A stretch of 64,000 bases of DNA, from positions 62,001-126,000 of the forward strand of contig NIVC01002623.1 in assembly GCA_002269645.1 (NCBI GenBank), read 5' to 3'. Below the pieces are notes generated by a model. The model saw only the letters and a program-made list of their open reading frames with translations. It was not told where the DNA came from and searched no databases. The stretch comes from Macrostomum lignano (lineage: Eukaryota). This document shows positions 1 through 64,000 of this stretch, in pieces (within the stretch, counting starts at the first letter, position 1; each line of letters starts with the position of its first letter). The position numbers were made by a program, and so were the translations under genes.

Positions 1-115
1 AATGTCACTCCTTACAAGACCTCTAAATTCCAATGTCACTCGTTATGAGATCTCTAAATCCAAATGTCACTCCTTACAAGATCTCCAAATCCCAATGTCA
101 CCCCGTGCGAGATCT
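1..115. repeat. 31-bp tandem repeat (AATGTCACTCCTTACAAGA...), cut by the window edge
   Basis: Units start at 1, 32, 63 and 94. Confidence 0.85.
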
Positions 116-639
116 CACACCAAGGCAGGGATTCAGTTCATCTGAATATTCAGCTCGGGCTGTCATTATTGACTTTATCCGTAAATAACTCGATCCGTGC
201 CGCGACAAGGACGCCGCTCTCAAGTGTCCTTGGCGCCGGCAAACAAAATTGAATCAGCCGCCACTTCAGGAAAATTTTTTTGCCAAATCCGTCTCTCGGC
301 TGCCGGGAAAATTTTTGCAGAAACTGGGCGCCATACTTTATGCTAACCGAATTTGCTGCAGCCACTTCACCAGCCGCTAGCGATTGACAGGTTCTGGCCG
401 CGTCCAGATCGAAAGTCGGGCTCGGCCGAGAAAAGCTTCGCCACAACAAGCCCCGTTCATTACGGAGCCAAACTCGATTTTCTGCCAACGCTTCATACTC
501 GATGCTGTATCAGTCCCTCTGCTCATAATCCCCATCATGCTCTGCCTTAATGAGCTGCGAATACGGCATGCACTGGCTGGGTGGTCTTCTCTCTTCTCAC
601 TGATGCTGCTCACTTGGATTTTCTGCTTTTATCCGTGAC

Positions 640-1140
640 TTTCTCTTGCTTTCTCTGCCTCTCCCTCTCTACCCCTGCCTCTCTACCCCTGCCTCTCTAC
701 CCCTGCCTCTCTACCCCTGCCTCTCTACCCCTGCCTCTCTACCCCTCCCTCTCTACCCCTCCCTCTCTAACCCTCCCTCTCTACCCCTGACTCTCTACCT
801 CTCCCTCTCTACCTCTCCCTCTCTAACCCTCCCTCTCTACCCCTGACTCTCTACCCCTCCCTCTCTACCTCTCCCTCTCTACCCCTCCCTCTCTACCCCT
901 CCCTCTCTGTCCGTGCCTCTCTACCCCTGCCTCTCTACCCCTGCCTCTCTACCCCTGCCTCTCTACCCCTCCTTCTCTATCCTTCCCTCTCTACCCCCTG
1001 CCTCTCTACCCCTACCTCTCTACCCCTCCCTCTCCACCCCTCCTTCTCTATCCCTCCTCTCCACCCCTCCTTCTCTATCCCTCCCTCTCCACCCCTCCTT
1101 CTCTACCCCTACCTCTCCACCCCTCCTTCTCTACCCCTCC
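640..1140. repeat. 14-bp minisatellite CCCTGCCTCTCTAC decaying into CT-rich sequence
   Basis: Direct inspection. Confidence 0.9.
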
Positions 1141-2039
1141 CTCTCCATCCCTCCTTTTTTACTCTCTTCATCAGCTTTGTGCTGCCCTATCTCCCCATTC
1201 TTATTCCTTATATCCCCAGTCTGCGCTCGCTGCACTCATTTAACTCCAATAAAAAAGCCATCAATACCTAGCAGTGAAGTTAACAAGGCAGCTCCATTTG
1301 GCAAAGGCGGATCTGCAGCGGGAACAAGCATCGCTCCATGTTTGCCGACTCAGCCCCTGCTCCTCTTGTCTTCAATGTTGCAGCTCGATTCTTCTCTTTT
1401 GCATCGAATTTTTTTCATTACAATGCAGCAAAATTGCATGCGAATTATTCTCCTCAAATTGCCTGGGTGAAGCCCCGCACTCCCCATCCCGCCCCAGCGT
1501 CTCCCCCCCCCCGGCCGCTGCGCAAACACTTCGGGAATGCAGTTTGTTTGAAATATATTTTTTCCAGCCTCCCCTCATCTGCAGAGTATCAGCAGCATCA
1601 GCAGCAGCAGCAGCAGCAGCAGCAGTATTCCCGTCTGTCATTAGCCAGGTAGCCACCTCGCAACTCCCCTCGGTGGCTCATCAGCTAAGGCAAACATTGC
1701 ACCAACGGGACGCTGCTCGAGGCCACTTCAGCTCGCCTCAATTCGGTCCAATTTTCCACCATCATCATCAGCATCCGGGGATTCCTCATCATCATGTTTA
1801 CCTGGCGCACTTCAGCCAGAGCGCACTGGGGGAGGCTGCGGGGATCTCATTTTGTCTTGTCTCGGCTCAGCCGGAACGCTGCTACTAGTAAACAGGCTTT
1901 GGGTAGCAGCTTGGCGGATACTTTTTCACCAGACCAGCTTCAATCCTTTTTCAATGTTTGATTATTCGGAGACAGCTGCCCTGAGAACTGCTCAAAATAT
2001 TCTTGCGGACACCCATTTTGTTTCTGTTTATCTTCGTTA

Positions 2040-2641
2040 GTCTCCCTCTCTGTCTGACTCTCCCTCTCCATCTGACTCTCCCTCTCCATCTGACTCTCCC
2101 TCTCCATCTGACTCTCCCTCTCCGCCTGACTCTCCCTCTCCATCTGACTCTCCCTCTCCATCTGACTCTCCCTCTCCATCTGATTCTCCCTCTCCATCTG
2201 ACTCTCCCTCTCCGCCTGACTCTCCCTCTCTATCTGACTCTCCCTCTCCGCCTGACTCTCCCTCTCCATCTGACTCTCCCTCTCCATCTGACTCTCCCTC
2301 TCCATCTGATTCTCCCTCTCCATCTGACTCTCCCTCTCCATCTGACTCTCCCTCTCCGCCTGACTCTCCCTCTCCATCTTACTCCCCTTCTCCCTCTGAC
2401 TCTCCCTTTCCGCCTGACTCTCCCTCTCCATCTGACTCTCCCTCTCCATCTGACTCTCCTTCTCCTTCTGACTTTCCCTCTCCTTCTGACTCTCCCTCTT
2501 TATCTGATTCTCCCTCTCCATCTGACTCTCCCTCTTTATCTGATTCTCCCTCTCCATCTGACTCTCCCTCTCAATCTGACTCTCCCTCTCCATCTGATTC
2601 TCCCTCTCCATCTGACTCTCCCTCTCCATCTGACTCTCCCT
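2040..2641. repeat. 18-bp minisatellite TCTGACTCTCCCTCTCCA
   Basis: About 33 units; explains the HLTLPL and MERESQ repeat ORFs. Confidence 0.95.
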
Positions 2642-3209
2642 AACCTGCCCAAACCTTTCAGTTTATCCGCTCCTATCCCTCCGCCTTCCCCTCTTCCTCT
2701 CCTTTCCACCAGCTCGGCACCCGGCAGCTTCAGCAGCTTCCGATCTCGGGTGCCCCGAGCTGTCGAGCTTGTGCGCTCCGAGCCAGCATTCGAAGCCTCT
2801 GGTCCGCGGTCTCTCGCACGTCATGCAGCGACCCTCAATTAGCAGCGGTGCGAGGATTTGCTCAGCGCGCAAGATGGAGCAAAGTTTGATGAGGGTAACA
2901 CTTGAGCACGCCTGAGCAGCCTCCCCGGTCTCCTGGTCCCGGCTAACTGGGTCTTTTAGCTTTTCAACTTTCTTTCAACGTTCAAAAAAACGGGAGGATG
3001 GCGCAGGCCGGGCCCGGCGGAGCGGAATGCCGAGCTGCCGCCCGCTGCGCCCAGCCAGAGCCGCTTCGTGACTTCCTTCGAGTTTTCTTGGCGCCCAGCA
3101 TGGCAACAATGGCAGCGGCCGTGCGTGCGTTAAGGAATTAATCATCGATTGAGCAGATTGACTTTTCAGCAATGAAATTGCTCAAATTTGCTTCTGGTTT
3201 TGCCAGGGA

Positions 3210-3575
3210 CGTCTAGATAGGATCTATCTGGACCGGACGCCCAGACTCGTGAGCACAAACACCCAAACTGTCTAGCCATGGACCCTCCGGATTCTTGGAC
3301 CGGTTGCGCAGCGCAGACCCGCAAGAATCCAAAATAACTGACCAGGGATCTCTAGATATCTGGACTGGACGCATAGACTCGCATCAAACATCAAACCCCA
3401 ACACATCCAACTAGTCATGGATCTTTACTAGTAGATATCTGGACTGGACGCGCGGACCCAGACCCACCAACATAAAATATTTGACCACGGACCACTAGAT
3501 ATCTAGACTGGACGCGCAGACCCAGACCCACCAACCTTCTGGCCAGGGACCACTAGATATCTGGATCGGACACTC
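3210..3575. repeat. Degenerate tandem repeat (about 60-75 bp) with core CTAGATATCTGGACTGGACGC
   Basis: Core recurs near 3214, 3351, 3430, 3496 and 3553. Confidence 0.7.
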
Positions 3576-4307
3576 GATAATTGTATCTAATTTTTTACAA
3601 TTTAAAACTTCTCTCTTTCTCTCAAAGGGGAGAATTCCCCAACCATGCAGGTTTTTGGATGCTTTGAAAAGTCTGCAGGAACTCTGTCGTGACTCTCGGT
3701 GGAACTTTTTATACAAGAAAGTCAAATTCGAAATTAGAAGCCAACCAGATTGACACCACTGAACACAGCAGGGGTTGCCAATCAGTTATCAACTTGATCC
3801 GGGCTGCCCCCCCCCCTCTGTAACCGCGCATGAAAACCGGCGAGTCCTTTGTTGTGCCGGAGCGAACTGTGCTCAAGTGCGAGCTCGGCTTTAAGGAAGG
3901 AGAATTTAATAAGACAGAATCGGGACTCGGGGGGACCCCTCCGGCCACTTCAGGCCCGGCGGAACGGGTCTCAAGTGTCCTCGTTGTCAGCTTTGCCCCG
4001 TCCGCCATCGGCTGACTTCGGGCCTGCGGATATGGGGCAGTCAGCAGACAGTTGACTGGCGCCTGTTCACTCTCTGTACACTAATAGGTGTTAAGTATAT
4101 CTGGCCATTGAGCTCTGCCGACAGATGGGGCTGCAGTTATGCAATTAAGAATTCTTCTACTTAGACACCGAGAGCATTCATTCTTACAGTTGCTTGTAAT
4201 TATTGAATTCTTTTGGAGAATAAATATCCAGTTCGATTTAGCCGTCTGGAATGGCAGATTGAGAAGGAGGGTGAGAGGTGGTCTCCAGATCGAAGTAGGA
4301 GGTTGAG

Positions 4308-5441
4308 GAGGAGAGTAGGAGATGGGAGAGGAGAGTATGAGATGGGAGAGGAGAGTAGGAGATGGGAGAGGAGAGTAGGAGATGGGAGAGGAGAGTAGGA
4401 GACGGGATAGGAGAGCAGGAGATGGGATAGGAGAGTAGGAGATGGGAGAGGAGAGTAGGAGACGGGATAGGAGAGTAGGAGATGGGATAGGAGAGTAGGA
4501 GATGGGAGAGGAGAGTAGGAGATGGGAGAGGAGAGTAGGAGATGGGAGAGGAGAGTAGGAGACGGGAGAGGAGAGTAGGAGATGGGAGAGGAGAGTAGGA
4601 GATGGGAGAGGAGAGTAGGAGACGGGAGAGGAGAGTAGGAGATGGGAGAGGAGAGTAGGAGACGGGAGAGGAGAGTAGGAGATGGGAGAGGAGAGTATGA
4701 GATGGGAGAGGAGAGTAGGAGATGGGAGAGGAGAGTAGGAGATGGGAGAGGAGAGTAGGAGATGGGAGAGGAGAGTAGGAGATGGGAGAGGAGAGTAGGA
4801 GACGGGAGAGGAGAGTAGGAGATGGGAGAGGAGAGTATGAGATGGGAGAGGAGAGTAGGAGATGGGAGAGGAGAGTAGGAGATGGGAGAGGAGAGTAGGA
4901 GATGGGATAGGAGAGTATGAGATGGGAGAGGAGAGTAGGAGACGGGAGAGGAGAGTAGGAGATGGGAGAGGAGAGTAGGAGACGGGATAGGAGAGTAGGA
5001 GATGGGATAGGAGAGTAGGAGATGGGATAGGAGAGTAGGAGATGGGAGAGGAGAGTAGGAGACGGGATAGGAGAGTAGGAGATGGGATTGGAGAGTAGGA
5101 GACGGGAGAGGAGAGTAGGAGATGGGATAGGAGAGTAGGAGATGGGATAGGAGAGTAGGAGATGGGATAGGAGAGTAGGAGATGGGAGAGGAGAGTAGGA
5201 GACGGGATAGGAGAGTAGGAGATGGGATTGGAGAGTAGGAGACGGGAGAGGAGAGTAGGAGACGGGAGAGGAGAGTAGGAGATGGGATAGGAGAGTAGGA
5301 GATGGGAGAGGAGAGTAGGAGACGGGATAGGAGAGTAGGAGATGGGAGAGGAGAGTAGGAGATGGGGGAGGAGAGTAGGAGATGGGATAGGAGAGTAGGA
5401 GATGGGAGAGGAGAGTAGGAGACGGGAGAGGAGAGTAGGAG
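4308..5441. repeat. 20-bp purine minisatellite GAGAGTAGGAGATGGGAGAG
   Basis: About 56 units. Confidence 0.97.
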
Positions 5442-5905
5442 AATGAGCTTAGAACAGAGAAGGGGATGAGAAGTCAGTCATGCAGCTCCAAACTTCTCAT
5501 AGGCAGGAAGCCGCCCCTGCCCTGGCAAATCCGAGCGGCGGGCCACCCACGGCGGCAACTTCGGGGGGATGAGCGGCGAGTTCTGGTGAGGCGCCTGCTA
5601 ATCCGCACCGGCTAATGGGCGGGCAAACTCGACCAGGTGGGTCCAGCTGGGAGGGGCGTTTGCCGAGGCAAGCGGCTCTGCGGTTTCAACCCGGAAGTCA
5701 GTCGTGGCCTCTACGAGACTCTCTTGCGGAAGCTGTTGAAGATTGCGTGTCCGCGCAATTGTTGATCAGACTCTGAGATGCTCCGCGATCAAGCGGAGTG
5801 GAAAGTTGCTGCGTGCAAATAATATACCGAGCTGGGCCTTTTATTGCCTTTATGAAACTGAAAGTCAAGGCCTTAAGGCTACAGAGTTTGGGTTGAGATT
5901 CTTAG

Positions 5906-6512
5906 GGAGAGAGTGACAGGGAGAGAGTGACAGGGAGAGAGTGACAGGGAGAGAGTGACAGGGAGAGAGTGACAGGGAGAGAGTGACAGGGAGAGAGTGA
6001 CAGGGAGAGAGTGACAGGGAGAGAGTGACAGGGAGAGAGTGACAGGGAGAGAGTGACAGGGAGAGAGTGACAGGGAGAGAGTGACAGGGAGAGAGTGACA
6101 GGGAGAGAGTGACAGGGAGAGAGTGACAGGGAGAGAGTGACAGGGAGAGAGTGACAGGGAGAGAGTGACAGGGAGAGAGTGACAGGGAGATAGTGACAGG
6201 GAGAGAGTGACAGGGAGAGAGTGACAGGGAGAGAGTGACAGGGAGAGAGTGACAGGGAGAGAGTGACAGGGAGAGAGTGACAGGGAGAGAGTGACAGGGA
6301 GAGAGTGACAGGGAGAGAGTGACAGGGAGAGAGTGACAGGGAGAGAGTGACAGGGAGAGAGTGACAGGGAGAGAGTGACAGGGAGAGAGTGACAGGGAGA
6401 GAGTGACAGGGAGAGAGTGATAGGGTCAATAGGGAGAGAGTGACAGGGAGAGAGTGATAGGGTCAATAGGGAGAGAATGACAGGGAGAGAGTGACAGGGA
6501 GGGAGTGACAGG
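5906..6512. repeat. 14-bp minisatellite GAGAGAGTGACAGG
   Basis: About 40 units, each with TGACAG. Confidence 0.97.
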
Positions 6513-7514
6513 AACATTTGCGAGAGTGACGAGGACGGAGTGACGGGTTACGGGGTGAGTAGGGGTGACGAGGACAGGGTGATGAGGACAGAAATATAGC
6601 ATTTGGAGATTAAAAGTGCAAGACAAACGAAGCAAGGCACATGGAGAAAAGTCTGCATAGTGCAATTGTTACCTTAAATCCCACAGAATGGGAAGAATGA
6701 AAAAGTTCCCATGCACACACATTAAAAATCGAAGATCTTTATCTAACAAAGCAGGCCTTCACAAAGGCTAAAATAACAAAGCATTAAAACAAAAAATAAA
6801 AGCATTTGTTCCCAGGGCGCCACAAAATAGATTTTAAAAAAGCCACAGAGAACGAAGTGTCTGAGATTTTTCAATTCTTGAAGGTTTTTGGCATCGAAGC
6901 AGCCCCTCTATACTGAGTCGAATTCAAGCAACTCCTCTGTCACTCAAGCAGCGACGCCTGAGCCACCCCCCCCCCCTAAAAAACCCCTGCAACCCTGCAG
7001 TTTTTGGCAGAGCTCAGGTCTTCATGCTTGCCTCTGCTGCTCCACTGTCTCTGACTTGTACGAGCTGGTCTAGTCTCTGAATGGGTGATTGACAAGTGAG
7101 CAGCCGGCAGCCACCTCACCTCCGCCTGTCCCCGACCGAGCAGCCTGTGGCATCGTGGCACCCGCCATCCCATTGTTCCACGGGGTTCTGCATCGTTTTC
7201 TTCTATCTGCAGTGCTTCTCCGCTGCCTGCCACCTGAGAGCTCTGCTTGGGGACTGGGGGGGGGACTTAGGAGCGACGTCAGTGAGCTGAGCTGAGCTTT
7301 TCTGCTCGAAGAATTATTGTTATAACAGGACAGTGTCAAAGTCTAACGTAGCCACAGGAACCCATTGTGAATGCGAGTCTGTAATTATATTTTTGTCAGT
7401 TCTGGCGATTCCATTTTTATTTAAGCCCAGAAGTCCCAACGTTGGTCTCAGTTCCCCGAGAGGACTTTTTGATTGGGCTGTTATGATTACTGATTGATCA
7501 CCTGGTATAGAGGC

Positions 7515-7800
7515 AATGCGCGCTTCTGCCAATACAATGCGCGCTTCTGCCAATGCAATGCGCGCTTCTGCCAATGCAATGCGCGCTTCTGCCAATGCAA
7601 TGCGCGCTTCTGCCAATGCAATGCGCGCTTCTGCCAATGCAATGCGCGCTTCTGCCAATGCAATGCGCGCTTCTGCCAATGCAATGCGCGCTTCTGCCAA
7701 TGCAATGCGCGCTTCTGCCAATGCAATGCGCGCTTCTGCCAATGCAATGCGCGCTTCTGCCAATGCAATGCGCGCTTCTGCCAATGCAATGCGCGCTTCC
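7515..7800. repeat. 21-bp minisatellite GCAATGCGCGCTTCTGCCAAT
   Basis: About 13 near-perfect units. Confidence 0.97.
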
Positions 7801-9258
7801 ATGCCCTGCTCAGGCACAAAATTGGGTTTTTTTGCTCATCCTATCGATGGCTATGTTTTGATTTCCTCATGTTGACATCCATGAAAGAACGAACCACGCA
7901 TGCCCTGAGACCTCAGCTGAGTCCAACAACTCCTGCTTCAATCCAACCCCCGCGTCTGCTTCTGCAGTTGCAGCTCGAATTCTGCTCAATCTTTCTTTTC
8001 ACGAGGCGCGCTCGGCCTGTGCCACTGTGCGGCTTGTGCGGCTGTCAATCAAACTAAATTTTGCTTTGCACCGAAGACACCCACCCTCCGGCCCGGACCC
8101 AGCGGCTGCGCAGCTTCTCGAGCCCTGCTCAGGGGGTGGAGCAGACAAGGAGACAGCAGCCGTCTCTCTTATTCCGTTCGAATCGGACAAAAGGCCTCAC
8201 ACCCCCGATTTCATCTCAATTCTTTCTTTTCGTTTCTTCTCTGCCTGTCCCCCGGCCACTGCAGCCTCTCCGAGAGTTGCATTCGCGGCTGCTGAAGTGG
8301 GCGGGGCGATGGCCGGGGGGGGGGCTTGCTGGTTGCTGCATTCGCAAGGCATAATAGAGGAAAGTCCAAGACATACAGGCCGCTCTGCCATCATAATACA
8401 CTGTATTGCATTGTCAGCTGAGTAAGGCAGATGACAAGCTCGACCGGCCCCTGCAGTTTATTGCTGGCTACTTGCGACTCAAGTAGAAATCTTTTCTGTC
8501 GCTAAAACTTAGGGCACTGCGATAATTTCACAGGTGCAAAATTGAGCTAGCTGCTTCTGATTGGAATTTGGGGACTTCTGCCGGTTCCAACCAATCCTGA
8601 ATTGTTGGGGAATAGATCCCGCTCTGCCGGAGTGCCCGGCGCAGATACAGGGGGCTGCTTGATGCTCTCTCTCGGCTGGGAAGTGGCTCTCAAAATGATT
8701 TTCATTCTCTTGTGCCTAAGAAATCCCACCTTGAGAGGAACTAAAGACAAGCCGTAGCCTCACTTTCCCCGGCTAATTTGGCTGAGCTGCCCGGGGTTGA
8801 GGAAGGCACCTTTGGGGTGGGCGATGCAGCTGGGATCCCATTGGCTCTGGGCGGGGATTTCTGCCCCGGACAATGCCGCTGGGGAAGGGAGAAGGCGGAG
8901 GGACTCAGGGGGGTGGCAGCTCTGCAGGGGTGGCGGGCCAAGTGCTCTGAATGGCGGTTCGAGGGCTGTTGGGCAGCGCTCGATTGCGCGCTGAGAGGCT
9001 CAAGCACTCCCATAGGCTGGGGCTTGACTCCCCGGCACCCCCAGTGCTCACGATTCGCTGCAGGGACAGCCCTAATGGGCCGCACAAGAGGAATTTAGGT
9101 GGCCCTCTCGGACCCTTTTCACACCCTCTCCGACTGCTCTAAGTCTCTGTCTAAGCGCCACTCCTCGCTCCGTGCTCAAACGGCCACTCGTGAGTCCCCT
9201 GTTCTCCATACACTGGTCCGGCCGCAGGCACTCGAAGCACCCCGCGGCATCGCCTTGC

Positions 9259-12200
9259 ATGTCACTGAGCCCCTCTCAGCAGCAGCAGCAGCAGCAGCCA
9301 GCCAGCAGCTTTCGAGTCACTGATTTGCTCAACCAGCAGTCCGAGGAGGTTCCAGAACAGCAGCAGGGTCTGTACTACTCAGCCATGAACCCGTACGCGC
9401 CCAGCCCCTACATGCCGCAGGGCCCCCACCCGGGTGCGGCCTCCTTCACCTCGCAGTACTGCGCCGGCCCCGACCTCAGCCCGTACGCCGACCCCAGGCA
9501 CACGGCGGCCGCAGCCAGCTGGTACGGAGCGACCTCGCCGACTGCCGACCCGCGCTTTGCCACCAGTGAGTGACAGTCATCGCTTTCATAAATAGTAATG
9601 CATTCTGTTTTGGGTGGGAACGTTTGCACTGAGTGGGGCTGTCTACCCTCTACATATCTTCTCTTATCTCCGCTGTCTACCCTCTACATATTTTCTCTTA
9701 TCTCCGCTGTCTACTCTCTACATATCTTCTCTTATCTCCGCTGTCTACTCTCTACATATCCTCTCTTATCTCCGCTGTCTACCCTCTACATATCCTCTCT
9801 TATCTCCGCTGTCTACCCCTACATATCCTCTCTTATCTCCGCTGTCTACCCTCTACATATCCTCTCTTATCTCCGCTGTCTACCCTCTACATATCCTCTC
9901 TTATCTCTGCTGTCTACCCCTACATATCCTCTCTTATCTCCGCTGTCTACCCTCTACATATCCTCTCTTATCTCCGCTGTCTACCCTCTACATATCCTCT
10001 CTTATCTCTGCTGTCTACCCCTACATATCCTCTCTTATCTCCGCTGTCTACCCTCTACATATCCTCTCTTATCTCCGCTGTCTACCCTCTACATATCCTC
10101 TCTTATCTCCGCTGTCTACCCCTACATATCCTCTCTTATCTCCGCTGTCTACCCTCTACATATCCTCTCTTATCTCCTCTGTCTACCCTCTACATATCCT
10201 CTCTTATCTCCTCTGTCTACCCTCTACATATCCTCTCTTATCTCCTCTGTCTACCCTCTACATATCCTCTCTTATCTCCTCTGTCTACCCTCTACATATC
10301 CTCTCTTATCTCCTCTGTCTAACCTCTACATATCCTCTCTTATCTCCTCTGTCTACCCTCTACATATCCTCTCTTATCTCCTCTGTCTACCCTCTACATA
10401 TCCTCTCTTATCTCCTCTGTCTACCCTCTACATATCCTCTCTTATCTCCTCTGTCTACCCTCTACATATCCTCTCTTATCTCCTCTGTCTACCCTCTACA
10501 TATCCTCTCTTATCTCCGCTGTCTACCCTCTACATATCCTCTCTTATCTCTGGTATGTTTTGAAGCTACTCAAACTCAACAGTTTACTGTAACAGGGTAA
10601 ATTTAGAATCATAATCTGTTTCAAAAATATTTTTAAAAAGCAGATTCACCACACGAGGTACTGGCAGCCACATCCACTGACGGATAGTCAGACAGACACA
10701 ATTCCCTAATATTCTCTATTCTTAGAATAAAATTTTGGTGACATTGTGCAGCCCTGCATGGCCCAACATTCGGTTTCCATTGTGTCTGCAACGGGGAAAA
10801 ACTCCCCAAACTCCAGTTCAACTGCAGGGGAGAATGAAGGGGAGCAGGAAAAAAACATATTGGCCGTTACATTCCGGCAATTTGAAACTGGGGGACGGGG
10901 GTTGTTCGCAACTCAAATTGCAATGTTCTCTCTAACAGTCCCTCAGATCCACTTGAGACTTGACACTGCCTATGATGCTGGCTTACCGCAGTTGCTGGGG
11001 GCCCGCGCTCCATCTCGTCTCCCTTGCTCAGCTCTGCCAGCTCCTCCCTTTTCCCTTGTATTCTCATATTTTGTTAAACTCAATATTGCTCGAACTCCGA
11101 GCACCATGGAGGGCGATATAGGGGGGAGCTGTGTTAGATAAGAGCTGCTCCGGTCACACCGGGTGAAACGCATTGGTGCCCAGAATAATGACATGTCATT
11201 TTCATAATTCAGCTTTGCCAATGTATAGAAATGGTACAGGATATGGAGATTCGACAATGGAGATTTGCAGTGGGAGGAGCGAGTGCAGGACTGTTATTTC
11301 TGTGCCCTCTCTGGCGGCTTTTCTGTTCCCAAAAAAAACATATTTCGCCTGCGGCGATTTCCCACACAGCGCAAAGATAACGAGGGAATAATAGAAGAGA
11401 GGATTTGGTTGGTCGCACCGCGCGGGCGCTCCGCCCACCGCGCGCCAGTTCGCAACTGCGGCGGGCGCTTGAATCAACAGTTGTTAAACTTAACGAAAGC
11501 TGCTAAAAGCTTTTGAAAGAAAAAAATCAACTTTACAGAATGGCTTCGAACTCGCACCAGCGAGCTCGGGTTTCGGGTTTCAGGGCCGCCAGTCCCGGGT
11601 CCCGCATGTTTGCTCGGCCTGGACTGGCATAGTCTATGGCCCGGAGAGTCACCAAGAGGGTGACGCAACGGGGGGGGGCACCTCGAGGCGGCGACATGCA
11701 GAATCCCGGGCGCCATCAGCTCTGAAGCCTCTTGTAGAAGCCTTGAGGCGCAAGCAGCAGATTTACTCAGATCATTAGGGACCCCTCGGGCCGGCGCATA
11801 CGGTTTAACCCCCCCCCCTGCTTAATTGGAATCGAATCTCTTTCTGGGTCGGTCAGCAATTAAGTGCATGAGGAAGAGGCTGGCGGCCCCATCTCACCCC
11901 CCTTGCTCAAGCTCAGCTCAAACACCTGGGGGATGCCAGCCCATCCTGCTCCAATCTAATTTAAGTCTATATTAACTGCTCCGAGGATTTCAGTGATTGC
12001 GAAACCGCGCGGGGGGAAGGGATTTGACGCGTTCTCAAGTGGGGATTTTTGCTTTTTACGAATCTTCGCCCGAAGGCATCTGCCGAGATCGCCGTGTTGG
12101 GGGGAGAAAGATAAAGAGCGCCGCGAATTAAAAGGGAAAGGAGGGAAAGGTGTCAATTGCACGCGTCGAGGTTGGACTGACCGCTCAATTGCTTGATTGC

Positions 12201-15200
12201 TGAGCTCTAATGCCGGTATTCAATATCCCATAATAATCGCACGCGATGATGGGGGGTCTTTTATTTATCGTTTTGGAACTTTTAGCACCTATTTTAGTAT
12301 ATAGGATTTTTATGCTAATTGTTTGCAGTCTGTCCGTGCGCTTTTTCATTGCTATTTGTACATATTGGGTCCAGTTCATATGTGGGCAATTTAAAGCAAT
12401 TTTTGTCACCTTCCCGCTGAGCTGAGCAAATATTTTTAGGCAGGGGGCTATAACATCTTTGAACCCCCCCTCCCCCGATGTCATTGCAGTGTCCCGCCTG
12501 ATGGGGTCGGCCGGGTCAGCCTCCATGGGCTCGTGCTACAGCTCCATGCCGAGCTCCCTGGGCATGGCTGCCAGCATGGGGCTGGGGGCCTACGACCAGA
12601 AGGCCGCCGGCATGCAGTTCCCCATGTCGCAGCGGCGCAAACGGCGGGTGCTGTTCACCCAGGCGCAGGTGTACGAGCTGGAGAGGCGCTTCAAGCAGCA
12701 GAAGTACCTGTCAGCTCCGGAACGGGAGCAGCTCGCCCAGATGATCAACCTGACACCAACTCAGGTGAGTGAAGAGAGACTGACGATGGGCATGTTTTAG
12801 ATCTGAGAGTGACACCATGTTTTAGATCTGAGGGTGACACCATGTTTTAGATCTGAGAGTGACGGCATGTTTTAGATCTGAGAGTAACACCATGTTTCAG
12901 ATCTGAGAGTGACAGCATGTTTTAGATCTGAGAGTGACAGCATGTTTTAGATCTGAGAGTGACGGCATGTTTTAGATCTGAGAGTGACGGCATGTTTTAG
13001 ATCTGAGAGTGACGGCATGTTTTAGATCTGAGAGTGACACCATGTTTCAGATCTGAGAGTGACACCATGTTTCAGATCTGAGAGTGACACCATGTTTCAG
13101 ATCTGAGAGTGACACCATGTTTCAGATCTGAGAGTGACAGCATGTTTCAGATCTGAGAGTGACAGCATGTTTTAGATCTGAGAGTGACGGCATGTTATAG
13201 ATTTGAGAGTGACGGCATGTTTTAGATCTGAGAGTGACAGCATGTTTTAGATCTGAGAGTGACAGCATGTTTTAGATCTGAGAGTGACGGCATGTTTTAG
13301 ATCTGAGAGTGACGGCATGTTTTAGATCTGAGAGTGACGGCATGTTTTAGATCTGAGAGTGACACCATGTTTTAGATCTGAGAGTGACACCATGTTTTAG
13401 ATCTGAGAGTGACACCATGTTTTAGATCTGAGAGTGACACCATGTTTCAGATCTGAGAGTGACACCATGTTTCAGATCTGAGAGTGACACCATGTTTCAG
13501 ATCTGAGAGTGACACCATGTTTTAGATCTGAGAGTGACGCCATTTCTTAGGCCTAATATTATGGCGGCACTATTTAGATCTGGGATTTCGATGTCGAAGG
13601 GTTAACACCACCTATTTTTCACTAGTTCACACAGTACCCCGGTATAAATGTAAAAGCAAAAAAATCCCCAAAGATGACAAAAATATTTATTTATCCCAAA
13701 GGTAGCTCAAAGCTATTCAAGGCTCCCCAGCTCACACAGCCTGTTGAGCAGGAGACACTCCTGAAGTCAGGCAGGCGGGGAGAAGATGCAGCTTGAGTGA
13801 CGCAGGGGTTTCAATAGAAAGTTGAGGCGTTTGTTGCCAGCCACCACTGCAGTTGATGGAGAGAGTCGGTAGGCGGGCAGAACAGTGTGAAAGTGAAATT
13901 GAGAACTGCAGGCAATTCCGTGGGGAGCCGTGCAGGTTATGCTTTTAAGGAGCTGCATGAAGCATTGTCTCAAGCACTGCACTGATCAGTCAGTCAGAAC
14001 TGTGCTCAGCCTCTCTTCACCTGCTGCAGCTTCTCTCTCTCTTCTGCTCACTTCTGACCTCTTCAAAGCCAAACTCTTCATATCTGTGCTCGCCTTGTGA
14101 GGCTCGGAGTTTCTACCTCAGCAGTGAAAGCTGCTGGCTGAGTTGCGCAAATTCCGACTTTCCCTTCTCTCGCGCCTGCTTCCGCATGCTTGCAGAAACA
14201 AACTGCCAGGAAATATCCCTTGCCCTGTTGTTGCAGTCTCCAGGCAGCTCCGCGGGCTGAGTCCAAAACCAGCCCCCCCCTCCGACACTCGGTGAAACTC
14301 TGCATGGCTGCTATAGCCCCGTTTTTCATTAATTCTTTCTTTCTTTCTTTCTTTTACCTGTATGGCACATTGCTTTGTTGCTGTCTGCTACTAGGAGAGA
14401 TGGGGCGGAGCTGCTAATTAATTAGTCAGCCCCGGTCTGGCGGGAGCAAATGCGCCGCTCTCTGCAAAGTGGAAAGTGAGAGTATATGATGGGGTGCCAC
14501 GGACTTCTTCCAGGAGATGTCGGAGGCCGCTCTTGGCACTGCGAGGCGCGGGGCTGAGAGGCCTGCATGCTGTGAGAGACAAGCGATGGAACAGTGGGGG
14601 GGGGGTTTAAACTAACAGAAATTCAATTGTGGCTGCCTGGCACGGAGCTGCAGCTATCAATAAGCTGCTACCCCGCCGCCATGCTAGCACGGAGGCAAGT
14701 GGGGCCCGGCAAGGATGGAGGGCCGGAAGAGTTCACAATTTGGAAACAATTCGTCAGGAAGCTGTACAGAGAGCCTCACAGATGGGTTCTCACTGAATTC
14801 CGGAACCCCCCCCCCCAATTAGCCTGGCCCGTACCGTTACGGTCTCGCGTGAGCCGTCTGCAGGGCAAGCGGACGGACACCGCTCAGCGGAAGACAATGG
14901 CTAGGGGATAAGCGAGGCCCGGGCCGATCCAAGTGAAGCATCGGGGAAGCTTCATCAGAGTAGAGCGGAAACGGGAGAATCGCCAGCCATTGTTGCTTGG
15001 GCCGGCGCTTCCGATCCCATTTTGCTGCCTGCCCCCCCCCCGCCTGGCTCTAATTGCTCTCGAATAAGCCGCACAGAACAGCAGCCCTTCTTGTCCGGGA
15101 TTGGGATTGCTGAAAGAGATCAGATGGAGAGCTGAGGCTGCGGATCCCGCCGTTCTGTTGGTGGATCTTGGAAGATGCGTCACGCGCCCGCCTCCCCCTC

Positions 15201-16040
15201 CGTGTCTCTTGCTGTTGATTGACAGCCGTCCGTGCTCCAGGGGCATTGTGAAAGAGTAGGCAGCTTTGAATCCACCCAGTGAGTGACTTTGCACCTTCTA
15301 CGGCCTCAACTCATGCTCCCCCCTTGCCCGCCCGCTCCCAGGTGAAAATCTGGTTTCAGAACCATCGCTACAAGTGCAAGCGCGCCTCCAAGGACAAGAG
15401 CGGCGGCGGCGGCGGCGGCGGCGGCGACACCAGCAGCCTGAACACGTCCAAGGACTCGAACTCCAGCTCGGGCGGCCACAACCACCGCTCGCCCAAGGCC
15501 GGCGGGCCGCACGTGAAAAGTGAAAAATCCGGCGGCGGACATCCGCAGCACCAGCTGCACCATCAGCACCAGCTGCAGCACCATCCCGGCTCTGCTTCGT
15601 CTATCGATCGGGCCGCGGCCGCTGCGGCTGCTGCAGCGGCTGCCGCGGCAGCTGCCGCCGCCTCTGGAGACCTCGCCGGCGGAGGAGCTGGAGGCGTCAG
15701 CGGCGCCGGCAGCGGCGGAGCCGGGCAGCTGGGCCTGGAGCACCATCACCTGCACCACCACCTGCACCACAAGCAGACGGGCGACGGCAAGCTGTCGGAG
15801 AACAGCGGCCTGTCCACCCCGCCGGAGTTCACTGCCACAACGTCGCCGCACTTCGGCCACCACCTGCAGCAGCAGCAGCAGTTGGCTCAGCAGCAGCAGC
15901 AGCAGCACCCCCACGCGCAGCAGCTGATGCAGCAGCACCAGATGCATCACCCGATGCACCACCCTGGAGCCGCGGCCGCCGCAGCCGCCGGCGCCGCCGC
16001 TTTCCCAATGCTCGGCGCCTCCAGGCAGGGCGTCTGGTAG
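9259..16040 (+). CDS. Nkx2-1: NK2.1/scarecrow-type homeobox transcription factor, 426 aa; exons 9259-9565, 12490-12764, 15342-16040
   Basis: N-terminus MSLSP...SFRVTDLL is a TN/eh1 motif. DPRFAT|MSRLMG matches the Nkx2.1 exon junction. Homeodomain [44 protein letters not shown]|[14 protein letters not shown] has the NK2-diagnostic Tyr54. C-terminal GVW*. GT-AG introns 9566-12489 (phase 1) and 12765-15341 (phase 0) keep the frame (1281 nt). Confidence 0.95.
9640..10550. repeat. 34-bp minisatellite CTGTCTACCCTCTACATATCCTCTCTTATCTCC(G/T) in NK2.1 intron 1
   Basis: About 27 units, switching from the CCG to the CCT variant along the array. Confidence 0.97.
12790..13540. repeat. 25-bp minisatellite TTTAGATCTGAGAGTGACACCATGT in NK2.1 intron 2
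   Basis: About 30 units starting about 25 nt after the donor. Confidence 0.97.
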
Positions 16041-19000
16041 GCGCCTGGTGCACCATGAAGGCTGCCGGCCGGCGCATCCAGCCGGGAGATTCCAATGCAA
16101 ACCCCAATCAGCTCTCTTTCTGACTGAGCCGAACTCAACCGTTCTGTGTGCCCCGCACAGAGCCCCCTCTCTTGTTCTGTCATCGGCCTCCCAAACCTAT
16201 ATAAGCTTCATCAGTAGTTTTTATTTGATTTGCTTCATTTGTCTGTCCGATTTCTGTAAAACTGGACACTGCAGTTGCACCCAATGCCCCCCTACCTACG
16301 CGTCTCAATGCACACCTGCGGCCGGAGATCTACCTGTCCATGCTTATGCCTGTAAGTGTACATACCGCGGGCAGCGTCTGTCGTACGTAGATTATAAACA
16401 CAACTATATATGCTAATCGAGCACCTGCAACGCCCAATGCACATCTGTTTGAATTCAACCCTCAAGCCTGTTGCAGAAGAGAAATCCCACAGAACGAAAA
16501 TATCCCCCTGTACCGCTTCTTGCTTGGAAAACTTTATCCTTAATTGTTGCTATTGCTATTATGCTACAAACCTGTTTCATTCTCCGTGTCTGTCCGTTGC
16601 CCTTCGCTGCGTGTTCTTGGAATATCCTGTCTAAATTATACCAACTCGAACTAATACAAATCCTATCAATTCAAAATGCTTCAATGCCATCGTGGAAGTG
16701 TGCAAGTCTCCATCAAGTATGCGTTTGTTTCTGCTTTTTTTAAATATGAAAAATTGAAGCAGATATAAAAGCAGCAAAACGGGTATATTTAGGCGAATTC
16801 AATTTGACAACTCAGACAGCACAATACAAATTGAGATTAAGATAGTAAGCAGGCAGTTTGCTGAGTATAAAATGAATGCGGCACAGCCCCCCATGCCCCT
16901 ACTGCTGCTTGCTTCTCTCAAGCTCTTCTTATCCATGCTGAGCCAGTCTCAGACCTTTGCCGCCTTCGCGCACTCAACCCGACCTGCTCAGCAGCTCCCA
17001 GCGGGAGGTCCCTCTTATGCTCGATTGTCTCTGGCTCGAGAGTTCACCGCAGTTCACCAGGAGTGCCGCCCCCCCCCCCAGTTAGAGTCCCTATCTCAAC
17101 AGCGAGCCCTGGCATGCTGGGATGGCAACCGCTGTTGTGCGCGGCGAGATGCTTTTCAGATACAGAGAGGGGGAGTGCGCAGAGGCTCCGGCTGTGGCTG
17201 CCTGCTCAACAATAACTAAGCATTGAGTTTGAGGCTTTGAGCAGCTCGGCCAGGGCCGGGGCCGAGCATCGAGTGACGTCACAGCAGGGGGAGGGGAGGA
17301 GCAGAGGCGGGAGAGAGGCAGGAGGGCACGCGCCCCCATCTCAAGCTGTTTCGTCTCTCCCCCTTTTCGTGGCACCCAAACTGTGTTTCGTGCTGCTTCT
17401 ACACCTGGTGGGAGGCGTGGGGATTCTTCCCGCAAAATTGCTCCGCTGGCCATACGGCGAGGGGCCATACGGTGCCCCCCACGATTTTCTTATCCTAAGA
17501 ACTCAGTTTTGCTTGCAAGAAAATCGCTTTGCTGCACGAGAGCCGTTCTGACTGCTGGGAATCGCGGGAGGCGAAAAGCTAGAAGCTCATCCTGTTCCGC
17601 TCAACAGGGAGACCAGATCGAACAAAGAAAAGCTATCCCTGCTATGAGGAGAAGGGAGCAATGAGGACACAGACCTGCTCAACAGAAGTCAAGTGGCACA
17701 CAGCTCAGGTAAACCCAGGAAGCGGGGAGTTCGCATCCCGCACCTGTCGAATGGGTGAAAAAAAGTTCAGTTCAGGCGAACTTCAGCAGCGCTGGCATCC
17801 GAGAGCCGCTTCGATCCGGCCGGGCAAAAAAAGTGGAAAAATGCGGCCAAAAGCAGAAGCGTCCAACAATTCCTTGGCAGCCCCCCCAACCTGCCCATGC
17901 AGCTCTCCAGAGCCGCGTCTGCTTCCTGTGCGGGCTGCAAAACCCCGTGTGGAAATTTTGCCACCAGCAGCGCCTGCTTGAAGTGGCCGAGAGCCGTCAG
18001 TGTGTCTGGGAGCAAGCACCAGCTCTAGCTGGGCATGAGTTGGGGGGGGATATTTTTGGACAGACACGGCAGGGGAGGAGCGACCCAAATGCGGAGATCC
18101 TCCATGTGCAGTTTTTGCACCTGAGATCAGCTTGAGTCACTGCAGCCGCTGCAGGCCAAGCGGCAGTGCACTTGGGTGGCGGGGGTGCGAGCTCAGGCCC
18201 TTAGCGATTCTTTCTGAAGAGATCCCTGCCTGCGCGGCCTGATGCACCTCGCTCCCCCTGCGCGGCCCGCTAGACCTAAACGCTTCCTTCCGGCAATCCC
18301 GCAGCAGCAGCAGCAGCAGCAGCAGATACAGCCAGCTCACAGAGAGTTGCCTGGAAAAAACCGGGGCTTCCTCCGTGCAGCAACACAGACGGGCTGTTAA
18401 AACGCAGCCGTATAATGGGGGGGGGCAGAGCGCAGAAAGGAAGGATAAGAAATTTCTTAACACCTTTTTTCTCTGGCTAAGCCAAGGACTTGGAGATCCA
18501 CAACGGGAAAGGAGGCGGGCTGGAGAAGTTCAGAGCGGGGTGAATGGAGGGGACCTGAACTCTCCCAGCGACCGGGGCACTGCGCGCTGTCGGTTGCCTC
18601 GCGCGCAAATCTGGCTTGTAGAAAAAGTCTTGGTAGGGGAGAATTCTCCCACGCCAAACTGGCATCCCAGCTTGCTGGAAAACTGCAGGCATGGGGAGAC
18701 GAGCTCGCAGAGGAGAGGACGTCACGAGGATAATTTGAGGAAAATCGCATGCATCCCCACTGCACAATAGGGGGGGGGGAGAATGACAGAGAGATGATGA
18801 GGCAGTTTGGGAGGCTGGGTGTGAGGGCTGTCAGTGATACAACTTTCACAACACATTCCAGTCGGCCCCCACAGCGCCCGCCTTGCGTGCCCGCCCGGGC
18901 CGCGCTGGCGCCGCAGAATCTGGGGGCGATTACGTGAAATTTTTAGATTGGGAAGAGAGACGCGGATTTGGGTGTGGGAGCTGTAATCGCAGGGGGGACG

Positions 19001-19399
19001 CTTGGAACGGAAGGGAGGCCGCAGTGATTGACAGGTTAGAAATGAGTGAGGAGTGGGGGAGAGGGTAGGGGAATGGATGGAATTCCCCCGCTGAGCAGGT
19101 TCTCACCTTCTCAATCTTATTTGGCGCATAACTATCTGAGGCTGAAACCGACTCGCTGAATAAGTCATGAGCTGTGATTGAGCTGAGCTGGAGTATGGGC
19201 CTCGGGTCTCAAACAAAACCGCCCCGTGAATTCAAAATCTAAATCGTTTCTTAGAAACACCAGAGAGTTCCAGTTTTTGCAGTAGGGTCTCGAAATTCAA
19301 AAGCACCGAGCTTCAACGATCCGGGCTTGCGGAGTGCGTCTGGCAGCTCCGGCTCTGAAATGTGGGGGGCATTGCGGTTTGAAAGGTTTTCAGTAAGTG

Positions 19400-21232
19400 C
19401 ATGAGTTAGTTTATGAGTTTATGAGTTTATGAGTGAGTTTATGAGTGAGTTTATGAGTGAGTTCATGAGTTGATGAGTGAGTTTATGAGTGAGTTTATGA
19501 GTTTATGAGTGAGTTTATGAGTGAGTTCATGAGTTTATGAGTTTATGAGTGAGTTCATGAGTTTATGAGTTTATGAGTGAGTTCATGAGTTTATGAGTTT
19601 ATAAGTGAGTTCATGAGTTTATGAGTTTATGAGTGAGTTCATGAGTTTATGAGTGAGTTCATGAATGAGTTCATGAGTTTATGAGTGAGTTTATGAGTGA
19701 GTTTATGAGTTTATGAGTGAGTTTATGAGTGAGTTCATGAGTTTATGAGTTTATGAGTGAGTTCATGAGTTTATGAGTTTATGAGTGAGTTCATGAGTTT
19801 ATGAGTTTATAAGTGAGTTCATGAGTTTATGAGTGAGTTCATGAGTGAGTTCATGAGTTTATGAGTGAGTTCATGAGTGAGTTCATGAGTTTATGAGTGA
19901 GTTTATGAGTGAGTTTATGAGTTTATGAGTGAGTTCATGAGTTCATGAGTTTATGAGTGAGTTTATGAGTGAGTTCATGAGTTCATGAGTTTATGAGTGA
20001 GTTTATGAGTGAGTTCAGGAGTTTATGAGTGAGTTCATGAGTTCATGAGTTTGTGAGTGAGTTTATGAGTGAGTTCATGAGTGAGTTCATGAGTTCATGA
20101 GTTTATGAGTGAGTTTATGAGTGAGTTCATGAGTTCATGAGTTTATGAGTGAGTTTATGAGTGAGTTCATGAGTTCATGAGTTTATGAGTGAGTTTATGA
20201 GTGAGTTCATGAGTTTATGAGTGAGTTCATGAGTTCATGAGTTTGTGAGTGAGTTTATGAGTGAGTTCATGAGTTCATGAACAGCAGCTCCGGCTCTGAA
20301 ATGTGGGGGGCATTGCGGTTTGAAAGGTTTTCAGTAAGTGCATGAGTTAGTTTATGAGTTTATGAGTTTATGAGTGAGTTTATGAGTGAGTTTATGAGTG
20401 AGTTCATGAGTTTATGAGTGAGTTCATGAGTTTATGAGTGAGTTCATGAGTTCATGAGTTTGTGAGTGAGTTTATGAGTGAGTTCATGAGTGAGTTCATG
20501 AGTTCATGAGTTTATGAGTGAGTTTATGAGTGAGTTCATGAGTTCATGAGTTTATGAGTGAGTTTATTAGTGAGTTCATGAGTTTATGAGTGAGTTCATG
20601 AGTTCATGAGTTTGTGAGTGAGTTTATGAGTGAGTTCATGAGTTCATGAGTTTGTGAGTGAGTTTATGAGTGAGTTCATGAGTTCATGAGTTTGTGAGTG
20701 AGTTTATGAGTGAGTTCATGAGTTCATGAGTTTGTGAGTGAGTTTATGAGTGAGTTCATGAGTGAGTTCATGAGTTCATGAGTTTATGAGTGAGTTTATG
20801 AGTGAGTTCATGAGTTCATGAGTTTATGAGTGAGTTTATGAGTGAGTTCATGAGTTTATGAGTGAGTTCATGAGTTCATGAGTGAGTTCATGAGTTTATG
20901 AGTGAGTTCATGAGTTCATGAGTTTGTGAGTGAGTTTATGAGTGAGTTCATGAGTTCATGAGTTTGTGAGTGAGTTTATGAGTGAGTTTATGAGTTCATG
21001 AGTTCATAAGTTCATGAGTTTATGAGTTTATGAGTTATTGAGTTTATGAGTTAATGAGTTTATGAGTTATTGAGTTCATGAGTTTATGAGTTTATGAGTT
21101 CATTAGTTCATGAGTTCATGAGGTTATGAGTGAGTTCATGAGTTCATAAGTGAGTTCATGAGTGAGTTTATGAGTTCATGAGTGAGTTCATGAGTTCATG
21201 AGTGAGTTCATGAGTGAGTTCATGAGTTAGTT
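19400..21232. repeat. ATGAGTT(T/C) / ATGAGTGAGTT(T/C) 8/12-bp satellite, interrupted once by a duplicated unique segment
   Basis: Unique segment 19343-19420 recurs at 20284-20361. Confidence 0.95.
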
Positions 21233-22869
21233 CAAAGAATGAGTCTCATGAACTTTTAGCTCGCCGAACGCCAGTGCTTCGGCGAATCGCCCATTTCTCC
21301 CGGACGCACGGCAGGCAGATTCCGTGCGGCAGTTCTCTCCAATCAGGGGTCCCCTTTCGAATCGCCTCTTGCCTTAGGCTTAATCTGCAACTCTTCCCAA
21401 AATTTCTTCGAAATTTTATCCCATTCAATGCACAAACTGATCCCACCAAGTAGCCATGGATACCCACGTCTCACCTGCAGCTGTAGTCCATGGTCTCGCA
21501 TGGAAGCCTCGGCGCAGTGCCTGCCAGTCTGGCCACCACGGCCCGGCAGCCAAAGCAGAGCTCCGTTGGGCCGGTGGGTCGCCTTCAACGCCCCGTTTCA
21601 CACACTTTATATAACGGCGACAAGAGAGGGGAGGGAGAAGAATGGGAATTAGAAGGGCCCCTTTGCCCCCCCTCTCGGAGGCCCGAGGACCTCCTTCTCC
21701 TCTTCTGGCGTGTCCTCTCGGCCTCCAGTTGCTGCGTCGGCCTCTCCTCAGCCACAATGTGAAGAGCTTGTAAAGTGCACTTTCCAGGTCTTATCCGTAA
21801 TACTCTATGGGGATCTTGATTCGGAACCCCGCCAGCTCCTCCAATCGCCCCCCCCTCGACTGGCTGAGGGCTTGTTGGCCGGGGTCTTCGCCCCGCTGAG
21901 CTGCTCCTGAGAAGCGGCGCAGCTGAGCTGGGGGGGGGGAGGCGCCACTTCATCTTGCCCGCCTTGGCAGCGGAGCCTCAAGTGGCTTGGGACAAATGTT
22001 TGATTTTTGCGTGGAGGCTTCCCAGCTACCACCCCCCCCCCCGACAGGGCGCCTTCATCCCCTCCAAATCCTTAAGCCGTGCGCGTCCCAATCTCTTAAT
22101 AATCCGCCTCGCCGTTTCCCACCCGTGCGTCTCTCTCTCTCTCTCTCTCTCGCCCCCGGGGCGCTGGAGGTTCTGCGCGCTTGCGCGCTTACTCGCGCGC
22201 AGGACTCGCGCAACTCACCCCCCCCTGTTCCCTCTCTCGGGGGGAGTGGAGATTATTTATAAGGCGATATTTAGCGAGTGAAAACTGGGGGCTGGCTGTC
22301 TCGGACAGAACATGCAGGCGGCGGCAGGGGATTTAACTAATCTCTGCAGAGACCCGGGAGCAAACAGAGGGAAGCCCTAAGTGGTTTGGGTTTGCCGTGG
22401 CAGCTCGAACTCGGAAAACATCACGGACCAGGAGGGGGGGGGTGGTGGTTCGGACTCAGAGCTCACACAGCTCAAGAGAGCCGCCTGAATTACAATAGGA
22501 AATATTGGCGATTGGAGAAATTGGAGTTCATTGTTGCCAGGCTCAGCTTCAGCGAGAACCGATGAGGGTCGGGAGGTGGGGGACAAGTCAGTTCATCTCG
22601 ATCGGGTATTGAGGCCTTTCAAATAAATAAGTCTTTGTTTAGAACGGCATTTTGCTGAGTCTTTGTGTTTTTGTGGCTTTATTAAGAAAAAAGTTGCAAT
22701 TTCGCGTTAATATCCCTGCATATCAAGGCTGTGAGGCAATTGGACCCCCACTGCTCCATTGAGCAATTTTTCGACAAGAATATCTATTCGGAGTATTGGG
22801 GGTGGGGACTGCAGGCTGAGTATCCGGGTCGGTGTCGACTATTAGACCATTGAGCGCTGGCCTGATTGA

Positions 22870-23411
22870 AATTGGCGCTGAATTTTGGCGCTACGAAGGC
22901 TACCTTTCTGGCGCTTAAAACATTAAAGGTTTGGCGCTAATGAAAATTAATGATTTGGCGCTAATGACATTAAAGGTTTGACGCTAATGAAACTATTGAT
23001 TTGGCACTAATGAAATTAGTGATTTGGCGCTAATGACATTTAAAGATTTGGCGCTTAAAACATTAAAGGTTTGGCGCTAATGAAAATTAATGATTTGGCG
23101 CTAATGACATTAAAGGTTTGACGCTAATGAAACTATTGATTTGGCACTAATGAAATTAGTGATTTGGCGCTAATGACATTTAAAGATTTGGCGCTTAAAA
23201 CATTAAAGATTTGGCGCTAATGAAAATTAAAAGTTTGGCGCTAATACGAGCCGTAACATTAAGGATTTGGCGCTAATGATATTGAAGATCTGGCGCTAAG
23301 ATCATTAAAGATTTGGCGCTAATGATATTGAAGATCTGGCGCTAATGATATTGAAGATCTGGCGCTAATGACATTAAAGGGTTGGCGCTACTGATGTTTT
23401 TGGCGCCAAAA
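22870..23411. repeat. Degenerate 23-24-bp repeat with TTTGGCGCTAATG core and a 140-bp higher-order period
   Basis: GCGCTTAAAACATTAAAG recurs at 22911, 23051 and 23191. Confidence 0.85.
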
Positions 23412-24261
23412 CGCAAAGTTTTTTTAGTCCAGCATCCGAGAGCATGCTGCTTCATCAACTCCCCCAGTCGGTGCCGATCAGTTTACCAATTTCCTGCCAG
23501 GAAAATTTCCTGGAAAACCGAAACCTTGAATACTAATCTATTTTTATCCCAGATCAGCATATTAACGCTAGGATCTTGCATGAAAAGTCTGGAAATGCAA
23601 CACAGCCCCCCGCACCCCGCTGTCCACTCCGAGGACCTCGGCTGTCCGGAGCCGCTGTGAGGCGCGCGGGCAGTCGGGTCTCGGGCTGGCTGACCAATCA
23701 ATTCCTCCCCCAAGCTGCCACTTCAGGCCAGTCAAGGCGCTCTCAAAGAAGTCTCAGGAGTCCCCCCGCCGCCCGCTGACCAACTCAACTTGCTGGCTAA
23801 AACCGTGGGTTATTTTGGTGGGCCTTTCGCCAACTGAATGCATTTGGGGGGGGGGGCACTGAAGGATTGGAGGAAAACTTTCGCTTTTGCCAATTTTCTT
23901 CAACTTCTCCCTCACAGCAAGCACCTGGGGGACGGTGAAGAGGGGGGGCGGCGGCCTCTCCCGGCCACTCGAGGGTCCCCGGGGCCGGTGAAGTGCCTTC
24001 ATTTGTTGCAGAAGTGTGGTCCTGGGCAGGCAGCAGCAGAGGCCGGGGGGACAAGAGACCCCGCTCAGAAATTTGGCCACTTTGATAGCCGAGGGAGTTC
24101 AGGGCTGTTGACCCGCCCGCTTTCAAAATACTTGGGCGGCGGAAGTTTCAATATTTTGTGAGAAAATTGTGAGCGATTGGGCTGCTAATCTTTATTAGCC
24201 AGGACTGAAGATTTCCCAATGGCGGGGATGTCAATCATGCTAAGGGAAAGTTTGTTGCCAG

Positions 24262-24882
24262 AAGACACACAGACCATCAAGTCAGACGGACATGCCAGAC
24301 ACACAGAACATCAAGTCAGACGGACATGCCAGACACACAGACCATCAAGTCAGACGGACATGCCAGACACACAGACCATCAAGTCAGACGGACATGCCAG
24401 ACACACAGAACATCAAGTCAGACGGACATGCCAGACACACAGAACATCAAGTCAGACGGACATGCCAGACACACAGACCATCAAGTCAGACGGACATGCC
24501 AGACACACAGAACATCAAGTCAGACGGACATGCCAGACACACAGAACATCAAGTCAGACGGACATGCCAGACACACAGAACATCAAGTCAGACGGACATG
24601 CCAGACACACAGACCATCAAGTCAGACGGACATGCCAGACACACAGAACATCAAGTCAGACGGACATGCCAGACACACAGAACATCAAGTCAGACGGACA
24701 TGCCAGACACACAGACCATCAAGTCAGACGGACATGCCAGAAACACAGACCATCAAGTCAGACGGACATGTCAGACACACAGACCATCAAGTCAGACGGA
24801 CATGTCAGACACACAGACCATCAAGTCAGACGGACATGTCAGACACACAGACCATCAAGTCAGACGGACATGTCAGACACAG
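24262..24882. repeat. 34-bp minisatellite CACACAGACCATCAAGTCAGACGGACATGCCAGA
   Basis: About 18 units. Confidence 0.97.
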
Positions 24883-25687
24883 TGTATTATTAAAGGGGAT
24901 ACCGCCGTGAGAAATTGGCCCATCAGAAATCGGGAACAAAATCCGAAATCCCGCACGCGGCAAATATTTGACCCCAGCCGGACCTCCGGCCTCGCGGCCT
25001 TGCATTTCCGATTGACTTCGCCAGCGAACCGCCAGCCCCGGCCACGTGCCCGATGGCGGGCAGGAGGCTGGAGTGACACTCGCTGGCTGGCTTTCAGCGC
25101 ACAAGACGAGCCCCCGCGCCCAGCTGCTGCAGGGCGATCGAAATTCTCCAAGCAGTCTGGGGGGTGGGCGGAGCCGCTAATTGAGGCTGGCGACCCCCCC
25201 TCACCAGAGAGCCGAAAAACAATGCAAATTAGGGGGGCTTAAGGCAAACACTTCGCGACCTGCCAGTCAATGGCTAAAATGGGAGGCACAATGGGGATTA
25301 CTCTGAGTAACTGGCGGGTCAGGCCACTCGATCAGATCATGTTGGCAAACAGTTAGAGACTCTTTTAGTGCCCTGGCCTGGACTGATTGACTGCGGAATC
25401 CCGAGCTCCAGAATCCATCATCATCAGCCAGCATTAATCCCCATCAGCGTGACGTGACACTCCAAATTGGCTCTGCTTTTGTGTCTCCTCCCATTTTCTG
25501 GTGCAATGGTAGGACAATACAACTGCTGAGAACAATGGCCAGCCACCCGTGCCCTGATCAGAATTCATCGGGCGCTAATGGAGTTGTTGGGGAAAAATCT
25601 GCTAACTGAAATTGGGAGAATTTCAGCCATTAAATATATGGGATTGATTGGGAGTGATTTGCCCTGCACTGCAACTTGCACCGATCT

Positions 25688-26250
25688 TATGGCTGTTGCA
25701 ATCAATCTATGGCTGTTGCAATCAATCTATGGCTGTTGCAATCAGTCTATGGCTGTTGCAATCAGTCTATGGCTGTTGCAATCAGTCTATGGCTGTTGCA
25801 ATCAGTCTATGGTTGTTGCAATCAGTCTATGGCTGTTGCAATCAGTCTATGGCTGTTGCAATCAGTCTATGGCTGTTGCAAGCAGTCTATGGCTGTTGCA
25901 ATCAATCTATGGCTGTTGTAATCAGTCTATGGCTGTTGCAATCAGTCTATGGCTGTTGCAATCAATCTATGGCTGTTGTAATCAGTCTATGGCTGTTGCA
26001 ATCAATCTATGGCTGTTGTAATCAGTCTATGGCTGTTGCAATCAATCTATGGCTGTTGTAATCAGTCTATGGCTGTTGCAATCAATCTATGGCTGTTGTA
26101 ATCAGTCTATGGCTGTTGCAATCAGTCTATGGCTGTTGCAATCAATCTATGGCTGTTGTAATCAGTCTATGGCTGTTGCAATCAATCTATGGCTGTTGCA
26201 ATCAGTCTATGGCTGTTGCAATCAATTTATGGCTGTTGCAATCAGTCTAC
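25688..26250. repeat. 20-bp minisatellite ATGGCTGTTGCAATCAGTCT
   Basis: About 28 units. Confidence 0.97.
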
Positions 26251-27111
26251 GGGTGTTGGAACTATTTTCTGAATGCTTTATCCTAATATCTCATTAGAAC
26301 TTTGGTAGCAGTTGGCACTAAAAAACAAAGCAATCATGAATATCATATTTCTGCGCCGAAAACTCTGAAACAAACTCCACCCAAACCCGGGAAAAAGAAG
26401 ATATTCTATTGGGAAGCAAAGAAGGCTGTCTCCCCAGAAAGCAGCATGGGAACCCCGTCAGTGCCGGGCGCCAGCAGTTGGGGGGGGGGAGTCTCGTATC
26501 CGAAATCAAAATGGAAGAAGTTGGAAAAAAATCCCCACAAGCGAAAGGCAATGGGAGACCCCCGCACAACTAAGAAACAATATTAAGTCGGTAGACGGTT
26601 CCTGTATTTTTGGGGAAGACAAAAAAAGCTGAATCCCATTTGCGAGTAGACCGGGGACTGGGAGCCTCCCCCGGACCGTCAGCTGGAGGCGCGCAGGCCG
26701 GCTGTGGGAGAAAAGGGAATACGGGAGCACGGCCGCTGCCCGATGTGTTTAAAAAATGACAGCCCCACCACCCCCCCCCCCCTGCTCAAAAAGCAGCAGG
26801 CGGACTCGCTACCCACTTTCTCAATTTCTTTCTTTCATTGTGTCGAAGAGCCCCCCGTTACTGAGCCCCGAAGGCCCTCCGTCGCTAAGCGCTGACTGGC
26901 CTTCGAGACTTGGAGTGTCCACTTGAACACTTCTCAACAGCGCCGGGAGGGTGCACCGCGCCCGGCTCGAAGTTCTCGAAGTGGACAGAGAAAAAGTCGA
27001 GTCTCCGGGGGAGTCGGGCCGGGGAGGTGACTGACTGGGGGCTCCATGGCACCTGGAGCTGCTTAACTTGAGTCCGAATTTGAAGCAACTGCGGCTTGCT
27101 TGAGGCTCTCA

Positions 27112-27490
27112 TCCGATCTCACCCTCTCCATCCCAAATCTCATCCTCTCTATCCCCAATCTCATCCTCACTATCCCCAATCTCATCCTCTCTATCCCCAA
27201 TCTCATCCTCTCTATCCCCAATCTCATCCTCTCTATCCCCAATCTCATCCTCTCTATCCCTAATCTCATCCTCTCTATCCCCAATCTCATCCTCTCTATC
27301 CCCAATCTCATCCTCTCTATCCCCAATCTCATCCTCTCTATCCCTAATCTCATCCTCTCTATCCCCAATCTCACCCTCTCTATCCCCAATTTCATCTTCT
27401 CTATCTCCAATCTCATCTTCTCTATCTCCAATCTCATCCTCTCAATCCCTAACCTCACCCTCTCTATCCCCGATCTCATTCTCTCAATCT
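27112..27490. repeat. 21-bp minisatellite CTCTATCCCCAATCTCATCCT
   Basis: About 18 units. Confidence 0.95.
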
Positions 27491-28249
27491 TCAACTCACC
27501 CAATCTACTATCTTATCTCTCTGGCAAATGTTTAATCTTATTCTCTATATTCTCTATTCTTACCCTCTTTATCCCCCCAATCTGATCATTCTCTATCTTG
27601 CAGTCTATAAATTTTCTCAATTCTCTCATCTCCTCGATCTTTCCTATCTACTGGTAATTTCCCGACTTCCAAACATCGCCACTTAGTGATCTACAGATAA
27701 TCTCACCTTCTTGATAATCCACTCCGCCTTCTCCATCATTTAACGTCAGTTTCGGTGAGCAGTTCAATAATCAGCACCCGCGCCCCGCCCAGCAGTTATT
27801 AAATGTCTCTAAGATCGCCCGGCCACCTGTCCGGGATGACCCTGCCTCAACCTAAATTGATTTCTCGGTCGAGCGGACACCCGATGAGAGCCGGCAGGCC
27901 AGAATCCCGAAAAGCCAAACATGTGTTTTTTGCATGACGGGCCGCAGAAATTCATCCGCATGCATAGCTGAGCAGGGGATGAGGAAGGAAGGCACCGAGA
28001 GGGCGAAATCGGAGACCTGGCCGGCTCTCAGCAGCCACTTGCTGGCCTTGCGAAACCAACACATTTATTTTGCCTCCGCAAGGCCTCTTCCATTGCTGGC
28101 GTGAATTATTAATATCGAAACATGAGGGTTGAGCCTCTGGGTCTGAAATTAAATACGACTGCAATAATTCCAGATGGAGCTGGGCAGGTGTGCCTGCCGA
28201 TTGTCAAGAGGCTGGGAGGGGAACTCATTTGTAGGAATAAATAGGAAAT

Positions 28250-28757
28250 AGCTGATCCTGAATGACTCCGAAATTGATCCTGAGCGATTCCGAAACTGAT
28301 CCTGAGTGATTCCGAAACTGATTCTGAGTGATTCCGAAACTGATTCTGAGTGATTCCGAAACTGATCCTGAGTGATTCCGAAACTGATTCTGAGTGATTC
28401 CGAAACTGATCCTGAGTGATTCCGAAACTGATTCTGAATGATTCCGAAACTGATTCTGAATGATTCCGAAACTGATTCTGAATGACTCCGAAACTGATTC
28501 TGAATGACTCCGAAACTGATTCTGAGTGATTCCGAAACTGATTCTGAATGATTCCGAAACTGATTCTGAATGATTCCGAAACTGATTCTGAATGATTCCG
28601 AAACTGATCCTGAATGACTCCGAAACTGATCCTGAGTGATTCCGAAACTGATCCTGAATGACTCCGAAACTGATCCTGAGTGATTCCAAAACTGATCCTG
28701 AATGACTCCGAAACTGATCCTGAATGACTCCGAAACTGATCCTGAATGACTCCGAAA
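28250..28757. repeat. 22-bp minisatellite CCGAAACTGAT(T/C)CTGA(G/A)TGA(T/C)T, array 1
   Basis: About 23 units. Confidence 0.95.
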
Positions 28758-29492
28758 CGAACTTCAAGAAAAATCAGTGTAAAAACTCATATTTTACAAT
28801 CTCTAATCTAATCATTTTGAATCAATTAAAAATGCATAACCCCACAGAACAATATCCAGCCAAGCACTTCCGCTCCCCAGAGAGGCCCGGGCCTCTCAAA
28901 GCTCTCGAACTGTCAGTTGCCTCCATTCGATCTAAAAGCCGAAAGCAGCTCAAAAAAGGTTGAGAAGCCGACTAAAGCCGCTCTTCCTCGACTCCTCTCC
29001 ACCCTCCATTTTCTTTTCTCTTTTACTCAAAGCAGCCGGCCTGTCCGAGCTGATTTGGCCGGGGAGAGTTGAGCTTGAAAGATTGAGAGGCCTCGGCCGA
29101 GAGCTGAAGCACCTCCTCCAGCATCCGCACCCCAGCCATTGACTCATTAGCAACTCTGCCAGTTCCATGCCGGCCTCCCGGCCTCGACTCAATTGCCCCC
29201 CCCCCACGCTTCAATCCGAGCCGCGCTCTCATCCTTTGTCCGTCTTTGAGCAGGCACTTGTCCTTCTGCTCCCGCCCGGAGCTGAACTGCCACGCTCCGA
29301 GGTTCGCCCTGCATCCACCTGCTCAAACTGGCCTGCCTGCTCTTTGCAATATTTATACCTTTTAGTCTTCGAACTTGACAAAGTCGTGACTTGAAATTTG
29401 GTCGAATAGTTGAGCTGGATGTAAAATACGGTCGTAAAATCGCCTCGCGCCTGCTGAGATGAATAATAAAAAATCTCTGTGGATCAGATTTG

Positions 29493-30080
29493 CTATTCCG
29501 AAACTGATTCTGAGTGAATCCGAAACTGATTCTGAGTGATTCCGAAACTGATTCTGAATGACACCGAAACTGATTCTAAGTGATTCCGAAACTGATTCTG
29601 AGTGATTCCGAAACTGATTCTGAATGACACCGAAACTGATTCTGGGTGATTCCGAAACTGATTCTGAGGGATTCCGAAACTGATTCTGAGTGATTCCGAA
29701 ACTGATTCTGAATAATTCCGAAACTGATTCTGGGTGATTCCGAAACTGATTCTGAATAATTCCGAAACTGATTCTGGGTGATTCTGAGTGATTCCGAAAC
29801 TGATTCTGGGTGATTTTGAGTGATTCCGAAATTGGTTCTGAGTGATTCTGAAACTGATTCTGAATAATTCCGAAATTGATTCTGGGTGATTCTGACTGAT
29901 TCCGAAACTGGTTCTGAGTGATTCCGAAACTGATTCTGAATAATTCTGAAACTGATTCTGAGTGATTCCGAAACTGATTCTGAATAATTCCAAAACTGAT
30001 TCTGAATGACACCGAAACTGGTTCTGGGTGATTCTGAGTGATTTCGAAACTGAATCTGAGCGATTCCAAAACTGATTCTA
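29493..30080. repeat. 22-bp minisatellite of the same family and orientation, array 2
   Basis: About 26 more degenerate units. Confidence 0.93.
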
Positions 30081-30521
30081 TATTTGAATCACTTCGAAAT
30101 TAGAAACAGATTGTGAGTAATTTTTAGTGATATCTTGCCAAGCTTTTTAATAAAAAAACTGGGAGAGGCTCACTTCCATGGCTTCTGTGTTCCCTGCCTG
30201 AGTTCTTTGGAAAGCCATCAAACTGCAAATAACTTTCACCAGTCCAGTTTCTGGACACTGCGACACCACACGTCAGCACCGACTTTGTCCCGTTGTTAGA
30301 ACAAGTTCCCAACTTTTTCTGCCATTTAAACAAAGGAGAATTCACAAAAACACCGGGGCTACAGGGCCAAATAAGCGAGCAAGTTGGGACTGCGTACGGC
30401 GGCACTTCAGGGCCGAGAGTGGGGCCGGCGCCGCGTGCTGGACAAGGCTGGACTCGAGCCTGCTTGTCAGCGGCACTGCCCGACTGTGCTTGGGATGCCG
30501 GCTTTGTGCAGCTGGGTGCTC

Positions 30522-31135
30522 AACTGAGGATCTGGGAGGCTGGCTCAGCAACTGAGGATCTGGGAGGCTGGCTCAGCAACTGAGGATCTGGGAGGCTGGC
30601 TCAGCAACTGAGGATCTGGGAGGCTGGCTCAGCAACTGAGGATCTGGGAGGCTGGCTCAGCAACTGACACTCTGGGAGGCTGGCTCAGCAACTGAGGATC
30701 TGGAAGGCTGGCTCAGCAACTGAGGATCTGGGAGGCTGGCTCAGCAACTGAGGATCTGGGAGGGCGGCGGTGGCCCAGCAGCTGAGGATCTGGGAGGCTG
30801 GCTCAGCAACTGACACTCTGGGAGGCTGGCTCAGCAACTGACACTCTGGGAGGCTGGCTCAGCAACTGAGGATCTGGGAGGCTGGCTCAGCAACTGAGGA
30901 TCTGGGAGGGCGGCGGTGGCCCAGCAGCTGAGTATCTGGGAGGCTGGCTCAGCAATTGAGGATCTGGGAGGCTGGCCCAGCAACTGAGGATCTGGGAGGC
31001 TGGCCCAGCAATTGAGGATCTGGGAGGCTGGTCCAGCAACTGAGGATGTGGGAAGCTGGCCCAGCAACTGAGGATCTGGGAGGCTGGCCCAGCAACTGAG
31101 GATCTGGGAGGCTGGCTCAGCAACTGCAGCTCCAG
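30522..31135. repeat. 28-bp minisatellite GAGGATCTGGGAGGCTGGC(T/C)CAGCAACT, copy A
   Basis: About 21 units; same family as 36472-38510. Confidence 0.95.
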
Positions 31136-31827
31136 CAACTGCTACACACTTGAATCTAGCAGCTTACTAACAGCAGTAAGCCAACGGATTGAGAAAGCAG
31201 AAACCAAGCCGGAACTCAAAAGAAATTCCCAAGGCAGGAAAAAAGACAAAAAACCCACTGGGACGGCCATAGATTGATTGCAGTGAATTGCGACTCAAAG
31301 CAGCGGGGGTCCGCAAACCTCAGAGATACCCCTGGCGGGGGCGGCCCACCTGGACAGGAAAATAGCAACCAATTAAGATGAGCAATAAGAGAGCTGCGGG
31401 GGAGGGGGAGAGGGTTAGAGCCAGGCCGTTACCAGGCCGTTGCCAAGGCGGTTGCCGACTGCAGCTGCGGTCGCGTAATGATCACATCGCATTGCCGCAT
31501 TTGGCAGGCCATGTGGAAGGCCGGGGACTCAAGTGGGCGGGTCGCCAAGGCCGATGGGGGGGGGGGTCCCCCGAGCTCGATTCGATAGATCTGATTGCCA
31601 GCCTATTGTTCTCAACAACAACTGGCCCAGATGATGACATCTGGCCAGTCTGCATCCAGTGGATTGTCAGGCACGAACTCAATCTACAGTTGATTAGAAA
31701 CCGTTTACAACAAACTGCTTGGATATTCGATTGCCGGCCCACTTCACAGATTTAATTACGCGAGCGTTGAGGACCCTTGATCGGAATCTGGGTCAGCCGG
31801 GACTCTCGCAGCTAAATTGATTTACAG

Positions 31828-31890
31828 AATGCATAAATCATAACTGCAGCGATCTGTCAATCAGTGTGCACTGGGATGTCATTTGTCACA
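31828..31890. promoter_or_regulatory. Conserved noncoding element containing TGATTGACAG, copy A
   Basis: GCATAAATCA...ATCTGTCAATCAGT..GCACTGGG.TGTCATT aligns with 38547-38610 in the other duplicated unit while flanking DNA is diverged. Confidence 0.45.
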
Positions 31891-32064
31891 CGCGGCTTTA
31901 ATAAAGAAAATAAAAAAATCCAGATAAAAAATTCAGTCAAATGCCAAAAATTTTGCTGTGGAACAGAGCCTGTATATCAATTTGATCAACCCGGTCCCAT
32001 CTGACTTTATGATTATTAATTTGCTAGTGAAAGGAAAAAGTGGAACAACTGTCAATTAATTCCA

Positions 32065-32815
32065 CTCACTCCCCAGCAATCAAGTCACTCCCCAGCAATC
32101 CCAGTCACTCCCCAGCAATCCCAGTCACTCCCCAGAAATTCCAGTCACTCCCCAGCAATCCCAGTCACTCCCCAGAAATCCCAGTCACTCCCCAGCAATC
32201 CCAGTCACTCCCCAGCAATCCCAGTCACTCCCCAGCAATCCCAGTCACTCCCCAGCAATCCCAGTCACTCCTCAGCATCCCAGTCACTTCTCACCAATCC
32301 CAGTCACTCTCATCAATCCCAGTCACTCCCCAGAAATTTCAGTCACTCCCCAGCAATCCCAGTCACTCCCCAGCAATCCCAGTCACTCCCCAGAAATCCC
32401 AGTCACTCCCCAGCAATCCCAGTCACTCCCCAGCAATCCCAGTCACTCCCCAGCAATCCCAGTCACTCCCCAGCAATCCCAGTCACTCCCAAGCAATCTC
32501 AGTCACTCCCAAGCAATCCCAGTCACTCCCCAGCAATCCCAGTCACTCCCCAGCAATCCCAGTCACTCCCCAGCAATCCCAGTCACTTCCCAGCAATCCC
32601 AGTCACTCCCCAGCAATCCCAGTCACTCCCCAGCAATCCCAGTTACTCCCAAGCAATCCCAGTCACTCCTCAGCAATCCCAGTCACTCCCCAGCAATCCC
32701 AGTCACTCCCCAGCAATCCCAGTCACTCCCCAGCAATCCCAGTCACTCCCCAGCAATCCCAGTCACTCCCAAGCAATCCCAGTCACTCCTCAGCAATCCC
32801 ACTCACTCCTCACCA
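32065..32815. repeat. 20-bp minisatellite CCCAGTCACTCCCCAGCAAT, copy A
   Basis: About 37 units; same family as 38848-39737. Confidence 0.95.
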
Positions 32816-33148
32816 GTCAGTCACAGAGTGAATCAAAAAAGAAACTCTACATTATCAGTCTGTTTTATTATGGCTTCAGCGCCTTTTGAAACTACAGAAT
32901 TTATATATACTCGTAGTTTATTAAAAACTCAGTCCCTGGCTCCATACTGTCTGCATTAATGACGTCTATAAATAAGAACAATTTACGAGTAATTAGCGTT
33001 CAAAAATTAATGTACGCCAACTTCTACTATCAGTAGGTAGGTTAAGATATTGCTGTATGATCAGTTTAGTTGAACGCTTTTTACCATAGACAGGCCTAAT
33101 GAAGAGATCGATTGCATCACACTCGCGCCTTACTGCATGCCGGCGCAG

Positions 33149-36100
33149 TCACGGCCGCGCATCCGCAGCCAGCAGGACCTGGACGTCTCCGAATATCGCA
33201 GCCTCAGCGTCTTCGTCCCGCAGAGCCGCGAACTCCCGCGCCAGCCGCTCCAGGCGGTCGCTGCCGCCGCCGTCGCCGAGGCCGAGCAGCACCTGCGGAA
33301 TGTCGACGTAGAAGTCGCCGAGCGGCGAGCGAAGCCGGTCCTCGGCGCTGCTCACTGCAAAGCGCGCGTTCGGGCGGCCCGCGAGCCGCGGCGCAAGTCG
33401 CTCGGCCAGTCTTGGCTCGGGGTCAACCAAGGTCACGCCGCCGGACGGGCCCACCGTGTCGCAGTAGAAATCGAGCAGCGGGGCGAAGCCGCAGCCCAGC
33501 TCGAGCACCTGCTGGCCTGGCAGCGGGGGAGCGTCAAGAAAGCATCCGGTTTTGTGCTGTTACCCAATGTAGCATCAGGCAGGGACCGGGCTCTGCATGC
33601 CGGTAGCAGGAGATAGATCATGACTCTCACTGTATGACCTCTGGAGTGACCTCTGTCAATCATTATGACTCTCACGGGATGACCTCTGGAGTGACCTCTG
33701 TCAATCATTATGACTCTCACGGGATGACCTCTGGAGTGACATCTGTCAATCATCATGACTCTCACTGTATGACCTCTGAAGTGATCTCTGTCAATCATCA
33801 TGACTCTCACTGTATGACCTCTGGAGTGACCTCTGTCAATCATCATGACTCTCACTGTATGACCTCTGGAGTGATCTCTGTCAATCATCATGACTCTCAC
33901 TGTATGACCTCTGGAGTGACCTCTGTCAATCATCATGACTCTCACTGTATGACCTCTGGAGTGATCTCTGTCAATCATCATGACTCTCACGGGATGACCT
34001 CTGGAGTGACCTCTGTCAATCATCATGACTCTCACTGTATGACCTCTGGAGTGATCTCTGTCAATCATCATGACTCTCACGGGATGACCTCTGGAGTGAC
34101 CTCTGTCAATCATCATGACTCTCACTGTATGACCTCTGGAGTGATCTCTGTCAATCATCATGACTCTCACGGGATGACCTCTGGAGTGATCTCTGTCAAT
34201 CATCATGACTCTCACGGGATGACCTCCGGAGTGACCTCTGGCAATCATCATGACTCTCACGGGATGACCTCCGGAGTGACCTCTGTCAATCATTATGACT
34301 CACGGGATGACCTCTGGAGTGACCTCTGTCAATCATCATGACTCTCACGGGATGACCTCTGGAGTGACCTCTGTCAATCATCATGACTCTCACGGGATGA
34401 CCTCTGGAGTGACCTCTGTCAATCATCATGACTCTCACTGTATGACCTCCGGAGTGACCTCTGTCAATCATCATGACTCTCACGGGATGACCTCCGGAGT
34501 GACCTCTGTCAATCATTATGACTCACGGGATGACCTCTGGAGTGACCTCTGTCAATCATCATGACTCTCACGGGATGACCTCCGGAGTGACCTCTGGCAA
34601 TCGTCATGACTCTCACGGGATGACCTCCGGAGTGACCTCTGTCAATCATTATGACTCACGGGATGACCTCTGGAGTGACCTCTGTCAATCATCATGACTC
34701 TCACGGGATGACCTCTGGAGTGATCTCTGTCAATCATCATGACTCTCACGGGATAACCTCTGGAGTGATCTCTGTCAATCATCATGACTCTCACTGTATG
34801 ACCTCTGGAGTGATCTCTGTCAATCATCATGACTCTCACTGTATGACCTCTGGAGTGACCTCTGTCAATCATCATGACTCTCACTGTATGACCTCTGGAG
34901 TGATCTCTGTCAATCATCATGACTCTCACTGTATGACCTCTGGAGTGACCTCTGTCAATCATCATGACTCTCACTGTATGACCTCTGGAGTGATCTCTGT
35001 CAATCATCATGACTCTCACGGGATGACCTCTGGAGTGACCTCTGTCAATCATCATGACTCTCACGGGATGACCTCTGGAGTGACCTCTGTCAATCATCAT
35101 GACTCTCACGGGATGACCTCTGGAGTGACCTCTGTCAATCATCATGACTCTCACTGTATGACCTCTGGAGTGATCTCTGTCAATCATCATGACTCTCACT
35201 GTATGACCTCTGGAGTGACCTCTGTCAATCATCATGACTCTCACTGTATGACCTCTGGAGTGATCTCTGTCAATCATCATGACTCTCACTGTATGACCTC
35301 TGGAGTGACCTCTGTCAATCATCATGACTCTCACTGTATGACCTCTGGAGTGATCTCTGTCAATCATCATGACTCTCACGGGATGACCTCTGGAGTGACC
35401 TCTGTCAATCATCATGACTCTCACTGTATGACCTCTGGAGTGATCTCTGTCAATCATCATGACTCTCACGGGATGACCTCCGGAGTGACCTCTGGCAATC
35501 ATCATGACTCTCACGGGATGACCTCTGGAGTGACCTCTGTCAATCATTATGACTCACGGGATGACCTCTGGAGTGACCTCTGTCAATCATCATGACTCTC
35601 ACTGTATGACCTCTGGAGTGACCTCTGGCAATCATCATGACTCTCACGGGATGACCTCCGGAGTGACCTCTGTCAATCATTATGACTCACGGGATGACCT
35701 CTGGAGTGACCTCTGTCAATCATCATGACTCTCACGGGATGACCTCTGGAGTGACCTCTGTCAATCATCATGACTCTCACGGGATGACCTCTGGAGTGAC
35801 CTCTGTCAATCATCATGACTCTCACGGGATGACCTCCGGAGTGACCTCTGTCAATCATCATGACTCTCACGGGATGACCTCCGGAGTGACCTCTGTCAAT
35901 CATCATGACTTTCACGGGATGACCTCCGGAGTGATCTCTGTCAATCATCATGACTCTCACTGTATGACCTCCGGAGTGACCTCTGTCAATCATCATGACT
36001 CTCACGGGATGACCTCCGGAGTGACCTCTGGCAATCATCATGACTTTCACGGGATGACCTCCGGAGTGATCTCTGTCAATCATCGTGACCATTTGCAGAA

Positions 36101-36327
36101 TGGGCAGCTCCCAAGATCAAGTAAATGAAAGCAATCTGAGCAGAGGCTGGCACCGGCCCCTTCACTCCCACGCACCTTCTGCTAGACCGGCTTTCTTCAG
36201 AAATTTGATCATCCTATCCTGCTTCAGCTCGAATTCGCGCCTCAGGATGTCCTCCATGGCAAAGAAGTCGTGGTGGTGAGGGTCGCTATGAGCCTTGATG
36301 CCTCGGCTGCTGGTGGCTGTGCGACAT
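33149..36327 (-). pseudogene. Tandem paralog of the methyltransferase, with an in-frame 324-bp deletion in exon 2 and a disrupted first ATG frame; exons 36176-36327 (open from ATG 36257) and 33149-33516
   Basis: Same intron position and phase as 39747-41452. The ATG at 36327 reads MSHSHQQPRHQGS* out of frame with HHHDFFAMEDILRREFELK. Exon 2 fuses SSAED directly to RLRSPLGDFYVD. A 149-aa ORF from ATG 36257 stays open, so a truncated coding gene is not excluded. Confidence 0.65.
33615..36085. repeat. 45-bp minisatellite GACTCTCACGGGATGACCTCTGGAGTGACCTCTGTCAATCATCAT filling the intron of the methyltransferase paralog
   Basis: About 55 units with occasional 43-bp variants. Confidence 0.97.
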
Positions 36328-36471
36328 TTGCTGCTCAAGCTGGAGCATTTTTTTGCTGGTGCAACTTAAACTCTTGCAGAAAAATTAAAGCAGCCTTGAA
36401 AATTCGAACTTCAACTCCAATTTCTAGATTACTGGCGCTAGATTAGCAATCCATTTCATGTGCCAGCCTGG

Positions 36472-38510
36472 GAATCTGGGAGGGCGGCAGCGGTGGCCCA
36501 GTAACTGAGGATCTGGGAGGCTGGCCCAGCAACTGAGGATCTGGGAGGCTGGCCCAGCAATTGAGGATCTGGGAGGCTGGCCCAGCAACTGAGGATCTGG
36601 GAGGCTGGCCCAGCAACTGACACTCTGGGAGGCTGGCCCAGCAACTAAGGATCTGGGAGGCTGGCTTAGCAACTGAGGATCTGGGAGGCTGGCCCAGAAA
36701 CTGAGGATTTGGGAGGCTGGACCAGCAATTGAGGATCTGGGAGGCTGGCCCAGCAACTGACACTCTGGGAGGCTGGCCCAGCAACTGACACTCTGGGAGG
36801 CTGGCCCAGCAACTAAGGATCTGGGAGGCTGGCCCAGAAATTAAGGATCTGGGAGGCTGGCCCAGCAATTGAGGATCTGGGAGGCTGGCCCAGCAACTGA
36901 GGATCTGGGAGGCTGGCCCAGCAACTGACACTCTGGGAGGCTGGCCCAGCAACTAAGGATCTGGGAGGCTGGCTTAGCAACTGAGGATCTGGGAGGCTGG
37001 CCCAGAAACTGAGGATTTGGGAGGCTGGCCCAGCAATTGAGGATCAGGGAGGCTGGCCCAGCAACTCAGGATCTGGAAGGCTGGCCCAGCAACTGAGGAT
37101 CTGGGAGGCTGGCCCAGCAACTGAGGATCAGGGAGGCTGGCCCAGCAACTGAGGATCAGGGAGGCTGGCCCAGCAACTGAGGATCTGGAAGGCTGGCCCA
37201 GCAACTGAGGATTTGGGAGGCTGGCCCAGAAACTGAGGATCAGGGAGGCTGGCCCAGCAACTGAGGATCTGGGAGGCTGGCCCAGCAATTCAGGATCTGG
37301 GAGGCTGGCCCAGCAACTGAGGATCTGGAAGGCTGGCCCAGCAACTGACACTCTGGGAGGCTGGCCCAGCAACTGAGGATCAGGGAGGCTGGCCCAGCAA
37401 CTGAGGATCAGGGAGGCTGGCCCAGCAATTGAGGATCAGGGAGGCTGGCCCAGCAACTGAGGATCAGGGAGGCTGGCCCAGCAACTGAGGATCAGGGAGG
37501 CTGGCCCAGCAATTGAGGATCTGGGAGGCTGGCCCAACAACTGAGGATCAGGGAGGCTGGCCCAGCAACCGAGGATCAGGGAGGCTGGCCCAGCAATTGA
37601 GGATCTGGGAGGCTGGCCCAACAACTGAGGATCAGGGAGGCTGGCCCAGCAACTGAGGATCAGGGAGGCTGGCCCAGCAATTCAGGATCTGGGAGGCTGG
37701 CCCAGCAACTGAGGATCTGGAAGGCTGGCCCAGCAACTGAGGATCTGGGAGGCTGGCCCAGCAACTGAGGATCTGGGAGGCTGGCCCAGCAACTGAGGAT
37801 CAGGGAGGCTGGCCCAGCAACTGAGGATCAGGGAGGCTGGCCCAGCAACTGAGGATCTGGGAGGCTGGCCCAGCAACTGAGGATCTGGGAGGCTGGCCCA
37901 GAAACTGAGGATCAGGGAGGCTGGCCCAGCAACTGAGGATCTGGGAGGCTGGCCCAGCAATTCAGGATCTGGGAGGCTGGCCCAGCAACTGAGGATCTGG
38001 AAGGCTGGCCCAGCAACTGACACTCTGGGAGGCTGGCCCAGCAACTGAGGATCAGGGAGGCTGGCCCAGCAACTGAGGATCAGGGAGGCTGGCCCAGCAA
38101 TTGAGGATCAGGGAGGCTGGCCCAGCAACTGAGGATCAGGGAGGCTGGCCCAGCAACTGAGGATCAGGGAGGCTGGCCCAGCAATTGAGGATCTGGGAGG
38201 CTGGCCCAACAACTGAGGATCAGGGAGGCTGGCCCAGCAACTGAGGATCAGGGAGGCTGGCCCAGCAATTGAGGATCTGGGAGGCTGGCCCAACAACTGA
38301 GGATCAGGGAGGCTGGCCCAGCAACTGAGGATCAGGGAGGCTGGCCCAGCAATTCAGGATCTGGGAGGCTGGCCCAGCAATTGAGGATCTGGGAGGCTGG
38401 CCCAGCAACTGGGGATCAGGGAGGCTGGCCCAGCAACTAAGGATCTGGGAGGCTGGCCCAGCAATTGAGGATCTGGGAGGCTGGCCCAGCAATTGAGGAT
38501 CTGGGAGGTG
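36472..38510. repeat. 28-bp minisatellite GAGGATCTGGGAGGCTGGCCCAGCAACT, copy B
   Basis: About 72 units. Confidence 0.97.
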
Positions 38511-38546
38511 GCGGGGGTCGGGCTAACGATTTCTCTAAACTGAAAA

Positions 38547-38610
38547 AGCATAAATCAGAAGCACAGAGCCCATCTGTCAATCAGTAAGCACTGGGGTGTC
38601 ATTAGTGACA
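38547..38610. promoter_or_regulatory. Conserved noncoding element containing TGATTGACAG, copy B
   Basis: Homologous to 31828-31890; CTGTCAATCA at 38574-38583. Confidence 0.45.
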
Positions 38611-38847
38611 ATCGGGTATTATATAAATAACGAAACTCAAAGTGTCAACAAAGCTTTTATTTTATTCGATGAACTGAATTTCCAGGCAAAAAACGCAATC
38701 AGACTCTCTCAGACTCTCTGGCATGAGCTGTCATTCCTGCTTTGGAAGAGAATAAGAAAATTGAAAGCAAACCTCTGAATATTTAACAATAATCTCAGTA
38801 CCTTTTTGCCAGTTGTCACTCAAACTACTTTTAATAATTTGCCATCA

Positions 38848-39737
38848 GTCCCAGTCACTCCTCATCAATCCCAGTCACTCCTCACCAATCCCAGTCACTC
38901 CTCACCAATCCCAGTCACTCCTCACCAATCCCAGTCACTCCTCACCAATCCCAGTCACTCCTCACCAATCCCAGTCACTCCTCACCAATCCCAGTCACTC
39001 CTCACCAATCCCAGTAACTCCTCACCAATCCTAGTCACTCTCATCAATCCTAGTCACTCTCATCAATCCCAGTCACTCCCCAGCAATCCCAGTCACTCCT
39101 CACCAATCCCAGTCACTCCTCACCAATCCCAGTCACTCCTCACCAATCCCAGTCACTCCTCACCAATCCCAGTCACTCCTCACCAATCCCAGTCACTCTC
39201 ATCAATCCCAGTCACTCCTCACCAATCCTAGTCACTCTCATCAATCCCTGTCACTCCTCACCAATCCCTGTCACTCCTCACTAATCCCTGTCACTCCTCA
39301 CTAATCCCTGTCACTCCTTAGCAATCCCTGTCACTCCTCACCAATCCCAGTCACTCCTCACCAATCCTAGTCACTCTTATCAATCCCAGTCACTCCCCAG
39401 CAATCCCAGTCACTCCTCAGCAATCCCAGTCACTCCCCAGCAATCCCAGTCACTCTTCAGCAATCCCAGTCACTCCTTAGCAATCCCAGTCACTCCCCAG
39501 CAATCCCTGCCACTCTCCAGCAATCCCAGTCACTCCCCAGCAATCCCAGTCACTCCCCAGCAATCCCAGTCACTCCTCAGCAATCCCAGTCACTCTTCAG
39601 CAATCCCAGTCACTCCTCAGCAATCCCAGTCACTCTCCAGCAATCCCAGTCACTCTTCAGCAATCCCAGTCACTCCTTAGCAATCCCAGTCACTCCCCAG
39701 CAATCCCTGCCACTCTCCAGCAATCCCAGTCACTCCC
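38848..39737. repeat. 20-bp minisatellite CCCAGTCACTCC(T/C)CA(C/G)CAAT, copy B
   Basis: About 44 units abutting the methyltransferase stop codon. Confidence 0.95.
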
Positions 39738-39746
39738 CCGCTGAAG

Positions 39747-41452
39747 TCACGGACGCTCGGCCGCCACCAGGAGGTTAATGTTGGAGAACAGCTCGGCTTC
39801 GGGGTCTCCCTGCTGCAGCGTCGGCAGCCCCTGGCCCAGCAGCTCGGCGACCTCCTCCTTGGTGATGCGGCCGAGGCTGGCCAGCTCATGCAGCGAGTGC
39901 TTCACGTACGCGTCGACGTAGAAGTCGCCGAGCGGCGAGCGAAGCCGGTCGTGCAGGACGAAGGCGTCCCGAAGGCGCACCTCGAAGCCCGCGGCGGCGA
40001 GCGCGGAGCAGCAGCGGGCGGTGACGGGCGAGGCGGCGGGCCGCAGGAGGTCGGCGAGACGCGCCTGGACGGCCAGGGCGGCCGGGTTGGCGGCCTCGGA
40101 GGCGAACAGCTGCAGGGTGTCGTGAATGAAGTCCAGGATCACCAGGCGGCCGCCAGGACGCAGAGCCGAGCGGACGGCGGCCAGGGCGGTGGCGGTGTCG
40201 GCCAGGTGGTGGTACACGTTGGCCATCACGGCCAGGTCGAAGGCGCCTCCTGCCGGCAGCACCGACGCCAGGTCCTCGGCGCTGCTCACTGCAAAGCGCG
40301 CGTTCGGGCGGCTCGCGAGCCGCGGCGCAAGGCGCTCGGCCAGTCTTGGCTCCGGGTCAACCAAGGTCACGCCGCCGGACGGGCCCACCGTGTCGCAGTA
40401 GAACTCGAGCAGCGGGGCGAAGCCGCAGCCCAGCTCGAGCACCTGCTGGCCTGGAAGCGGAATGAAGGTGAAGGGTGAGAATAGTAGGGGCTGTATCTTA
40501 GTGGTCCAGCGGCGCTCGTAGATGCCAGCGGCCCAGGCTCGATTCCAAGTGCAGTCAACATTAATTTGGGGCTAAATTGCTTCGCACCTGCTCAGGGGAG
40601 TTGGCGGAATGGGCAGCGATAACGTGCGCCATGGTGCACACAGCCCCCTGACCCCTAATAGAAAGGTGAGAATAGGTTGTGTGTCCCGATTGGGTGAGCA
40701 CAGCATGCCTGTGCAGCATACAGGGGGACCCAAAGGCACTTTCCAATTCCATCTGTCAACGGAAAACCCGCAGTTAGGAATGCCCATTCTGCCTCTCCGG
40801 ATCTCAGGCCCGACAATTTCTATCAACTCGACCGCGACCTGAGGGCGGACAAAGCAACCATCCACCTTCTGGACTCTTCGTAGGGGGGCCGCGCTGCGGA
40901 CACCAGCACCACCGAAGCTCCCTGTGTGACAGCGCAGCACCAGCTGGATGGTCAGGTGCACCAGGTTATCCTGGATGGATCAAGTGTGCCAGGTGTGTCC
41001 TGGATGGGTCAGGTGTACCAGGTGTGTCCTGGATGGGTCAAGTGTGCCAGGGGTGCCCTGGATGGGTCAGGTGTACCAGGTGTGTCCTGGATGGGTCAGG
41101 TGTACCAGGTGTGTCCTGGATGGGTCAGGTGTACCAGGTGTGTCCTGGATGGGTCAGGTGTACCAGGTGTGTCCTGGATGGGTCAGGTGTACCAGGTGTG
41201 TCCTGGATGGGTCAGGTGTACCAGGTGTGTCCTGGATGGGTCAGGTGTGCCAGGTGTGTCCTAGATAGGTCAGGTGTGTCCTGGATGGGTCAGGTGTGTA
41301 GAAATCTGCATTTCCTTTTCACTCTCACCTTCTGCTAGACCGGCTTTCTTAAGAAAGTCAGTCAGCCTGTCCTTCTTCAGTTCAAAGTCGCGCTTTAAGA
41401 TGTCTTCGAAGTCAAAAAAGTCGTGTTGATGCTGCTGGTGACTCTGCGACAT
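39747..41452 (-). CDS. Class I SAM-dependent methyltransferase (UbiE/Methyltransf_11/31-like, resembling prokaryotic PRK08317-type proteins), 275 aa; exons 41329-41452, 39747-40450
   Basis: Motif I GQQVLELGCG, VGPSGGVTLVD, FDLAVMANVYHHL and ALRPGGRLVILD. A phase-1 GT-AG intron (40451-41328) joins ...KAGLAE|GQQV in frame (828 nt). Confidence 0.87.
40487..40557 (+). mobile_element. Degenerate tRNA-derived element (SINE head or tRNA pseudogene)
   Basis: GGGGCTG-TATCTTAGTGG (A box, 1 mismatch) and GGCTCGATTCC at 40536-40546 (B box, 1 mismatch) at tRNA spacing over 71 nt. D and T stems are broken, so it is not a functional tRNA. Confidence 0.4.
40945..41298. repeat. 29-bp minisatellite GGATGGGTCAGGTGTACCAGGTGTGTCCT in the methyltransferase intron
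   Basis: About 12 units. Confidence 0.95.
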
Positions 41453-41764
41453 TGCTCAAAAAGCATAAGCAGGTTTTTGAAAGCGCAATTTCTAATTCAT
41501 AACCGCCAATATGAGCAGCCTTGAAGCTATACTCGGGTTTCTAAAGTAGCTAATACTTGGGCTAGGTTGGCAATTCATACGATTGAATTAGTCAAGGGTT
41601 AGGGGCTAGACTGGGTGTCGCCGAACAAAACCAAGTAATCCCGCTCAGAAAATTGACATTGACAACAGGCACTTAAGAGCCAGAGTGGAATTATAAATTG
41701 CTGTAGAAAACATTCAAGCATTTTTTATGGCTCTATGGAAAAGAACGTTGCGATTTATCCGCAT

Positions 41765-42240
41765 CACTCCGCTAGCACCCCCCTCACTCCACTGGCACCC
41801 ACCTCCCTCCGCTAGCACCCCCCTCACTCCACTGGCACCCACCTCCCTCCGCTAGCACCCCCCTCACTCCACTGGCACCCACCTCCCTCCGCTAGCACCC
41901 CCCTCACTCCACTGGCACCCACCTCCCTCTGCTAGCACCCCCCTCACTCCACTGGCACCCACCTCCCTCCGCTAGCACCCCCTCACTCCACTGGCACCCA
42001 CCTCCCTCCGCTAGCACCCCCCTCACTCCACTGGCACCCACTTCCCTCCGCTAGCACCCCCCTCACTCCACTGGCACCCACTTCCCTCCGCTGGAACCCA
42101 CCTCACGCCGATGACACCCTAATGGCACCCACCTCACTTCGCTGATACCCACCTCACTCCGCTAACACCCACCTCACTCCGCTAACACCCACCTCACGCC
42201 GCTGACACTCACCTCACGCCGCTGACTCTCACCTCACTCC
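41765..42240. repeat. 20/40-bp minisatellite CACTCCGCTAGCACCC(C/A)CCT (left arm of an inverted pair)
   Basis: Reverse complement of the unit at 44258-44472. Confidence 0.9.
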
Positions 42241-42937
42241 ATTTCATTGGATTATACAAGGGCTAGATTAGCAATGCATTAATTTGTTAGAAATTCACTG
42301 CACATCACAAATTACAATGTCATTACTCGTATATATTATGCTACCTAATGCTGAATCGAATATGCAGAGAAATTAATAAAAAAGAGCTTTTGAGCAGTTG
42401 ATTTGCGCATCAAATTGATTATCCTTGCATTGTCAGCTGCAGGTGAACTCTCCAGCGGTTGAATAAACTATTGACTTTTTATTTGGAATGCACTCTGACT
42501 CAATACCAGCTATATAATTGTGAAAGCAGACTGAATTGCAAACAGGCAACAGAAGCAACAAAAGTTTCTTGAAGAAAACCAAAAGTTACAGCGAATTAAA
42601 TGTGGGATTCAACACGGCAACTGGCCGACACCGATAAAAAACTGAAAGCAGAAGACAGAGAAGCCAAAACGAGTGTGGGTACTGAAAGGCAGACAATAGA
42701 GCTGAACTTAGCATTGGCCAGGAGCTCGGGAATACTTGCTGTTGGAAAGAAAAAGTTGCTGACAAATGCACCTTTTGATTCAAGAGCCACCAGCGGAACA
42801 GGATGCTGGAGCGAATGATGATGCAGCTGTAATGGCAGCGTTTAACAAATATAACAACCTTTACTATATTGTTATTCAAGTCACGTCAAGAGAACCCTGG
42901 ATACGAGCGTAGCGCAAAGGGGACTAATTAATGAAGC

Positions 42938-43592
42938 AGTCACGTGATCTCTGGGGATCCACTATTCAGTCACGTGATCTCTGGGGATCCACTATTCAGT
43001 CACGTGATCTCTGGGGATCCACTATTCAGTCACGTGATCTCTGGGGATCCACTATTCAGTCACCTGATCTCTGGGGATCCACTATTTAGTCACGTGACAT
43101 CTGGGATCCACTATTCAGTCACGTGATATCTGATGATCCACTATTCAGTCATGATCTCTGATAATCCACTATTCAGTCACCTGATCTCTGGGATCCACTA
43201 TTCAGTCACATGATCTCTAAGGATCTGCTATTCAGTCACGTGACCTCTGGGATCCACTATTCAGTCACATGACCTCTGATGATCCACTATTGAGTCACGT
43301 GATCTCTGGGGATCCACTATTCAGTCACGTGATCTCTGGGGATCCACTATTCAGTCACATGATCTCTGGGGATCCACTATTGAGTCACGTGATCTCTGGG
43401 GATCCACTATTGAGTCACGTGATCTCTGGGGATCCACTATTGAGTCACGTGATCTCTGGGGATCCACTATTGAGTCACGTGATCTCTGGGGATCCACTAT
43501 TCAGTCACGTGATCGCTGATGATCCACTATTCAGTCACGTGATCGCTGATGATCCACTATTCAGTCACATGATCCCATTATTCAGTCACGTG
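42938..43592. repeat. 30-bp minisatellite CACGTGATCTCTGGGGATCCACTATTCAGT
   Basis: About 21 units. Confidence 0.95.
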
Positions 43593-44257
43593 ATTTCAAA
43601 GCCGGGTTCCTGAAGAAGACACATCTCATGACTCGGTTCAAGCCCGTGTGGCGTGAGAAAAATCCAATAAAATACAAATTGAAACAAAATCCAATTAAAA
43701 CAAAGCCATACACAAAGAGACCCAATCACCGATAAACGCGAGCGCAAATGAAGAAAAACAAAAAAGGAAACTCCAAAAACTGTCAATTATTAAATAACCG
43801 TCGAATGAAAAAAGATTGCAACGTTTTCAACAAAAATCTACTCTGCGTGGAAAGACACAAAAGACCTCTTTGGAGCCAAAGTATTTTTATCAAGCAAACG
43901 AAAAAAATAATTTAGGCAAAAATAAGACATCCAATAAATATTTGACACTTATGCGCAAAATGCTCTGCAACAGTGCACAGGAAACACAACAACAACCAGA
44001 AACCGGTGACCAAAGATCTAACAGCGAACAGAAACAAATAAACCCGCTCAGAAACCATTACATTGATAACAGGTGCCGAAGAGACCAAGCCCGATTGGGA
44101 TTACAAGCATCTATAAATGATGAGCTAATTAAGCAATTTTATACGGCTTTAAGGAAAAAAATTGCATTTATCTGCCGCACTCCGCCGGCAACCACCCCAC
44201 ACTCCGCTTCGCTCATAATTCGAACCGCTGGAAGCCTCTCCAAAAGCCGCAAGCTCG

Positions 44258-44472
44258 AGTGAGGTGGGTGCTAGCGGAGTGAGGTGGGTGCTAGCGGAGT
44301 GAGGTGGGTGCTAGCGGAGTGAGGTTGGTGCTAGCGGAGTGAGGTGGGTGCGAGCGGAGTGAGGTGGGTGCTATCGGAGTGAGGTGGGTGCTAGCGGAGT
44401 GAGGTGGGTGCTAGCGGAGTGAGGTGGGTGCTAGCGGAGTGAGGTGGGTGCTATCGGAGTGAGGTGGGTGCT
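44258..44472. repeat. 20-bp minisatellite GAGGTGGGTGCTAGCGGAGT (right arm of an inverted pair) just past the RBBP6 stop
   Basis: About 10.5 units. Confidence 0.95.
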
Positions 44473-44486
44473 CAGACACTCTCATT

Positions 44487-44886
44487 CTATAGAGCAAAGC
44501 TTTTGCCCACAGTCTTGTCAATGACGCCGTCGTCCACGGAGTTGACGCGCGCATCGTTATAGTCGCATTTTTCCACAACGAAAATATCGTCCCCAATAGA
44601 GCTGTCGCCGCCGTCAGTCTCGGACTCGCATTCGCCCTCCTCTCGATCCGATTCCGTTCTGTCCGGCAGGGCGGCTGCCGACGCGGCCGAGCAGGCCATC
44701 TCTTCGAGTTTTGCCTTATCGAATTGCACGCTTCCGTCGGTGCGGACAGGGGAGATAACGACTGCGGGGGCGTCGGCGATTGGCTGCTGAGCATCGGGAG
44801 CTTCCACAGGCGCAGTAGCTGCCGCCGATGATGTGCCGCTGCTGCAGTACTGATCGATCATCCTGTTGGTTGTGGCGAATTAGAAA

Positions 44887-44930
<44 letters not shown>

Positions 44931-47900
44931 CGAGCCTGCTATGAGTCTCACGTACCTGGAAAAAGTTCGATAGGCCACCGGGCTCGGGCTGACGGTCACG
45001 CGGCGTCGTTTTGGAATCGGCGAGCTGTCATCGCGGCGACGATCACGCGGACTTCGAGGACTCCGAGGACTGCGCGGACAGCGGCGGCCGCGGTGACGAC
45101 TGCGGCTGCGACTGCGGCTTCTACCAGCATCGGCCTTGTCGCTTCTGCCTCGACGTTTGCTGCCGTCATCGGCATTACGGGATCTACCGGAGTGCCGTCT
45201 GGACGACGATCGGGACCGGGACCGGCGCTGCCGACTGCCGCTGTTTCCATAGTAACGACAGTCCCGAACTGGGCGCCTCGAGCTGCGCGATCGGCCGCCG
45301 CGGTCAACAGCAGCAGGCTGGCCGTGGCGGCCGTCAGCGGATGGAATTTGGTGCGCCAGCTGCGCCGAGCGGAACTCGGCCTCGGTGAGCGGCCGGCCGC
45401 CCGTCGGGCCAGCTGAGTAGATCGGCGCGCCCTGATGGGGCAGCGGGTAGGCCAGGCCGGGCTGGCAGTAGTATCCCAGCTGCTGGTAGGCAGCAGCGTA
45501 CGCCATCTGGGCCTGCTGGTAATACTGCACGGCGTAGTCGGCCGCTGTGAAATACCCGCCATTGGCCGCCTGCCATGCGTAGCACTGCGCCGTCTGCTGC
45601 TCGTCCATCGACGCTGGTGGCGGCGGCGGCGTTGGGCCTTTGGACTCGGTCGGAGACGACGGCACTGTGGAGTCTGCGACGGTCGACTGGTTGCGCTGAG
45701 GGGGTGGGGTGGGTGTATCGAAGAGTCAGCCAACTTATGGGGTGTTGTGCAACCCTTCAGGCTGTGTGCAACCCTTCAGGCTGTTGTGTAACCCTTCAGG
45801 CTGTTGTGTAACCCTTCAGGCTGTTGTGTAACCCTTCAGGCTGTTGTGCAACCCTTCAGGCTGTTGTGTAACCCTTCAGGCTGTTGTATAACCCTTCAGG
45901 CTGTTGTGCAACCCTTCAGGCTGTTGTGTAACCCTTCAGGCTGTTGTGCAACCCTTCAGGTGGAAGTTTAACCCTTCAGGCTACTGTGTAACACTTTAGG
46001 TGACATTTCAGATTGTGCAACCCTCAGGCCGTTCTGTGACCCCTTCAGATGGGTTTTGAACACTTTAGACTGTTGTGTAACCCTTCACAATGTTTTCTAA
46101 CTCTTCAGGCTGTTTAAAACCTTCACGCTGCTGGTTAAACCTTCAGGTTGCTATAAGTGTTCCGATAACTTTTGTAAAAAATCTTATGGTAGCTGTTTAA
46201 AACCTTCAGGTTGTATAATTTATAGAAATCATTTTGGACTGTTGGCAAACAGCAAGCGCACTACTCTACTGTAAGTAGAAAGGCGAACCTGATTGTCAGC
46301 AATGAACCTGGCGACCGCTTCGCCCAGATTCCGGTTCGGCACTAGGCAGTCAACGTCGGCCACTTTGTCCCGACAGGCCGGGCAGCGGTGCAGGCTGGGG
46401 CTGCCGGCCTCAAATAGGGCGGCGTGGAGGCAGCGCTTGCAGGCGGTGGCGCCGCAGCAGATGAGGATGTGCGGCTCCTGCATCAGCTGGCGGCACAGGA
46501 GGCAGCGCATGGCGCTCGGCACCGATTGGTCGGAGTCCGCGCGGCACTCAGCGGCCCTCGAGCCGTCGGCAGCGTCAGCGGCGGCGACGACAACGACGGT
46601 AGACTGCGCAGGCGGCGACTGGCTAGCGGCGACTATCCCGGCGTCGGGAGACTGCAAGTCGCTATCGACTTCTTGGTCGGCTCGGCGGGACCGGGGATTT
46701 TCCTCGGCGCTGAACGGCCGCTTCTCCTTCTTGCCCTGCGCCTTCGCCTCGCTTCACGGGTGGGGGCGGGGTGCAGGCTGCAGCGGACACTGGGAGTCTC
46801 ACACCTGGACAGGGGGTGGGGTTGGCCCACTGGGAGTCCCACACAGGGACAGGGGGTGGGGTTGGCCCACTGGGAGTCCCACACAGGGACAGGGGGTGGG
46901 GTTGGCCAATCGGCGGGCACTGGGAGTCTCACACAGGGACAGGGGGTGGGGTTGGCCAATCGGCGGGCACTGGGAGTCCCACACAGGGACAGGGGGTGGG
47001 GTTGGCCAATCGGCGGGCACTGGGAGTCCCACACAGGGACAGGGGGTGGGGTTGGCCAATCGGCGGACACTGGGAGTCCCACACCGGGACAATGGGACAG
47101 ACCATCCCAAAAAGCAAGCCGGCCACTCACGCGTCCATCTTGGGCACGGCGTATCGGCCGTCCTTCATCAGGTAGGCGCCGTCCACTTTGGTCGGCAGGA
47201 TCTGCAGGAAGTCGCTGGGGATGCCGCTCGGCCGCTGCACCCTGGCCGGGTCCAGTCGATTGCCGGAGCAGTCGGTGAGGCCCGGACACTGGCGGGCCCA
47301 GTGCTGGCCGGACACGCGGCACCGGTTGCAGGTGTAGCCGGCGGGCGGCGGACCGTCCGGTCGGGGCTGCTGGCTGCGGAAGCTGCGGCGGGGCGAGGAT
47401 GAAGGAAGAATATGAGAGATTTAATCGCTGTAGGAACTGCTCAGATTGACTCATGGGAATTGTTAGATTCCAGTGCCATTGGGTATCCCTCAGATGCCAG
47501 TGTCATAGGGAATCCCTCAGATGCCAGTGTCATGGGGAATCCCTCAGATGCCAGTGTCATGGGGAATCCCTCAGATGCCAGTGTCATGGGGAACCCCTCA
47601 GATGCCAGTGTCATGGGGAATCCCTCAGATGCCAGTGTCATGGGGAATCCCTCAGATGCCAGTGTCATGGGGAATCCCTCAGATGCCAGTGTCATGGGGA
47701 ATCCCTCAGATGCCAGTGTCATGGGGAATCCCTCAGATGCCAGTGTCATGGGGAACCCCTCAGATTCCAGTGTCATTTTTCAGATGACAAGTGTCAATGA
47801 GAAACTTTGGTCTTTTAAATGTCAGAAAAAGCATACATAGATTTTGATTAAAATTTAAACTGGAGGAAACAGAAAGGGACTTCTTAAACTTTAGGTACGT

Positions 47901-50900
47901 AAAATACTTCCGATTTTTCTGAAACTTTTGCCAGAGTCTTAGAGGCTGTTCAAAATGATAGTAAAGCAAAAAAACTGCAAAAAATTACCTTCACAGTTAA
48001 CAGGAGGTCGATTTGTTAATAGTCTACATAATTAGTGATAATTTGATGCAAGCAGTTTCGGAAATTCAGAGAATTGTATGTTTAAAAATTAAACTTTTTA
48101 CTATATTTATTTCTACTAATCTACGTTGTCTTCTCCATTTTAAAGGTAAGTACGGCTGCTGATATCAATTAAACATAGTTTGATAGGATTATAGTTTTTC
48201 TCCATGGAGGTGTTTGATAACTTGCTGAATTTTTAATTTAAATAAGCTTCATTGCAATCCCCCCCTGGACCCCCTCAGTCTCCAAATTTATCTACCTAAT
48301 CTTCAATAGACCCCCATGCCTCTATTGAAGTTTAGGTACGTGAAATCATTTCCTATGAAGATTCTCCCCACCCTAAAACCCCCCATTCCCCATGCCCCGG
48401 TGGTTGGCTTTAAGCTACAAAAAATGAAGTTCAAATTTGAAATCAGCACCATCAAAAACCTCTGTGGAGACAAAATTATGATCCTATCAAAACTGCAACT
48501 ATTTTATCTACCTAAAGTTCAACAAGTCCAAGAAGTGACGGTGAGAAAACTCACCGAACTGAGTCGTACTTCTGCGTTGACTGTCGAATAATGAAATCGA
48601 GTTTCTCATCCTCCGTGAGGCCCTCCATCATGGCGAGCTCCTCCTCTTGTTGCTGCTTGGTTTCGTGAAATGGCTGAAACATGGCGTAATAGAGTGGCAA
48701 TAAGGAAAAGTTCATTTCCTAATCTCCAAAGAGTCACCGAGACTGCTGTCTATGGCTGTAACTTCACACTCGTCTTGATGAAAAGTTGAAAACGTGGAAC
48801 CTAAGTGAAACCTACATAGAACCTACGGGAAAACGATACCTATGTAAACACAGGTGAAACAGGAAAGAAGTGACTCTAGAGACGACTCTAAAACGAGATG
48901 TCACGGTACAAGTCGCAAAAAAAGCCGTCAAAAAGTCGTCAGAGAATCGATTGCAAGCGACTCTGGGGCCGTAGAGTCCTACCTGAGACATGCTGGAGTT
49001 GCTGTAGAATCACTGAGTTGCGTCTGAAGCGCATCCAACACAACACAGCCGTCCAACACAACGACTGTTGGACGACTTTTTCGCGACTCTTTTACGATTC
49101 TGTAACTCACGTGACGCGCTCGCGACTCAACAGCCGCCTCTCCGTAGCGTTACAGTCGGTTGAGTCGTTTAAAAGTCAATAGTGAGTTGCTTGCAATGAC
49201 TATTTAGCGATTCTTGTCACGGGCATGAGAGCCAATCCCCAAAGATGATATAAATGAGCTTGGATTGCTTTGCATTCTCTGTTGAGTCTCGTCCTACTTA
49301 CTGCAAAGCTACCGGATTGGCAAACGTACAAGATAAAAAAGATTTGAAACTAAAATCTGCATCTTTGACTTGAAAATTTGGAGATTCCTTTACCGAATCA
49401 TTATTCGGTAAAGGAACTGAAGCAATGGCTTCTTCTTCTTCAATTTACTCACGCATCAATCATATCATGCACCCCAAGATATCCCAATGGGCTAATCACC
49501 TATATTGGCCCGTTTGTGTGTAAATTTTCGCTCAAATCTGATGAACAAATACAGAGCTTGAGGAGTGTCTAAAACCTTTTGACTGTGCCAAGGTAGAAAT
49601 TCACAAATATGGTACACCCTGTATGCCCAAAACCCTCCTATTATTGTTATTATTATTAAACGTTAAGCCCTTGTTCCAGGACACCCGTTGCATCTGGGAG
49701 AGACATAAGGGGCAGAGAAATAGGATTATTTTCAGAAGTCCTTGACGCGGGCGCCACTATAAACAGTGCCTCTGTCTGTCTGGTCTGTCTGGGGTTGATC
49801 TGCCCTCTCCTTTGAGCCAGCAACAGGATCAAACTGGCTGCAGCCAAAACAACAGAAGCCATTTATAATAGAGACTGGTGCGCGAGTACCAAGCGAAAGC
49901 AGTCGATGAAGCATGCGTTTTCTCTGTGCTAATAGACAGCAAATTCAAGTGCACAGCCTCATGCCTTACACTGGCCTCAGACTGATAGCAGTTCTGCCTC
50001 TGCGGCGACTTTGATCTTTGTCGATGCTTTGAAGAGTACCGCCTCGAAGATCCCGGAGCTTCCAGTCTGGGCGTACGAGCGACCAACACCTGGGTGAACT
50101 CCTGCAGTAGCTCGGCATCGCTGCTGTACACTGCAATGCACCCAAATACAACTGTGGCCTGAGCTGCTGTACACTGCAATGTAATCTACACCGATATTCT
50201 TAGCTGCAATTCCCTAGCCCGATATTCTCAGCTGCAATTCCCCAGCCCGATATTCTCAGCTGCAATTCCCCAGCCCGAGATTCTCAGCTGCAATTCCCCA
50301 GCCCGATATTCTCAGCTGCAATTCCCCAGCCCGAGATTCTCAGCTGCAATTCCCCAGCCCGATATTCTCAGCTGCAATTCCCCAGCCCGAGATTCTCAGC
50401 TGCAATTCCCCAGCCCGATATTCTCAGCTGCAATTCCCCAGCCCGAGATTCTCAGCTGCAATTCCCCAGCCCGATATTCTCAGCTGCAATTCCCCAGCCC
50501 GAGATTCTCAGCTGCAATTCCCCAGCCCGATATTCTCAGCTGCAATTCCCCAGCCCGATATTCTCAGCTGCAATTCCCCAGCCCGATATTCTCAGCTGCA
50601 ATTCCCCAGCCCGATATTCTCAGCTGCAATTCCCCAGCCCGAGATTCTCAGCTGCAATTCCCCAGCCCGATATTCTCAGCTGCAATTCCCCAGCCCGATA
50701 TTCTTGGCTGCAATTCCCCAGCCCGAGCTCACCTTTGCCATCTTCGGCAGACAGCTGCAAGTCGTAGTCCGCACCTGTGAGTCCGCACTTGTCCCGAATG
50801 GCAGCCTTGAGATCTCGCACGCTCAGTGCGGAGCCGCTGATGCGCACGGCGTCCCAGCTCAGGCCGGACTTGAACCGATAGTAGATCACGGACACGCCGC

Positions 50901-50943
50901 CGGCGAGGGGTGCAGCAGCCGCAGACGGGGCGGCTCTCAGCAT
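44487..50943 (-). CDS. RBBP6: RBBP6/Mpe1/SNAMA-like E3 ligase and 3'-end processing factor, 773 aa; exons 50733-50943, 49970-50130, 48555-48673, 47131-47382, 46289-46751, 44956-45695, 44487-44862
   Basis: DWNN ubiquitin-like domain (VIYYRFKS...DLQL...VLVARTP), EDEKL..IIRQS..YD segment, zinc knuckle (YTCNRC...H....CP), GIP/GAYL/GRYAVP motif, GKKEKRPF, RING (CLLC...CC...C..C...CPAC...PNRNL) and RS-rich region. Intron phases 1,0,2,2,0,2 chain to 2322 nt. The exon 2 donor and the exon 5 AAG acceptor are the least certain junctions. Confidence 0.92.
44887..44925. repeat. (TGTC)n microsatellite in RBBP6 intron 6
   Basis: Direct inspection. Confidence 0.9.
45748..46215. repeat. 20-bp minisatellite AACCCTTCAGGCTGTTGTGT in RBBP6 intron 5, degenerating rightward
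   Basis: Direct inspection. Confidence 0.9.
46785..47095. repeat. 41/49-bp G-rich minisatellite CTGGGAGTCCCACACAGGGACAGGGGGTGGGGTTGGCC(AATCGGCGGG)CA in RBBP6 intron 4
   Basis: About 6-7 units. Confidence 0.92.
47468..47775. repeat. 27-bp minisatellite GGGGAATCCCTCAGATGCCAGTGTCAT in RBBP6 intron 3
   Basis: About 11 units. Confidence 0.95.
48830..49205. mobile_element. Dispersed non-autonomous repeat (MITE-like), copy in RBBP6 intron 2
   Basis: Both ends align with 60170-60375 (CACAGGT...GGAAAGAA.TGACTCT...ACGGTACAAGTCGC and TTGCAAT.ACT..TAGCGATT.CTGTCACGG). Imperfect internal inverted repeats. Confidence 0.55.
50190..50726. repeat. 28-bp minisatellite CTCAGCTGCAATTCCCCAGCCCGA(T/G)ATT in RBBP6 intron 1
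   Basis: About 19 units, reaching to within 6 nt of the donor. Confidence 0.97.
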
Positions 50944-51119
50944 GGCTGCGACTGAAATTGAAACAGCTAGAATTATTGAGAAACAGAGTAGCGACGGTTG
51001 GTTACAGGCGGTGGCATAGACAGCCAAAACCGACTACAAGCATATAAAATGGACAGTTGAAGGTCGCTGAAATGGGGAGGGGCATTGGCCATGAGTGGCA
51101 GACAAATCACGGGGACTGC

Positions 51120-51149
51120 AGGAAAAGCTGATTGGCTGGAAGCTAGTAG

Positions 51150-51213
<64 letters not shown>

Positions 51214-51300
51214 CCTCAATGAACAAAATAAGCTGCAGGCAAAGCTTAGTCAGAGATGTGTACCGCACCGCACCACTGCCATCTTGTGGGCCAACTGACA
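51120..51300 (-). promoter_or_regulatory. Candidate RBBP6 promoter elements
   Basis: YY1-type AAGATGGC on the sense strand (51278-51285) and CCAAT (51131-51135), with a (GA)n tract between them, 200-350 bp upstream of the ATG. Confidence 0.3.
51152..51208. repeat. (CT)n microsatellite
   Basis: About 28 dinucleotides. Confidence 0.97.
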
Positions 51301-51449
51301 AAATATACGATTTGAATATATTTACACGACTGACGATCAGGAAAAACACGTAGCACTAAGATATGCCTGCGTACTACTTACAGCAGTTTGATAAAGATGA
51401 ATTTGTGATACACAAACATTTAAAATTGAATTTAACATAAAACATCAAG

Positions 51450-52512
51450 TAGGGATTCCAATTTGGGATCAATTAGGGGTTCTGGCTTAGGATTATTAAG
51501 GGATTCCTGCTTGGGATCAATTAGGGATTCTTGATTAGGATCATTTAAAGATTCCTTTTAGGGATTAATTAGGGATTCCTGATTAGGATCATTTAGGGAT
51601 TCCTGCTTGGGATCATTTAGGGATTCCTGCTTGGGATCAATTAGGGATTCCTGCTTGGGATCATTTAGGGATTCCTGCTTGGGATCATTTAGGGATTCCT
51701 GCTTGGGATCAATTAGGGATTCTTGTTTAGGATAATTTAGGGATTCCTGATTAGGATCATTTAGGGATTCCTGATTGGGATAATTTAGGGATTCCTGATT
51801 AGGATAATTTAGAGATTCCTGATTAGGATCATTTAGGGATTCCTGATTAGGATAATTTAGGGATTCCTGATTAGGATAATTTAGGGATTCCTGATTATGA
51901 TCAATTAGGGATTCCTGATTAGGATAATTTAGGGATTCCTGATTAGGATAATTTAGGGATTCCTGATTAGGATAATTTAGGGATTCCTGATTAGGATAAT
52001 TTAGGGATTCCTGATTAGGATAATTTAGGGATTCCTGATTAGGATAATTTAGGGATTCCTGATTAGGATAATTTAGGGATTCCTGATTAGGATAATTTAG
52101 GGATTCCTGATTAGGATAATTTAGGGATTCCTGATTAGGATAATTTAGGGATTCCTGATTAGGATAATTTAGGGATTCCTGATTAGGATAATTTAGGGAT
52201 TCCTGATTAGGATAATTTAGGGATTCCTGATTAGGATAATTTAGGGATTCCTGATTAGGATAATTTAGGGATTCCTGATTAGGATAATTTAGGGATTCCT
52301 GATTAGGATCATTTAGGGATTCCTGATTAGGATAATTTAGGGATTCCTGATTAGGATAATTTAGGGATTCCTGATTAGGATAATTTAGGGATTCCTGATT
52401 AGGATAATTTAGGGATTCCTGATTAGGATAATTTAGGGATTCCTGATTAGGATAATTTAGGGATTCCTGATTAGGATAATTTAGGGATTCCTGATTAGGA
52501 TAAACTAGGCAT
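51450..52512. repeat. 24-bp minisatellite TTAGGGATTCCTGATTAGGATAAT
   Basis: About 44 units, degenerate at the left and homogeneous at the right. Confidence 0.97.
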
Positions 52513-52944
52513 TCCGATTTGAGAAAAAAATTGATTCCGTGATAAATTTTAATTTTAAGGTTAAGGTTAATCTGTCAAAGCAAAAGTACAGAGCAGCAGG
52601 TTTGAATTAATTAATCAACAGAGAGTCTGGCTACATAAAGCAATATCAGTTTACTTAGTGCTACCGCAAGCGTTCACAACATGATTCAGTGGGAGATAAA
52701 CAAATGCCAGAGGATCGGGGCGGGTGGTTAAAAAAATCTGGAGCAACAGGAAACGACAAATGCCTATTGCTATTCTGCCAACTCAATAAAACTGTCCCCG
52801 GTTTCCGGGGGAAGTGAGGGCTGGCGGAAGCCCCAGTCAGCACATGCCTGTGCACGCATTTGCAGCGCCGCGTGTCGGATACGAGGTTAAAAATCCAATT
52901 TTAATGGAATTCTGAGAATCAGCACGTATTCAGCATTTCCAATT

Positions 52945-53460
52945 CCAACTGTCAGATATCCCTATTCGAGATCCCATCTCCTCAATTCGAACTTTCAAAT
53001 ATCCCTATTCGAGATCCCATCTCCTCAATTCGAACTGTCTAATATCCCTATTCGAGAACCCATCTCCTCAATTCGAACTGTCTAATATCCCTATTCGAGA
53101 TCCCATCTCCTCAATTCGAACTTTCAAATATCCCTATTCGAGATCCCATTCCCCATTCCAACTGTCAGATATCCCTATTCGAGATCCCATTCCCCATTCC
53201 AACTGTCAGATATCCCTATTCGAGATCCCATTCCCCATTCCAACTGTCAGATATCCCTATTCGAGATCCCATCTTCTCAATTCGAACTTTCAAATATCCC
53301 TATTCGAGATCCCATTCACCATTCCAACTGTCAGATATCCCTATTCGATATCCCATTCCCCATTCCAACTGTCAGATATCCCTATTCGATATCCCATTCC
53401 CCATTCCAACTGTCAGATATCCCAATTCGAGATCCCATTTCCCAATTCAAACTGTCAAAT
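52945..53460. repeat. 41/43-bp minisatellite AACTGTCAGATATCCCTATTCGAGATCCCATTCCCCATTCC
   Basis: About 12 units downstream of the MBTPS1 stop. Confidence 0.92.
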
Positions 53461-53535
53461 AACCACTTATGAAAAAATCCCCTCTCAAAAGCAGAATCAT
53501 CAGGTCAGTTATCCCAGTTGCAAAAGCCCGGCCGC

Positions 53536-56500
53536 TCAGAAAATCCCTGATCCCTTCTGCAGGCCGGCGCGGGCCGCCCCGCTAAACAGCAGCGGCTGGT
53601 CGATGCCGGCGGACGCCGAGCGGACCAGCGCGCCTGGCGCCAGGCCGGGCCGAGCGCGCCGGCTCAGTCGGCGCCGACAACGGGAGGCGGCGAAGGCCAG
53701 CAGGCCGGCGGCGGCCAGCAGGGTGCAGGACAGCGCGAACAGGCGGAAAGCGCGGTCGATGGGCGCCGCCGCCGTCTGCTGGCGGTTGCGAATGGCGGAC
53801 TCGAGCGACTCGGCAGACAGGCGGTCGGGCGGCAGCGGCACCCGGTCCTCGGGCAGCAGCGCCAGGCTGGCCGCGCGAAAGGCCGGCCGCTTCGAATCTC
53901 CGGCTGCCTCGGCGGCGACGCGGCGGCAAGGCGACGGCGTCGGGCAGGCCGGCAGCGGGCGGTGCCGCCGGCGGGGACTGGCGGCGTCGATCTGGTCGGG
54001 CGCGGACGGCAGCAGCACCCGGCTGTGCAACCGCAGGCGGCTGCCCTCCATGCGCATCGGCAGCGGCGAAGGCGGCACACCGGCAGACTTCCAAGTCTGG
54101 AAGCCGTCCGCGAAGGCGGGCAGGCGGGCGGCGGTGGCGAAGTGCAGCATGGCGGCCACCAGCCAGTAGCAGTCGGCCAGCTGGTGCGCCGAGTCGGCGC
54201 AGTTCGAGTCGCCGAGTACGGCAATCCGGCCAGTGCCGGGCCGCACCGGCTGCGAGCCGGCGTGGGCGAAACCGAGCACGGGGGCGCGGACCTCCAGGCG
54301 AGACTTGGCGCCGCCGGCCTGGCCATTGCAATGGCGGGGGCCAAAATCTCACCCAATGAAACTACAGGATTCAAAATCTCACCCAAAAAAAACTACAGAA
54401 TTCAAAATCTCACCCCAATAAAACTATAGGATTCAAAATCTCACCCCAATGAAACTACATGATTCAAAATCTCACCTTAATTAAACTACATGATTCAAAA
54501 TCTCACCCCAATCAAACTAAAGGATTCAAAATCTCACCCCAATGAAACTACAGGATTCAAAATCTCACCCCAATGAAACTACAGGATTCAAAATCTCACC
54601 CCAATGAAACTACAGGATTCAAAATCTCACCCCAAAAAAACTACAGGATTCAAAATCTCACCCCAATCAAACTAAAGGATTCAAAATCTCACCCCAATGA
54701 AACTACAGGATTCAAAATCTCACCCCAAAAAAACTACAGGATTCAAAATCTCACCCCAATCAAACTAAAGGATTCAAAATCTCACCCCAATGAAACTACA
54801 GGATTCAAAATCTCACCCCAATCAAACTACAGGATTCAAAATCTCACTCGAAACTAAGCTAAGCAGCCCCCTCTGCTTGGGAAAAGAACCTCAGACTGCA
54901 TTCCCGCCGAACCCGCACCTGCATCAGCTGGTGGCCCTCGTCAGCCAGGGCGGCGGTCAGCACCCGGCCGTCGTCCGGGAACTTGGCGATGTCGCAGCCG
55001 GACGAGAACGCCACCAGCCGGTCGCCGAGCCGGAATTCACCGTCCAGAACCCGGTCGCCAAGCGCCACGCCGAACTGGCCAAGGAGGTCGTTGAGCGCCG
55101 GCACATTGGCGCCGCCGGTGTCGGGCACCCACCACTGCCGGGTGTTTTCGTCGAAGAACCGGACTCGGCGCATCACGCTGGTGTTGTACCAGTCGGCCAG
55201 CACCAACACGGACAGGCCGGCGGCCACATCGCGGCCGAGCTTGGCCACCTCTTCGGGGAAGAATTCCTCTTCAGTGTCCACCAGGAGCAGGGCGCCGTAG
55301 TTTGACGCGTTGTAGCAGGTGAGCGGCCGGCCCGCCACCTGGGAGCGGTGGGAAAGGATCAGCAAATGATTCAGTGGTGGGATTACGACCGTGAAAGAGA
55401 TTGAAAGACCGTCTTCACTGATTGAGATCCCATCCCTCACTGATTGAGATCCCATCCTCACTGACTGAGATCCCATCCTTATTGATTATGATCCCATTCT
55501 CATTGATTGAGTGAGATCCTATTCCGACCGAATAAATCCCAATTATCACTTAATCTCGAATGAAATGGTATTTCAGGATCGTAATCCCACCACAGAATCG
55601 ATTGCTGGGCCTTTTCCACCCCTCCCCAGGTGGCGGAAATCAGTGTGGGATGAGATCTCAATCAGTGAGAATGGGATCTCAATCAGTAAGGAATGGGATC
55701 TTAATCAGTGAATATGGAATCTCATTTAGTGAGATTTGGGAGACTTGCCAGTCCCAACAGAGCTATCTCTCACCTCAACAAAGTAGCCGGCGGACCTGAG
55801 CCGGCCGTACAGGTCCCGAAAGTTGGTGTGCGGATGGTCGCCGTGCCAGTCGAGCGGGTCCAGCTTCACCCGCAGGTTATCCCTGGGGAAATAGCCGGAC
55901 GGGTAGCGCAGGCTGTGGAACTGGTCCCACAGCAGGCGGCGGCTGCGGGGCGGCCTGGGCGCGATGCGGACCCGCACAGGCAGGCTGAGCTCCGTGCTGG
56001 TCTCCTCGCCGACCCCGGCGCCTACCGTCTCCACCGTGAAGTTCAACCAGCCTTCGGCAACGCCGTCAAAGTCGGCGCCAGCCTCGGCAACGCCGAGCTG
56101 CAGGGCCAGCCAGCCGGACCACGGCCACAGCAGCTCGGAGTGGGTCGCCGACACCGTCAGCAGGCGGCCGTTCTGACCGTCGATCCACAGCGGCTCGCCT
56201 CGGATCCGGCCGGCCACCTGCGGGGATCAGGAATGGCTGAATGTACTTTACAGCAGCTGCAAGCTGCATAGACATGCATCTTCATACGGCGTTGATCAGT
56301 CTCACTTTGTAATTTCCCTTGTGGCTTTTCCCGCTGCCTCAGTGGCTTCTCCCGCTGCCTCAGTCGCTTCTCCCGGTCAATCAGTAGCTTCTCCCGTTGC
56401 CTCAGTAGCTTCTCCCGGTCCATCAGTAGCTTCTCCCGCTGCCTCAGTAGCTTCTCCCGCTGCCTCAGTAGCTTCTCCCGTTGCCTCAGTAGCTTCTCCC

Positions 56501-59500
56501 GCTGCCTCAGTAGCTTCTCCCGGTCCATCAGTAGCTTCTCCCGCTGCCTCAGTAGCTTCTCCCGCTGCCTCAGTAGCTTCTCCCGTTGCCTCAGTAGCTT
56601 CTCCCGCTGCCTCAGTAGCTTCTCCCGCTGCCTCAGTAGCTTCTCCCGCTGCCTCAGTAGCTTCTCCCGCTGCCTCAGTAGCTTCTCCCGTTGCCTCAGT
56701 AGCTTCTCTCAGTCCATCAGTAGCTTCCCCCGTTGCCTCAGTCGCTTCTCCCGGTCCATCAGTAGCTTCTCCCGTTGCCTCAGTAGCTTCTCCCACTGCT
56801 TCAGTAGCTTCTCCCGGTCAATCAGTAGCTTCTCCCGTTGCCTCAGTAGCTTCTCTCAGTCCATCAGTAGCTTCTCCCGTTGCCTCAGTCGCTTCTCCCG
56901 GTCCATCAGTAGCTTCTCCCGTTGCCTCAGTAGCTTCTCCCGGTCAATCAGTAGCTTCTCCCGTTGCCTCAGTAGCTTCTTCCGTTGCCTCAGTAGCTTC
57001 TCCCGCTGCCTCAGTAGCTTCTCCCGTTGCCTCAGTAGCTTCTCCCGCTGCCTCAGTAGCTTCTCCCGCTGCCTCAGTAGCTTCTCCCGCTGCCTCAGTA
57101 GCTTCTCCCGGTCAATCAGTAGCTTCTCCCGTTGCCTCAGTAGCTTCTCTCAGTCCATCAGTAGCTTCCCCCGTTGCCTCAGTCGCTTCTCCCGGTCCAT
57201 CAGTAGCTTCTCCCGTTGCCTCAGTAGCTTCTCCCACTGCTTCAGTAGCTTCTCCCGGTCAATCAGTAGCTTCTCCCGTTGCCTCAGTAGCTTCTCTCAG
57301 TCCATCAGTAGCTTCTCCCGTTGCCTCAGTAGCTTCTCCCGGTCCATCAGTAGCTTCTCCCGTTGCCTCAGTAGCTTCTCCCGCTGCCTCAGTAGCTTCT
57401 CCCGCTGCCTCAGTAGCTTCTCCCGTTGCCTCAGTAGCTTCTCCCGCTGCCTCAGTAGCTTCTCCCGCTGCCTCAGTAGCTTCTCCCGCTGCCTCAGTAG
57501 CTTCTCCCGCTGCCTCAGTAGCTTCTCCCGTTGCCTCAGTAGCTTCTCTCAGTCCATCAGTAGCTTCCCCCGTTGCCTCAGTCGCTTCTCCCGGTCCATC
57601 AGTAGCTTCTCCCGCTGCCTCAGTAGCTTCTCCCGCTGCCTCAGTAGCTTCCCCCGCTCAGCACCTTATCTCACTACTCTCCACCTCAAACACCATACAA
57701 CCCTACCTTCCCTACCACAAGCCAGTCAGAATTGACAAGCAGAACTCACCGACATGCCGTTAAGTATGGTGACATTGACAACCACAGGCAGGCCAGTAAA
57801 GTACATCGGCTGGCTGCAGTACGGCCACATATAGGGACAGTCGGTGAAGTCAATGTAGCTGGGGGACAGGCTGGCCTGAGGCTTGTAGGCCCGCAGCAGC
57901 TGGTAGGCTCGCAGCAGGTCCAGCTTGCCGTGGCCCTGCTCAAACATGTTAGCGTCCGGGAGCCGCCTGGCCGAAGCCAGCAGCGCCTGCTTGATGGAAG
58001 CCGGGTTGATGACCGGCCCCCGGTGCAGCACGGCGCTGTACAGCAGGGCGACGGCTCCGGCAACCACCGGGCTGGCCACGGAGGTGCCGCTGAGGGCCCG
58101 GCAGGTCTCGCGCAGTCCGGAGCCGCGCATCCCCGCGCCGTAGGTGACAATGTCCGGCTTGAGCCGGCCGTAGCCATCCGGCAGCTCCCAGGTGGTCATG
58201 CCGCGTGAGCTGAATCTGGCGACCCGATCGTCGAAGTCGATGCCGCCGACTCCGACGACGTCCATCTGGTCGGCGGGGTTGTTCAGGGTGCCGTACAGAG
58301 GGCCGTCGTTGCCGATGGCGGACACCAGCACGACGCCGTTGCTGGTCAGCTCCCACACCTTGTCAACGAATGGCCGGTCGAGAAAGTCCGGCCCGCCGAT
58401 GCTCAGGTTGATCACGTGGATTCGGCGAAGCATGGCGTAGTTGAAGGCGTCCAGGAACCAGGACGTGTACGACACCTGGGGAGGGTGGGGTTGATGTCGA
58501 GTCGGGAACCAAGTGGTAGACAACTGGGGGAGAGTCGGGAACCAAGTGGTGGACAACTGGGGGAGAGTCGGGAACCAAGTGGTGGACAACTGGGGGAGAG
58601 TCGGGAACCAGGTGGTGGACAATTGGGGGAGAGTCGGGAACACTCAGGTGGTGGACAACTGGGGAGAGTCGGGAACCAAGTGGTAGACAACTGGGGGAGA
58701 GTCGGGAACCAAGTGGTGGACAACTGGGGGAGAGTCGGGAACCAAGTGGTGGACAACTGGGGGAGAGTCGGGAACCAGGTGGTGGACAATTGGGGGAGAG
58801 TCGGGAACACTCAGGTGGTGGACAACTGGGGAGAGTTGGGAACCAGGTGGTGGACAACTGGGGGAGATTCGGGAACCAAGTGGTGGACAACTGGGGGAGA
58901 GTCGGGAACCAAGTGGTGGACAACTGGGGGAGAGTCGGGAACCAAGTGGTGGACAACTGGGGGAGAGTCGGGAACCAAGTGGTGGACAACTGGGGGAGAG
59001 TCGGGAACATTCAGGTGGTGGACAACAGTCAGAAACCAGTGAGGTTCAGCAGCCTCAGGAAACCAAAAAAGGGAAACGCTTCTTAGCGCACCTGCGCATT
59101 GGTGAAGACCCTGAAGATGTACAAATCGGCGTCGGGCGCGAAGCCCAGACAGTCGCGGTAGCTGGCGATGACGCCGGCCACGAATGTGCCGTGGCCGAGG
59201 CCGTCGTCCAGCGTCTTCTCGTTTGTCCAATTGCTGCGCTCCTTGACTCGGCCGCGTTTGAAGTGCCCGTGTCCGGCCGCCAGCCCGGTGTCGAAGACGG
59301 ACACCCGGACGCCGCGGCCGGAGAAGCCGACGCTCCACAGCACGTCGGCCTGCAGCGCCGAGGTGATTTGAGTGGGTGCCGGCCGGACCCCAGCGCCGAG
59401 GCCGCCGCTGACGATCGGCGCGTGGCTGAAGCTGCGCCGACTGTGCCAGCGCGGCAGTTCGACGTCCTCGTCGGCGGGGCCGAAGCCGTGCAGAGTCCGC

Positions 59501-59868
59501 GTGACTCGCCGCTGCGGCGTCACGGAGCGAACGGCGTCGCTGGCCAGCAGGCGCCGGGTGGCCTCGGCGGTGAGCGCCGGCGTACAGTTGAAGGCCAGGC
59601 GGAGCAGGTCAAAGTCGCTGGGGTGCTGGGCGGCAGGATTGTCACGTCGGACGGCGCGCCAGGCGCAGGGCAGACCGGCCAGGGCGCCGGAGAGCAGGCA
59701 GGCGCGGGCCTCGTTGCCATGGTAACCGGCGTAGCGGACTATGTACTCGCGCGGCACGGTTTCGGTGGAGAATTCGTAGCGCAGCTCAGAGTCGGTCTGG
59801 TTGCCGCCGCACGCGTAGATCCCTGTTGCCATGGCAACGCACAGCAGGGAGCACAGCGTGAGACGCAT
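53536..59868 (-). CDS. MBTPS1: Membrane-bound transcription factor site-1 protease (S1P/SKI-1, subtilase), 1049 aa; exons 59092-59868, 57750-58475, 55774-56217, 54919-55338, 53536-54318
   Basis: Signal peptide; prodomain ending RRVTRTLH; catalytic motifs [17 protein letters not shown] and GTSVASP; S1P-specific [54 protein letters not shown] and GDSNC; C-terminal TM helix and basic tail. Four phase-0 GT-AG introns give 3150 nt. Confidence 0.97.
54342..54850. repeat. 31-bp minisatellite CAAAATCTCACCCCAATGAAACTACAGGATT in MBTPS1 intron 4
   Basis: About 16 units. Confidence 0.95.
55424..55740. repeat. Two inverted short arrays of an approximately 22-bp unit (TCACTGATTGAGATCCCATCC) in MBTPS1 intron 3
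   Basis: 55424-55520 is the reverse complement of 55645-55740. Confidence 0.8.
56325..57660. repeat. 21-bp minisatellite GCCTCAGTAGCTTCTCCCG(C/T)T in MBTPS1 intron 2
   Basis: About 63 units; source of the 480-aa SVASPAA ORF. Confidence 0.97.
58497..59027. repeat. 33/34-bp minisatellite GTGGTGGACAACTGGGGGAGAGTCGGGAACCAA in MBTPS1 intron 1
   Basis: About 16 units. Confidence 0.95.
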
Positions 59869-60169
59869 GCCGCCCAGTCTCTAGGGGCGAGCGCGCAGGG
59901 AAACTGAAAGAAAGCGCGTCATGACTCGTGCAACAAAAAATTTCTTTAGTAGCTACCCTAGCAATAGCAACCAACGAAATTTCTAGCTCAAAAAGGTAAC
60001 TATTTGTAACAGGGAGGCCTATGTCTAGTTAAAAAAACAAATAATAAGAACATCAACAGTAGGAAACGATACAGAACGCACAGAAACATTGTATATTTAA
60101 TTGATGAAAAATGCTTCGATATAAACGCTGTTTTCAACGACAACCGCGGTTCCTAGGCAGGCATAGAAA

Positions 60170-60375
60170 TCGTCCGAGCAACGGCAACACAGGTAAAGTA
60201 GGAAAGAATTGACTCTGGACAACTCTAAAATAACGAGAAGTGACGGTACAAGTCGCCAAAGAGCTATTTAAGAGTCAATTTGAGGCGTTTTATTGTCTGC
60301 GACTGAGTCACAAGAGTCGCCCCTTGAATCACTAATGAGTTCTTTGCAATTACTCTAGCGATTCCTGTCACGGTA
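60170..60375. mobile_element. Dispersed non-autonomous repeat, shorter copy upstream of MBTPS1
   Basis: Colinear similarity to both ends of 48830-49205 with the middle missing. Confidence 0.55.
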
Positions 60376-60496
60376 ACGTTTTCAATGGGTTTACTAGTAA
60401 GCAACTTTTCATATAGTAGTACGAGTACATTACAGAATATTAACAAAACAGACAACAAAAACGCAAACAACTATTGTACCAAATAAAAATAATACA

Positions 60497-61181
60497 ACCA
60501 GATACTAAAGAGTGCACAGCCTGCACATCCGTTACTCAACACCAGATACTAGAGTGCACAGCTTGCACATCCGTTACTCAACACCAGATACTAGTGTGCA
60601 CAGACTGCACATCCGTTACTCAACACCAGATACTAGTGTGCACAGACTGCACATCCGTTACTCAACACCAGATACTAGTGTGCACAGCCTGCCCATCCGT
60701 TACTCAACACCAGATACTAGTGTGCACAGCCTGCCCATCCGTTACTCAACACCAGATACTAGTGTGCACAGCCTGCCCATCCGTTACTCAACACCAGATA
60801 CTAGTGTGCACAGCCTGCCCATCCGTTACTCAACACCAGATACTAGTGTGCACAGCCTGCCCATCCGTTACTCAACACCAGATACTAGTGCGCACAGCCT
60901 GCCCATCCGTTACTCAACACCAGATACTAGTGTGCACAGCTTGCACATCCGTTACTCAACACCAGATACTAGTGTGCACAGCTTGCACATCCGTTACTCA
61001 ACACCAGATACTAGTGTGCACAGCCTGCCCATCCGTTACTCAACACCAGATACTAGTGCGCACAGCCTGCCCATCCGTTACTCAACACCAGATACTAGTG
61101 TGCACAGCTTGCACATCCGTTACTCAACACCAGATACTAGTGTGCACAGCCTGCCCATCCGTTACTCAACACCAGATACTG
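60497..61181. repeat. 42-bp minisatellite CCATCCGTTACTCAACACCAGATACTAGTGTGCACAGCCTGC
   Basis: About 16 units. Confidence 0.97.
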
Positions 61182-61799
61182 AGATAATGAAACACGTCAA
61201 AAATTACATTTGAAGGCTCAGTTTTGGTTTTGAAATGCATTAGCAACACAAGATCGTCAATAAGATTTTGACAGAGATTTATGCAGTTTAAAGCCTATTA
61301 TTTCTACTGTTAGTAGTGTATTGAATTTTTATTAGTTGCAATTATTTACCGTATTTTCCCTATTTCTACTCAGCAGTAGTACAGAAAATAAATATAAATT
61401 TAAATTAATTTTCTGCTGCTTTTACTGTAAGTAGTGTCAAGAAAATGCTATGCATTGTAAAATGTGTATTCATCTATCTTAAATGACCGAGCATACAGTT
61501 TATTTTTATACAAGCTGTTGAAACCCGCGGATTTTGAACCCGGGGAATTCCAATCCCCGGAACTACTTTTGCATGTATTCTGAAATCTAAGGCCATACAC
61601 AAACAAATTAATGTTAGTAGGATAGAGGTAGACATAAAATGGAGCACATTCGTGTAAAATTAGGGTTTGAGGCAAACATTGATATTGTTGGCTGGGGTAC
61701 TCCGAAGAATGTCAGGCAATGTCTGTTTGACTCTAAAACATGTATTGGCAAACTCTGGCCTCTCCCTGACTCTCCCTACGTCCCTTAGATCCTTTAAAA

Positions 61800-62435
61800 T
61801 TTCTATCGTCTCTTCTGTTTCCTCTCTTCTCTCTCGTCCCTCGTCTTTTCTCTCTCCTCTCTCTTCTCTCCTCTCTTCTCTCGTATCTTCCCTCATCTCT
61901 CTTCTCTTTCATCTCTCTTATCTCATCTCTTGTCTCTTCTCTCTACTCTTTCCTCTCTCTCTCTCTCCTCTCTACTTTTCGTCTTCTCTCTCCTCTCCTC
62001 TCTCCTCTCTACTCTTTCGTTTTCTCTCTCCTCTCTTCTCTCCTATCTTCTTTCGTATCTTCCCTCATCTCTCTTCTCTTTCATATCTGTTATCTCATCT
62101 CTTCCCTCTTCTTTTCTCTCTCCTCTCCTCTCTCCTCTCTCCCCCTCTTCTCTCGTCTCTTCCTTCTCCTCTCTATTCTTTTCTCTCTTCTCTTAACTCT
62201 CTTCTCTACTCTCTCATCTCTCCTCTCTACTCTTTCCTCTCTCTCTCCTCTCTCCCCTCTTCTCTCGTCTCTTCTCTCACCTCTTTCCTCTCATCTCTTT
62301 TCTTGTTTTATCTCTTCTCTCTCCCCTCGTCACTCGTCTCTTCCCTCACCTCTCTTCTCTCTTGTCTGCATTTTTATCTCTCCTTTCTCTTCTTTTATTT
62401 TTTCTCTCTTATCTCTTCGCGTTTCTCTCTGCTCT

Positions 62436-62510
<75 letters not shown>

Positions 62511-63150
62511 TCTCCTCTCCCATCTCTCTTCTCCTCTCTACTCTCTCCCCTCTTCATTCTCCTATTTCCTCTCCTCTCTCCTCTAGTCTCTGTAATCTCT
62601 TCTCTCTTCTCTCTCCTCTGTTCTCTCTACTCTCCCATCTCTCGTCTGTTCACCCTCATCTCTGCTCTCTCATCTGTCATCTTTACTCTCTTATACGTTC
62701 TCTCACTTATCTCCTCTGTACTCTTCTCTTTCACCTCTTCTGACTCCTCTCTTTCCTTACTCCTCTCTTCTTTTCTCTTCCCTCTTCTATACTCTCTTAT
62801 CTCTATCTCTTCTCTTCTCACTCCTCTCTCCCCCTCTTATCTCCTCTCTTCTCTATCCTTTCTACTCTCTCCTCTCCTCTTGACCCTCTGTCATCTTCTT
62901 TCTGCTCTCTCATCTCTACTCTCTTCTCACTCTTCTTTACTCTCCTCTCATCGATCCTCTGTCTCATCTCTCCCCTCTTCTCACCTTTACTCTTTCCTCT
63001 CCCTCCTTTCTCCCCTCCTCTCGCTTCTTCCTCCCTTCTTCTCTGCTCTCTCCTCACCACTTGTCTCTCCTCTTATCTTCCATGTTTTCTCTTACCCCCC
63101 TCTCGCCTCTCCTCTCTTCTAATCTCTTCTTCTTCTATCTCGTCTACCGG
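61800..63150. repeat. CT-rich low-complexity tract including (CT)n at about 62440-62506
   Basis: Near-pure polypyrimidine strand. Confidence 0.92.
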
Positions 63151-64000
63151 TATTCCTTCTCCTTTCCACTCTCATCTGGCCCGCACATAAGCTGGATTCT
63201 TTATCTGGCTTTTGAAGTAAAAGTCTGCCGATCCCTGCTTCGAAAGCCAGTTTGTGGGACGTACTACTCTCATCGTTATTCTCATGCTTTGATCACGTCA
63301 TCTTTCTTGCCAATTTGCAGCCCTGAAAGGAATTTGTGTATCTTCAGCTCCACTGCAGTCTGCATCAGTCTAACAACCAAGGAAATACGCATTTCTTAGG
63401 CCATTTAAATTTCAAAGTACTTTTAAGAGAAACTTAAAATTTCCATGGTGTGCCTAATTTAGTAGGGTTGTATTTCATTGCATCGCATCGCCTTTTCATA
63501 AATATTTCGCTTTTACAAACCATGCTTGATTGCCTCGATTTGCCAATTGCCATCCACTGTTAAACTGCTGCAGAGTTTGCCTATACAGAGGGGAGGGCAG
63601 TGGTTAGAATTTCTCACTAAACTGTTATGGCTAAACGTAGCCTCTCCACTCTCGGGGTGCGAGATTGCAAGAAGGCTATAAATAAAGTTATTCCAAAACA
63701 CTGTACATTTGCTATGTACATTCAGTCCTATCGCCTGACCCTTCGTCTGGCTCTGGGGGAATGAGTGAGTGAGTGGCACAAACAACAGAAAAAGCAGACA
63801 AACTTCACATGCTTACAGTTTCTTTTTCGGTTGAGTTACAGAGTTGAAACTTTACATTTAGATAGAGAATGAGTCAATGAAGAATTGTGTCAAGTTTAAA
63901 GTCAATCGCTTTACGTGGAGCAAACTTATGGCAGCTGAAAGTTAGTCAATTTTGAAACCCTTTTACACATCTGGGCCCAGATCGGAAAAGAGAGGCAGGC

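Follow-up and report, generated by a model that had tools for sequence, protein, structure and literature searches.

The locus described here raises the question of how a methyltransferase gene with a bacterial layout came to lie, interrupted by an intron, in the genome of the flatworm Macrostomum lignano. This animal is a transgenic, RNAi-tractable model. Well-documented functional transfers of genes from bacteria to animals are uncommon and cluster in a few groups, among them bdelloid rotifers, nematodes and arthropods. The DNA analyzed, referred to as the window, is a stretch of 64,000 nucleotides that is 100% identical to contig NIVC01002623.1 of assembly GCA_002269645.1. The gene is already known to the extent that it stands in GenBank as a hypothetical protein; what is shown here is that it is of bacterial type, resident in the animal, intron-bearing and duplicated. 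A full-text search of the literature found no report of the methyltransferase gene, of its identifiers or of such a transfer in Macrostomum.

The gene encodes a 275-amino acid class I SAM methyltransferase (MTase) in two exons on the minus strand (41452..39747). Exon 1 (41329..41452) starts with the ATG at 41452..41450, two codons upstream of which there is an in-frame TGA, and codes for residues 1–41 and the first base of G42. Exon 2 (39747..40450) codes for residues 42–275 and ends in the stop codon TGA at 39749..39747. Spliced together, the two form an 828-nt open reading frame (ORF) of 275 amino acids and a stop. The product of exon 1 consists of the N-terminal helices ahead of motif I. 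Exon 2 carries the VLELGCG motif (45–51), D73, D101, D113, the LRPGGRLVILD strand, a helical lid and the C-terminal strand LLVAAERP. The intron (40451..41328) is spliceosomal, 878 nt in length and in phase 1, with GT..AG borders (donor G/GTGAGA, acceptor TTCCAG/G, the slash marking the splice site). It falls between E41 and G42, seven residues ahead of the glycine loop G49-C50-G51 of motif I. A 29-bp minisatellite of host type resides within the intron (40944..41277, unstranded, 11.6 copies), and a 20-bp minisatellite (38849..39736, unstranded), which belongs to the duplicated unit discussed below, begins 11 bp past the stop codon. A tRNA-like stretch in the intron, which occurs once in the window, was not called by ARAGORN or Rfam. 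The intron also includes a candidate alternative exon at 40876..40944.

The spliced product is 100% identical, from residue 9 onwards, to the GenBank entry BOX15_Mlig033925g1 (“hypothetical protein, partial”) of M. lignano. The GenBank annotation of this species is based on transcripts assembled from RNA-seq with the genome as a guide (PMC5730564). As the GenBank model has the same junction and is RNA-seq-derived, the splice junction 41329/40450, which an earlier note on this DNA had proposed from the letters of the sequence, is already transcript-supported. The compact enzyme of 275 residues with one phase-1 intron just ahead of motif I, as that note described it, agrees with the ORF, the Pfam matches and the GenBank model alike. 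Older M. lignano gene models (P0002, P0023 and P0025) were set aside as evidence due to frameshifts or fusions with adjoining genes.

The MTase gene is resident in the M. lignano genome, and contamination and chimerism are excluded. Its upstream neighbor is RBBP6 (44487..50892, minus strand), with a 756-amino acid product that includes a DWNN domain, a CCHC knuckle-like exon and a RING-like exon; the CxxC...CxxC pattern of the latter is visible in the ORF translation and was not called by Pfam. Exons of the site-1 protease (MBTPS1) are located further upstream of RBBP6 on the same contig. A second contig, NIVC01000337.1 (807 kb), repeats the order of RBBP6, an MTase of 278 amino acids and a truncated copy of 176 amino acids. 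The DNA flanking the MTase is 88–97% identical between this contig and the window, and the homeologous MTase has an intron of ~1.4 kb at the same place. For a hidden polyploid such as M. lignano, an assembly with this kind of redundancy is to be expected (PMC5730564).

Bacterial contamination or an assembly chimera, which the high GC of the exons (0.72) and the bacterial type of the best matches might suggest, thus has a negligible probability. The flanking animal genes on one contig, the recurrence of the whole arrangement on an independent contig, and a spliceosomal intron with host-type minisatellites and a transcript-supported junction all stand against it. There is also no bacterial genome with a close copy: among 185,579 GTDB species genomes no close relative was found, the one pattern match (29% identity) being due to chance. 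The claim of the earlier note that the gene sits among bona fide animal genes is upheld by the RBBP6 and MBTPS1 linkage and by the second contig. Composition was considered as a signal of foreign origin and rejected, since the GC3 of exon 2 (0.91) is within the range of the RBBP6 exons (0.65–0.94).

The assignment to the class I enzymes is supported by Pfam, in which Methyltransf_12, 25, 23, 11 and 31 all match above their cutoffs (E 3e-15 to 2e-10; Methyltransf_12 with 57 bits), as does Ubie_methyltran (PF01209; 31.7 bits vs. a cutoff of 20.1). Motif I of the class is present as V45-L-E-L-G49-C-G51, followed by the acidic D73. G49, G51, D73 and D113 are invariant or nearly so in alignments of 9 and of 79 relatives, and the MTase has kept every position that is nearly or fully invariant among the 79 (L46, G49, C50, G51, D73, D113, G141 and G142).

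A more specific assignment was sought among the curated NCBIfam models, none of which comes near its cutoff. The PRK08317 family named in the earlier note is not among the NCBIfam models that matched; the nearest PRK-derived match is PRK06202, with 28 bits vs. a cutoff of 243. UbiE/COQ5 (MenG) and ArsM/AS3MT share a Pfam clan with the MTase, but their curated models score far below cutoff. For UbiE/MenG/COQ5, NF001240 reaches 32.7 vs. 378 bits, NF001244 30.9 vs. 216 and TIGR01934 26.4 vs. 158. For ArsM/AS3MT, PRK11873 reaches 16.6 vs. 263, and the ArsM selenoprotein models reach 28–33 vs. 510–575, over the Rossmann core only. The MTase is therefore not an ortholog of UbiE/MenG or ArsM, and with the 16.6 bits obtained it is not an arsenite methyltransferase. 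Its cysteines are C50, C60, C188 and C189. Five bacterial relatives did not reach any curated NCBIfam cutoff either, so no function can be transferred from them.

The relatives themselves were sought with phmmer in an exhaustive comparison to a set of 1.84 billion representative proteins. Only five matches fall below 1e-30, and all of these are M. lignano gene models or L003, a 902-bp contig of sample SRR31628403 that encodes a relative with 54–60% identity to the MTase. Next come three two-domain proteins (1e-21 to 1e-19) and then, from 4e-15, a broad cloud of single-domain proteins. The sources of 30 clusters from the 150 best matches were traced; every named one is bacterial and the rest are metagenomic. 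The named relatives include Sorangium, Polyangiaceae, Myxococcota or Deltaproteobacteria MAGs, and Glycomyces. All four of the genomic contexts of relatives that were inspected are prokaryotic operons.

The similarity to these proteins is not limited to the Rossmann core. Over the full length, BLASTP gives 31–32% identity across ~250 amino acids to several proteins of 262–281 amino acids, and the alignments extend from the N-terminal helices through the final strand. The bacterial MTases of 260–280 amino acids, such as WP_012235332.1 (Sorangium cellulosum), WP_100448951.1 (Glycomyces xiaoerkulensis) and MBK9366967.1 (a Deltaproteobacteria MAG), are collinear end to end with the flatworm enzyme, and an abundant metagenomic family of 262 amino acids (JGI label “UbiE”) is of the same kind. 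The common features are the N-terminal helices, motif I, D73, D113, the LRPGGRLV strand, the helical lid with its segment G(R/x)(I/V)(T/S)xxE, and a C-terminal strand ending in (A/G)(E/R)RP. Identity to this family is ~26–32%. The flatworm enzyme differs from it by the spliceosomal intron, a host-like codon bias and the residues F-A-P after the GCG of motif I.

Against a profile built from 19 bacterial relatives, the MTase obtains 162 bits over profile positions 14–266 of 268, a score that is somewhat inflated as the seed was picked from matches to the MTase itself. Bacterial proteins outside of the seed obtain 161–171 bits, the same level. The C-terminal 121 amino acids alone reach 30.6 bits vs. 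at most 9.0 in 1000 shuffles. The product of exon 1 aligns to profile positions 14–40 despite the lower GC3 of the exon (0.585, with a GC of 0.455), and is thus not a host-derived addition. Judged by sequence, the MTase matches end to end a bacterial family of lidded enzymes of 260–280 amino acids, the named members of which belong to Myxococcota and Actinomycetota. The view that its layout follows a bacterial family rather than an animal MTase is borne out by these scores, for the lid as well as for the whole.

The predicted structure agrees with a lidded class I fold. The AF2 model (pLDDT 77.8, pTM 0.80) has alternating strands and helices that form a Rossmann core of high confidence, followed by the helical lid (~155–250), which is of lower confidence, and a terminal strand. 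Foldseek returned 893 PDB matches at E <= 0.001. The best 50 of these 893 all have the lidded class I methyltransferase fold, one of them, SpnF, being a cyclase. The matches include 3mgg, RebM, TleD, AtmM, SpnL, MitM, PMT and JHAMT, with TM-scores of ~0.45–0.58. A sequence search of the PDB placed four natural-product methyltransferases of Streptomyces first, namely MitM (8zc8), NovO (5mgz), RebM (3bus) and CouO (5m58) (E 5e-10 to 5e-6), with no animal chain among the 26 listed at E < 0.01. These four have a Rossmann core and lid as the MTase does and are among the top fold matches. However, the sequence match is limited to MTase residues 27–151 and the TM-scores are ~0.45–0.5, and no substrate can be transferred from them.

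It has to be considered whether an animal protein could account for the gene equally well. No animal ortholog outside Macrostomum was found among the 1.84 billion proteins, with sources traced for 30 of the top 150 matches. The only animal protein to surface in the sequence searches is TMT1A/METTL7A, a class I protein of Methyltransf_11 type with a score above the Pfam cutoff for Ubie_methyltran as well. It matches the MTase with 38 bits (E 1.2e-4) and the bacterial profile with 61 bits, in both cases over the core only. TMT1A/METTL7A has no lid or C-terminus homologous to those of the MTase, and in a matrix of distances to the MTase its rank is 104th among 105 sequences.

Under vertical descent, the gene would be an ancient eukaryotic class I MTase with fast evolution in Macrostomum and losses in almost all of the animals sampled, and its bacterial look would result from the much larger bacterial sampling of a universal fold. 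The intron in the conserved domain and the host-like GC3 would be natural under such a history. So would the level of only ~31% identity to any bacterium and the long flatworm branch, on which two flatworm-type sequences are 54–60% identical even in the core. Animal JHAMT and nematode PMT are also among the structural matches, with similar Foldseek E-values. Nevertheless, vertical descent appears unlikely. Among the sources checked, no animal protein from outside Macrostomum stands above the 150th match (8.5e-10), TMT1A reaches its weak score through the Rossmann core, and for the C-terminal lid there is specific homology to the bacterial family. Many independent losses would also be required, including losses in all other sequenced flatworms.

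Since the match to bacterial proteins runs end to end and no counterpart from another animal was found among the proteins searched, transfer is the likeliest origin. From distribution and similarity, the best explanation is probably an old horizontal transfer from a bacterium into the Macrostomum lineage, by which a gene of the bacterial family would have entered the animal. No donor turned up, and the best bacterial identity is ~31–35%. With the best two-domain bacterial match the alien index is 38.5, and with the best single-domain match it is 24, on the assumption that TMT1A is the best animal match; both values are positive but below the classical threshold of 45. A neighbor-joining tree of 106 sequences, with no bootstrap and no eukaryotic sampling, gives the flatworm pair a long branch next to an unspecific clade of 36 members and no specific sister group. 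Both the unresolved tree and the sub-threshold index are as compatible with vertical descent as was noted for identity above. The lateral acquisition put forward in the earlier note is thus sustained in part, by the bacterial layout and the lack of an animal ortholog among the proteins searched, and falls short on the tree and on an alien index of 24–38. As to its further claim of an intron acquired by the gene, the intron falls inside a region that is homologous to intron-less bacterial genes.

The donor need not have been a bacterium. The bacterial-type family could have been passed on by a carrier such as a protist (a dietary diatom, for example), a fungus or a giant virus. Such a source would fit with the lack of a close bacterial sequence among 1.84 billion representatives, for which metagenomes were sampled very deeply, with the undersampling of microbial eukaryotes, and with the occurrence of the fold in giant-virus methyltransferases. 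However, the named top matches do not include any eukaryotic or viral protein, and the structural matches in BFVD are generic and weaker than those in the PDB (E 6e-10, 10–19% identity). A non-bacterial donor is accordingly quite improbable, more so than vertical descent, and bacterial transfer is retained as the preferred origin.

The full-length copy bears signs of constraint. Between the MTase and its relative on L003, 126 codons give a dN of 0.32, a dS of ~1.5 and an omega of 0.21, which argues for long-term purifying selection on the MTase. Between the homeologs, exon 2 is 99.1% identical vs. 88–97% for the flanking DNA. The omega between homeologs is 0.38, a value that rests on only six differences (three synonymous and three non-synonymous) and is not decisive alone. 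As part of the best explanation named above, and with the same fair degree of confidence as that explanation as a whole, the full-length MTase would be a functional enzyme gene.

The L003 relative also bears on the age of the intron. Its homology to the MTase ends precisely where the M. lignano gene has its intron, behind a pyrimidine tract and CAG, and intron position and phase are common to the main copy, the truncated paralog and the L003 relative. As the position is common to M. lignano and L003, the intron is older than the split of these two organisms. Following the transfer, the conserved domain would have gained its spliceosomal intron at a time when M. lignano had not yet separated from at least one other species. 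In the L003 sequence there is probably a further GT donor at about residue 168, a place at which M. lignano lacks an intron.

As to function, the N-terminus is hydrophilic when read from the sequence, with no signal peptide or membrane helix, and a cytosolic enzyme is therefore proposed. The MTase is predicted to act as a cytosolic SAM-dependent methyltransferase of small molecules. In the model, SAM would be held by motif I (G49 and G51), D73 (ribose), D101 (adenine) and the stretch from D113 to N119. The lid (~155–250) would close over a small, probably hydrophobic putative acceptor, which may be methylated on O, N, C or S. It can be postulated, tentatively and with less confidence than the transfer itself, that a captured bacterial MTase acquired an intron and host expression signals, came under purifying selection and now serves the lineage-specific methylation of a dietary, microbial or xenobiotic metabolite. 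If true, this would be a functional transfer from a bacterium to a flatworm in a model species, where it is testable by transgenesis and RNAi. If confirmed, the locus would also offer a dated case of a once bacterial coding sequence that gained an intron and then went through duplication, gene conversion and decay. At present, it stands as one generic methyltransferase for which a donor was not found.

The second MTase copy is located at 36327..33149 on the minus strand, and its intron has the same position and phase as that of the main copy, which confirms the tandem duplication suggested before. Exon 1 of this truncated paralog (36176..36327) is homologous to the main copy over 36278..36176 and is followed by the donor GT at 36175..36174. 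A frameshifting insertion has occurred, and the frame opened by the ancestral ATG (36327..36325) now meets a TAG at 36288..36286. The intron (33517..36175) is mostly made up of a 45-bp minisatellite (33617..36089, 55 copies). Exon 2 (33149..33516) has an in-frame deletion of residues ~102–207 at a GACC microhomology, which takes out motif II onwards and most of the lid, and the C-terminal tail has diverged to ~39% identity. From what is left of its coding sequence, the truncated copy cannot be an active methyltransferase.

Between the two copies lies a 28-bp minisatellite (36494..38512, unstranded, 72 copies), which recurs after the second copy at 30521..31126. Each MTase copy is followed by the 20-bp and 28-bp minisatellites, which are part of the duplicated unit. 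It is proposed that the MTase was tandemly duplicated downstream of RBBP6 together with these flanking minisatellites. The two exons of the copies differ in their divergence. Exon 1 of the main and truncated copies has 80% nucleotide identity, with a dS of 0.88 and an omega of 0.17, whereas identity over the initial 198 bp of exon 2 is 96.5%, with a dS of 0.04. The old divergence of exon 1 against the near-identical start of exon 2 points to recent gene conversion. The second copy would have been partly homogenized by this conversion and would then have lost residues 102–207.

The same deletion is present in the truncated copy of the homeologous contig (P0003). Duplication, conversion and deletion would all have taken place before the separation of the two homeologous loci. 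Between the truncated copies of the two homeologs, omega is 0.74, and the truncated copy looks like a decaying deletion derivative under relaxed constraint. The term “domesticated”, which the earlier note had used, is accordingly appropriate for the full-length copy only.

The methyltransferase gene and its truncated second paralog differ unevenly along their length. Within exon 1 (41326-41431 in the main copy versus 36173-36278 in the truncated copy), the identity is 80% with a dS of 0.88, whereas exon 2 is 96.5% identical over its initial 198 bp (40263-40460 versus 33330-33526), with a dS of 0.04. The comparison points to a recent gene-conversion tract between the paralogs, one that would end close to the breakpoint of the truncated copy's deletion.

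The intron of the main copy contains a candidate for an alternative 5′ exon. This is a piece of open reading frame at 40876-40944 on the (-) strand, taken from older gene models, which ends in phase 1 with ...IQLVLRCHTGSFGGAG directly before GT. Two of these older M. lignano models, P0002 and P0023, join the piece to methyltransferase exon 2, and P0023 also fuses the C-terminus of the upstream neighbor RBBP6 and the methyltransferase into one model. The splice and the fusion could represent an alternative 5′ exon, a read-through transcript or merely mis-modelling.

In the same intron, a tRNA-like stretch lies at 40493-40565 on the (+) strand, where A- and B-box-like sequences can be discerned by eye. 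It is not called by ARAGORN or Rfam and occurs once within the window. The stretch may represent the head of a tRNA-derived SINE.

The length of this intron differs between the homeologs, at 878 nt in the window versus about 1.4 kb in NIVC01000337.1. Minisatellites are extremely dense across the window, with 56 rows reported by Tandem Repeats Finder at periods of 7-167 bp, and the arrays reach 2.5 kb and occupy both introns and intergenic DNA. Simple and tandem repeats make up 15% of the M. lignano genome (PMC5730564).

The relative encoded on L003 (positions 1-902 of a Logan contig from SRR31628403) has its phase-1 intron at the same position as the M. lignano gene. It also has an apparent second intron, with a GT donor after ...SEAAKA at about residue 168, which the M. 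lignano gene lacks. The exon GC content is 0.62 in L003 versus 0.72 in M. lignano. The bacterial relatives on contigs L009 (Logan, SRR22198344) and L005 (JGI 3300013006) have suggestive gene contexts. One of them adjoins ThcOx/nitroreductase, B12-radical-SAM and P450 genes, a neighborhood that resembles a RiPP cluster. The other overlaps an EVE-domain gene, an arrangement seen in two separate metagenome contigs.

Elsewhere in the window, two ORFs at 57726-59868 on the (-) strand carry Peptidase_S8, MBTP1_N and MBTPS1_3rd domains, and are exons of a membrane-bound site-1 protease (MBTPS1) gene. MBTPS1 is a further ordinary animal gene on the methyltransferase contig. A Homeodomain match at 15279-16040 on the (+) strand falls below the cutoff (E 4.5e-4; 20.4 bits versus 22.9) and is confined to the final 16 model positions; either a homeobox exon may end here or the match is due to chance.
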